From contig NC_086097.1 in assembly GCF_963921235.1 (NCBI RefSeq), positions 135,658,001-135,722,000 on the forward strand: a DNA stretch of 64,000 nt. Direction: 5' to 3'. Within the stretch, counting starts at the first letter, position 1. Every line of letters starts with the position of its first letter. The notes under the pieces were generated by a model. It had not been told where the DNA came from. It did not search any database and saw only the letters and a program-made list of their open reading frames with translations. The stretch comes from Mobula hypostoma (taxonomy: Eukaryota). The translations under genes and the position numbers were made by a program. Below, piece after piece: positions 1-64,000 of the stretch.

Positions 1-2152
1 CAGGTCACATGATCCTGGCAGTCCAATACTAGCCATTCTTTTCTACAAGTAAGTTAGTGTTCCTCTTTCTTTTCATTAGGATCTTGCTGTTGGCAAACTG
101 GTCTCATTCTTTTGCTTTGTGATCCAGTCATGTTCCTGCTTCCTGCTGGTAGATCATGAATCTTGTGCCTTTCAGGGGAACCCAGTCACTGAGATCATAT
201 ATTGACCACAGTTTGCTCAGTGTGCTTTCCTTGGTGGTGGTGAAAAGAGGGCAGTTTTGGCAAAGAAAGTGACAATGTGCAGTACACACCTGGTTCAAAG
301 CTTGTTGAGTTAGATGCTTCCTCTCCGTATGGGGTTGAGTAGGATCCGGGATCAGGCGTGATGGAATGGCGGAGCAGACTCAATGGCCCAAATGACCTAG
401 TTCTGCTCCTGTGTCTTATGGTATGATAAGATACTTTTGAAACAATACCTCTATTATATGATAAGGTTTATTGACACTGCACTCAGCCCTGTTTCTTTGC
501 TCTTGCTCCAGTGACATTTTGCCTGGTGGGCTTCCACTTTTTCCACTGTTACAGGAGTTTCTATGTGTGTTAAACTCACCCTGAAAAGGCTCATAGCCCT
601 TTTAATGCATGGCGCAAATGGTGTAGGGAGCTGGCTGGGAAACGAGGCATGAGATCTGGATCATTTTCAGCTTTGAAACCAGTGGAAATGGGAATAGCAA
701 AGACATTATCTCCAGCAGTGGGAATATCAAACACTGAACATGGTGGGATGTGAGACTGGATTCGATCCATTCTTGGGCCTGTCCTAAAGGCTCCCATGCT
801 GACAGTAGTCTCATTGTCTTCATAACGGATATTCTCTCGACATATAGAATAACTTGCTTGGACTTGATACCGTTAACAGTGCCATAAGTCTTTTTTTTAA
901 ATTGAAGAACATTCCAGAATTCTTGTGTTTTCTGTCCATAACTTTGCAGTAGCTGGATAAATCAAGTTCTGATCTTCTGGCTTAGATCCTTAGCATTTCC
1001 CTGTTTTTTTCCCCTCTGGAGTTTTGTACACAATGTTCTATATCTTTCTGGAAGAAATTTCAGTTCCAGTATTTCTGCTGCTTAACCCTGTGGATGAAGC
1101 AGTACACTAATGCCCATGGCTGATGGAAAATCCTCCCTCTTTCTAACCGCAGTCTCTTTCCCTTCCCTACAGTCCACATTTCACTTTAATGCATGATCTA
1201 CCTTTGCTTATATCAGAAGGAAAATAGGAGCAGGAATTCTAAGGGTGCCCCCCTCAACCCTGCTCTGCCATGGCTGACCTGGCCCAGGCCTCTACTCCTC
1301 TTCTGTGTCACTTCCCCTTTTCCCTCAATTCTCTGATCATTCAAAGATCAGTTGCAGATATAAAAGCCCAAAAGCATGTACCGCCAGGCACAGGCACAGC
1401 TTCTGACTCACTGCTCTAAGACTACTGAACAATTTCTTTGTATGATAAAATGAACTCTTGACTTTGCAATCTACCTGGTTATGACCTTGCAACTTATTGC
1501 CTGCATTCCCTGTAACTGTATCACTCCATTCTGCATTCTGTTATTGATTTCCCTTGTACTAGCTCAATGCACTGACATGATGACATGATCTGTAAGTGGG
1601 CATGCAAAACAAACTTTTCCCACTGGACTTTGATGCACTTGACAATAATAAAGCAGTTTATCAATATACCTACCACCTCTTTAAATATTTCATGACTTGT
1701 AAAACTGTTTCCAGAAATCCAGCTCCCCCTCCCCGCAGGATAAAACGTTCTAAAAATTCAACACACCCTGCAGAAGAGATTTCTACACACCTCAGTTTTA
1801 AAAGATCATCCCCTTATCTTGTCCCTCAATCCCCTTGTTTGAGACTCTCCCATTGGTAGAAATGCCTCATCATCTGGTGTGTCACGTTTCCATATAATCT
1901 CATACGTTTCAGTAAGATCGCCCTTCATTCTTTTGAACTCCAGAGAAAACAGTTCTAAGTTTTCAACTATTTCTGATAGTTTGAGAGGGTTACCCTGGGA
2001 AGTATCCTGAATATCGTTTTTGAAATCTCTTTAATGCTAGTTTATTCTATCTTAAATAAAAAGACCAAAATTGACACGCAGCTGCGAACCCCAGGATCCC
2101 TCTGTACTCCACTAACTAACAGCCTCTCTGTACTTAGGACAACAGACACAAA

Positions 2153-2286
2153 CCTGATGAAGGGTCCCGGTCCAAAATGTCGCCTGTTTATTCATTTCCA
2201 TAGATGCTGCTTGACCTACTGAGTTCCTCTGGCATTTTCTGTCTGTTTCTCCAGATTTCCAGCATCTGCAGAATCTCTTGTGTCTC
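2153..2286 (+). mobile_element. Penelope-derived short element with decayed hammerhead motif
   Basis: CTGATGA-AGGGTCCCGGTCC-AAAATGTC (GAAAC mutated) followed by TAGATGCTGCTTGACCTACTGAGTTCCTC and CCAGCATCTGCAGAATCTCTTGTG; same family as 7031-7139 and 14311-14444. Confidence 0.7.
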
Positions 2287-2884
2287 TGTATCCAGGTTCC
2301 AGTTTTTCTTTTGATTATTCTTCCTGAAGTGGATAACCCCTCACTTTCCACATTAAACTCTTTTTTGACACTTTAAACCTATTGGCTCCAGTTTCAACCA
2401 TAATGCTTAGTAAGTCAGAGATCATCAATGTCAGTCTCTCCTATGCCTTTGTTTAGTTTCTGGTGATGATATCATGCAGCCATGACCCTGACAAAGTAGA
2501 CAACCCATGAATGAATAGCACATTTATTGTCTTTGCCACACAGTTATCTGATGAACAATTGTGAGGAGAACACAATAAAATGGGAACAAGAGTAGGCCTT
2601 TTGGTCCCCAAGCCTTCTCCTTCTTTCAGAACCATCATGGCTGATCTGCCCAAGTTCTCAACTACTCTTCTGTGTTATTTCCACTTGGCCCCTCATTTCC
2701 TAATCTTCCAGACATATATCTCTTCTTAAAATATCTCCAATGATTTAACCTCCAGAAATCTCCATGGTGAAAGTTCCCAGAGGGTCAACATCCCTATGAA
2801 ACCATTTCCTTATCTTGTAACCATATCCTCTTGTTTCAGAGTCCACCATAGTGGAAACGGGTTCATGTTTACCCTGTCAAAGAT

Positions 2885-3228
2885 TTGGCAAAGTTATTTC
2901 CCATGGTAGGAGATTCTAGGACAAGAGGGCACGACTTCAGGATTGAAGGACGTCCTTTTAGAACTGCGATGTAGAGGAATTACTTTAGTCAGAAGGTGGT
3001 AAATCTGTGGAGTTTGTTGCCATGAACAGCTGTGGAGGCCAAATCACTGGGTGTATTTAAGGCAGAGATAGATAGGTTCTTGATTAACCAGGGCATCAAA
3101 GTATATGGGGTGAAAGCAGGGGGATGGGGATGACTGGAAGAATTGGATCAGCCCATGATTGAATGGCGGAGCAAACTAGATGGGCGGAACAGCCTACTTC
3201 TGCTCCTATATCTTATGGTCTTATGGTC
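2885..3228 (+). mobile_element. CR1 LINE 3' fragment
   Basis: Same 3' coding and UTR sequence as the large CR1 copies (RTRGHDFRI-type end), ending in a TCTTATGG TCTTATGG tandem tail. Confidence 0.75.
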
Positions 3229-3613
3229 ATATCCTCTTAGGATCTTGCCCATTTCAATAAGAACAACCTCATTTCTCTAAGCTCCAAAAATTACAGATCT
3301 AATTCCATTTTGTGCAGGTGGCCCGGTTGTTCCAAGAATTAGACAAAGTAATTTTTTTTAGATCTACCTTTCTATATTAGTATACCTGTACACCAAAATG
3401 GTACACAGTAGTCAATGTGTGGCCTCACCGAAATAGTAATAAAACTGTAATAAAATCTTACTCTTTTTTAAACTCTAACTTTTTGGCAATAAAGGCCAAG
3501 CTGCCTTCCTAACTACTTATACACTAGCCTACTGACTTTTTGTGATTTGTACTGAAGAACATTTAGTTTATTTTGTAATCTCTCTCCATTTCAATAATTG
3601 TCTGCATTTGTAT

Positions 3614-3988
3614 TCAAAAGATTGAAAGGGATTCAAAGTACATTCGTTATCAAAGTATGTATACAGTATGCATCTTGAGATTCATCTTTTCCACAGACAG
3701 CCAGAAAACAACGAAAACAACGAAAACCATGAAAACCAAGAAAGAAAACTATGGAACCCATTCAAAGAGAAAACATATCAATCCTCCCTCCATGCCACAA
3801 AAAAATAGTGCAAACAGCAACAGGAACATCACCCCTTGCACAAACCATCAAGCTGTAGATCACAGACTCCAACAGTATCAGAACCACGATTAAAAGAAAG
3901 AGAAGATATAAAAGAAGTTAAAGAAATAGTTTCGTGGGCCATCTGGAGAATGTCACCCATAGTAGCATAGTTTGCTGGCACCATCTTC
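3614..3988 (-). mobile_element. Non-autonomous retroposon (AAGATGG head, Rex1-type tail)
   Basis: On - strand starts AAGATGGTGCCAGC and ends GATAACGAATGTACTTTGAATC; homologous to 19890-20571 and 60979-61802. Confidence 0.55.
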
Positions 3989-4109
3989 TCTTTTTAATGA
4001 AGTGCATCACTTACATTTCCCACAGTCTTTGAGTTACATAGAACATAGAATAGTACAGCACAGTACAGGCCCTTCGACCCACAATGTTGTGCCGATCCTG
4101 AAACCCTGC

Positions 4110-6900
4110 CTCCCATTAAAACCCCCCACCTTAAATTCCTTCATATACCTGTCTAGTAGTCTCTTAAACTTCACTAGTGTATCTACCTCCACCACTGACT
4201 CAGGCAGTGCATTCCACGCACCAACCACTCTCTGAGTGAAAAAACCTTCCTCTAATATCCCCCTTGAACTTCCCACCCCTTACATTAAAGCCATGTCCTC
4301 TTGTATTGAACAGTAGTGCCCTGGGGAAGAGGCGCTAGCTATCCACTCTATCTATTCCTCTTAATATCTTGTATACCTCTATCATGTCTCCTCTCATCCT
4401 CCTTCTCTCCAAAGAGTAAAGCCCTAGCTCCCTTAATCTCTGCTCATAATGCATACTCTCTAAACCTGGCAGCATCCTGGTAAATCTCCTCTGTACCCTT
4501 TCCAATGCTTCCATATCCTTCCTATAGTGAGGCGACCAGAAATGGACACAGTACTCCAAGTGTGGCCTAACCAGAGTTTTATAGAGCTGCATCATTACCT
4601 CGCGACTCTTAAACTCTGTCCCTCGACTTTTGAAGGCTAACACCCCATAAGCTTTCTTAACTACCCTATCTACCTGTGAGGCAACTTTCAGGGATCTGTG
4701 GACAGGTACCCCCAGATCTCTCTGCTCCTCCACACTACCAAGTATCCTGCCATTTACTTTGTACTCTGCCTTGGAGTTTGTCCTTCCAAAGTGTACCACC
4801 TCACACTTCTCCGGGTTGAACTCCATCTGTCACTTCTCAGCCCACTTCTGCATCCTATCAATGTCTCTCTGTAACCTTTGACAATTCTCCACACTATCCA
4901 CAACACGACCAACCTCTGTGTCGTCTGCAAACTTGCCAATCCACCCTTCTACCCCCACATTCAGGTCATTAATAAAAATCACAAAAAGTAGATATCCCAG
5001 AACAGATCCTTGTGGGACAGCACTAGTCACAACCCTCCAATCTGAATGCACTCCCTCCACCACGACCCTCTGCTTTCTGCAGGCAAGCCAATTCTGAATC
5101 CACCTGGCCAAACTTTCCTGGATCCCATGTCTTCTGACTTTCTGAATAAGCCTACCATGTGGAACCTTGTCAAATGCCTTACTAAAATCCACGTAGATCA
5201 CATCCACTGCACTACCCTCATCTATATGCCTGGTCACTTCCTCAAAGAACTCTATCAGGCTTGTTAGACACGATCTGCCCATCACAAAGCCATGCTAACT
5301 GCCCCTGATCAGACCATGATTCTCTAAATGCCCATAGATCCTATCTCTAAGAATCTTTTCCAACAGCTTTCCCACCACAGACGTAAGGCTCACTGGTCTA
5401 TAATTACCCAGACTATCCCTACTACCTTTTTTGAACAAGGGGACAACATTCACCTCCCTCCAATCCTCTGGTACCATTCCCGTGGACAACGAGGACATAA
5501 AGATCCTAGCCAGAGGCTCAGCAATCTCTTCTCTCGCCTCGTGGAGCAGCCTGGGGAATATTCCGTCAGGCCCCAGGGACTTACCTGTCCTAATGTATTT
5601 TAACAACTCCAACACCTCCTCTCCCTTAATATCAGCATGCTCCAGAACATCAACCTCACTCATACTGTCCTCACCGTCATCAAGTTCCCTCTCATTGGTG
5701 AATACCGAAGAGAAGTATTCATTGAGGACCTCGCTCACTTCCACAGCCTCCAGGCACATCTTCCCACCTTTATCTCTAATCGGTCCTATCTTCACTCCTG
5801 TTGTCCTTTTGTTCTTCACATAATTGAAGAATGTCTTGGGGTTTTCCTTTGCCCTACTCGCCAAGGCTTTCTCATGCCCCCTTCTTGCTCTTCTCAACCC
5901 CTTCTTAAGCTCCTTTCTTGCTTCCCTATATTCCTCAATAGACCCATCTGATCCTTGCTTCCTAAACCTCATGTATGATGCCTTCTTCCACCTGACTAGA
6001 TTTTCCACCTCACTTGTCACCCATGGTTCTTTCACCCTACCATTCTTTATCTTCCTCACCGGGACAAATTTATCCCTAACATCCTGCAAGAGATCCCTAA
6101 ACATCGACCACATGTCCATAGTACATTCCCCTGCAAAAACATCATCCCAATTCAACCCGCAAGTTCTAGCCTTATAGCCTCATAACTTGCCCTTCCCCAA
6201 TTAAAAATGTTCCTGTCTTCAGTGATTCTATCCTTTTCCATGATAATGTTAAAGGCCAGGGAGCAGTGGTCACTGTCCCCCAGATGCTCACCCACTGAGA
6301 GATCTGTGACCTGACCCGGTTTGTTACCTAATACTAGATCTAGAATGGCATTCCCCCTAGTCGGCCTGTCAACATACTGTGACAGGAATCCGTCCTGGAC
6401 ACACTTAACAAACTCTGCCCTGTCTAAACCATTGGAACTAATCAGGTGCCAGTCAATATTAGGGAAGTTAAAGTCATCCACGATAACAACCTGTTATTTT
6501 TTCATCTTTCCAAAATCTGCCTCCCAATCTGCTCCTCGGTATCTCTGCTGCTACCAGGGGGCCTATAGAATACCCCCAGTAGAGTAACTACTCCCTTCCT
6601 GTTCCTGACTTCCACCCATATTGACTCAAAAGAGGATCCTGCTGCATTACCCACCCTTTCTGTAGCTGTAATAGTATCCCTGACCAGTAATGCCACCCCT
6701 CCTCCCCCCCCATCCCATTTAAAGCACTGAAATCCAGGAATATTGAGAATCCATTCCTGCCCTGGTGCCAGCCAAGTCTCTGTAATGGCCACTATATCAT
6801 AATTCCATGTATGTATCCAAGCTCTCAATTCATCGCCTTTGTTCCTGATGCTTCGTGCATTGAAGTACACGCACTTTAGCCCTTCTACCTTACTACCTTT
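4110..6900 (-). pseudogene. CR1 ORF2 (APE endonuclease + reverse transcriptase), broken by stops and frameshifts
   Basis: ORF pieces 6502-7014 (NARSIRNK, ITETWL), 6152-6481 (DFNFP, LDLVL, SDH), 5295-6155 (GPDG, NYRPVSLTS), 4830-5285 ([19 protein letters not shown]), 4335-4826 (LVRPHLEYC). Confidence 0.93.
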
Positions 6901-7030
6901 ACACCCTTTTTTCTGCTTCTCTTTCTTCAAAGTCTCTTTATATGTTAGATCGAGCTTTACTCCATGCACTACATGTATACTTGCAGTTCTCGCATGACCT
7001 TTATCCTGCTCCACCTCACTATCTGCTCTA

Positions 7031-7139
7031 TCTGCTCTATCTGTCCTGACGAAGGGTCTCGGCCTGAAACGTTGACTGCACCTCTTCCTACAGATGCTGC
7101 CTGGCCTGCTGCGTTTCCACCAGCAACTTTGATGTATGT
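7031..7139 (+). mobile_element. Short Penelope-derived insertion into the CR1 inter-ORF region
   Basis: Foreign ~110 bp flanked by TATCTGCTCTA at 7020-7030 and 7140-7150. Confidence 0.8.
7043..7076 (+). ncRNA. Putative minimal type I hammerhead ribozyme
   Basis: GTC-CTGACGA(7046-7052)-A-GGGT/CTCG/GCCT-GAAAC(7066-7070)-GTT-GAC; all core nucleotides present, stem III is the palindrome ACGT; activity untested. Confidence 0.6.
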
Positions 7140-7182
7140 TATCTGCTCTAACACTTGGTTCCCCTCCCCCTGCAAATCTAGT

Positions 7183-8060
7183 TTAACCCCCCCCCCCCCC
7201 CACCGGAGCAGCACTAGCAAACCTTTCCGCAAGGATATTAGCCCCCCTCCAGTTCAGGTGCAACCCGTCTCGTCGGAACAGGTCCCACCTTCCCTGGAAC
7301 AAGGCCCAATTGTCCAGACACATGAAGCCCTCCCTCCTGCACCAACTCCTTAGCCACGTATTTAGCTGCATTATCTTCCTTTTTCTAGCCTCACTAGCAT
7401 GTGGCACGGGTAGCAATCCTGAGATTGCAACCCTGGAGGTCCTGTCCTTCAACTTTGCACCTAACTCCCTAAACTCTCTTTGCAGGACCTCCTCCTTCTT
7501 CCTATCCATGTCATTAGTCCCTACATGGGTCACAACATCTGGCTGCTCACCTTCCCTCTTGAGAATACTGAGAACTCGATCTGAGATATCGCGGACCCTG
7601 GCACCAGGGAGGCAACAGACCATCCGAGATTCTCGATCTCTCTCACGGAACCTCTTATCTGTCCCCCTAACTATCGAATCCCCTATCACTACTGCTCTTC
7701 TCTTTTCCCTCCTTCCCTTTTGAGCTGAGGGTCTAGTCTTGGTGCCAGAGACACAACCACTGCAACTTGTCCCCGGTAGGTCGTCCCCACCAACAGTATC
7801 CAAAACGGTATACTTATTATTGATGGGAATGGCCACAGGGGTGCTCTGCTCATTCTGTCTATTCCCCTTCCCTCTCCTGACAGTCACCCAGCTACCTGTC
7901 TCCTGACTTGTCGGGGTGACTATCTCCCTGAAACTCCTGTCTATTTCTGCCTCTGCCTCACGAATGATCAGAAGTTCATCCAGCTCCAGCTCCAGTTTCC
8001 TAACTCGGTTTGTCAGGAGCTGTAGCTGGATGCACCTTTTACAGGTGTAGTCATCAGGGT
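7183..8060 (-). pseudogene. CR1 ORF1p with SGNH/GDSL esterase domain; N-terminus apparently lost
   Basis: CKRC followed by leucine heptads (LQLLTNRVRKLELELDEL), then VIGDSIVR, CLPGARV, HVGTND and DGLHLN esterase blocks within ORF 7183-8142. Confidence 0.9.
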
Positions 8061-8094
8061 CAGTTGTGCCCGCCTTGACAGTCGTGCAGTCGTG

Positions 8095-8273
8095 CAGTCG
8101 TGCCCCATTCAAACTGCCGAAGAAATGATCTCCCCTTTTCAATCTGTTCGCTTTTTAAACTCTCCCGCTGTCTCACAGGCCAACATTCACGTGCCTGCGC
8201 AGTCGTGCCCTGTTCAAACTGCCGAAGAAATGACCTCCCCTTTTCAATCTGTTGGCTTTTTCAACTCTCCTGC
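8095..8273 (-). repeat. 105-bp tandem monomers in CR1 5' UTR (about 1.7 copies)
   Basis: CAGTCGTGCCC..TTCAAACTGCCGAAGAAATGA.CTCCCCTTTTCAATCTGTT at 8095 and 8200. Confidence 0.85.
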
Positions 8274-9137
8274 TATATAGCATGAGCATAGACTCTTCAG
8301 CCCAACCTGTACATGCTGACCGAGATGTCTATTGGAGCCAGTCCTTCCTGCCTGGGTTTGGTCCATATCCCTCCAGGCCTCTTCTATCCATGTGCCCAAC
8401 CAAATGTCTTCTGAAAGTTGTGATTGTACATGCCCCTGCTATGTAACCTGGAAACTTGTTCAAAAGCTCACCACCCTCTGGGTGAAAGAGGTTACCTGTC
8501 AGGGTCTCTTTAAATATTTCTCCTCTCATCTTAAACCTATGCTCTCTGGTCATCCACCTTATCTATAACCCTCATGATTTTATAAACCTCCTCTAAGGCC
8601 TGCCCACATCCTCCTACACTCCAGGAAAGACATGTCCACTGATTGTTCTAAAAATATCCCAGTCTATCCAGTCTCTCTTTCCATTCCTGATAACATTCTT
8701 CTGCACCCTTTCCAGTTTTTTGACATCCTTCCTACAGTTGGTCAACTAGAAAGACCAATTTACACTCCATTTGATAGGTTTTGGACAACTCCCTCAACCT
8801 ACCATACACCCTATCAAGGAGGGCAGATCTCTGCATCACAACATGCCCTTCAGTCTCTTTTAATGTCATTGACAAATTGGGATATTTTACACTCAGGCCA
8901 TTCCTGTAGGCCGTTAACGCAAATCTTATACAACTAAAGGCCAAGAACTGGTTCCAAGGGATCAGTTATATCATTCCGGCAATCACCAACAGCATATTCT
9001 GGTCTATCCACATGGACACTATGCCCAAAAAAGCACACCAGCATCTCTGCTTTCTCAGATGTTTAGGAATTTTGGCTTGTGCCTATTGACTCTCAGAAGT
9101 TTTCACAAATGCTCCATAGAAAGCATGCCATTCAAAT

Positions 9138-11031
9138 ACCATATAACCATATAACAATTACAGCACGGAAACAGGCCATCTCAGCCCTTCTAGTCCATGC
9201 CAAACTCTTACTCTCACCTAGTCCCACTGACCTGCACTCAGCCCATAACCCTCCTTTCCTTTCCTGTTCATATATCTATCCAATTTAACTTTAAACGACA
9301 ACATCAAACTTGCCTCAACAACTTCTGCTGGAAGCTTGTTCCACACAGCTACCACTCTCTGAGTAAAGAAGTTTCCCCTCATGTTACCTCTAAACTTTTG
9401 TCCTCTAATTCCCAACCTATGCCCTCTTGTTTGAATCTCCCCCATTCTCAATGGAAAAAGCCTATCCACGTCAACTCTATCAATCCCCCTCATAATTTTA
9501 AACATCTCTATCAAGTCCCCCCTCAACCTTCTACACTCCAAAGAATAAAGACCTAACTTGTTCAACCTTTCTCTGTAACTTAGGAGGTGAAATCCAGGCA
9601 ACATTTTAGTAAACCTCCTCTGTACTCTCTCAATTTTATTGACATCTTTCCTATAATTCGGTGACCAGAACTGTACACAATACTCCAAATTTGGCCTTAC
9701 CAATGCCTTATACAATTTCAACATTACATCCCAACTCCTATACGCAATGCTCTGATTAATAAAGGCCAGTATACCAAAAGCTTTCTTCGCCACCCTATCC
9801 ACATGAGATTCCACCTTCATGGAACTATGCACCATTAATCCTAGATCCCTCTGTTCTACAGTATTCTTCAATGCCCTACCATTTACCATGTATGTCCTAT
9901 TTTGATTAGTCCTACCAAAATATAGCACCTCACATTTCTCAGCATTAAACTCCATCTGCCATCTTTCAGCCCAGTCTTCTAACTGGCCTAAATCTCTCTG
10001 CAAGCTTTGAAAACCTACTTCATTATCCATAACACCACCTATCTTAGTATCATCTGCATACTTACTAATCCAATTTACCATCCCATCATCCAGATCATTA
10101 ATATATATGACAAACAACATTGGACCCAGTAAAGATCCCTGAGGCACACCGCTACACACCGTCCTACAATCTGACACACAGTTATCCACCATTACTCTCT
10201 GGTTTCTCTCATCTAGCCACTGCTGAATCCATTTTACTACTTCAATACTAATGCCTAACGATTGAACTCAACAACTTCTGCTGGAAGCTTGTTCCACACA
10301 GCTACCACTCTCTGAGTAAAGAAGTTTCCCCTCATGTTACCTCTAAACTTTTGTCCTCTAATTCCCAACCTATGCCCTCTTGTTTGAATCTCCCCCATTC
10401 TCAATGGAAAAAGCCTATCCACGTCAACTCTATCAATCCCCCTCATAATTTTAAACATCTCTATCAAGTCCCCCCTCACTAACCTTCCGTGTGGAACCTT
10501 GTCAAAGGCCTTACTGAAGTCCATATAGACAACATCCACCGCTTTACCCTCGTCAACTTTCTTAGTAACCTCATCAAAAAATTCAATAAGATTTGTCAAA
10601 CATCACCTTCCACGCACAAATCCATGTTGACTGTTCCTAATCAGACCCTGTCTATCCAGATAATTATATATACCATCTCTAAGAATACTTTCCATCAATT
10701 CGCCCACCACTGACGTCAAACTAACAGGCCGATAATTGCTAGGTTTACTCTTAGAACCCTTTTTAAACAATGGAACCACATGAGGAATACGCCAATCCTC
10801 TGGCACCATCCCCGTTTCTAATGACGTTTGAAATATTTCTGTCAGAGCCCCTGCTATTTCCACACTAACTTCCCTCAAGGTCCTAGGGAATATCTTGTCC
10901 GGACCTGGAGACTTATCCACTTTTATATTCCTTGAAAGCGCCAGTACTTCCTCTTCTTTAATTGTCATACTTTCCATAACTACCCTTCTTGTTTCCTTTA
11001 CTTTACACAATTCAATATCCTTCTCCTTAGT
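9138..11031 (-). mobile_element. 5'-truncated CR1 LINE (second family) with internal 212-bp duplication
   Basis: ORFs 10603-11034, 10255-10599 and 9218-10192 (PQGSLLGP, YADD, LVRPNLEYC); (GTTATATG)n tail; splits an older Rex1-type fragment. Confidence 0.93.
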
Positions 11032-11542
11032 CACAGATACATCACAGTTTGGTTTGGCAAATGGTCTTCATGAGACTGCAAGAAATTACAAATTCCGTGC
11101 AGCACTTCATGGAAACCCGTCTCCCCTCTATTGACTCTGTCTGCACTTCCTGCTGCCTTAACAAAGCAAGCAACATAATCAAAGAGCCCTCCCACCTCAG
11201 TTATTCTCTTTTCTCTCCCTTCCACCTGGCAGAAGGTACTGAAGTTTGAGAACACATACTATCAGACTGAAGGACAGTTCCTATCCCAATGCCACAAACT
11301 CCTGAATAACCTTTGCATGATAAAGATGAACTGTTGGTCTCTCAATCTACCTTGCCCATGGTCCTTGCAGTGCACTTTCTCTGTAACTGTAACACTATTC
11401 TGCATTCTCTGATAGACTTTCCCTTTGCACTATCTCAATGTACTTATGTTTTGGATCTGAATGGATGACATGCAAAACAAAGTGTTTAACTGTATCTCAG
11501 TACATGTGACAAGAATAAACTAATTATCCACTACTACCCACT

Positions 11543-11745
11543 TGGGCACGTGGCCAAGTGGTTAAGGCATTTGTTTAGTGATCTCAAGGTCGCTAGTTTG
11601 AGCCTCAGCTGTGGCAGCGAGTTTGTGCCCTTGAGCAAGGCACTTAACCACACATTGCTCCAGTCTGTGTGAGGAGTGGCGCCCCACACAGACTTCCAAC
11701 CTGCGCCTTGTAAGGCATGAAAATGCCCGATGCAGGCCTCTCATG
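11543..11745 (+). mobile_element. tRNA-derived SINE
   Basis: A-box-like TGGCCAAGTGG, B-box-like GTTTGAGCC, body GTGCCCTTGAGCAAGGCACTTAACC; second copy at 40255-40462 (-). Confidence 0.8.
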
Positions 11746-12149
11746 GTGTTCCCTCCCCACCCAGAAACAAAGGCTATGCGGCCTCCAAGAAAGAAAATCC
11801 GGTCGTACAACAGCCATGGCTTTCTGCTGGGCTGACACTCCATTGGGTTCTGTGATCTCCATCCACCTTTCTGAGGTCCCATTTGATGCTCCCAAATGAT
11901 GTAGACAGCACAGTGATTTGGGTATATTGAACATACTGCTGCTACTGGTCAGGAACACTTGCATGCAACAACCACTGCAGTATGAACCCCCAGGCTTTGG
12001 TTGTCCCTGTGGTTCTCCCTTGGCCCCTGCAGCAACTGAAGTGGTAAACTGTAGAAATCTGGGAAAAAATGTTAATGCCATGCATCCCAACTTTCTGTGG
12101 GATTTCCTGGTGTTCTGTGGGAATTCACTTCCTTAATCCAAGCTGAATC

Positions 12150-12500
12150 AAGTGCTGTGTTCTTTTGAGCTGCTCACTGTTGAAGGTGACTTGTTTCCCA
12201 TTCCGAGCAGTGTTGAAGACCAAGATGGCAGTCTACAGAACAGTTGTCTTGACTTCTCTGTTGTATGTCTGTGAAACATGGACCCATGAGAGCTCTGGCA
12301 CAGAGACATTGATCATGAAGGCTGAACTTCGATGGGTTGGACATTTGGTCCGGATGGAAGATCACCTTCCAAAGATGGTATTCTTTTCCGAGCGGCAACA
12401 TGGCACCAGAGAGCAGGGAGGCTCCACAAAGTGCAATAAAGACTGCATGAAATCATCCTTGAAGGCATGCAATATCCCTGTGACTGGTTGGGAGGCCTTG
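12150..12500 (+). mobile_element. RTE-clade LINE 3' relic
   Basis: TKMAVYRTVVLTSLLYVCETWT, LRWVGHLVRMED, KDCMKSSLKACNI match the RTE/BovB-type ORF C-terminus. Confidence 0.8.
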
Positions 12501-12574
12501 TTCAAACTATACTTCTCAGTTCAGGCTTCACTCTCTCCAGAGACGTCACTAATTTCCTCGTCAGTTCCTACGGA

Positions 12575-12940
12575 CTTTCAAGAAGAAGTTCAGACAATGA
12601 CTTCAACTCAGCCACACATGCTGAAATGTCCTCCCCTTCTATTTGATCCCACTTATCAAACCTAAAACATTCTGAAATCAGCAATGGATTTGGTTGTAAG
12701 TGTTTCTGCATTACTTTGACAATATCATCAAAGCTCATTTCTGCAAGTTTGTTAGGAGCAGCCAAAACTTTGAAGCAAACTATATGCTTTAAAACCCAAA
12801 GAACTCAGCAAAATTGGCACTCACTTCTCATTGGTTATTTGATTTGCTTCAAAATACTGTTCCAATAACTCAGTATACATGAGCAAATTACCCGTGTGTA
12901 ATTAAACTTGGCAATCTTTTTGAGGTAGCTAGCCATTTCT
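12575..12940 (-). mobile_element. Gypsy LTR retrotransposon gag relic
   Basis: EQYFEANQI, AYSLLQS, APNKLAEMSFDDIVKVMQKHLQPNPLLISECFRF, ISACVAELKSLSE resemble Gypsy gag N-terminus. Confidence 0.75.
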
Positions 12941-14310
12941 GCTTTTTTTCATGATTATTATCACCCAGTGCTCACAGTTAATGAACTCTAAATTCTTCCG
13001 TTTACTGCTTTTAAAAAACCTCAATTGCGTCTTCTCTTTTGAAAAACATGTCTTGGCTACATTTGCTTAAAACTCGACTGTTTCACCACGTGAAAATGAT
13101 AGGTATCAGATTTATTATTACTGACTTATAGGATGTGAAATTTGTTTGTTTTTTTTGCTGCAGCAGCAGTACAATGCAAAGACGTAAAATTACTATAAAT
13201 TACAAAAATAAATAGTGCAAAACAAAAAGAATAATGAGGTAGTGTACATGAGTTCATAAATCATTCAGAAATAGAATGGCAGAGGGGAAGAAGCTGTTTC
13301 CGAGTTTGGGTCCTTAGGCTCTTGTACCTCCTCCCTGATGGAAGTATCGAGAAGAGCGAATATCCTCAATAGCGGGGTCCTAGTTGATGGATGCCACCAC
13401 CTTGTGACATCAAGAAGTGGCCACCACTACTTAGTTGGCCACTGTACATTGTTCCCAGTGTGCAGGTGAGTTGTAGAACTGGGCAGAGCTGAGAGTGTGG
13501 GAGTGATGGAAATATGGGGAGAATAGATTACGGGCAAAATAAATAATGGGATTTTCTGGCATAGACTTGGAACTTAGCATAGCTCAGCAGAGAACAGCAC
13601 CTTTGGCACACCATATTGTACTGAACTAATGAAAGTGGTAATTAAATGCCTAATTAAACTAATTTCTTCTGCCTACACAAAATCCGTATCTCTCTTGTCA
13701 TCTCTAAGTGTCACACCCACTTGATGGGCTAATGGGTGTTGTGCAAACTTAACTGTAACTGCGATGATTGGAAAGGATGAGACCAATAGCAAAAGGAATC
13801 AGATTGAAATTATTTTTACACAAATAAGGAAGATGCTAAAGACCAGATAATTCCAAAAGATAAGCTGAATACAGTAAAAGCATCAGGGGTAGAGGGAGAA
13901 GGGCAGATGTGCCAATTTAATTCTTCATGTCAGTTTTCAAATGAAGACTACTGACAATTTCTAGGGCCAGTTGAACTAAAACTGGAAATCAGTAACATAT
14001 GTTCAACATGTGTTGCCAGGGAACTCAAAGCAGAAATGTCGACAGATCTTGAAGCAGCTGGGGAAATAACACAGAATTTACAAGGAAGTGAGTGAGGAAA
14101 TAGGCAAGACCCTGGTTAATACTTGCAGGAACTTCATAAATACGTAGATTGTCTCTGAGGTTTGTGAGAATTACTCAGCTAATTCCAACACTTATAAACA
14201 CGAAGAAAGCGTGTATTCAGGAATGATGGATCAATTAGTACTGCACTGGGAAAAATTCTCTGACAGTACATTCATTGCTTGTTTAAGTGAACATGAAAGG
14301 AAGACCCTGA

Positions 14311-14444
14311 AGACAAGAAATTCTGCAGATGCTGGAAATCCAAAGCAACAGACGCAAAATGCTGCAGGAACTCAGCAGGTCAGGTAACCTCTATGGAATA
14401 AATAAACAGTTGATATTTCGGGCCGATACCCTTCTTCAGGACAC
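14311..14444 (-). mobile_element. Penelope-derived short element with intact hammerhead core
   Basis: - strand reads GTC-CTGAAGA-A-GGGT/ATCG/GCCC-GAAAT-ATC-AAC, then the family body CCTGACCTGCTGAGTTCC...CCAGCATCTGCAG. Confidence 0.75.
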
Positions 14445-15344
14445 ATCTTCAGGTATCTTCCTATTCATGAAAGGGACATGCTTGTTACAGAATTAATCAC
14501 GTCATAAATGCCTTCGATTTCTTTGAGCAGCAGTTATGTTATTGGATGGGATCTTTTCAATAGACATAACATCTGGAGCGAGAATAGGGGGTGATATAAT
14601 TGCAGTGTTGGCAAATGAAACAAAGGCAGAAACCTTGGAAATGAGCAGCAGAAGCAGCGGTATCTGTAAAGCTTGCCTAACCTTTTGAGTTCAGGCTCCT
14701 GTGTTAGACATAACATATTTCAGTTTTCTGATCATGTTTGAGTTTAACTTCTTAAGCAGATAGGAGCACCTGGTATTAATGGTAGAACTCAGCAAATGTT
14801 CCGTGTTACAGGGGTCAGAAGCAAGTGGATAGAGGATAAGAAGTGATGAAGGCTGAGATCTTGTTCAGGATACACTGTCTTTTGTTTTAGTGAATGTCAT
14901 GCCTTCGTGTGGTCAGAGAATCTAAAAATATCATGGCTGGTAGCATCTTTAGATTCCCTGACTACATGAAACTGTGTCGATGTTGGCATTGTTGAGAAGG
15001 CTGGGAATATTGTCAGGTCTTTCTTTTTCCCTTTCCAGGATTTAAACTTCAGCAAGGGTGTAAGATGGGTTGGAGTGGATTCAATGATTTGTTACAAGTG
15101 CCATTATCATGCCCATGGACTGATCCTCTGATGGCCATTTTATCTGTTAGCCAAAAATGAAAGGTTCACTCAACAAGGAAATGGACAAAGGATCTCCCAA
15201 GAATATGCTCAAAACTGAAACACTCACAACCATCTCATCTTCTTCCTGATCTTCCCAATGTCACAGGGTTCCGCCACTTTGATTCACCACATGTGAGACT
15301 CAAAACAGGGCTCTAAGCACTGTATACTGCAATAGCTTTGAAAT

Positions 15345-16444
15345 AGAACAGAACAACACGGGAACAGTGTTTTTTGCCCACAACGTTGTGTCGAACTAAT
15401 TAAGCTAATGATGTATAATTACATTAATCCCTTCTGTTTGCAAATGGTCCGTATCCCTCCATTCTCTGCATAGTCATGTGCCTGTCTAAACACCTCTCTT
15501 AAACATCTCTTAAATCTGCCTCATCACTACCTCTGGTGATACATTCCAGGCACCCACCACTCTCTGTATATAAAAAAAACTAATCTTGCACGTCTTCTTT
15601 GCAGTTACCCCCCTCACCTGGAAAGTATACCCTCTAGTACTAGATATTTTGACAACCCCCCCAAAAAGGAATGTAGGGCTCAGGAAGATGATGAAAATTG
15701 TATTCATTTGTTAGCCAATGGAAGTCATGTTCTGTATCTTGTATATGTGTGCTGAATTGAGGAGCGTGGGCTTTTTCAGGAAGCAAGCAGAGAGGACGGA
15801 CGTGTGAGGAACGGACAGGGTTCCCTGGCGGCGGACACCGGACCTCGGGGGTTCGGAGGGTGGCCGGAGTCTCAGAAGGACGTTGTGGATGGAATCGGAG
15901 GCATGAGCTCCAACGTATTAAAATATTATGTGCACAAGACTGAAAAGTTACTTATGTGGCGCCTGTTCTTGTGGTTGTTTCTACTAACCCAACACCAAAA
16001 TTTGCTATAAAGTATAAGTATTTACTCACAATCAGTATATTGTTTCATATTTGTGTCGTGGCTGATCACTGGGCGACTCACACCTTATCCACACCAAAGC
16101 AATTGCACTGTTGGCGGGGTTGATGGCTATTCACCCTGGGCAATGGGGGTCAGTGGGGCAAAGACCTTTACAAGAAGAAACTGGCTGTCTATTCTATCAA
16201 TGCCTCTCATAATTTTATAAACTTCTACCAGGTCTCCACTGAGGGTTTACCAGACAAAACAACATTAGTTTGTCCAACCTCTTCTGATAGCATCTGCTCA
16301 CTAATCCAGGTGGTATCCTGGTAAAACACTTCTGCTCCCTCTCCAGAGCCCCAGAATCCTTCCCATAATGGGGTGAACACAAATGAATGCAATAGTCCAG
16401 ATGTGTCCAGAGTTTTAGCATAACTTCCCAACCTTTGAACTCAA
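15345..16444 (-). mobile_element. Old CR1 3' fragment interrupted by a solo LTR
   Basis: HLDYCIHLCSPHY and QRVVGAWN remnants on either side of 15672-16172. Confidence 0.7.
15672..16172. mobile_element. Solo LTR (501 bp)
   Basis: TGTA...TACA termini; flanks GGAA/AGAA (4-bp TSD with one mismatch); interrupts colinear CR1 sequence. Confidence 0.65.
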
Positions 16445-17964
16445 CATAAGAACGAAAGAAATAGGAGCAAAAGTAGGCCATCTGGCCCAACGATCCTGCC
16501 CCACCGTTCAATAAGATCCTGGCTGATCTGTCCGTAAACTCAGCTCCATCCACCTGCCTTTTCCCCATAACCCTTAATTCCCATACTATGTAAAAATCTA
16601 TCAAACTGTATCTTAAATATGTTTAGTGAAGAAGCCTGAACTGCTTCCCTGGGCAGAGAATTCCAAAGATTCACCACTCTCTGGGAAAAACAGTTTCTCC
16701 TCATCTCCATCCTAAACCTTCTCCCCTGAATCTTGAGGCAATGTCCCCTAGTTCTAGTCTCACCTACCAATGGAAACAACTGTCCTACTTTTATCCTATC
16801 TATCCCTTTCAAAATTTTGTACCTTTTTATAAGATCCCCTCTCATTCTTCTGATTTCCAGAGAGTATAGTCCCAGGCAACTCAATCTCTCCTCATAGGTT
16901 AACCTCTTCATCTCTGGAATCAACCTGGTGAACTTCCTCTGCACCGCCTCCAAAGCCAGAATATCCTTCCTCAAGTATGAAGACCAGAACTGCACACAGT
17001 ACTCCAGGTGCGGTCTCACCAGTGCCCTGTACAGTTGCAGCATGACCTCCCTGCTCTTGAATTCAATCTCTCTTGCAATGAAGGCCAACAATCCGTTTGC
17101 CTTCTTAGTAACCTGTTATACCTGCAAGCCAACTTTTTGTGATTCATACACAAGCACTCCCAAGTCCCTTTGCACAACAGCATGCTGCAATCGTTCATCA
17201 TATAAATAATGATCTGATCTTCTATTATTCCTTCCAAAGTGGATGCTCTCGCATTTACCAACATTGTATTCCATCTGCCAGACCTTGGCCCACTCACTTA
17301 TCCTATCTATATCCATCTGCAGACTCTCCACATCCTCTGTACAATTTGCTTTTCCACTTGGTTTAGTGTCATCAGCAAATTTTGCTACGCTACACTCAGT
17401 CCCCTCTTCCAAATCATCAAAGTAAATGGTAAACAGCTGCGGGCCCAGCACTGACCCCTAGGCACCCCACTCACCACAGACTGCCAACCGGTGAAACACC
17501 CATTTATACCAACTCTCTGCCTTCTATTGGTTAACCAATCCACCCATGCCAATACACTTCCTCCGACTCCATGCATCCGTACCTTATTTATAAGTCTCTT
17601 GCACGGCACCTTATCGAACTCCTTCTAGAAATCCAAGTATACAACATCCACTTGTTCCCCTCTATCCACTGCACTCATTCTGTCCTCAGAGAACTCCAGT
17701 AAGTTTGTCAAACAGGACCTGCCCTTTCTGAATCCATGCTGCATCTGTCTAATGGAACCACTCCTTTCTAAATGTTTCTCTATTTCTTCCTTAATGACAG
17801 CTTCAAGCATTTTCCCAACTGCAGATGTTAAGCTAATTGGCCTATAGTTGCCCGTCTTTTGCCTACATCCTTTTTTAAAAAGTGGCATGACATTTGCTGT
17901 CTTCCAATCCGCCAGGACCTGCCCAGAGTCGAGAGAATTTTGGTAAATGATTACGAACATGTCT
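16445..17964 (-). mobile_element. CR1 LINE fragment (RT + 3' UTR)
   Basis: ORFs 17625-18041 (part), 17116-17451 (FADD) and 16540-17091. Confidence 0.9.
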
Positions 17965-19675
17965 ACATAGAAACATAGAAAATAGGTGCAGGAGTAGGCC
18001 ATTCGGCCCTTCGAGCCTGCACCGCCATTCAATATGATCATGGCTGATCATCCAACTCAGAGCCCTGTACCAGTCTTCCCTCCATACCCCCCGATCCCTT
18101 TAGCCACAAGGGCCATATCCAGCTCCCTCTTAAATATAGCCAATGAACTGGCCTCAACTGTTTCCTGTGGCAGAGAATTCCACAGATTCACCACTCTCTG
18201 TGTGAAGAAGTTTTTCCTAATCTCGGTCCTAAAAGGCTTCCCCTTTATCCTCAAACTGTGACCCCTCGTTCTGGACTTCCTCAACATCGGGAACAATCTT
18301 CCTGCATCTAGCCTGTCCAATCCCTTTAGGATTTTATATGTTTCAATAAGATCCCCCCTCAATCTTCTAAATTCCAACCCGTATAAGCCTAGTCGATCCA
18401 GTCTTTCATCATATGAAAGTCCTGCCATCCCAGGAATCAATCTGGTGAACCTTCTTTGTACTCCCTCTATGGCAAGAATGTCTTTCCTCAGATTAGGGGA
18501 CCAAAACTGCACACAGTACTCCGGGAGTGGTCTCACCAAGGCCTTGTACAACTGTAGTAGTACCTCCCTGCTCCTGTACTCGAATCCTCTTGCTATGAAT
18601 GCCAGCATACCGTTGGCCTTTTTCACCGCCTGCTGTACCTGTATGCCCACTTTCAATGACTGGTGTATAATGTAATCGGCCACCATTCAGATAATAATCT
18701 GTTTTTGCCACCAAAGTGGATAACCTCACATTTATCCACATTAAATTGCATCTGCCATGAATTTTCCCACTATCCAAGTCACCCTGCATCCTCTTAGCAT
18801 CCTCCTCACAGCAAACACTGCCGCCCAGCTTCGTGTCATCTGCAAACTTGGAGATGTTGCATTTAATTCCCTCATCTAAATCATTAATATATATTGTAAA
18901 CAACTGGGGTCCCAGCACTGAGCCTTGCGGTACCCCACTTTAAGTTTGCACACTGTGTGGGATCTTGGCAAAAGCCTTTTGAAAATCCAAATATACCACA
19001 TCCACTGGTTCTTCCCTATCCACTCTACTAGTTACATCCTCAAAAAATTCTATGAGATTCGTCAGACATGATTTTCCTTTCACAAATCCATGCTGACTTT
19101 GTCTGATGATTTCACCGCTTTCCAAATGTGCTGTTATCACATCTTTGATAACTGACTCTAGCAGTTTCCCCCCCACCGATGTTAGGCTAACCGGTCTATA
19201 ATACGCTGGTTTCTCTCTCCCTCCTTTTTTAAAAAGTGGGGTTACATTAGCCACCTTCCAATCCTCCACCGTGAAGACTGACACAAAATAGTCGTTTATT
19301 GCCTCAGCTATTTCCTTATCACCCAATATCAATCTCCCCTTCTCGTCTTCCAAGGGACCTATGTTGACTTTAGCCACCCCCTTCTGCTTTATGTATCTAT
19401 AAAAACTTTTGCTATCTGTTTTTATATTTTGTGCTAATTTACTTTTATACTCTATCTTCCCTTTCCTTATTTCTTGTTTAGTTGCTCTTTGTTGCTTTTT
19501 AAAGTTTTCCCAATCCTCCAGTCTCCCACTGCTCTTTGCGACTTTGTACACATGAGCTTTTAATTTGATATTATCTTTTGTTTCCTGAGTTACCCAAGGC
19601 TGGCTCTCCCCACACTTACTGTCTTTATTTTTGACTGGAATATACTTTTGTTGAGCACTGTGAAAAATCTCTTTG
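17965..19675 (-). mobile_element. CR1 LINE fragment with internal deletions, abutting the previous copy
   Basis: (TTCTATGT)n tail at 17965; ORFs 18057-18686, 18493-18918 (FADD) and 18940-19716 (YRPVSLTS, DFQKAF). Confidence 0.9.
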
Positions 19676-19889
19676 ACAAGTATTCTATGAGTTTTCTTTA
19701 CCACCCCATCAAACAAGTTGCGGACACCAACCTAACATTGTGGAAAACTGCTTCACAAAAAGGAGGAGAAATTTATTCTTGCTACTTGCAGCCTAATTAG
19801 CAATATTAGGCGTCATTGGCTATGTTACCAATAAACTGCTGACGATGCCCAGTTTGGGTTTTGCCATGAGCACTTATCGCCACACCTCA

Positions 19890-20571
19890 AAGATTCAAAG
19901 TACATTTATTTTATAAGTATTATGCAGTATACAACCCTAAGATTCATCTTCCCTACAGACAGCCATGAAACAAAGAACTATGGGACCAACCCATTCGAAG
20001 TAAAACATCAGCTCCCCCCAGTGCTAAAAAGTTGCGCAAACTGCAACAGAAAAGAGGGAAAACACAGAATATAAAACACAAAATCAAAAGTTCAGCTCAA
20101 TGTTCACTATCTATAGGCTGCTCCGATTCAAACGTCTCCCAAAAGTAGCAACAAAAAAGTTGGCGACCAGAACTAGAACACACCATAAACCTAAGAGTCC
20201 AAATCTACAAACTATGACGAGTAAACCTTGCTCCTGCACCATCCTCCAACAGCATCGGGGGCGGGGGAGGGATCATTTCAGTCTTCCCCGGTACTTTAAT
20301 CAGAGAGATCGGTGAGAAATGGAGTCGACTGCAGGCTCACGCCCTGTCCCCAGGCTTAGGTTGCAGCCTTGTGGAACCCACTCCCATTCAGCGAAGTGCC
20401 AGGTCGCCCGATTGGCTCAAAAGCACAGCTCCAGAAAGTAGATAACAGGCTGTAACAGTAGCAGAACCACATCTGAAATAAAAAGAAAATGCAAAAGAAG
20501 TAAAAGGAACTGCTTTGTGGCCCATCTCGAGGATGCTGCCTTTGCTCGCATTGTTCACTGGTGCCATCTTC
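19890..20571 (-). mobile_element. Non-autonomous retroposon (AAGATGG head, Rex1-type tail)
   Basis: - strand starts AAGATGGCACCAGTGAACAA and ends AATAAATGTACTTTGAATCTTTGA. Confidence 0.6.
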
Positions 20572-20699
20572 TTCCAGAATCATGAATCATACCCAATTTT
20601 CAGGGGTGAGGTGAGAGTGGGATTAAGACAGATTTTGACTGAGGCTGGTACCAAGCAGAGAACTTAAAACCCAAGCCAATGGGCACCAGGGGGAAAACA

Positions 20700-21550
20700 T
20701 CTCCATTGGTTGTGACTATCGGAAATCAATCGTCCAAGTCCCAGAACATCACTTCAGAGGCTCTCAGGCTAATTCCTGTGCCCAGCCATCTCCAGCTGCT
20801 TCATCAAAGAACTTCATTCCATCAGAAGAGGGGATGTTCACTGATGTTGGTAGAATTCCAATTCCATTCCCAACCCCTCATTAAACAAAGTAGTCAACGC
20901 CTGCAAGCAGTAAGACTTAGACAAATTTAGGTAGGGGCTCACAAACGCAAGTAATGTTAATGCATCAAGCCAATGACAGCTCTGCCAAGGGAGTCCAGAG
21001 TTCCATATTTGACATACAGTGGTACCTCCATTGCCAGTTACCCCACCAATAAACTTAACTGGACTAATGATTTCATGACTGTAGCTTCAAGACTACACTA
21101 GAGGTTGGGTATCCTGTAGTGAGTGAAATGCCTCCAGGGCATTTGTTCTCAAGGATTGTCAAAGAATACTTGCCACTTGTATGATGACAGCAGATTCAGC
21201 AGGAATCTTGGCATGGTTTGATCAATGTCTCATCCCTCACTCAAAACATTCACTCTCCCCACCACCAGCACACCGTGGTTGCAGTATGTATCATCTAAAA
21301 AAATGTACTGCAGTTGCTTCCCAGGGTACTCCCATAACATCACCCCACCCTGCATCCACTATTACCAAGAAACACAAAAACAGTGAGCGTATGGAACACC
21401 ATCTCCAGGTCACACCACATTCTGATTTAGAAATGCATCTGTGGTGCTTCCTTGTCACTGGCATTAAACCTTGCAACACCCTCTCTTTCAGCATTGTGGG
21501 AACACATTCACCAGAAGAGCTGTAACAGTTCAAGAGGTCAGATCTCCACC
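20700..21550 (+). mobile_element. Ancient CR1/L2-group LINE RT relic
   Basis: Degenerate QSSKSQNITS / FSCFIKEL-like / GMFTD (FADD-equivalent) order; the 3' part resembles the inverted fragment at ~55210-55550. Confidence 0.5.
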
Positions 21551-23704
21551 ACCTTAAATTTGCCAAAGGTTCTCAAAAGTCTGAAGGCAGCTTCCTCACC
21601 AAGACCACTGACCTTGAGTCTCTTGGTAGTTGGGGCTGGGACGAGGTGTTCTCACATATGGTCCTACCCAGGCTATCGTAGGGTTCTGAATGTAACCCCA
21701 ATATTTTGTAAGTCAGAAATGTGGCGGTGAACCACATTCCCACCTGGCTGAAGATGCCTGCAGCCCTACAACAGCTGATAAGCCATCTTGCTGGTCTCCC
21801 AAATGCTTCCTCGCATTTATGGGCCACAAAAGTTAGGGGTTCGTAACCTGGAGAGTTAATGAGGCTGCCTGGGGAAGCATGATCTCAGTCAGGGAGGTCA
21901 CTCCATGAAAGGACTCAGTGGACATAGTCTACCATGTAAAAGGATTGAGTTATGGAGAGAAGTTGAGCCATTGGGGTCTTCTTTGCTGGAGTGTAAGAGA
22001 ACATATATTGATATTATAGGGGTGAATAAAATCATGAGCAGCACAAATAGACTGAATGTGCAGTCTTCTTCCCAGGGTTGGGGAATCAAGAATAGGTTTA
22101 AGTTGAGAGGGGAGAAATTAATGGCTAACTTTTTCATTTAGAGAGTTGTCAGTATATAGAATAAGCTGCCAGAGGAAGTGGTTGAGGCAGGAACGTTAGT
22201 AACGTTTAACAAGGGTTTCTCTGTTAATGGTAGGGGTCCATGGCGTATAAAGGTTGGGGACTTCTGAAAGGTACTTGGATAGTGCAGTGGTCAAACCAAG
22301 CAAGAACCAAAACCAAAACAATTGCCGCTGCTGGTGACTACACGGATTTGATATATTTACATGACGCACCCTCACTTCTGTAATGATTGTTCCAAAAATC
22401 GAGGATACGTATTTTATCCTCTATTCGCAATAGGCAAACCTGCAGTCTTGAAGCAATGAAACTTACGTGTACCCAAGTGTAAGCTAGGTGTAATAGAGCG
22501 ATATTGAGCGATCAGCAAAAGATTCAACATCCGCCACTCCCCGGCTACTCCAAACTGCAATGAACAAAGCATGAAGATGAAACTTATTCCCTTTGCTTTT
22601 ACCCCACCCCCACCCAATCATGTGACTGGTTACCATGATAAATGTAGGAAATGCACAACACAGAATGGAATGCAGGTAGAGAACAGATACATGGCTCCTA
22701 CAGATAGGTACAGTATATGGATAGAAAAGGTTTAAAGGGATTTGAGCCCACAAAGGCAAATGAGAACAGCTTAGATGGCAACCTTAGTTCACATGGACCA
22801 CTGGAGCTGAAAGGTCTGATTCTGTGCTGTATAACTCTAACAGGTTGCATCCACCAACCATAGGTTGTTACCTGCACTACAGCAACGTGTTAAATTATTC
22901 AATGTATTGCAAGATTTTAAATCTCAACATCATCAGAAGTCTGCAAGACAGCACAGCTTTCTACTTTACGCAGACCAGTTTCTGCATGGACCATTGCAGG
23001 GGACTGTTTAAACATTCACATCTGCTGGTAATTGAAAACACTGGAAGCAGATAGTAGAGGGACTTTTTCAAGCCAACAACTTGCCTGGGGAAAAATCCCA
23101 GTCACCCACCAATGGGTTAACAATAAGATGCTGAACAGCAGTTCTTCAGAAATCAGGAGAAGGGAGCCCGAATTCTCATGTTCCCCTGCCATGTAGTTAT
23201 CGTTCCCTTTACCAATCACGGCATTGGAAGTCAGCTGAAGTTGGAGATTTGGGAGATATGGAAAAATATTAACAAATTGCTTCTTAGTTCTGCAGCGGGG
23301 TTGATTCATCTTGCTGTGATAATTCATCTAGGGATGTATGGCTGGAACAGTAATATTGCTGCTTTGGAGTTACACTTGATTATGGTTGAAAACTTTCCAA
23401 AACTGCATTGTGTAATGTTCCCGGTGAAGAAGGATGCTGTGGGATGTTGCACTGTCACCTATGCTGACTGTAGAATGTAGAATGTTAGAACAAAGGTCAC
23501 CTTTGTCCTTGGATACTACCAAATCTCCAAATAGATCTCATGACATTACTTTCTTTAACTTCTGGTAACAACTTCCCCCTCTCTTTTCTTCCCTTATCCC
23601 TCTGGCCTCATCGCGCCTTCCCTTCACCCTTTCCTGACCTCTCCATCTACCTATCACTCACACATTTTTCCCTTCAGTTTCCATCCCCACCTCCTTCTCT
23701 TTAA

Positions 23705-26700
23705 GATTATAAGACATGGGAGCAGAATTAGACCATTTGGCCCATTGAGAATTCTCCTTCATTTCATCAGGGCTGATTTATTATCCCTCTCACCCCATTC
23801 TCCTTCCTTCCCCCCCACAACCTTTGACACCTTCACTAATCAAGAACCTATCAACCTCCACTTTAAATATACTCAATGACCTGGCCTCCACAGCTGTCCT
23901 TGCAATGAGTTCCCCAGTTTTACCACCCTCTGGCTAAAACAATTCATCTCTGTTCTGAAAGTTGTCCCTCTATTCTGAGACTGTGCTGTCTGGTCCGAGA
24001 CTCACCCACAATAGGGATCATCCTCCACACATCCCCTCTATTCAGACCTTTCAATATTCGTTAGGTTACCATGAGATCCCCTCAATCTTCTAAACTCCTG
24101 CAAGTACAGGCCCAGAGCACACTCTTTATATGTTAACCCTTTCATTCCCAGAATAATTCTCATGAACCTCCTCTGGACCAGCATATGTCCATATGTCAGC
24201 ATATTTTTTCCTAGATAAGCAGCCCAAAACTGCTCCCAATACTTCGTGTGGAGTGACTAATGTCTCATAAAGCCTCAGCATTACATCTTTGCTCTTATAT
24301 TCTCGCCCTCTCAAAATGAATGCTAACATTGCATTTTCCATCCTTCCCACTGACTCAACCTGCAAATTACCCTTTAGGGAATCCTGCACAAGGACATCCA
24401 CGTCCCTTTGCTCCTCTAATTTTTAAAATTTTCTCCCCATTTAGGAAAATATGCCCTTATTCCTTCTACCAACATGCATGACTATATACTTCCCTGCAAT
24501 ATATTCCATCTGCCACTACTTTGCCCAATCTCCCAATCCATCCAAGTCCTTATGCAGACTCCCTGTTTCCTCAACACTTCCTACCCCTCCACCTTTCTTT
24601 TTATCATCCGCAAACTTGGCCACAAAGCCAATAGTTTTCAATATAATGTGAAAAGAAGTGGTCCCAACACTGACCCCTGTGGAACACCACTAGTCACTGG
24701 CAGCCAACCAGAAAAGGCCCCCTTTATTTTCACTCTTCGCCTCCTGCCAGTTAACTAACCTTCTATCCCTGCTAGTATCTTTCCTGTAATACCATGGACT
24801 CTTACCTTGTTAAGCAGCCTCATGTGTGGCACTTTGTCAAATGCCTTCTGAAAATCCACATAGACAGCATTCACTGACTCTCCTTTGTTTATCTTGCCTG
24901 TTATTTCGTCAAAGAATTCCACTGATTTATCAGGCAAGATTTCCCTTTAAGGAAATTTTGCTGACTTTGTCCTATTTTATCATGTACCTCCAAGTACCCT
25001 GAAATCTCATCCTTAATAATGGACTACAGCATCTTCCCAACCACTGAAGTCAGGCTAAATGGCCTGTAATTTCCGGTCTTCTGCCTCCCTCCCTTCTTAA
25101 AGAGTGAAGTGACATTTGCAATTTTCTAGTCTTCTGGAAACATTACTGAATCTAGTGATTAATGAAAGATCATTACTAATGCCCCCACAATCTCTTCAGC
25201 TACCTCTTCAGAACCCTGGGGTACAGTCCATCAGGTACAGATGACTTATCTATCTTCAGACCGTTAAGCTTCCCAAGCATGTTCTCCTTAGCAATAGCAA
25301 CAACACTCACTTCTGCCCCCAACACTCTTGAGTTTCTGGCAAACTGCTAGTGTCTTCCATAGAGAAGACTGACTCAAAATACTTATTAAGTTCATCCAAC
25401 AATTATATGTCCCCCAGAAACACCAGCCATTGCTGTTCTGCCGTCATTAGTGATAGAGTCTCTCTCCGATCAACTTTGACCATCTGTAACTCCCTTTACT
25501 CCACTGTAATACTGATATAGTCATAGTCATAGTCATACTTTATTGATCCCGGGGGAAACTGGTTTTCATTACAGTTGCACCATAAATAATAAATAGTAAT
25601 AAAACCATAAATAGTTAAATAGTAATATGTAAATTATGCCAGGAAATAAGTCCAGGACCAGCCTATTGGCTCAGGGTGTCTGACCCTCCAAGGGAGGAGT
25701 TGTAAAGTTTGATGGCCACAGGCAGGAATGACTTCCTATGACGCTCTGTGCTGCATCTCGGTGGAATGAGTCTCTGGCTGAATGTACTCCTGTGCCCAAC
25801 CAGTACATTATGTCATGGAAGGGAGACATTGTCCAAGATGGCATGCAGCTTTGACAGCCTCCTCTTTTCAGACACCACCGTGAGAGAGTCCAGTTCCATC
25901 CCCACAACATCACTGGCCTTACGAATGAGTTTGTAGATTCTGTTGGTGTCTGCTACCCTCAGCCTGCTACCCCAGCACACAACAGCAAACATGATAGCAC
26001 TGGCCACCACAGACTCATAGAACATCCTCAGCATCGTCCGTCAGATATTAAAGGACATCAGTCACCTCAGGAAATAGAGATGGCTCTGACCCTTCTTGTA
26101 GACAGCCTCAGTGTTCTTTGACCAGTCCAGTTTATTGTCAATTCATATCCCCAGGTATTTATAATCATCCACCATGTCCACACTGACCCCCTGGATAGAA
26201 ATGGGGGTCACTGGTACCTTAGCTCTCCTCAGGTCTACCACCAGCTCCTTTGTCTTTTTCACATTAAGCTGCAGATAATTCTGCTCACACCATGTGACAA
26301 AGTTTCCTACCGTAGCCCTGTGCTCAGCCTCATCTCCCTTGCTGATGCATCCAACTATGGTAGAGTCATCAGAAAACTTCTGAAGATGACAAGACTTTGT
26401 GCAGTAGTTGAAGTCCGAGGTGTAAATGGTGAAGAGAAAGGGACACAAGACAGTCCCCTGTGGAGCCCCAGTGCTGTATATCTGACTTTATCTTCTTTCT
26501 CTCAAACTGCAGGGTGAATTCTATTACATTATGACCACTGTCTCCTAAGGGTTCCTTTCCCTTAAGCTCCCTAATCAAGTCTGCTTCATTGCACAGCACC
26601 CAATCAAGAATTGCCTTTCCTCTAGTGGGGTCAACCACAAACTGCTCTAAAAAGTTGTCTCATAAGTATTCTACAAATTTGCTCTTTTGGAATCCAGAAC

Positions 26701-27480
26701 CAATTTGGTTTCCCCAATCTACCTACATATTGAAAGCCCCCATTACTATTGTACTATTGCCCTTTTTACATGCCTTTTCTATCTCCCATTGTAATTTGTA
26801 TCCAGCATCTGGACTACTACTTGGAGGCCTGTATATAACTCCCATCAGGGTCCTTTTTCCCTTTCAGTTTCTTAACTCTACTCACTGGGATTCTACATCT
26901 TCTGATCTGCTGTCAGTTCTTTCTGAGGGTCTGATTCCTTAATTTAGCAACAATGCCACCCCTTCTCCTCTACTTACCCGCCTGTGCTTTCAATACAAGG
27001 TGTTTTCTTGGAATTTAAGCTCCCAACCATGATCTTCTTTCAGCTACAACTTAGTGATGCCCACAATGTTGTACCTGCCAATCTCTAACTATGCTACAAG
27101 ATCATCTACTTTATTCCGTACGCTGCGTGCATTCAAATACTACACCATCAGTCCTGTATTCATCACCCATGTTAGATTTTAGCTCATCCCACTGACTGCA
27201 ATTTTGCCCTATCACCTACCTGTCTCACTACACTCTGCATCGTACTTGTATACCAACAGCCTCATCCTCAGCCCTATCACTCTGGTTTCCATTCCCCTGC
27301 TAAATTAGTTTAAACCCTCCCCAGGTGCTCTAGCAAACCTGCCTGCAAGGATATTGGTCCCCCTGAGGTTCACATATAACCTGTCCTTTTTGTACAGGTC
27401 CTACCTTCCCCAGAAGAGATCCCAATGATCCAGAAATCTGAAAGCCTTCCCCCTGCACAATTCTTCACCCACACAATTTT
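23705..27480 (-). mobile_element. Long decayed CR1 LINE (ORF1 end to 3' tail), interrupted by Rex1
   Basis: Esterase C-terminus near 27310-27450 (RFLDHWDLFWGR, GTNILAGRFARA), endonuclease (PTRGKAILDWVL), RT ([11 protein letters not shown]), TCTTAT tail near 23710. Confidence 0.85.
25517..26475 (-). mobile_element. Rex1/Babar LINE, 5'-truncated, nested in CR1
   Basis: TGAPQGTVLCPFLFTIYTSD, KFSDD, LNVKKTKELVVD, FYESVVASAIMFAVVCWG; AATAAA followed by (TGACTA)n tail. Confidence 0.9.
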
Positions 27481-27499
27481 CATCAGCCTTACTTCACTT

Positions 27500-27800
27500 T
27501 CATCCCTGTTCCACTGTCCTCTCCTTTTCAGAGTCAAATTCCTTCGGCCCTTTGTTACTCCTACTCTTCACCTCCTAGATTCTTACAGCATTTCCACACT
27601 CATGTTCTCTCACCTGCCGATTACACCACTCACCCAGTTCCACCTACACCTGCCAGCATTTAATCAACCTCTTCTCCCAACATTTTTATACTGGCTATCT
27701 CCCTTCTTTGTCTTCAATCCTGATGAAACATCAACCATCCATTTCTCTCCAGAGCTGTTGAATTCCTGCAACATTCCTCCAGAATTTCAGCATTTGCAGT
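27500..27800 (+). mobile_element. Penelope 3' UTR relic with collapsed hammerhead motif
   Basis: Pyrimidine-rich UTR then CAATCCTGATGAAACATCAAC (stem II deleted) and TTTCAGCATTTGCAGTC. Confidence 0.55.
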
Positions 27801-28366
27801 CCCTTTTAACCACTTTCTATTGTCCCTTCTTGGGTAGATGAACACACAAGCTGACCAGTACCTGTCTCACAACATTGTTGAGGAAAGTTAACTAGTAATT
27901 GGACAAAAATCTTCCTGGGTTCTTGCTATACACCAATTGGCACAATTTTTTTGTGACACACCAGGGAAAATGCAGGTTATTTTTCTAAGGAAGTAGGAAG
28001 TGATGATGGTTCTGTGGGAGAGATTGTTTCAACACTATAGTATTGCAAAGTTAGAAACAATTCTGTACATTGCAGGGTAGGAATGACATTAGGTTGAATT
28101 ATTAGACTCTGTAAATATTTGATATCAGGAATGATGGAAAAATGTGAAGAATGACTTGAAAGACTATTTTTGTGGCTAGTGCAGGGTTTGCAGGGCAAGG
28201 GTTAAGATTTCCTAGTTTTTTTGGTGGGTTTCTAGTGAAAGTTAATGTCTAGTGATTGGCACACCTGATGGATTAAGAACTTGATTTGATGCACATTCAC
28301 TACCCTGAACAGAGTGGCCTCGTTGCTGTTGGTTTTTGGGGTTCAAAATAGTTCGCTTCATTTCTG

Positions 28367-28920
28367 GAGACACAAAAGACTTCCGATGCTGGAATCCAGA
28401 GTAACAAATAACCCACTGGTGGATTCAACGGTTAGAGCATCACTAGTGGGAGAGAAGGGAGAGAAAGGAATTGTTGACATTTTCTGGTGAAATCTTGCAT
28501 CAGGGCCAGTTTCTGGTAACTGTTAGGGCCTTGAATCATGTACAGATCTGCGTAGTCACTGTTTGCAGTTAGGGCTTTGATTCCGACAGTACAGAATGTT
28601 CTTAGTGCCTGCAGCTTCCTCCTGGGCACCATGCCAAGAGAGTGGAAGCCTTCTTGGAATAATATGATACTGGCATCTGGCCTCTGTTAATGGAGAGCAG
28701 AAGGTGGAGTGAAAAGAGGGTGGGAATGGGGGCTGGGGTATGGGATGGTGTTTGGGGAGATGTGGATGGACAAGATCTCATTTGGAGATACAAGAGACAG
28801 CAGATTCTGGAAACTGGAGCAACACATACCAATGATGCCGAAACTCAGCAGGCCAGGAAACATCTATGGAGAGAAATAGACAGTTGACATTTTGGATTGA
28901 GACTATTTATCTGAACTTCA
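28367..28920 (-). mobile_element. Two decayed Penelope-derived short elements (~28367-28507 and ~28785-28918)
   Basis: GATGCTGGAA / CTCAGCAGGCCAGG / GTTGACATTTT family motifs. Confidence 0.55.
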
Positions 28921-29764
28921 AATGGAGTCGGATACAATCAGAAGAGTAAGATGTGCTGAACTTTATGAAAGTTATGGGTCTGGAGAGCTCATGGGTAGTC
29001 AGTTGGCATCCAATGAGAGACATAGATGAGGACTTTTGGAAGTGATGGCTGATGATTGAGCTTTGCTTGGAAGAATGTAGTGTTTCAATCTTATACAAGA
29101 CCAACAGATCTATAGCTTAATTATGAAGCAAGGCAACAACATGACTTGACATAGAAGTTGGCAAACACATGTAGTGGAATTTTCGCTGGAATAAAATTTG
29201 AACCAGCAGATTTCTGTAGATGACCAGATCTCCTCCACACTGGGATAAGATCTCAGGAAGTTCACACTTTCAGGCAGAAGAAAGCCATCCCCACTTTGGT
29301 TTGTAATGGAAGCTTAAGTTTCAGTCTGGATAAATCATCGACCTTATCTCTCATGGAACATTTCACCGAGGCCTTTGAATCTTTTATTCTCTGTGCTGAA
29401 GTAATATTTGAATGCATGATGAGGTGGAAATTCCAGCTTAGTAAAGTCCTAATATTGGAAATACTCTACACTACAGCAGCATGGGTACAGAAACTAATGT
29501 TTCATGTCTTAGCACTTCCTTGGAACCGTGGACATTCTCCAAGTCTTCCACACATCTTCACATTCTAGCACATTTGTTTTACATTTTGAAATAATCTTCC
29601 TGTAGTCCTGGGGACAGGCTTAGCCTCAAAGATTTAGAGACACTGGAGGCTGCAGTTGCTGCAACAAACGGTCGGCTGGACCAGCTCAGTGTGCTGAGCA
29701 GTAACTGAAGGAGACAAGGAATTGTTTCATGTTTCAGGTTGAAACCCTGCATCTGTCATCAAAT

Positions 29765-30125
29765 ATTGAAAAGCTTTGACAGAGTGAGAGTGGAGTGGAT
29801 GTTTCCTGTAGTTGGGGAGGATAGGGCCGGGGGCAAGGACTCTGAATAGAAGGACAATCCTTTAGAACAGAGATAAGGAGGAATTTATTTAGCTAGAGGA
29901 TGGTGAATCTGTGGAATCCATTGCCACAGACAGCTATGGAGGCCAAGACATTGGGTATATTTAAAGTTGATGTTGATAGGTTCTTGATTAGTCAGGGCTT
30001 CAAAGGTTACAGGGAGAAGACAGGAGAATAGGGTTGAGAGGGATAATAAATCGGCCATGTTGGAATGGTGGAGCAGACTTGATGGGCTGAATGGCCTAAC
30101 CTGCTCCTATATTTTATGGTCTTAT
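29765..30125 (+). mobile_element. CR1 LINE 3' fragment
   Basis: Matches 2885-3228; ends TTTTATGGTCTTAT. Confidence 0.75.
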
Positions 30126-30644
30126 TGACCAAAATGTCGACCCTTTCTTTCTTCCGGCAGATGCTTCTTAACCCGCTGACTTCCCCCAGCCGATTGCTCT
30201 AAGTTCTTTATTGTGTTCATTTTGAAACTTGGAGAAAGAGTTAATGTGTTTAGTGCTGGAGGTAAGTCATTTATAAATTTGCAACCCATTATAAGTTTGA
30301 ACACTGTGCCCTCATTTGGCTCTCCTTGAATTAAAATGGGCCTGATTTTTTTCAGCATTTCTCTGCTTTCATTTGATTTGGAGCTTTGGTGTAACTGCTT
30401 CCAATTCTGATTTTCCTGCTCTTGTTTTATTCTCTATCGTCAGGTTCATGGACCACTTGGAATGTTTTGCTGCAACACCCAGACCTCAAGGTGAGGTGAG
30501 TGCTGGAACTAGGGATGTGAGCTATTGAATTTGTAAATGGCATAATCCAAATCAATTGCCCACTGCACCTCAGCTACTGTAGGCTCTAAATATTACACAG
30601 GCATAAAAAGATGCTTAGGGGAGGTTTGGTGCAAAATACTAATA

Positions 30645-31225
30645 ACAGTCGGGTCATTTGGTAAAATATTTAGGATTTTATGTTGCAGTTGTATAAGATG
30701 TTAGTGATGCCACATTTGCAATATAGGCTTCAGTTTTGGTCACTCTTCTATTAGGAAAGATGCAATTAGTCTGGAAAGAGTACAGAAAAGACTTGTGAAG
30801 ATGTTACCAGGAGTTATAGAGAGAGGCTCAGCAGGATAGTACATTATTCCTTAGACCGTAGGAGAATGAGGTGCATTAAATCACGAGAGGCATAAATAAG
30901 GTAAATGCACACAGTATTTTTTTCCAGTATTGTGGAATCAAGAACACAAGGGCATAAGTTTAAGGTGACAGGAGAGAGAATTAATTAGAACCAGAGGGAC
31001 AGCTTAATCACCCAGAGGGTGGTCCATATATGGAATGAGCTGCCAAAGGAAATGGTAGATTACAGGTATATTAACAACGTTTAAAAGGCACTTAGTCAGG
31101 TATAGGAATAAGAAAGGTTTAGAGGGATATGGGTCAGATGTGGGTAAAGTGATTAGTTTAGATGGCATCTCAGTTGCCTGTAGGGCAGAGGGGCCTGTTT
31201 CTGTGCTCTGTGACCCTATGACTCC
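30645..31225 (+). mobile_element. Old CR1 3' fragment
   Basis: LQLYKMLVMPHLQY, LERVQKRLVKMLPG and SRTQGHKFKV remnants. Confidence 0.7.
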
Positions 31226-31789
31226 ATAATATCCTTCACAAAAACAGAGCAAGTTTGTCAGACAGAATGGGACCATTTGGCCCATTTACCTTTCTCTGGA
31301 TGTAAACCTTTTTCCTTTTCTCCCCTCTCATATTTTCATCGATTACTTTAAGTCGTTGCCCCCTGCTTTGAACTCTTTGCCAAGGGAAAGGTCTTGCTTG
31401 GAGACAGGACAGAGGGTAGTGGGTCACGGAGTAAAGAGCAGGTCAGGCAGACAATACAAGGCAGGTAGATCTGAACACTACAGAATTACAGGATAAAAAC
31501 CTGTTTGGCAAAGTTTTCCTCCCAGTGGTTTTGGGAATTTACTCTTTGTGTGGAAGTGTCTGCTAACCTTTTGTACATTGTAGAAATGCAGTACTGTACT
31601 ATGTATGTGGTTCCCCTGAAATGAAAACATAACTTTGCCGTAGATATTTCAGTTGTGAGAAGTTCTCTAAGACCTTGCCAATGACCCAGAAACCTTCCAC
31701 ACATGTTTCATTGAACTGTAAGGAACTTCTTAAATTTAAAGTATGCAGAAGTTTCCAGGATTCTTGCCATCTTGGTTCTTCAAAAATTA

Positions 31790-34230
31790 ACAATTCTTTT
31801 GTTAATTTACAAGAAGACAGGCACAACCTCTGGAAAGCTGATGTGAGAGCGAAGAGGCAATTGCAGATGAAGCTAGACTTGCAAACACGCACTTGACAGC
31901 AGGGCTTGCACACCTCCTACAAGACGAAATCAAATCACGTCAGCTGCAATGATGCATCACTTGCTGATGTGTTTAATGCCTTTTATGCATGCTTCGAGAT
32001 GAAGAACACTCAGGTGAGTTCCCACTACACCTACCAACCCTTTGATTTCGGCGTCGGAGGGGAACATCAGAACAACCTTCAGGAGGGTGAAGCCTTACAT
32101 AGCATCAGGTTTTGATAGTGTATTTAGTGCTAAAATCCTGCACTAACCAACTGGCTGGAATGTTCACGGACATCCCAAACCTTTTGCCTCTACGTTCCGA
32201 GGTTCCCATTAGCTGCAAGTTGGCAGTGATTGCTCCGGTACCCAGAAAGAGCAGGGTGACCTGCCTCAATGAATACCATCCAATGAATGACACCCAGTGC
32301 AATGAAGCGCTCAAGATGTTGTTTCTGGCTCGAATCAACTCCTGTCTCAGAAAGGACATGGGCCAACTTTAATTTGCCAATTGCCACATTCAGTTTGTAG
32401 CAGATGTTACCTTGCTAGCTCTCCACTCTGCTCTGGGCCACCTGGAAAATGGAACGCAATTGTCAGGCTGTTTTTCATTGACCACAGCTCTGCATTCAAC
32501 ACCATCATCACTTCAAAACATATTGCCAGGCTCCAAAACCTGGACCTCTGCACCTCTTTCTGCAGTTGGATCTACAACTTCCTCACAAAGACCACAATCA
32601 GTGCAGGTGAGGTCATCTCCTTCTCAGAGTCCATTGTCACGTACCCTGTGACGGGTTAAAGAACCAGCAGAAATGGAAAGCATCTTGGAGTCTAGCATCG
32701 CTATAACTAATGGTATTTATTAGCAACTACGCAATACAGTAATATAAATACAGATAAATCAAACAGATCAGCAACGATTATATACAAGTAAGTATATCAG
32801 TAAGTGTGGAAATATAAGAAAACCAAGCTTCTTCAAGTCTAGGGGTAAATAGATAGTCTTACGATGATGAGTAAGGTTCAGTTCAGTTTGTGGTATTGAG
32901 TTGAGTAGTGATGGAGAGAGAGAGAGGGAGAGATTTGTGTCTTCAGGTGAGCTGTCACCGTCGATCTTCCCGTTGTCCTCTGAAATCCTTTAGAAGTCAC
33001 TGACCGTGACCACAACAAAGGGGACCGTTCTTCTGTGGTAGAGCTATCAACCCAGGCGAGAGTTGGACACACAAATAACTCCCCACCGGTCATGCCCTGT
33101 TCACACTGCAAGAGCCACTGATCGATCTGCCTGATCGATCCTCCAAAAAAACACTTTTTCTGCATCACAGCAAAGCTCATTCTGTGTCCAAAACCATGTG
33201 TCCCAGGTCTGTCATCTGACCTTTTATTTATCTCCCCGTACTGAGTACCAACTGTCTCTCAAATAACGACTCCTCCCTTCTCTTTCTGTAAGAACGTAAA
33301 AGCAGGCAATGTCCTTGTAGAAAGTATAAACAAACTGTGAGCAGTCTTCATCTCTCTCTCTCTTCAAAACATGAGGTCGGTGTTAAATAACTCTCTCTTT
33401 TTAACAAGGTGTTTGTGTTGGGCACCTCTCTCTCTCTCTTTTCAAAAGCACAGTTCATAGGGGTAATTGAGGACCCTGTCACACCATGAGCTTAGCCTTC
33501 TGCTCTACAACCGTGTGGCTAAGCACAACTCCAACATTACACTCAAATTTGCTGAACATCACACTCAACTACTGTTCTGTACTGTACTCAACACAGATGG
33601 TGACAAGGAGGTCAGTTGGTTGAGTGGTGTAGTAACAACAGCCGTGCCCTCAACACCAGCAAGATCAAGGCACTGATTGTGGACTTTAGAAGGGGGAAGT
33701 TAGAGAACATGCGCCAGTACTTAATCACGGGTCTGCAATGGAAAGGGTGAACAGCTTTAAGTTCCTGAGTGTCAGCATCTCAGGGAACCTGCTGTATCCT
33801 GGGTCCAGCACATGGATGCAACTTAAAAGAAAGCACAGCAGCATCTCTATTTTATTATAAGTTTAAGGAGATTTGGCATGTCATTGAAGACTCTAACAAT
33901 TCTCTACAGATGTGCAATAGAAAGCAGTCTGACTGGTTGCTTCACATCTTAGTATCAAAACTCCAAAGCACGGGGACACAAGAGGCAACTGAGAGTGGAG
34001 GAACCAGCCAGTTCCATCACAGGTGCAGCGCTCTCTACCATAAAGGACATCTACAAGAAGTGATATCTCAGGAAGGCAACATCCATGATGATGAACCCTG
34101 TCCCACCACCATCTAGACCATGCCCTCTTCTCTACACTGCCATCAGGTAAAAGGTACAGGAACCTGAAGACGCACACATCAATGTTTAACAACATCTACT
34201 TGTCCATTACCAACAAGTTCTTAAAGTGAT
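31790..34230 (+). mobile_element. Decayed Rex1/Babar LINE interrupted by a solo LTR
   Basis: SLADVFNAFYACFE, LKSCTNQLAGMFTDI, PVPRKSRVTCLNEYHP, LFFIDHSSAFNTI and a PSGKRYRNL C-terminus. Confidence 0.8.
32635..33483 (-). mobile_element. Solo LTR (849 bp), probably Gypsy
   Basis: TGT...ACA termini; exact CCAT TSD at 32631-32634 and 33484-33487; orientation tentative, from AATAAA on - strand near 32717. Confidence 0.85.
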
Positions 34231-35554
34231 TGAAAAACCCTAACACTACCAGGACTATATTTTCTTCTTCCTCTTTCTTCCTAAGTATTGCACTAGGAAA
34301 ATATGTTTATTTTGTTGCTTCTTTTGCATGCAAGTAAGTTATGCATGATTTATGTTAACTTAAGTTTATGTCAAAGCTCAAAGTAAATTTATTATCAAAG
34401 TACATATATGTCACCATATACAGATCTGAGATTCATTTTCATGCAGGAATTTACATGGAAATAAAGAAATGCAATAGAATTTCTGAAATAAAACTGCATA
34501 TAAACAAAGACTGACAAACAACAAATATGCAAAAGGTGACAAATTGTGAAAATGAGAAACAATAATACCGAGAACATGAGTTGTAGAGTCCTTGAAAGCG
34601 ACTATAGGTACTTAAACAGCTCAGAGTTGAGGGAAGTGAAGTTTACCATGCTGGTTCAGGGACCTGATGGTTGTAGGGTAATAACTGTTCCTGAACCTGG
34701 TAGAGTGGGACTTAAACCTCTTATACCTCCTATCTGCTGCAAAAAGCTCATTATTATGGCATTTATACCCTGTGCTTGTATGCCTATGTCAAAATAAACT
34801 TGAATTTGAAGTTGAAGGTGATTTCAGAAGATCATCTTTGAAAATGATTTGCAAGAAGTAATTTCTTTCATGGTGGCAGGTTAATCTAATTCCTTTAAAG
34901 TTTGATATTAATTGGTTTTTAAACAACTATAATTGTCCTGAGCTCAGCTGTCCCTTGCAGCCTACCATAAGTCTTTCTACTGATGCCTGTGTTACCGAAA
35001 TGTTCAAAGATACCCAACCTTTTCACTTTCAGCAGTTGTAACTCATTGTGTACACACTCTCTGTTCCCTGTACTGGGATAATATCTTTATTTTAGGGGTA
35101 TTTTTACTCTTTCCCTTTTCTCTTAAAAGTTTAATTTACATATTTAAAATATGTGCAAGATGCACACCATTCTCACGTTGAAACATTATTGTCCTTATTC
35201 AGGATGCACTCGGGCCTCTGTGGCTCTCACTAGTCCAAAAGGCATGAAGAGAGCCAATGCACAATGTGCACTGTTTCTCCAGGGACACCCTGACATGGGT
35301 GCATCCTTGGTAGGGGGATAGGCAGTCGACATGTGCTGACCACTCCAAGATTTGGTTTTTGCCCTTTTTGGTTCTCCATCTGGAAGCTACGTCCCAGTCT
35401 TGAGGGCCATTAAGCAAACTTGTTTCAGATGTCTGTTAATAACTCTTTGCGGGTACCAGCTGGATCATATTCAGGGAGAAAATTGTTAACACGGACATGA
35501 ACCAGCTGGCAATAGACTGACCTCCATATCAGGCCCATGCCCACATTTAGATTG

Positions 35555-35700
35555 GTAGTCCCAGTGCAACACTGAGTGAGTGCCACACGGCCAGAGGTGC
35601 TGTTAAACTGGGACCCTTTCTGCCCTCACAGCTGGGTGCAGTAGATCCTGGGGCAGAATTTGAAATAGCAGGAGAATTAACCCAACTATTCTGGCTAATA
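35555..35700 (+). mobile_element. DeuSINE (SacSINE1-like) Deu-domain fragment
   Basis: CCAGTGCAACACTGAGTGAGTGCCACACGGCCAGAGGTGC, TGTTAAACTGGGACCC, TCTGCCCTCACAG, AGATCC, CTGGCTAATA follow the Deu-domain consensus as recalled. Confidence 0.65.
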
Positions 35701-36414
35701 TAGACAAAAAATTCAGCAATATTGTAGGACTAAGCTGCACACAGACCCATGACAATATTAATACACTGTCAAGACTTCAAAAGATCATCGTCGACTGGCA
35801 AGAGGTTGGTTCATAAAAGGTGCTAAAGAAACATCTTGATCCTCCTCTACTAGGACAAGGGGTCAGCAAGCGAATATATGGAAGATTCCAGGACTGAATA
35901 GTCAAGTTCCAATGCAACACCCAGGATTTTTGCCACAAAGTTGAAACTTGTCATCAAATCTTCCTCAAGCATTCACATGAAGAATATGGTGAGGGTAAAG
36001 TTCCTCCTCCAGGCAACTTCAGTAAGCTTAGAGGTTAATTTTTACGTCCAACATTGCTTTTTTTTTTCCTGCTGTGGTTATTGGCAAAAAGACTTCCATG
36101 CTTGGACCACAGCTGGAAGCTGTTAGCATAGCTGACCACAGAATACAAGGGCACCAAGTACAATGTTAACCTTGTTCAGCCAGAATGAAACGATGACTAA
36201 CATTGATGCAGATGATCTACCAATGTCCTGGGGAGGGCTGCTATTTTTAATGGGGTGTCTGAGGCTGAGGGAGCACCAGCAGGTTTGTTACTGGGAGGAA
36301 CAGGCAAGCGGGCCTCCTCCCCGCACAGCCTCTTTCCCACTTTCTTCATTTCTGCTGCCTCCATCGGTGCGACAAGACCCCGTATTGAACTCATGCAAGT
36401 CCAGTTTTAATCCA

Positions 36415-36622
36415 ACACATGAAACACCAGAGGAACACAATGGGACAAGCAGTATTTATGGAGGGAAATGGACAATCAGTGTTTTAGGACAAGCCCTTTA
36501 TCAGTTCAGACTCAAAACAGCAACAGTACATCTCCCTCCACAGATGCTGCCTGAACCTCTGGGTTTCTCCTCTGGTTTGTCTGTTGCTCCAGATTCCAGT
36601 ATCTGTAGTCTCTGGTGTCTCT
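36415..36622. mobile_element. Two Penelope-derived short elements in inverted orientation
   Basis: Left part resembles the reverse complement of CCTCCACAGATGCTGCCTGA...CCAGATTCCAGTATCTGTAG on the right. Confidence 0.5.
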
Positions 36623-36719
36623 AGTTTTAACCTAGCCTGCCACTGGCTCTAATGCTGGGTCATAAACCTCAAATGTTAGCTCTACTTCTCTCTCCACTCA
36701 TCACAGATAAAGCCCTTCT

Positions 36720-37178
36720 AAACACTGAGCACATCTACATGGAACGCCATCATAGGAAAGCAGCATCCATCATCTGGGATCCCCACCGCCCAGGTCATGC
36801 TCTCTTCTCGCTGCTGCCATCAGGTAGAAGGTACAAGAGCCTCTGGGTTCAAACCTGTTCAAGAACTTTTACTACGCCTCAACCATCAGACTTTTGAATA
36901 AAAGGGGATAACTACACTCACTTGCCTAATTATTGAGATGTTCCCACAACCAATGATCTCACTTTATGGATTCTTTATCTCATTATCTCATGTTCTTGTT
37001 ATTTATTGCTATTTATTTATGTTTGCATTTGTTGTCTGGTAGATTATTTGTTCATCCTGTTGAAGTTACTATTCTATAGATTTGCTGAGTATGCCCACAG
37101 GAAGATTAATCTCAAGGCTGTATATGGTGACATATATGTACTTTGATACTAAAATTTAATTTGACTTTGACTTTGACT
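36720..37178 (+). mobile_element. Rex1/Babar-type LINE 3' end
   Basis: RKAASIIWDPHRPGHALFSLLPSGRRYKSL, then 3' UTR ending (TTTGAC)n. Confidence 0.8.
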
Positions 37179-37934
37179 GATGAGTGTCATCAATCAAACC
37201 ACCGATCTTGCCATGCCTCAGCTTTGCTGAATCGAGTTGCCTCCAGGTCAGCTCCAGCAACGCCAGCCTGGACTTGCTGCAACCGTCCTGCCTCGGCGAG
37301 ACTCCAGTCACACCGCAAAAATGCCAGCTCGTACGAGTGATTCTGCTCAACTCCGCCAGGGAAGCTGCAGGCCGCTATTTGCAGCGATTGCTTACTAGAA
37401 AAAGTGTGAATAACTAAGTTTTTTTTTGTTTCGTTGGTCACCAGTAAGTTTCCACTCAAGCCAGTAATTAGCACCATCTTAAACAGGAAGCCGATTCTTC
37501 TGTACTGTTCTGTGCATTTGTACACATCAGTAGCACGGTGGCCACGCAGGCGGCCGTCTGGGGTGATATACTGCTACACATCAGAGCAATATTCCTATGC
37601 TCCATTTCAACATGCCAGAGCTCTGCTTCCTCCACTCCTTTTAATCTCACCAGTATCCCACTCCCACGCTCACCTTCAATCCAACAGAGTTAAGTTCCCT
37701 TGCTCACTTTGAAACTCGCTGGGGTCCTTTTTTGCCCTGCTCTCTTTAAATTCCCTTGGTTCACTATTGTGAGCCTCTAAAAGGTTTTGAATTAAGTCTG
37801 TAGCAGAATTAATTTTTAAAATTCCAATACTCCTGAATGTCTACCAGTCCATTAAGTCCATTAGCACCCGATTCCCCTGGGTGGAGTTTTGGTGTACAGT
37901 ACCATGTGTTGTGCTGGAACATTTGCTTTTTACT

Positions 37935-38260
37935 TGTGTTTTGAACATGGCCCCGTCCACTGACTCGGAACAGTCCCATAGCCACTCCAACTGACTCTTG
38001 TGAGCACCTCTTTGTTCTTGTCCTGGCTGTTTAGCCTCTGCCTGTATGCTGGTAGGAGGAGGAAAGCCAGATGATCAGATTTCCTGAAATGTGATCTCGG
38101 GATGGAATGGTAGGCATTCCTGATCGCAGTGTAACAGTGGTCAAGTGTGTCAGGACCCCTCGTGCTGCAGGTGATGTGTTGATGATATCTCGGCAGAGAT
38201 CGCTTTAAAGCAAGCATGACTGAAGTCCCTGCCAATGATTTGAAAGGCATCAGGGTAGGA
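37935..38260 (-). mobile_element. Rex1/Babar endonuclease relic
   Basis: HQHITCSTRGPDTLDHCYT and HFRKSDHLAFLLLPAYRQRL (APE C-terminal LD and SDH motifs). Confidence 0.8.
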
Positions 38261-38446
38261 ATGTCTGTGACGTGTTGAGGCTCAGTCTACACCTGCTGAA
38301 TAGATTAATGAAGGGAGAGTGACAGATAGACAGACAAAGGGATATAGAAAAGCAGTGAAATGCAGTGGCAATAGTTGTAAAAGGAAAAGGAAACTATCTC
38401 AGCAGATCAGGCAGCATCTGTGGAGAGAGATGAACTGAGATAATGT

Positions 38447-39540
38447 TATAGATGGATAAATTTACTGCACACCTCCACGACTGCCTGTGACAAAGAATTC
38501 CATAGATTCACCACCCTCCTTATCTCTGTTCTAAAAGGATGCCCCTCTATTCTGAGGCTGTGTCCTCTAGTCTTTGATTTTCCCTCAATACGAAACATCT
38601 CCTCCACATCAACTCTGTCGAGGTCTTTCATCATTCAATTGGTTTCAATCAGATCACCTTTGATTCTTCAGAATTCTAGTGAATTCAAACCCAGAGCCAT
38701 CAGACGCTCTTCACATGACAAGCCATTCAGTCCTGGAATCATTTTTGTGACCCTCCTTTGAATCCTCTCCAGTTTCAGCACATCCTTTCTAAGATAAGGG
38801 GCCCAAACCTGCTCATAATACTCTAAGTGAGGCCTCACCAGTCCTTTATAAAGTTTCAACATTACATCCTTGCTTTTACATTCTGGTCCTCTTAAAGTGA
38901 ATGCTAACATTGCACTGGCCTTCCTCAACACAGGCTCAACCTGCAAACTAACCTTTAGGGAATCCTGCACAAGTCCCTTTTTTTGTATCTTCTCTCCATT
39001 TAGAAAAAGTCAACCCTTTCATTTCTTCTACTGAAGTGCATGACCATATACTTTCCAACACTGTATTCCATCTGCCATTTCTTTGCCTATTCTCCTAATC
39101 TGTCTAAGTCCTTCTGTAACCTCTCTACTTCCTCAAAATTACCTGATCGTCCATTTATCTTCATACCATCTGCAAACCTTGCAACAAAGCTATCAATTCC
39201 ATCATCCAAAATATTGACATATTACACGAAAAGAATTGTTCCCAACACAGACCCCTGTGGAAAACCACTAGTCATTGGCAGCCAGCCAGAGAGGGCTCCC
39301 TTTATTCCCACTCTTTGCTTCCTACCAATCAGCCACTGCTTTATCCATGCTAAAGTCTTTCCAGTAATACCATGGGCTCATAGCTTGCTAAGCAGCCTCA
39401 TGTGTGGCACCTTGTCAAAGGCCTTCTGAAAATCCAAGTACACAACATCAACTGATTCTCCTTTGTCTATCTGTCTTGTTACTTCTTCAAAGAATTCCAA
39501 TAGATTTGTCAGGCAAGATTTTCCCTTGAGGAAACCATGC
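38447..39540 (-). mobile_element. CR1 LINE RT fragment
   Basis: [11 protein letters not shown] region near 39400-39430; ORFs 38668-38970 (LVRPHLEY) and 38446-38634. Confidence 0.85.
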
Positions 39541-40254
39541 ACAGTGCATCCAAGTCGAACAAGGTAAAGCTATAACATTGTAGAATAAAATTCAACATCT
39601 ACAGATAAATTGCAGTGCTGGAACAAGCATGTAAGTTGGACTTTTGAACTTAATAATGTTGTTGGAGTATGTATGGGTGTTGGTAAGTCTGGAGTTGATA
39701 ATACTGGGACGGCCTAGGGTTGTGCACCTAATTACGGTGATTTTATCCACTACAACCACCTGCATGGGCCATTTTCTCACTGGTGCACTGGACCAGCCCA
39801 CACTGGCTTATTCTCTCATCCTTTCAGGTATAATATTAATAATTAGTGCAGTCTTAATTTCTAAAGAAATGCCAAATATATTCTATGCAAGCTAAATTAT
39901 TAAGCAATACAGTTAGTTCAGCTGAAGGAGCTTGCAAGCATCTACTTTACGTATAGTCCTACACAAGGACCCCTCTCTCCATGGCATTCTCTCCTTCTCC
40001 ACCCCCCCACCCCCAATCAGGCAGAAGATAGATAAGCTTGAAAACATGTTATTGTTTCTTTTTAATACTACATTGCTCAACCGGCGTGATGATCTACATG
40101 GATAGCATGCAAAGCAAAGTTTTTCACTGTAGCTCGGTGTACATAACAATAGTAAGCTAACCTGCCAATTTTATCCTTCAAAGAGTTGACCATCACTCTA
40201 ATCACTTTTGTCTTAACAAAAGCAGTTTATTTTAACAAGTGGAAGGGCGGGGAG

Positions 40255-40462
40255 CGTCGACTCAGACCATGAGAGGCCTGCGTCGGACATTTTCATGCTT
40301 TACAAGCTGCAGGTTGGAAGTCTGTGTGGGGCGCCATTCCCCGCACAGACACTAGAGCAATGTGTGATTAAGTGCCTTGCTCAAGGACACAAACACGTTG
40401 CCACAGCTGAGACTCGAACTAGCGACCTTGAGATCACTAGACAAACGCCCTAACCATTTGGC
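40255..40462 (-). mobile_element. tRNA-derived SINE
   Basis: Reverse-complement homologue of 11543-11745; B-box-like GTTCGAGTC. Confidence 0.8.
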
Positions 40463-41944
40463 AATCAGTCATATTTCTTCAGTCTACAAGATTTTATCAG
40501 TATTTTGGTGCTCTTGATGCGCCGTTGGCCCTATCTCAATAAAACTTCAGAGCAAATTAATAAGTTATTATAATGGACTTAGACTAAAATGTACGTCAGC
40601 ATTTTTGTTTCAACAGTTGGTGTGTAATTGCTCATTAGTTTTTCCTACAGCAGACTGGACACTTCAATGGAAATTGAACAAGAAGGGTCTGTTTCTGTGC
40701 TGTAACGCCCATTAAATCTCTATGACTCTATGATTCACAGACTCACGGACAAATATAGAATTGCCTAGAAAGCTTGAGTGAGTGCAATGGGAGTTCAACA
40801 TCTTATAATCATCATTGCACCAGAGAGGAAATGACTGGACAGCTTGGAAACTAAGACTAAGGGTATGATGCATGGATAAGTTGTAATTAAAATCCAGGAA
40901 ACAGCTTAGGTAATGGTGAATATCCCAGAGCTTTTACTAATAGCTCTAACTTACTGTAACTTAGGAAAGAAGAAAATTGGATCTATTTGTCTGGTTTAAT
41001 ATCCACCTTGCAAAATCTTGAATGTGGGCAACTTTATTGTCCTTTTTGGCTTTCCTCATAGTGTGGTAATTAATTGTTAGTTCCTCTGTGTGAATTATAC
41101 ATGGGAACCAAGAACAGATGGAAGCCTTTCAGCCCCTCCAGTCAATGAGATCATGGCCAAACTCCATAGTCTTTCCTTTTTCCTATATCTCTTCACATCA
41201 TTCTCAAAATCATGGCAGGGGTTGTAGCAGCTTGTAAGTTCCATTTTGGGTGGTGGGAGAAAACTAGCCTACCAAATGGAATGGAGTCATTAGCCAGGTA
41301 ATTTGTCTTTTGGTCAAAGGATGAATTGGTATTGGTTTACTATTGTCACGTGTACAGAAATACAATTAAAAACTTTATTTTGCATGCCATCCATACAGAT
41401 CATTTCACAACACAACTACACAAAATTAACAAGGATGTTGAGGGACTGAGCAACGGGAAGAGTTCAGACATGCTAGGACTTTATTCACTGGAGTGTAGAA
41501 CAATGAAGGGTGACCATATAGACAATCTATAAAAACATAGACGGGGGTAATAAACTCAATCTTTTTCCAGTGCTGGGGAATCAAGAGCAAGTGGGCATAG
41601 GTTTAAGGTGAAATGGAAAGGACTGAATAAGAATTTGAGAGGCAATGTTTTTACATGAATGGTGGCATGCATATGGAATGAGCTGCCAGAGAAAATGATT
41701 GGGGCAGATACAATAACAAATTTTAAAAGACATCAGAAGGTTAAGTGCAAATGTTGGCAAATGGGACCAGCTTGTATAGGCATCTTGTTCGGAAAGGGCT
41801 CGTTGGGCTGAAGGGTTTGTTCCCGTGCTGTATAACTCTGTGAACCCAATATCAAGGTATGAAAGGAAAAGTAATAATAGAATGCAAAATATAGTGTTAC
41901 AGTACAGAGAAAGTGCAGTGCAGGTAAACATTAAGGAGCAAGGT

Positions 41945-42490
41945 ACAAGGTACTTCCTCTACCTAATAAAGTTGCCACTGAGAATATGTTTGTGGTCTTC
42001 TGCTGATATAGCCCATCCACTTCAAGTTTCAACTTGTTGTCTGTTCAGAGATGATTGACTGCACAGCAGTGTTGTAACATGCCGTCACTGGAGTTACAGG
42101 CGCCTTCCTGTATCAGCTTCAACCAGTCTGGCTGTTCTCCTGTGTTCTCTTTCATTAACAGGTCACTTTTTCTCACAGAATTGCCACTCACTGGATGTCT
42201 TTTTTTGCGTATTGCAGCAATCTCTGTAAACTCTAGAGACTACTGTGGATGAAAATCTCAGGAAACCAACAGTTTGTGAGATATTCAGACGACACCTTCT
42301 GCCACCAACAAACATTCCATGGTCAAAGTCACTTAGATCACATTTCTTCCTCATTCTGATGTTTGGTCTTAACAACAACTGAACCTCTTGATCATGTCTG
42401 CTTTTATGCATTGAGCTGTTGCCATGTGATTGGATGATCGATATTTGCACTAATGTACAGGTGTAGCTAATAAAGTGGCCACTGAGTGTG
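41945..42490 (-). mobile_element. Tc1-derived non-autonomous DNA transposon
   Basis: Terminal CACTCAGTGGCCACTTTATTAG; ORF 42163-42549 has KKCDLSDFDHGMFVGGRR and ISQTVGFLRFSSTVVSRVYRD (Tc1 N-terminal HTH). Confidence 0.8.
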
Positions 42491-44071
42491 AATATGCAAG
42501 ACATAAAAGTATGGTTGTGATTTTGTGTAAATGGCCTGAAGGTTGACATGAATGTAGAAGACTGGTTCTGTGCTGTAAGGCTCTATGAATGATGGCCAAG
42601 ACCTGAAGACACTTACTTTAGATGAGACAATCAGTTCTGGATCAGAAATATGCAAGACATAAAAGAGTATGTTTGTGATTTTGTGTAAATGTGTTATCGG
42701 GAGACCCATGTGGAAATCTAAGTAACAAGACTGAAGCCATAAGCAAAGACTTCACAGGTTGGGAGAGATGTGAATTCAAATGATTCGAAGTCCACTTATT
42801 ATCGAAGTATGTATGCAGTATACAACGCTGTGATTCAATTTCCCCACAGATAGCCACGAAACAAAGAACCATGGAACCAACCCGTTCAAAGAAAAAAGAG
42901 CATTAAACTACCCCCTTTCCCCTACACGCGAATAAAGGAGATATCATTTGGATACGAGGACCTTCCCTCAGGAGCAGTGAGTGAGAGGGAGAGAAAGACC
43001 ATCATAATGGCAAATGCCAAAGACAAGAGGAAGCTCAGACAAGATCATGAACAGATTCAGATGGAAAATTAGCAGGTAACTGGCATGCAACAATGTATCA
43101 GAGGACTGACTGTGCAAACAGGGCAAATGACTCCAAGCCAGACATAATCTACACAGTGCCTGTTGCTAGCATTTTATTCACTAGAGTGTAGAACAATGAA
43201 AAGGGATCTTAAAATCATGAGGGGCATGAATAGAATGAATGAACTCAGTTTTTTTTCCCATGCCTGTGAATCAAGGACTAGAGGGTATAGTCTTAAGAAG
43301 AGAAGGGAAAGACTTAAGGGGAGTTTGAAAGGCATGTATGTGGAATGTCAAATGTCGAATGAAACTTATTGTGTTTATGAGCTGGGGGAAGACTATGGAG
43401 ATGCACAAACCAGGTTGAGATTCTTCTGAGTCAACTATGAGCACAGTGCTAATTGCTTTGTACAATGTGGCTAAGCAAGTCAAAGCAGGCAACAGGACCT
43501 CCAAACTTGGTGAAGGCCTCAGTAACAATCTGAGTTGAATCACAGTCTAGCGTTTGTTGCATCAGAGTCTAGAGATGGTTGCATCACAGCCTGATATGGA
43601 AATACCAATACCCAGGAATGGGAAAAGTCTGCAGAGAGTGCTAGATTCAGCCCTGTCCATGACGGGCAAAGCCCTCCCCACCATTCACCACATTTATAAG
43701 GAGTGCTACCACAAGAAAGCTGCATTCATTATCAAGGACACTCACCATTCCGGCCGTGCTCGCCTCTCACTGGGTAGGAGATATAGGAGCCTTAGGTCCC
43801 ACACCAACCAAATTCAGGGACAGTTACCAGCCTATAACCATCAGGCTCCTGAACTGGTGTGGTTAGCTTCACACACCTCAACTCTGAGCTGAATCTGTAC
43901 CTTCAAGGACTCTATAACTCATGTTTTCAGAATTAATTATAATATCATCTTTTGCACTGGTTGTTATTTTTATTTATAGTTTTTCACAAACTCTATTACA
44001 TCTCTTTACTTTCTTATAAATGCCTGCAAGAAAATGAATCTCAAGATAGCACAGTCTGTGTTACATATCAA

Positions 44072-44900
44072 TACACTATTGGCTGCTTTATTAAGTGTAC
44101 TGTACACTTGCTCATTAATGCAAATATCTCATCAGCCAATCATTGGCAGCAACCTGGTGGTGCCATAGGGCTCCACGACAGCATTGCGGTTAGGGCCATG
44201 CTATCGCAGCTCAGGGAGTCGGAATTCAGAGTTCAATTCTGACACCGTCTGTAAGGAGTCTATACGTTCCTCCCTGTGACTATGTGCGTTTCCTTTGGGC
44301 GTTCCATTTTCCTCCCACAGTGCGGTAGGTTAATTAGTTATTGTAAGTTATCCTGGTATTAGGCTAAGGTTAAATAAGTGGGTTGCTCAGCTGTGAGGCT
44401 TGTTGGGCAGGAAGGGCCTGTTCCACATTATATCTCTGGACAAATTAATAAAAACAAATAAACTCAATGCATTAAAGCATGCAGATGTGGTCAAGAGGTT
44501 CAGTTGTTGTTTGGACCAAACATCAGAATGGGGAAGAAGAGTGCCAGACAGGGGGGTTTGAGTACCTCAGAAACTGCTGTACTCCTCAGATTTTCACAGA
44601 CAACATTCTCTACAGTTCACAGAGAATGGTATGAAAAAGACATCCAGTGAACGGCAGTTCTGTGGTTGAAAATACCTGGTAATGAGAGAGGGCAGAGGAG
44701 GCCAGACTGGTTCAAGCTGACAGGAAGGCAACAGTAACTCAAGTAACCACACATTACAACAGTGGTGTGCAGAGGAGCATGTCTGAACGCATAACAACAT
44801 TGGACCTTGAAGTGGATGGGCTACAGCAGCAGAAGACCATGAACATACACTCAATGGCCACTTTATTAGGTACAAGAGGCTAACAAATCAGCCACTGAGT
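44072..44900 (+). mobile_element. Tc1-derived element (same family), interrupted by a V-SINE
   Basis: Inverted homologue of 41945-42490, including TACACTCAATGGCCACTTTATTAGGTAC. Confidence 0.75.
44160..44460 (+). mobile_element. V-SINE (HE1-like)
   Basis: tRNA-like head, degenerate V domain (GTTTCCTTTGGGCGTTCCATTTTCCTCCCACAG), GAAGGGCCTGTTCC 3' end. Confidence 0.65.
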
Positions 44901-46270
44901 TTACTTTGATTTTAAATTCGCTTTGACTTTGAAAGGAAAAGCAGGAGGACTGGTGGATAACGGATAACAAGAACATACAATTATTGATCTGTACTCATGA
45001 GTACGTGCCAAATGGGTAAAGCTCAATGTGCATTCTACTGTATATAATTCTAATTGAAATTAGAATTGGTTTATTATTGTCTCATGTACTGTAATACAGT
45101 GAAAAACTTGTCTAACACACTGTTTATTCAGGTCAGATCATTACACAGTGCGTTGAGGTAGAATAAAGTGTAACAGGTACAGAGGAAGTGCATTGGCGAT
45201 AAACAATAAGGTGCAAGGTAATAATGAGGTAGATTGTGAGGTCAAGAGTCTACCTTATTGTATTATGGAACCATTCAATGGTTTTATAAAAGCCAAACTT
45301 CCTTCGCTTCCTGAGGAAGTCAAGGAAATAGAGGTGTTGGTGAGATTTCTTGGTCATGGAGCCTGTGGTTGGACCTGGACAGGTATTGGTGATGTTCACT
45401 CTTAGGAACATTATGTTTTAACCAATTATATCAAAGTTCAAAGTAATTTCAAAGTGAATTTATTATCAAAGTACATATATGTCACCTTACACTACCTTGA
45501 GATTCATTTTCTTGTAGGCATTCATAACAGAACAAAGAAATATGATAGAATCAATGAAAAACTACAGGCGGAAACTCTTAAACAAGCAATGTGCAGAAGA
45601 AGAACAACTGTGTAAATACAATAAATAAATAAAAAATAAACAACAAAAACATACATTAAATAAATAAGTTGATCAGATAAATGAATAGTAGAGTTCTTGA
45701 AAGTGAGTCCAAAGTTTGTGGAATCAGTTCGGAGTTGATGTGAGTGAAATTATCCTCGCTGCTTCAGGGGCCTGATGGTTGAAGGGTAATACCTACTCCT
45801 GAAGCTGGTGGTATAGGACCTAAGGCTCCTTCACAATAGCAGCAGCAAGAAGAGAGCTGACCTGGATGGTGGAGGTCCTTAAATTGTCTGCTGCTGTCTT
45901 GTGGTAGTGTTCCCTTTCGATGTGCATGATGGTGGGGAGGGCTTTGCCTGTGATGGGCTAGGCTGTATCTACCACTCTTTGTAGGCTTTCCACATTCCTG
46001 CCCCAATATTTCTTTTGAGATGTGAACATTTATTAAACTTATTCCTGGAACATTAATAGGATTGTTTCTAACAACTATTCCTGTGAACTCAAAGAACTTG
46101 ATCAAATCAGAGAGGTAGCACCCTGTGGAGCGTAAAACCACACTGGGATGACAAACTAAACACAGATCTCTCCACAATTTCATCAACATAATGATAAAAG
46201 AAATTTCTTACGTATTTGTTTGAACACCACTTCTATTTCTATTCCTCATTGATAGATTAGCCATACGATT

Positions 46271-47535
46271 GGGGCAGCACGGTAACACAATACAGGCGAC
46301 CTGGGCTCAATTCCTGCTGCCCACTGTTTGTACCTTCTCCCCATGACCGTGTGGGTTTCCTCCGGGCGCTCCGGTTTATAGACAATAGACAATAGACAAT
46401 AGGTGCAGGAGTAGGCCATTCAGCCCTTTGAGCCAGCACCGCCATTCACTGTGATCATGGCTGATCATCCACAATCAGTACCTTTTCCTGCCTTCTCCCC
46501 ATATCCCTTCACTCCGCTATCTTTAAGAGCTCTATCTAACGCTTTTTTGAAAGAATCCAGAGAATTGGCCTCCACTACCTTCTGAGGCAGAGCATTCCAC
46601 AGAACCACAACCCTCTGTGTGAAAAAGTTTTTCCTTAACTCCATTCTAAATTGTCTACCCCTTATTCTTAAACTGTGACCTCTGGTTCTGGACTCCCCCA
46701 ACATCGGGAACATGTTTCCTGCCTCTAGCTTGTCCAATCCCCTAATAATCTTACATGTTTCAATCAGATCCCCTCTCATCCTTCTAAATTCCAGTGTATA
46801 CAACCCCAGTTGCTCCAATCTTTCAACATATGACAGTCCCGCCATCTCGGGAATTAACCGCGTGAACCCACGCTGCACTTCCTCAATAGCTAGAATGTCC
46901 GTCCTCAAATTTGGAGACAAAAACTGTACGCAATATTCCAGGTGTGGTCTCACCAAGGCCCTGTACAACTGCAGAAGGACCTCCTTTCTCCTATACTCAA
47001 CTCCCCTTATTATGAAGGCCAACATGCCATTAGCTTTCTTCACTGCCTGCTGTACCTGCATGCTTACTTTCAGTGACTGATGAACAAGGACACCTAGATC
47101 TCATTGTACTTCCCCTTTTCCTAACTTGGCACCATTCAGATAGTAATCTGCCTTCCTGTTCTTGCCACCAAAGTGGATAACCTCATATTTATCCACATTA
47201 AACTGCATCTGCCGTGCATCTGCCCACTCACCCAACCTGTCCAAGTCACCCTGCATTCTCATAACATCCTCCTCACATTTCACACTGCCACCCAGCTTTG
47301 TATCATCGGCAAATTTGCTAATGTTACTTTTAATTCCTTCATCTAAATCATTAACGTATATTGTAAATAGCTGCGGTCCCAGCAGTTTCCTCCCACAGTC
47401 CAAAGACATACCAGTTGGTAGGTTAATTGGTCATTGTAAATTGTCCCCTGATTGGGCTAGGGTTAAATTGGGGGTCGCTGGGTGGAGCAGTTCGAAGGGC
47501 TGGAAGGGCCTATTCCACATTGTATCTCAATAAAT
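46271..47535 (+). mobile_element. V-SINE (HE1-like) split by a CR1 insertion (46271-46377 + 47385-47535)
   Basis: V domain GTGGGTTTCCTCCGGGCGCTCCGGTTT | GTTTCCTCCCACAGTCCAAAGAC with GTTT duplicated. Confidence 0.85.
46378..47384 (-). mobile_element. 5'-truncated CR1 LINE
   Basis: ORFs 47101-47409 ([13 protein letters not shown]) and 46465-47061; (CTATTGT)n tail. Confidence 0.93.
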
Positions 47536-47762
47536 GGAAAAAAGTAAGTTCCATCAGCTGTCCTTAGGGAATACACAGGATCTTGGAAAATGAATAGATA
47601 TTGGAGTCATGGGAACAAGTACACTCCAGACAATTCCTTCTGCCTCACAGCATTCTAATTCAGAAATGCAAGATCCATGGCTGACAAGACTTAGAGAACC
47701 TAATTGCATAGCTCATTTCCTTTCAGAACTGCAGCTCATTCATCTAGATTCTCTAGGCTAGG

Positions 47763-47872
47763 GCTTCTCACCTCTGAGTCAGAAGGTTATGAGTCCAAAG
47801 AATCATGCTGGTGTTCCCAGTGCAGTACCAAGGGAATATCACAGTGTCAGTGATGTTATCTTTGAAATGAGC
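47763..47872 (+). mobile_element. DeuSINE (SacSINE1-like) 5' fragment
   Basis: CTCACCTCTGAGTCAGAAGGTTATGAGTCCAA tRNA-like head followed by CCCAGTGCAGTACCAAGGGAAT...TCTTTGAAATGAG. Confidence 0.6.
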
Positions 47873-47879
47873 CAAAAAA

Positions 47880-48530
47880 AAAGCCCTCTGGAGGAATCTG
47901 ATGAGTCAGACAGCGTCTGCGGAGGCAGAGGGGTGGTTGATGTTTCGGGCTGAAAGAGTAAAGGAGGATGGTCAGGAGAGGGGAGAAGCAAGAGCTGACA
48001 GATGATAGGTGGATCCTGGTGAGGATAGCTTGATGAGTAGATGGAGCCTGATAGGGGAGGGAAGGCTGGAGATGGTGACCGAGGCTGGGAGGTGATGTGG
48101 AGATAACCAGGGCTGCAGAAGATGCAACCTGATAAGAAATGAAGATGGTGGTTGGAACCAGGTTAGAGAGGGATGCGGGGTAGATGTGGACTGGAGGGAG
48201 AGAGAGAGGGAGAGGGGATCCAGTGAGTGAGTCTGTAGATATTGGTCAGGTGGAACCAGGTGGGGAGGGGAAGGGAACTGGGAAACAGAGGGCTGGATGG
48301 GAAGGTATTTGGAAAGAAGATAAGCTGGAGGACCTGGATAGATCAGGTGGAGAGATAAAGTTATGGGGGGGGGGTGTAAATTACCTGAAACTGGAGAATT
48401 CAATGATCATGCCAATGGATTGGAGACTACTCAGGTGGAACATGAGGAGCTGTTGTTCTGGTCTGTTCTGGGCTTGCTCCAGCTGTGGAGGAAGTTATGG
48501 ACAAACAAGTCAGTGGGAATGGGGAGGGAG
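47880..48530 (-). mobile_element. Penelope-like retroelement 3' relic
   Basis: - strand encodes EQQLLMFHLSSLQSIGMIIEFSSFR* (GIY-YIG endonuclease C-terminal type), then pyrimidine-rich UTR, partial hammerhead CAGCCCGAAACATCAAC and the short-element body. Confidence 0.7.
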
Positions 48531-48619
48531 GTCTGTATAGTTTCAAGATGACCATTGCGGGGAGACTGGAGGTTTTTTTCTCCTGTTTGTGGATTCCTGC
48601 TATGTCTAGCTTGATTGTC

Positions 48620-51600
48620 TTTTTAAATCTTTTTATTAAATAAGTATACAAAAAGGTAAGCAATATAGACACTAATACATTGTTAGAATATAATAAAATT
48701 ACAGAAGATATTAATACAAAAAAAAACTACAAACAATGTAATTTAAACATAACATACCAAGGTAACATAATAGTATACTAATTTTATATATATATCAATG
48801 GAGAAAAAGAAAAAAAACCCCAAAAAAAACCCCACCGTGCAACTAACTAAAAGCAACGCAAAGCAATGGGCTAACTTGAAACCAAACAGAGTTAAACTTA
48901 AAATCACGTCCTCAATCCCGACCTCCATTAAAAACAGTGAAAAAAAACAAGAAGGGTATATATTACGTTAAATGAAAATATTGAATAAAAGATCTCCAAG
49001 TCTGTTCAAATTTAAATGAGGAGTCATAAAGATTGCTTCTAATTTTCTCCAAATTCAAGCATAATATCGTCTGAGAAAACCAAAAAAAGGTAGTTGGAGC
49101 ATTAAGCTCTTTCCAATGTTGTAAGATACATCTTTTCGCCATTAAAGTAAGAAATGCAATCATTCTACGGGCTGAAGGGGAGAGATTACTGGAAATTTTA
49201 GGTAGTCCAAAGATAGCAGTAATAGGGTGAGGAGAGATATCTATATTCAATACCTTGTAGATAATATTAAAAATGTCTCTCCAAAAAGTTTCCAAAGTAA
49301 GGCAAGACCAAAACGTATGAGTTAAAGAGGCTATCTGCCCTGGACATCTATCACAAAAAGGATTAATATGAGAATAAAAGCGCGCTAACTTATCTTTGGA
49401 CATATGTGCTCTATGAACAACTTTAAATTGAATTAGGGAATGTTTAGCACAGATAGAGGAAGTATTGACTAATTGTAAAATCTGCCCCCAGTCATCCACA
49501 GAAATGGTAAACCCCAATTCCTGTTCCCAATCTACCCTAATCTTATCAAATGGAGCTTTCCTAAGTTTCGTAATAATATTATAAATCATAGCCGATGCAC
49601 CTTTCTGACATGGATTAAGGTTGATTATAGTATCTAAAATGTATGTAGGAGGAAGCATTGGAAAGGAAGAAAGTATAGTACTTAGAAAATTTCTAACTTG
49701 TAAATATCTAAAAAAATGTATTCTTGATAAGTTATATTTATTAGATAATTGTTCAAAAGACATAAGGGAACCATCTAAAAATAAATCCAAAAACCGTGAA
49801 ATACCCTTAGTCTTCCAAATTTGAAAAGCACGATCCGTAAAAGAGGGAGGAAAAAATATGTTACCTAAAATAGGAATCGCTAACCCAAATTGATTAAGAT
49901 CAAAAAATTTTCTGAATTGAAACCAAATACGCAAGGTATATTTAACTATTGGGTTAGACACCTGTTAAAGGCGTTTCCAATCAAAAGGAAGAGAGGAACC
50001 TAAAATAGAGCCAAGTGTAAAACCCTGAACAGACTGTAATTCCAATATTACCCATTTAGGAATGGATAGTATATCCTGGTCCAGTAACCAGAATTTCATA
50101 TGTCGAATATTAATTGCCCAATAATAAAATCTAAAGTTAGGTAATGCTAAGCCTCCATCTCTCTTAGCTTGCTGTAAATGTATTTTACCCAGTCTCAGGT
50201 TTTTATTCTGCCAAATAAATGAAGAAATTTTAGAGTCAACTTTGTCAAAAAAAGATTTTGGAACAAAGATTGGTAATGCCTGAAATATATATAAAAACTT
50301 TGGCAAAAAAAACATCTTAACTGCATTAATACGACCAATCAAAGTTAAATATAAAGGAAGCCATTTAGATGAAAGTTGAGTAATATGGTCTATTAATGGT
50401 AAAAAGTTAGTCTTAAATAAATCTTTGTATTTACAAATAATTTTAATCCCAAGATATGAAAAATAATTATTAATCAATTTAAATGGAAATTTATAATATA
50501 AGGGAAGTTGTTTATTAATCGGAAAGAGTTCACTCTTACTAAGATTTAATTTATAACCTGTAAAAAGACCAAATTGTGCTAATAACTCTAAAACAGCCGG
50601 GATGGATTTTTGAGGATTAGAAATATATAAAAGTAAATCATCAGCATAGAGTGATAATTTATGGGACTTTAAGCCCCGAGTTATCCCAGTAATATTTGGA
50701 GATTCTCGAATGGCAATTGCAAGAGGTTCTAATGCAATATCAAATAATAAGGGACTAAGAGGACAGCCTTGTCGAGTACCTCGAAAAAGAGGGAAAAAAG
50801 GTGAACTTAAAGAGTTAGTACGGACCGAGGCCACAGGAGAATAATATAAGAGTTTAATCCAGGATATAAATTTCAAGCTGAAATTAAACCTTTCAAGCAC
50901 CTTAAATAAATAAGGCCATTCTACTCGATCAAAAGCTTTCTCGGCATCTAAAGAGATAACACACTCAGGAACATTTTGTGAGGGAGTATAAACGATATTT
51001 AACAGTGTACAAATATTACAAAAAGAGTAACGACCTTTAATAAAACCCGTTTGGTCTTCCGAAATAATAGAGGGAAGTACTTTTTCTAATCTATTTGCTA
51101 ATAACTTAGAAAAAACTTTAGAATCAACATTTAATAAAGATATTGGTCTATAAGATGCACATTGAGCAGGATCTTTATCCTTCTTTAATATTAAAGAGAT
51201 TGACGCTCTATTAAAAGGTTCAGGAAGTTTACCAAGTTTCAATGAAGCCTCAAAAACCCTACAGAGCCAAGGGATTAATGAAGGAGCAAAACATTTATAA
51301 AATTCTACGGTAAACCCATCAGGGCCAGGAGCTTTCCCCAAATTCATAGAGAAAATAACATTCTTAATCTCATCCATGGTAATAGGAGTATCTAACATAG
51401 AAGCCATATCCTGTGAAATCTCAGGGAAGTCTAAATTATCTAAAAAATCATTCATATATTTAGAATCTCGAGGAGACTCTGATTGATATAAGGGAGAGTA
51501 AAAATCACAGAAGGTTTGATTAATCCCCACATGATCAAGTATTAGTCGATCATTTTGGTTATAAATCTGATTAATTTGAGATTTAGCATAATTAGACTTC

Positions 51601-51927
51601 AATTGATTAGCCAACAGTTTACCAATTTTGTCACTGTGTACATAAAATTCACTTCTTGTTTTCTTTAATTGGTTTACAATCGAGGACGAGAGTAATAAAC
51701 TGTGTTCCATTTGAAGTTCAGTTCTTTGTTTATATAACTCCTCAGAAGGAGCTATAACATATTTCTTATCAATTTCCTTAATCTTGTCCACAATTACCAA
51801 CTCCTCCTGCTTCTGCTTCTTCCTCAAAGCAGCAGAATACGAGATAATCTGACCACGAATATAAGCTTTAAAAGTATCCCAAAGAGTGTTAACAGAAATA
51901 TCCTCTGTATATTGTATATTGTAATTG
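48620..51927 (-). mobile_element. L1-clade LINE, 5'-truncated, young
   Basis: 13-bp TSD TAGCTTGATTGTC at 48607-48619 and 51928-51940; AATAAA and short A tail at the 3' end. Confidence 0.95.
48963..51911 (-). pseudogene. L1 ORF2 (RT + C-terminal cysteine-rich knuckle); endonuclease missing; one in-frame stop at 49965-49967
   Basis: LWDTFKAYIRGQIISY, KAPGPDGF, YRPISLLNVD, SLDAEKAFDRV, RGTRQGCPLSP, LYADD, CDRC...HTFWSC; ORFs 49965-51827 and 48963-49961 are in the same frame. Confidence 0.95.
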
Positions 51928-52091
51928 TAGCTTGATTGTCAAGTTTGCAACATTATGCCTATATCTAAACTTTAGAAGTTGTTCATTGGCCGCCAAGCTT
52001 TTTGGAATATTCTTGGGCTTTGACATATATTAAGTGAATATAAACTTTCTGTTCCCATTTGAAACTAGTCAAATCAATGGATTCCAGGTTT

Positions 52092-52380
52092 AAGTGGCGC
52101 AGTAGTGTAGCTCGTATAGCTGCTGCCTCATAGCTCAGGCAACTCTTTTCATACCCTCTGGGTAAAAAGTGGCCCTTTGGGATCCTATTAAATCTCTCCT
52201 TATATGGGTTTCCTCCCGCAGTCCAAAGATATACCAGATAGGTTAATTGGTCATTGTAAATTGTCCCCTGATTGGGTTAGGGTTAAATTGGGGCTATTGG
52301 GGGTTGCTAGGCAGCATGGCTTAAAGGGCCTACACCATGCTGTATCTCCAAATCAATCAATCAATCAATCAATCAATAAT
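52092..52380 (+). mobile_element. V-SINE (HE1-like), rearranged
   Basis: GTGGCGCAG head, GGTTTCCTCCCGCAGTCCAAAGA V domain, (ATCA)n tail. Confidence 0.7.
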
Positions 52381-52384
52381 ATTG

Positions 52385-53830
52385 CAACAGCAGCTTCACA
52401 CTGAATGTCAGCAAGACTGAAGAACTGACAGTGAACTTCAGGAAGGGGAAGTTGGGACAATACACACCAGTCTTCATTAGTTATTGGTGGCAAGTGTGAG
52501 CATCTTTAAGTTCCTGGGCATTAACACCTCGGAGGATGTGTCCTGGATCCAGTGCATTGAATGTGATTGTGAAGGAGGCATGCCAGCAGCACCACTTCAT
52601 CAGGAGTTTGAGGAGATTTGGTATGTCACCTGTTAGGGGTCCACAGTTTTGTTTTCCTGGGAGTCCATGGTTTTGTTTACTGTGGGCGTCACGTGGCCCC
52701 AGTTTCGTTACTGGGAGTCCACAGTTCCGTTTCTGTGAGTGTTACCTTATGACGTATGCTGCCAGTATAAAAGAAATGTGGAGAGTGCTGAGGAGTCGAA
52801 GGAAAGAGAGAGAGAGCGTGAAGATTGCAGACATCGAGCTATCCAGGAACAGCTCACGAACGAGAAGAGTAAAGTCTAATGCTTACCCAAACCCAAAGGA
52901 TTGAATTAATCAGCGGCACACTGTGCGTTGTGGAGACGTGTCGGTTCCTTGTACGATCCATGGGTGTGGATTTTGTGACAGTCACTTTGTGAAATCGCTC
53001 TTGGTGGATTTTGGAACAGCATTCCTCGGGTGGGATCTTCAGTAATCGTTTCTTCATTCACTAGCTGTGGAATCTTTGGAATTCGTCATGATCGCCTCGT
53101 CGCTGCACTGTGAATCCACAAGTCTCTCCTCTCACCTATTTTGTGAATTAATGGGACGCTCTGAACTGCCACTTTAAGACTGTGCTTGAGTAAGGTTTGT
53201 TAAGAACGGGTTCTATGTTTGACTATAAGGGAGCATATCACTGTTAACTTCTGTTTAAGAAAGTAGTTGATTTAATTTTCTACAAATATAGTGGTTTTAA
53301 TTTTAAAACCCGGCTCAATTTGTCATCTCTTGCTGCTGGTACGTTACAAAATCATAACACACCAATTATTCTTACGAATTTCTACAGATGTACGATGGGG
53401 AGCATTCTGACTGGTTGCATCGCAGCCTGATATGGAGGCTCCAATGCAAACGATTGCAAGAGGTTGCGTGGGGTGTGGTCTCAGCCAAGTCCATCACGGG
53501 CAACAACCCTTCCCACCACCCAAGCCATTTCAAGAAGGCAGTGCCTTTTATCATTTCGGATCTTCACCATCTGGGCTATACCCTTTTCTCATTCTTACCA
53601 TTTGGGAGGAAGTTCTGGAGCCTGACCATTTACACTCAATGATTCTGAAACAGTTTCTTTCCCTCCACCATTAGCATTCTGAACAGTCCATGAGAAGTCT
53701 CATTATTCTGTATTTTTGCTCTATTTATTTAGGTTGTAACTTATAGTGCTTTTGTTTCTTTACACTGTATTGTTGCTGCACAACAAATTTCATGTCATAC
53801 AGTATATTACAGTGGAAGTAAACCTGATTC
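52385..53830 (+). mobile_element. Decayed Rex1/Babar fragment interrupted by a solo LTR
   Basis: LNVSKTEELTVNFR, FIRSLRRFGMS before the LTR; colinear continuation to LPFGRKFWSL after it. Confidence 0.7.
52631..53359. mobile_element. Solo LTR (729 bp)
   Basis: TGTTA...TAACA terminal inverted repeat; exact CACC TSD at 52627-52630 and 53360-53363. Confidence 0.85.
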
Positions 53831-55134
53831 AGGTTCCTATCACCCTGCATGCGTTTAGGGAAAGCTGTCACCAGAATGTATAACACTTTGATTCTAATAA
53901 TGACAGGTTTCTTTCTGTAACTCCATATCACTTGACCTCTTTTGGAGAACATGTCGGTAAAGCAAAGTTAGGCCGCCTGATTGTGAAATAATATGTAACA
54001 CTTTCAACACTTTTGTACTTAGTACAACACTAGTAAGCCAAGGCACTATAATTTGCAATACTAATATACCAAGCCTTTATTTTCTATTTAAGCAAAGAAT
54101 AAATTGTTATATTCATAAAGAATAACAGCCTTTGAGAATCTGAGTACTACCACAGTAGTTACTGGTTGCTGGTGTCTAATCTGTTGGTCGGGAGTTGGCA
54201 TATCTATGAAGGGGAATGCATTTTGGCACATAGCTTCTCCTACAGCAGCTACTAAGATTTCATGAGCGCAATGAATGAAGATAAAATCTCCTGCATATTT
54301 TCATTTCCAGTCATCTTGAGTTCAGTGTTTTAGTTAACATTCCTGAGACTTCACCATTGTGGCTAGGATAAATCAGTTTATGCACAATTTCTGTATGAAA
54401 TATTACAGTCAGGAACCATTTAGGTCAATTCTCGTAAAAACCAAAAGATTACTAATCCCTCGTGGTCTGTTGTAAAAGTGGAGGAATTAAAAAAAAGGTG
54501 GATTTCAATACGATTAGAAAAACCAAGTATGTGCTGTGTTTTACTATCCATAACATAATGAGCTAGAATTTATAAACGACAAGTAAAGAAACAACATTAT
54601 TTTGATTTGGTGCAAATTTTCAGTGATATCTGTTACTGACTGACTTTCACAATGAAAGTTTAAACGGTTCTAAAAGATAATTTAATGCTGACTAGAAACT
54701 TTTGCTGACAATTATAGAGGGGTGCATCCTACTGAGATTTTTTGATGATGGGCATTGGATAGGTACTTGAGGAAAATATTATATGGGACTACTGAGAAAG
54801 AGTGGGGAATAGATTGCCCTACAAGGAGCTAGTATAGACATAATGGGTTGAATGGCCTTCTTGTAAAAGTTTTCTAATTCTATGGTCAATACTTAGTATA
54901 TTTCTATTCTATTTAGTATAACTGACAGAATGTAATGCACAGGTTCAGTGTTTCTACCCAGGGATTACACACTTTATAATTAATTCCGTGTCTGCCATTA
55001 AAAGATTAGTTCATTAAAAATAAATTATTAACATCTGCGCCAAGATCTGAGGAATTCTGTGTAAAGTGATGGCTTGCAAACATTGCAGTCAGGTACGCAA
55101 AGGTTTTTGTTTATTGGATCATTAAACACCCTGG

Positions 55135-55137
<3 letters not shown>

Positions 55138-55198
<61 letters not shown>
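55138..55198. repeat. (TG)n microsatellite
   Basis: About 30 dinucleotide units with one TATA interruption. Confidence 0.98.
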
Positions 55199-56469
55199 TA
55201 CTGCAAGATGAGCATTTATCGTCAATCTCTAATAACCCCTGAGAAGACAGGGGTAAATCACCATCCTGAACCGCTGTAGACCTTCTGGCGAAGGTGCCAC
55301 CACTGCGCTGTTGAGGAAGGAGTTCCAGGATTTGGACTTAGCAACAATGAAGAATCACGGAGTTGTAGAGTCATACATCATGGAAACAGGCCCTTTGGCC
55401 CATCTTGTCCATACTAACCAAGCTGCCTAATTAAGTGGCTCCATTTGCAGATCAGTGATACCTTTCCAAGTTAGGATAGTGTGTGAATTATTGGGGAATC
55501 TTCAGGTGTTGTTCCCCCATGCACCTCCTGCCCTTATCCTTCATCATGGTCATGATTAGAATGACTGTCTCTGATGGGAAACTATATGGGGACTAATGGA
55601 ATGATTATTGAAAGGATTTGCATATAGTGTTTAACGTTACATTTTCACGTTGTTCCATGAAGCGCATCTTTTTCTGTAAACATTGAAGATAAACTCAGCT
55701 TTGAAGTTACATCACTAGCTTTGTTTCAACCTTAGCAAGGTTTTTCAAACTGTAGTAAAGGAATATTTGCCCAATAAAGGGACATTTGAGGAGAATTTGG
55801 CTGATAACATTCCCATTAAAAATTAAAAGTTAATTCTGCTGCCAATGTATCTGGAGAATTCCATGTAAACTACTGGTTTACTAACAGAATGGGAGTGGAA
55901 GCATAGACTTTCATTTTGTGTTCTTCCCACATTCCCATGAGCTCTCCTCAGATTCTACCACTCACCCACACACCATGGGAAATGGTGTTCGGCAGCGCAG
56001 CAGATCTGGCAATTGCACTCGTGAATATGCAAGTGTCGGCTAATTATTTCATTGTGATTGTATTTAACTTCATTCATTCTTTCATAGTGTTGTCGAGACT
56101 TGGACACAGCACAGCAACGCTTTGCTGCCTGTTTGCATTTGGCCTTGCCTGAGAAATTGGATTGTCAAGTCAAATGACTCTGAAGACTATCGGTATTTGT
56201 TTTATTTTTAGTTGTACTTTTTAGCCACAGTGTAGGCTTCGTTTACCATTTGAGAGATTTAGTTAACGGTCCTGTTTGGCTGAGTGTTTGTTTTCTTTTC
56301 TCTTTAACACTATTCGCATTAAAGTCTGTGAAATATCAACCCGCTTCAGTGTCTCTCACTCTGCACTTGGGCCATATCCGAACCAGGTGACAGCAGGTGA
56401 CACTTAGAGCAGCCAGTTAACCTACCAACTGAATGTAGGATGTGGGAGGAAACCAAAGAACATGGAGAC

Positions 56470-58045
56470 AGGCTAACAAGTGGAGACACCATACTGGATC
56501 TAACACTAGACAATGAACCTGGTCAGGTATCGGATCACTCAGTGAGTGAGAATTTAAAAGACAGTGATCACAAATCCCTGACCTTTAGCATAGCCAGAGA
56601 CAAGAATAGGAGCAGATGGGGTGGGAATATTTAATTGAGGCGGATTAATTACAATGGTATCAGCCAAGAACGTGGGAGTGTAAGCAAGGAGCAGACGTTC
56701 TCAAGCAAAATGTGGAGATTATTTAAGGAAGACTTGCATAAGGTTCTGGATAGGTTTATACCATTGAGAGAGGAAAGGGATGGTATAGTGAAGGAACCAT
56801 AGCTGACGTAAGTGACTTGAGGGTCAGATCATGCCATATAAGCCTGATTGACTTTTTCGAGGAAGTGACAAAACAAATTGATGAAGGTAGAGTGGTGGAT
56901 GTGGCGTGTATGGATTTCAGTAAGGCAGTTGCCAAGGTTCCCCATGGAAGGCTCAGCCAGAAAGTAAGGATCCGTGGAAAACTGGCAGTGTTGATTTGGA
57001 ATTGGCTTGCTCACAGAAGGCGGAGGGTGGTAGATGGACCATATTCTCCCTAGAGGTTGCTGACCAGCAGTGTTCCATAGGGGACTGTTCTAGGACTCCT
57101 GCTCTTTGTGATTTTTATAATCCAAGGGAAAGGGTGGGATAGTATTTTTGAAGATGACATGGAGGTTGGTGGTGTTGAATTCAAGAGCTGTAAAGTCACA
57201 TTGCAGCTCTATGAAACTTTTGGTTAGACCAGACTTGGAGCATTGTGTTCAGTTCTGGTCATCTCACTATAGGAAGGGTGTGAAAGCTGTGGAGAAGGTA
57301 CAGAGGAGACTTACTAGGAAGCTGCCTGGATTACAGAACATGCCTTGTTGAGGAAAGGTTGAGTGAGCCAGTTTTTCTCTCTGGAGAGAGAAATGAATGA
57401 TCACTTGATAGAGGTGTATAACATTATGAGAGGCACAGACAGAATGGACATAGTGCCTTTTCCCCAGGGTGGTAATGGCTAACACCAGAGGACATGCTTT
57501 TAAGGTGAGAGGAGAAAAGTTTAGGAAAAACGTCAGAGATAGATTTTTATACACATGGATTGGTAGGTGCCTGGAATGCGCTGCCAGGGTTAGTGGTGAA
57601 TGGTAAGTATCTGGAATACGCTGCCAGGGTTAGTGGTGAATAGCAAGTATCTGGAATACACTGCCAGGGTTAGTGGTGAATGGTAAGTATCTGGAATACA
57701 CTGCCAGGGTTAGTGGTGAATGGTAAGCATCTGGAATACACTGCCAGGGTTAGTGGTGAATGGTAAGTATCTGGAATACACTGCCAGGGTTAGTGGTGAA
57801 TGGTAAGTATCTGGAATACACTGCCAGGGTTAGTGGTGAATGGTAAGTATCTGGAATACACTGCCAGGGTTAGTGGTAGTAGCTGATACACTGGGAACTT
57901 TCAAGAAATCTTATGCAGATGGATGAAAGAAAAATGATGGTTGTTGGTTATGTAGGAAGGAAGGGTTAGGATTATTGTGCAGTAGGTTAAAAAGTCTACA
58001 CAACATCATGGGCTGAAAGACCCATACTGTGCCGTACTGTTCTGT
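56470..58045 (+). mobile_element. Decayed, internally deleted CR1 LINE
   Basis: ILDLTL, SDH, DFSKAVAKVPHGRL and LVRPDLEHCVQFWS remnants. Confidence 0.85.
57571..57878 (+). repeat. 40-bp minisatellite (about 7.7 copies)
   Basis: Unit CTGGAATACACTGCCAGGGTTAGTGGTGAATGGTAAGTAT repeated head to tail. Confidence 0.97.
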
Positions 58046-58468
58046 GTCGACATGGAGGAAACTCACTCAGTCACAAGGATAATGTGCAGACTCCACAGTG
58101 ATACAGCACTGGAAGTCCGGACTGAATCGGGTTCTCTGGTGCTTTGAAGCGATGCCTTGACTAGCCGAACCACTGTAACTACCTTCATATGTCTTTTTAT
58201 TTCTCGAATAACCATTGTTTCTGAACAATCTTCCAGAGTGTGCTTTGTGGGAAAGTACCCACCCTTGCACTTTTTTCCGTCAGATTGAGCTATTGGTCTG
58301 TGAATGTTCACCTCACCTGAAGGGCAAAGGCTGCAAAATTCAGCTCTGCCGGTACATAAACAATTTCAATATGAACAATTGATGAACGTCTTCAGAATTG
58401 TAGCATGAATCTCACCGGATAGCCCCAATCACAATACGTAGCAATGATCTGAACAGAAGAACATAATA

Positions 58469-60011
58469 CAGGTGTCCCCCGCATTTCGAACGTTCGCTTT
58501 ACGAAACCTCACTGTTACGAAAGACCTACATTAGTACCCTGTTTTCGCTTTCAGAAGGTGTTTTCACTGTTATGAAAAAAAAAATCAGCGCACAATAAAA
58601 GGCAGCGTGCACCCCGAGCAGCCGCTCTCCCCTGGATTTGGAACAGCATTGCTTAAACACGAGCCTGTGAGCAGCTGTTTGCAAGATGAGTTCTAAGGTA
58701 TTGGAAAAGCCTGAAAGAGCTTGTAAGGGTGTTACACTTAGCGTAAAACTAAATATAATTAAGCGTTTTGATCATGGTGAACGAAGTAAGGACAACGTGA
58801 GTTTGGCTTGTGGAAGCTGACGAAGATGATGTTGAAGAGGTTTTGGCATCCCATGACCAAGAGCTGACAGATGAAGAGCTGATGAAATTGGAAGAAAAAA
58901 GGATAACAATCGAAACTGAATGAGTAATGATAAAGCACGACTTTAATTTTGAAAGGGTACATCGGTTTAGGAGATATTTGCAGGATGGTTTGAGTCCTTA
59001 CAAAGAACTGTGTGATAGAAAAATGCGCGAGGCTCAGCAGTCAAGCCACATCAACCACAGCAAACGATGAACCTCAACCTTCGACATCGAGGTGGGCAGA
59101 GATAGAAGAAGATGAGCTGCCTGCTCTAATGGAAACAGACGATGATGAGATGACACCCCAGTGTCCCACCATCCCAACCCCCAGGCCACGGACAGATACC
59201 GATTCGTGGAGAATGCAGTGGTAGCCGGGAGGCACACAGCGCATCTTTAAGAAAAAAGCCGAAATAAACAAGCTAATTAATTAGGTGCTGCCCGACACGT
59301 AATTGTCAGCCCAGATCAGAGACAACGCAATCGGAAATCGCCTCTGATCTGGGCCGACAATTACATGTTGGGCGGCACCTAATTAATTAGCTTGTTTATT
59401 TCGGCTTTTTTCTTAAAGATGTGCTGTGTGCCTCCCGGTTATCGCTGCATTCCTGCATGCTTTGCGGCAATGTATTGGTCGGCAGCCTGGAGGGTGGGGC
59501 CACTGCACCACCCAACCTGCGACGACTCAGTCTAACACACCATCCGTGTGCTCGGTGCTGTCTTCCCGATTCCCATAAGTGATACTACACTGTACATACA
59601 TTATTTCTACTTTATATAGGCTGTGTATTTTTATGTGTTATTTGGTATGATTTGGCAGTTTCATAGCTTAAAGGTTACTGGAGAGAGTGTTTTTGCCAAC
59701 AGCGCTTGCGTGAGATTTTCTGCTGACGGCGCTTGCGTGAGATTTTTGCTACGGAGAACAGTTCAGTAATGATCGTGGAAAAGTATTTCTACTTTATATA
59801 GGCTGTGTATTTATCTGCTTTTACTATATGTTACTGTTATTTTAGGTTCTATGTGTTATTTGGCATGATTTGGTAGGTTATTTTTGGGTCTGCGAACGCT
59901 CACAACATTTTCCCATATAAATAAATGGTAATTGCTTCTTCGCTTTATGACATTTCGGCTTACGAACCATTTCATATGAACGCTCTACCTTCGGATGGCA
60001 GGGGAAACCTG
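58469..60011 (+). mobile_element. Tigger/pogo-type DNA transposon, internal-deletion derivative
   Basis: TA TSD (58467-58468, 60012-60013); termini CAGGTGTCCCC / GGGGAAACCTG; from ATG 58686 MSSKVLEKPERACKGVTLSVKLNIIKRFDHGE (CENP-B-type HTH start) joined to EDDVEEVLASHDQELTDEELMKLEE (C-terminus); no DDE core. Confidence 0.9.
59211..59452. repeat. Long inverted repeat, 111-bp arms and 20-bp spacer
   Basis: Arms 59211-59321 and 59342-59452; 8 differences counted by eye, all transitions. Confidence 0.97.
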
Positions 60012-60019
60012 TAGTTCTA

Positions 60020-60300
60020 ACACAACAAATAAGGTGCCAGCAGAATTCAGCGGGTCTGCCGGCATCTATGGAGAGAAAGAGATAAGTGGCATTTCGAATT
60101 AACACCCTTCATTGTGGACTGAAAGCTTGAGGTGAAATAGCCAGCAGAAAGCGGTGGGAGCAAGCAGTGGTGCAAGAGCTCCCAAGCCACGTGGATCCAG
60201 GTGAGGAAGGGTGATCGGGAAGTGGAGGAGGGAAAAGTAGGAAGCATTTCCAAGTTTAATGACAACGTGAGAGCAGATGGGGTCATGCATAGTGACAGAG
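60020..60300 (-). mobile_element. Penelope 3' UTR relic with decayed hammerhead motif
   Basis: - strand CAGTCC-ACAATGA-AGGGTGTTAATTC-GAAATGCC, followed by CTCCATAGATGCC. Confidence 0.55.
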
Positions 60301-60978
60301 AAATGTTGATTTCTTCATCTGGGCCATGCCCTACTTGATGCTACCATCAAGCTGGATATACAGGAGCCTGAACACCCATACATGAAGGTTCAAAGAAAGC
60401 TTCTTCTCCACTGCCATCAGGTTCTTGAACTGAGCTGAATAACTCCAATTCTACTTCAGACTGTATATCTTTTTTTCTCTCATCTTGTACTCATGTTGTT
60501 ATGTTAATTTTGGCTTAATTCCTTGTATCAATTATGTATAATTTATGTTAATTTATATTGGTCATGTTTGTAATGTACTGTGCTGCTACTTCCAAAAGCT
60601 AGTTTTCATGGGATTTGTACCCTGTGCATGAGCTATGTAGTACATCCTGAAGCCAGTAAGTCTTGACCGTGAAAACAAACCTGCAGATTCAGCAAGTAGT
60701 TAAGAAGGAAAAGGGTACATTAGTTATCATTGCAATTGGTGTTGAGTATTGGAGCGAGGATGGCTCAGATGATGTTAAGAGGCATAGAGAGAGAGAGTGG
60801 ACAGCCAGTGCCTTTTTCCCAGGATGGCATTGGCTAATATGAGCAGACTTGCTTTTAAAGTGAGTGGAGGATGTCAAAGGCAGGTTTTTACAGAGAGTGG
60901 TGGGTGCATGGAATGTACTGCCGGGGTGGTGGTAGAGGCAGATACATTTGGGACATTGAAAAGACTGAAGAGAAATTC

Positions 60979-61802
60979 AAGATGGCGCCAGTGAACAACA
61001 GGACCAACAGTGAGTCTGGCAAACCACTTACTTTACTTTTTCTTTCAAATATGATTCTACTACTAACCTGCGTACAGTTGGAATGTGTGATTTACATTTT
61101 GATGGTATGTTCTTGGGCTAATTGAGTAGTTTGGTGTTTTGTTATCTCTGTGGATTCACTGAGAAGTGTGATGCCTGAAGACCTGGAAATCTGGAGACGG
61201 AATGTGAACTCATGATTGACTCCTTTGTTTCTCTCCAATTGAAACGTTGAGCAATGTTGAAGTTGACAAAGACGAGAGAAGAGGACACGCAGACGCTCGG
61301 CGCCATCATCTGCATTTGACCAATCTTCCTCTCCTTCTTGCTATCTGCCGCCGGAGGAAAGTGCAGGAGCCTTGGGATCCACATTGCAAGGATCGGTCAG
61401 GAAGGCTCGTGGCTGTGGACTCATTTTGGGGGACTTTGAGATTTATGTTGCATGTGTTTCTGGATTCTGGTTACTCTTTTTTTGCTGTTTTTGAGCAACT
61501 TGATCGGGGTGATTATTCATACTGGGATGCTTGGGCAAAGACCAGCTCTGCAGTTTGCAGTCAGCTAGCAGTGCAGTGCTGAACTGAACTGAACAAAACG
61601 GAATACACCTGGACTCCTGGTTTGATGTTTGATATTCTATGTGCTGTTCGCTCACTTTTTGCTGTTTGTGCAATTTGTTCTTTCTTTGCGCATTAGGCAT
61701 TTGATATTTTCTTCAGACGGGTTCTGTGGTGTTTCCTTGTTCTGTGGCTGCTGTGGGGGAACAAATCATTGTATTCTGTATACATACTTTGATAATAAAT
61801 GT
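60979..61802 (+). mobile_element. Non-autonomous retroposon (AAGATGGCG head, Rex1-type tail)
   Basis: Starts AAGATGGCGCCAGTGAACAAC; ends ACTTTGATAATAAATGT; the tail resumes as GTACTTTGAAACTTTGAATC near 62126; the element splits a CR1 3' fragment. Confidence 0.6.
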
Positions 61803-62121
61803 TTCTCACCCTCTGCCTGCCACCTTGGTTGAACAGAGGAGCACATTTAGAAATAGACTAAGACAACTGTGCTGCTCCGAAGGGAGTTATACGAGGTCCT
61901 TCTTACCCTTGGCCATTAGGTTCTATAATGAGTCAATCTATAGCTGGGGAAGTGATGACACCCTCCTGTCAGATTGTTTTAGGTAACTTATTTTTTTATT
62001 CTTTCTTACTTCTCTTCTAATGTTTGTATATCTGTGCACTGTAATGTAACTGTGACACTGCAATTTCCTTTGGGATCAATAAATTATCTATCTACCTATC
62101 TAGCTATTTATCTATCTATCT
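61803..62121 (+). mobile_element. Rex1 LINE 3' fragment
   Basis: HPLPATLVEQRSTFRNRLRQLCC and RSFLPLAIRFYN; AATAAA followed by (CTAT)n tail. Confidence 0.85.
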
Positions 62122-63149
62122 AAAGGTACTTTGAAACTTTGAATCCTTGAGACTCTTTAGATAGGCACATGTTTGAAAATAAAATGGAGAGTTTTACGGG
62201 AGAGGAGAGTTAGATTAATCTTGGAGTAGGCACAACATTGTGGGCCAAAGGGTCTGTACTGAGTTGTGTTCTATGATCTACATCAATAACGCATATTTTG
62301 GTGAAAACACACCCAGGATACTGTGTGCAGTTTTAGTCTTGCTTCAGAAAGGATACTCTTGCAATTTAACAATGGTTCATGAGCTTTAGTCCTGAGTTGG
62401 CAGGAATGTCATCTGAACAGAGGTTGGATTTTCCCGTGCATTCACTTACGATTAAAAGGATGAGAGGAGATCTCATTGAAGTGTAATAAGTTCTTGACAA
62501 GATTTGACAGGCTGGTATTTAGGGAAGGCATTGGCCCTGATTGGAGAGGGGAGTTTAGAAGTTTAGATTACAACTTCAAAACTGGAGGCTTCACAGGGAT
62601 CAGGAGAATTTTTTTTCTCTCTGAGGATGGTTACCCTGGGGATTCACCACCACAGAAGACAGGGGAGGCCATGTCTCCTAATATAAAGGAGGAAGTAGAT
62701 TTCTAAATGGAAAAGGGATCAAGGGGTGTGTGAAGAGAGTGAAGAGATGATACTGGGATCACATCATGTTGAATGGAGGGGTAGGCCTCCTCCTTCTCAC
62801 ACATTTCATCACATTGGAGAGAGGGCACCAGTACCTCGAGGCTCATACATTTGAGTTCCTGACATCAATCATTGTGAAACATTGATTTTACACTGTGCTG
62901 CCTTATTGGAGCACACCAATGTTGAGTGCTCACCAGGAAGATCTGCTCAACAGGAAGAGTCTCCTTATGCTTTCAATTGCTGCTTATTGTATTAGTTGGA
63001 CCAGGGCTCTAATATTGGCATACATGTAGAGTACATGGGAGTTAGGCAGATAAGTCAAGTCTATTGTCATGTGCACAAGTACAATGGAAATACTCAGACC
63101 ATAAATTATACATAAATTATATAAGACAGTGAGGAAAAAAACAATGCTT

Positions 63150-64000
63150 GTTCATCACTGCCTGCCCTCAATGTGCTCTATCCAATTCTTCCAACCAGCA
63201 GCCCTCTGGGTTCCAGTGTTGCCACTGAACCCCTAACATTTGTGGTGTCACATTGCCATAGATTTCATCACGGGTTTTCCACCATGGTGACCAAGGTGAC
63301 CAATGATGAACCATTACTCCGAGGCAGCCCAGTTCATTGCTCTCCCCAAACTTTAGTCAGCCTCTGAGACAGCAGGCCTGGTTCGCCTCCACCGTTTCCT
63401 CAGGACTGGGGCCCATAATTCGTCTTCCACTTCTGGCAAGCCTTCTGCTCCCTCTTCCGCATCTCAGTGAGTTTGTCCTCTGGATATTATTTGCAGACCA
63501 ACTGTCAATCAGAAAGAGCCAATCAGCAAGTGGGGAAGTTTCTGCAATGCTTCACTGCCTCTAACCTTTCTACCGGGAAGAAGTATCTGTTCTGGGCTGA
63601 ACTGCCCTACATTCTACACATCTCATCTGCCACAGGTGCTTCATGGCCACCTGGCGAAGGAGCCAACACTGGAAGTCCTGTCCACCAGGGCTCTAGTTCG
63701 CTGATGCTGGAATGCTTGGAAGGGCATGGTAGGACATCCTAGCTGCCAACTGCACCTACTGCTGCCTGGCTAACCATCGTTGGTGCCCAGCCAGACCACC
63801 CTGGCCTGGGAGCCATGTCTGGCTGTCCACCTGAGATCTGCACTGTGTGCTGACTCCCGCAAACTCTTGCCCAGTTCATTGGTCCCTTTAAGATTACCCA
63901 TTGCATCAACCCAGTCACTTACCATCTCCAGCTGACACTGCCCCTCAGGGTCACACCTTCCTTCCGCATGTCCTGCCTCAAGCCAGTTTTCTATGGGCCA
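63150..64000 (+). mobile_element. Gypsy (chromovirus/sushi-like) integrase relic
   Basis: HIAIDFITG, LSSGYYLQTNCQSERANQ, LFWAE, VWLST, FIGPFKI, INPVTYHLQL (integrase core and GPF/Y motif); runs off the window end. Confidence 0.8.

Follow-up and report, generated by a model that had tools for sequence, protein, structure and literature searches.

Penelope-like elements (PLEs) and hammerhead motifs of the kind considered here have already been described in many animals. The minimal hammerheads of Cervera and De la Pena (2014, PMC4209133) have a type I layout with CUGANGA and an extra nucleotide, G10.1, GAAAN, a palindrome at 15.2-16.2 without loop 3, an NUH triplet and a short stem I, and are mostly solitary, dispersed copies. 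Position 11.1 is usually C; G-U at 10.1-11.1 occurs in some of the listed motifs, e.g. S. mansoni(1) and X. tropicalis(1). A dimer-cleaving type of small PLE-associated hammerhead has a very short palindromic stem III (Lunse, Weinberg and Breaker, cited in PMC6765202). The minimal PLE hammerhead of S. mansoni is reported to show no cleavage as a monomer and low cleavage as a dimer. In Poseidon of Anolis carolinensis (PAc; Frangieh et al. 2024, PMC11167929) the hammerhead lies near the element end with an internal start of reverse transcription behind it, the ORF starts at stem II and the uncut RNA is the main insertion substrate. According to that study, the PAc hammerhead cleaves only with the PLE protein, cleavage is dispensable for insertion, and no Anolis RNA-seq reads end at the cut site. 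Non-LTR retrozymes (Cervera and De la Pena 2020, PMC7229834; Li, Clavereau and Pollet 2026, bioRxiv 10.64898/2026.07.22.740005) are non-coding, hammerhead-bearing and derived from PLE pseudo-LTRs (pLTRs), with dispersed monomers, and are defined as a class by tandem hammerhead units; among Xenopus retrozyme dimers 1 of 9 is reported active and 8 of 9 without cleavage. In the one chondrichthyan genome covered by the 2026 preprint, hammerhead-bearing retrozymes are reported. Otherwise the accessible literature, which includes few subscription journals, held nothing relevant on a chondrichthyan PLE hammerhead, and no chondrichthyan motif is among the 56 of Fig. S3 or in Table S1 of PMC4209133.

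The motif at 7043-7076 of the window (the whole 64-kb stretch of DNA that was analysed) shares all of the listed features of the minimal hammerheads and the very short palindromic stem III of the dimer-cleaving ones; its 4-bp stem II is at the short end of the published range. It resembles PAc in the position of the hammerhead near the element end and of the apparent internal start behind it, but the window copies show no evident open frame from the hammerhead. With the non-LTR retrozymes it shares the non-coding, hammerhead-bearing, dispersed and probably pLTR-derived character, whereas tandem hammerhead units are absent from the 14 Tandem Repeats Finder rows of the window and the 7043 copy is a 97-nt fragment with a target duplication. 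The motif is best read as a minimal type I hammerhead in the pseudo-LTR of a very abundant PLE family, the 7043 copy being a probably inactive, strongly 5'-truncated insertion (probability about 0.85). A reading of the motif as surprising is not supported, the class being described already in PMC4209133. Coordinates are summarized in Table 1.

Table 1. Features of the hammerhead locus, its host element and related copies in the window.
Feature	Position	Strand	Basis
Minimal type I hammerhead motif	7043..7076	+	Sequence; descriptor match; fits consensus of PMC4209133 Fig. S3
Stem I, 5' strand	7043-7045	+	Sequence
CUGACGA box	7046-7052	+	Sequence
Extra A, unpaired, between 9 and 10.1	7053	+	Sequence
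Stem II, 4 bp	7054-7065	+	Sequence
GAAAC	7066-7070	+	Sequence; GAAA box = 7066-7069
ACGU palindrome, loopless stem III	7069-7072	+	Sequence
NUH triplet GUU	7071-7073	+	Sequence; predicted cut after 7073
Stem I, 3' strand	7074-7076	+	Sequence; stem I = 3 bp
Element-derived part of insertion, 97 nt: hammerhead and 63 nt of downstream terminal-repeat sequence	7043..7139	+	Family similarity; depth peak and loose ends at 7043
Extra target-like letters at 5' junction (9-nt target-site unit re-copied)	7031..7042	+	Tandem unit 7019-7043; missing from empty-site contigs
Target-site duplication, 11 bp, left copy	7020..7030	.	Repeat; empty-site joints 7030 to 7156, 4/4 runs
Target-site duplication, 11 bp, right copy	7140..7150	.	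Repeat; empty-site contigs
Host element, broken LINE, presumably CR1-type	4335..8154	-	ORFs; Pfam Lipase_GDSL_2, Exo_endo_phos
LINE ORF1, esterase-bearing	7183-8154	-	ORFs; Pfam search
LINE ORF2 start, AP-endonuclease	6502-7182	-	ORFs; Pfam search
Related copy, G12 to A; possible 8-bp target duplication	2153..2282	+	Profile search; core alignment
Related copy, all core letters, G10.1-C11.1, C17; stem I closing pair mismatched (C2.1/A1.1)	14307..14442	-	Profile search; core alignment
Related copy with pyrimidine-rich upstream tract; stem II deleted; limits approximate	27660..27810	+	Family alignment
Decayed related copy	28364..28513	-	Profile search; family alignment
Decayed related copy	28782..28925	-	Profile search; family alignment
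Decayed related copy	29635..29765	-	Family similarity
Related copy starting within stem II	30122..30230	+	Profile search; family alignment
Two related copies, inverted head-to-head, meeting in hammerhead region (G12 at 36485-, 36514+)	36386..36624	.	Profile search
Related copy, only part downstream of hammerhead	38393..38462	-	Family similarity
Longest related copy: pyrimidine-rich tract of ~430 nt, then hammerhead remnant, 5' half deleted	47858..48380	-	Alignment
Degenerate frame end resembling PLE GIY-YIG endonuclease C-terminus	48381..48506	-	Directly upstream of ~430-nt tract; PLE C-terminal HMM, tblastn
Related copy with pyrimidine-rich upstream tract; upstream limit approximate	59993..60180	-	Profile search

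The 34 bases of the motif agree letter for letter with the preliminary description, and the minimal type I anatomy proposed there was recovered, with both boxes, the extra A, the NUH triplet and the short stem I present; the dimer-type palindromic stem III likewise holds as anatomy, ACGU having no loop 3. Stem II of the 7043 copy is closed with two G-U wobbles, G10.1-U11.1 and U10.4-G11.4. The relaxed descriptor search that had been proposed (CUGANGA, one extra base, G, spacer, pyrimidine, GAAACGU, H) gave a single match in the 64 kb and no match in any of 100 dinucleotide shuffles, while the two boxes alone were only mildly enriched (16 matches vs 8.3 expected). The Rfam search, also proposed, returned no hammerhead model at E up to 10, its 12 matches all being unrelated.

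The 7043 copy has U at both 11.1 and 17, and the commonest form of the family is probably C11.1/C17 (GUC). Both would be CpG-type changes, yet inside the range of published variants. Published minimal motifs include cases of G-U at 10.1-11.1 and of U17, so neither alone proves inactivity; GUU is listed among active hammerhead cleavage sites, and the accessible literature yielded no cleavage-rate data for GUU or G10.1-U11.1. With U17 the palindrome grows to six letters (7068-7073), so that A14 could pair with U17 in a dimer, which may lock the cut site; the predicted duplex energies are -3.5 kcal/mol for the six-letter palindrome and -1.7 kcal/mol for ACGU.

Contigs from 4 of 24 listed sequencing runs (X1, X5, X17 and X20) were compared with a 481-nt stretch around the insert. 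Contigs of LINE relatives jump from 7030 to 7156 in all four runs (5, 3, 14 and 1 contigs), with six letters at the joint that equal 7151-7155 plus one base. These empty-site joints and the 11-bp duplication identify 7031-7150 as the insertion plus one target copy. The first 12 inserted bases are target repeat and the family sequence covers 7043-7139, so that this 97-nt fragment opens directly with the hammerhead. It is antisense to the host LINE and lies near the ORF1/ORF2 junction. We take this LINE to be of the CR1 type. In the upstream consensus of the family, taken from loose ends in the runs, CA precedes GUC and could pair with UG after GAC; since the 7043 copy starts at the hammerhead, this longer stem I is reduced to 3 bp here. 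The insert contains the letters on either side of the cut position, so the copied RNA was uncut or rejoined there; the intact motif implies an uncut insertion substrate as in PAc. The copy ends 66 nt behind the cut site, and several others are about 35-45 nt longer (by eye, few copies); EN+ Penelope-like elements are reported to have an optional tail of 30-40 bp at the 3' end. Splice-acceptor-like motifs flank the hammerhead on both sides. Some 20 nt behind the cut site, pyrimidines and YAG precede an ATG (7077-7096; most copies), and in the family consensus pyrimidines and CAG stand directly before stem I. Each of the two might mark where a PLE 5' intron ends.

The dispersed repeat family of the preliminary description was confirmed, as were all 11 of its listed positions. 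A profile from 4 seed copies found 9 further copies (E 3e-15 to 0.25), giving 13 in the window; those beyond the original list are one at 38435 (-) and a second, inverted copy at 36500 (+). Twelve of the 13 were aligned at the core by hand, anchored on GAAA, the copy at 38435 not containing that part. Decay at CpG sites, also claimed earlier, is heavy at the three such sites around the core, as seen in G12 to A (6/12), 15.2 to T (6/12), 16.2 to A (6/12) and 1.1 to A (8/12). Every core letter is kept in only two aligned copies (7046+ and 14439-); the other 10 of 12 have lost core letters. C11.1 is found in 7 of the 12. At 14409-14442 (-) stem III reads AUAU, changed on both sides with the palindrome kept; this is probably two CpG changes and possibly compensatory. 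The pyrimidine-rich upstream tract is kept in 3 of 12 copies and resembles, by eye, the loose-end consensus of the runs. An inverted 5' piece at 2133-2152 was considered and rejected as not established (score 20-22 vs a background maximum of 22).

The hammerhead-bearing family reaches very high abundance in the runs of three species labels. On the 481-nt stretch, DNA runs of these labels gave 30,820, 13,968 and 14,577 contigs. Summed depth, which is not a copy number, amounted in X1 to 6.4-6.6 million over 7054-7104 against 0.01-0.28 million on the LINE flanks; the contrast was weak in X17, with 0.36-0.86 million over the insert against up to 1.2 million on the flanks. X20 is guessed to be RNA, and for this reason its family contigs were not counted as evidence of expression. 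C17 makes up 85% of the depth in X1, 91% in X5, 93% in X20 and only 30% in X17. In two species labels GUC prevails, and given the low share in X17, U17 may be a subfamily state instead of decay. Among the 40 of 85 variants listed no core letter varies except 17; position 7065 (11.1) is not among these 40, so C11.1 as the family state rests on the 7 of 12 window copies.

The Penelope origin given in the preliminary description is supported by several indirect lines, and no intact PLE ORF was found in the window. In combination these lines make a PLE origin of the family very probable. A relaxed 27-nt pattern, derived from the window motif, picked out 33 metagenome loci that belong to other animals by their flanks and have no further BLASTN similarity to the window at E 1e-5 beyond the motif; a strict family pattern had no match in metagenome contigs and a slightly looser one none in viral contigs. 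Locus L022 carries the motif at the 5' end of a 961-aa ORF that has a reverse transcriptase (RT) match and whose homologues contain RT, GIY-YIG and related domains; L021 and L009 each have an ORF that finishes with a GIY-YIG domain, and the motif follows 677 nt behind its end. Stem I, which the pattern leaves unconstrained, covaries in these loci, with 64 of 75 cells paired vs 44.6 when shuffled (0/5000, in shuffles that ignore relatedness of the loci), and all three of its pairs change on both sides among 19 distinct motifs. None of the 120 and 50 PLE homologues listed bears a chondrichthyan name. L022 (1-3018), with an apparently complete PLE ORF (961 aa, stop to stop) and the same minimal hammerhead, is usable as a model element. 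An inverted piece of the locus's own sequence precedes the hammerhead, by eye, in several of L010, L013, L019, L025, L028, L029 and L033. An inverted, 5'-truncated partner beside the terminal repeat is described for PLEs in PMC8557442, and the head-to-head pair at 36386-36624 shows this arrangement.

A putative endonuclease-like frame end precedes the longest copy, its stop standing at the far end of the tract that extends for about 430 nt upstream of the remnant at 47946 (-). The segment at 48381-48506 is the best window match of an HMM built from 50 PLE C-termini (6.7 bits, a score reached by 5 of 20 shuffled controls), a profile that is post hoc in that its proteins were chosen after seeing which C-termini resembled the segment. 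It is also the top tblastn match in the window (E 0.001 with the best of 50 queries), aligned in register with the extreme C-terminus, and a matrix built on 104 more distant proteins places it 7th among 127,852 positions. Neither tblastn with two PLE ORFs nor an HMM of 120 distant PLE proteins detected it, and Pfam, phmmer and word searches had no match. The 37-aa peptide at the ORF end had no match in Pfam, none among 1.84 billion representatives and no informative one in the ESM Atlas (best 0.82), and its 59-aa read-through form gave two candidates, neither scoring. The frame end appears suggestive by position and is not significant alone.

Lacking a loop, stem III cannot be closed within a monomer, and the family is likely of the dimer type. 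The double-hammerhead fold predicted for the 7043 motif can be drawn with 18 standard pairs, none of them crossing. Its nearest-neighbour energy is -5.7 kcal/mol vs -21.9 kcal/mol for the best dimer fold; the same active fold has -3.5 to -15.5 kcal/mol in 18 natural comparators, which makes the 7043 copy the second weakest of 19. Such energies ignore tertiary contacts of the core, and the 18 comparators look unfavourable or misfolded too. In the best predicted monomer fold the core letters 5-8 are paired with 15.2-17, and in that of the 109-nt insert (7031-7139) neither stem I nor stem II forms. No intact same-strand partner for the 7043 copy was found in the window. This copy also has G-U in place of G-C at 10.1-11.1, U17 and a stem I of 3 bp, and cleavage at the locus in vivo is unlikely.

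Other readings of the motif were weighed against the truncated PLE insertion. A chance look-alike within an unrelated repeat, such as a SINE or a LINE tail, would fit the missing Rfam match and the fold of the 109-nt insert, which is no better than that of shuffles (z 0.76), but this is highly improbable in view of the empty result in 100 shuffles, of the extra A, G10.1, palindrome and closed stem I, which lie outside the boxes and all fit, and of the same motif standing beside PLE ORFs of other animals with stem I covarying. The family could instead descend from an autonomous element and now be a separate short retroposon of about 100-150 nt. It would consist of a solo hammerhead and tail, comparable to a retrozyme monomer, have a defined 5' end of its own at stem I and be mobilised in trans by the PLE protein. 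Half of the aligned copies (6/12: 2154, 7046, 14439, 28505, 28915 and 29755) indeed start within a few bases of the stem I 5' strand, only three retain the upstream tract, and this tract ends in pyrimidines and CAG just before stem I, like the intron end mapped to this position in D. virilis; pLTR-derived retrozyme monomers are, moreover, reported in vertebrates including one chondrichthyan. However, these boundaries were judged on few, mostly old copies, the window has no tandem array of the unit, strong 5' truncation is reported to be usual among PLE insertions, and in each of the four runs the consensus of the loose ends at 7043 leads on into the pyrimidine-rich tract, if with low agreement (0.38-0.41). 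We regard a separate retroposon as unlikely, and it stays a rival because the sample of copies is small and old.

The preliminary description further held that the repeat is able to seed conditional cleavage sites. Such sites would work on host transcripts, with dimers arising in trans or from neighbouring copies. All core letters are present at 7043, the double hammerhead can be drawn, and the abundance of the family makes partners in trans conceivable. The claim nevertheless fared poorly, this copy being isolated and weakly folded and most others having lost core letters: the window has one further copy with an intact core, which lies on the other strand, the closest copy on the same strand is 4.9 kb off and has lost G12, and the active dimer is far weaker than the best fold. 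No host exon was detected among the 108 non-repeat ORFs, and the published monomers, dimers and Anolis reads cited above show little or no cleavage. Conditional cleavage of host transcripts is accordingly improbable. A still bolder version, in which hammerhead and tail form a separate, massively amplified retroposon of 100-150 nt with its 5' end at the splice-acceptor-like site, and its transcripts pair in trans via ACGU with the PLE protein as chaperone and cut host pre-mRNAs, has a very small probability.

The insertion anatomy of the 7043 copy is shown by the sequence and the empty sites, and the enzymatic steps are modelled on the Anolis PLE study. The endonuclease of the element would have nicked the CR1 LINE, and its reverse transcriptase would have started internally, behind the ribozyme, and synthesized about 100 nt as far as stem I; repair would then have left the 11-bp duplication. 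In the active parent element the motif would cleave only as a double hammerhead through ACGU pairing and/or with the PLE protein, by analogy with published PLE hammerheads. The 7043 copy itself is most likely a neutral relic.

About 43% of the window was masked by self-similarity or LINE proteins. A Pfam search of 108 non-repeat ORFs of at least 72 aa, in which short exons would be missed, found no host-gene domains and two LINE-type matches only. An L1/Tx1-like ORF2 at 48963-51938 (-) has RT and zf-RVT matches and one stop in the part examined, and is fairly young. Two long, near-perfect hairpins at 59280-59383 and 44843-44906, with weak matches to miRNA models far below gathering scores, are likely small inverted-repeat transposons. 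At 57571-57877 a 40-nt unit forms a tandem array of 7.7 copies with 97% matches.

The single copy at 7043 gives no sign of a host function. For the family, the known association of a PLE terminal repeat with a minimal hammerhead is extended to a very abundant family in three related species labels, probably cartilaginous fishes. Its abundance makes it a good natural data set on PLE hammerheads, both for asking whether they cleave in vivo in the first place and for mapping the start and stop points of PLE insertions with respect to the ribozyme.
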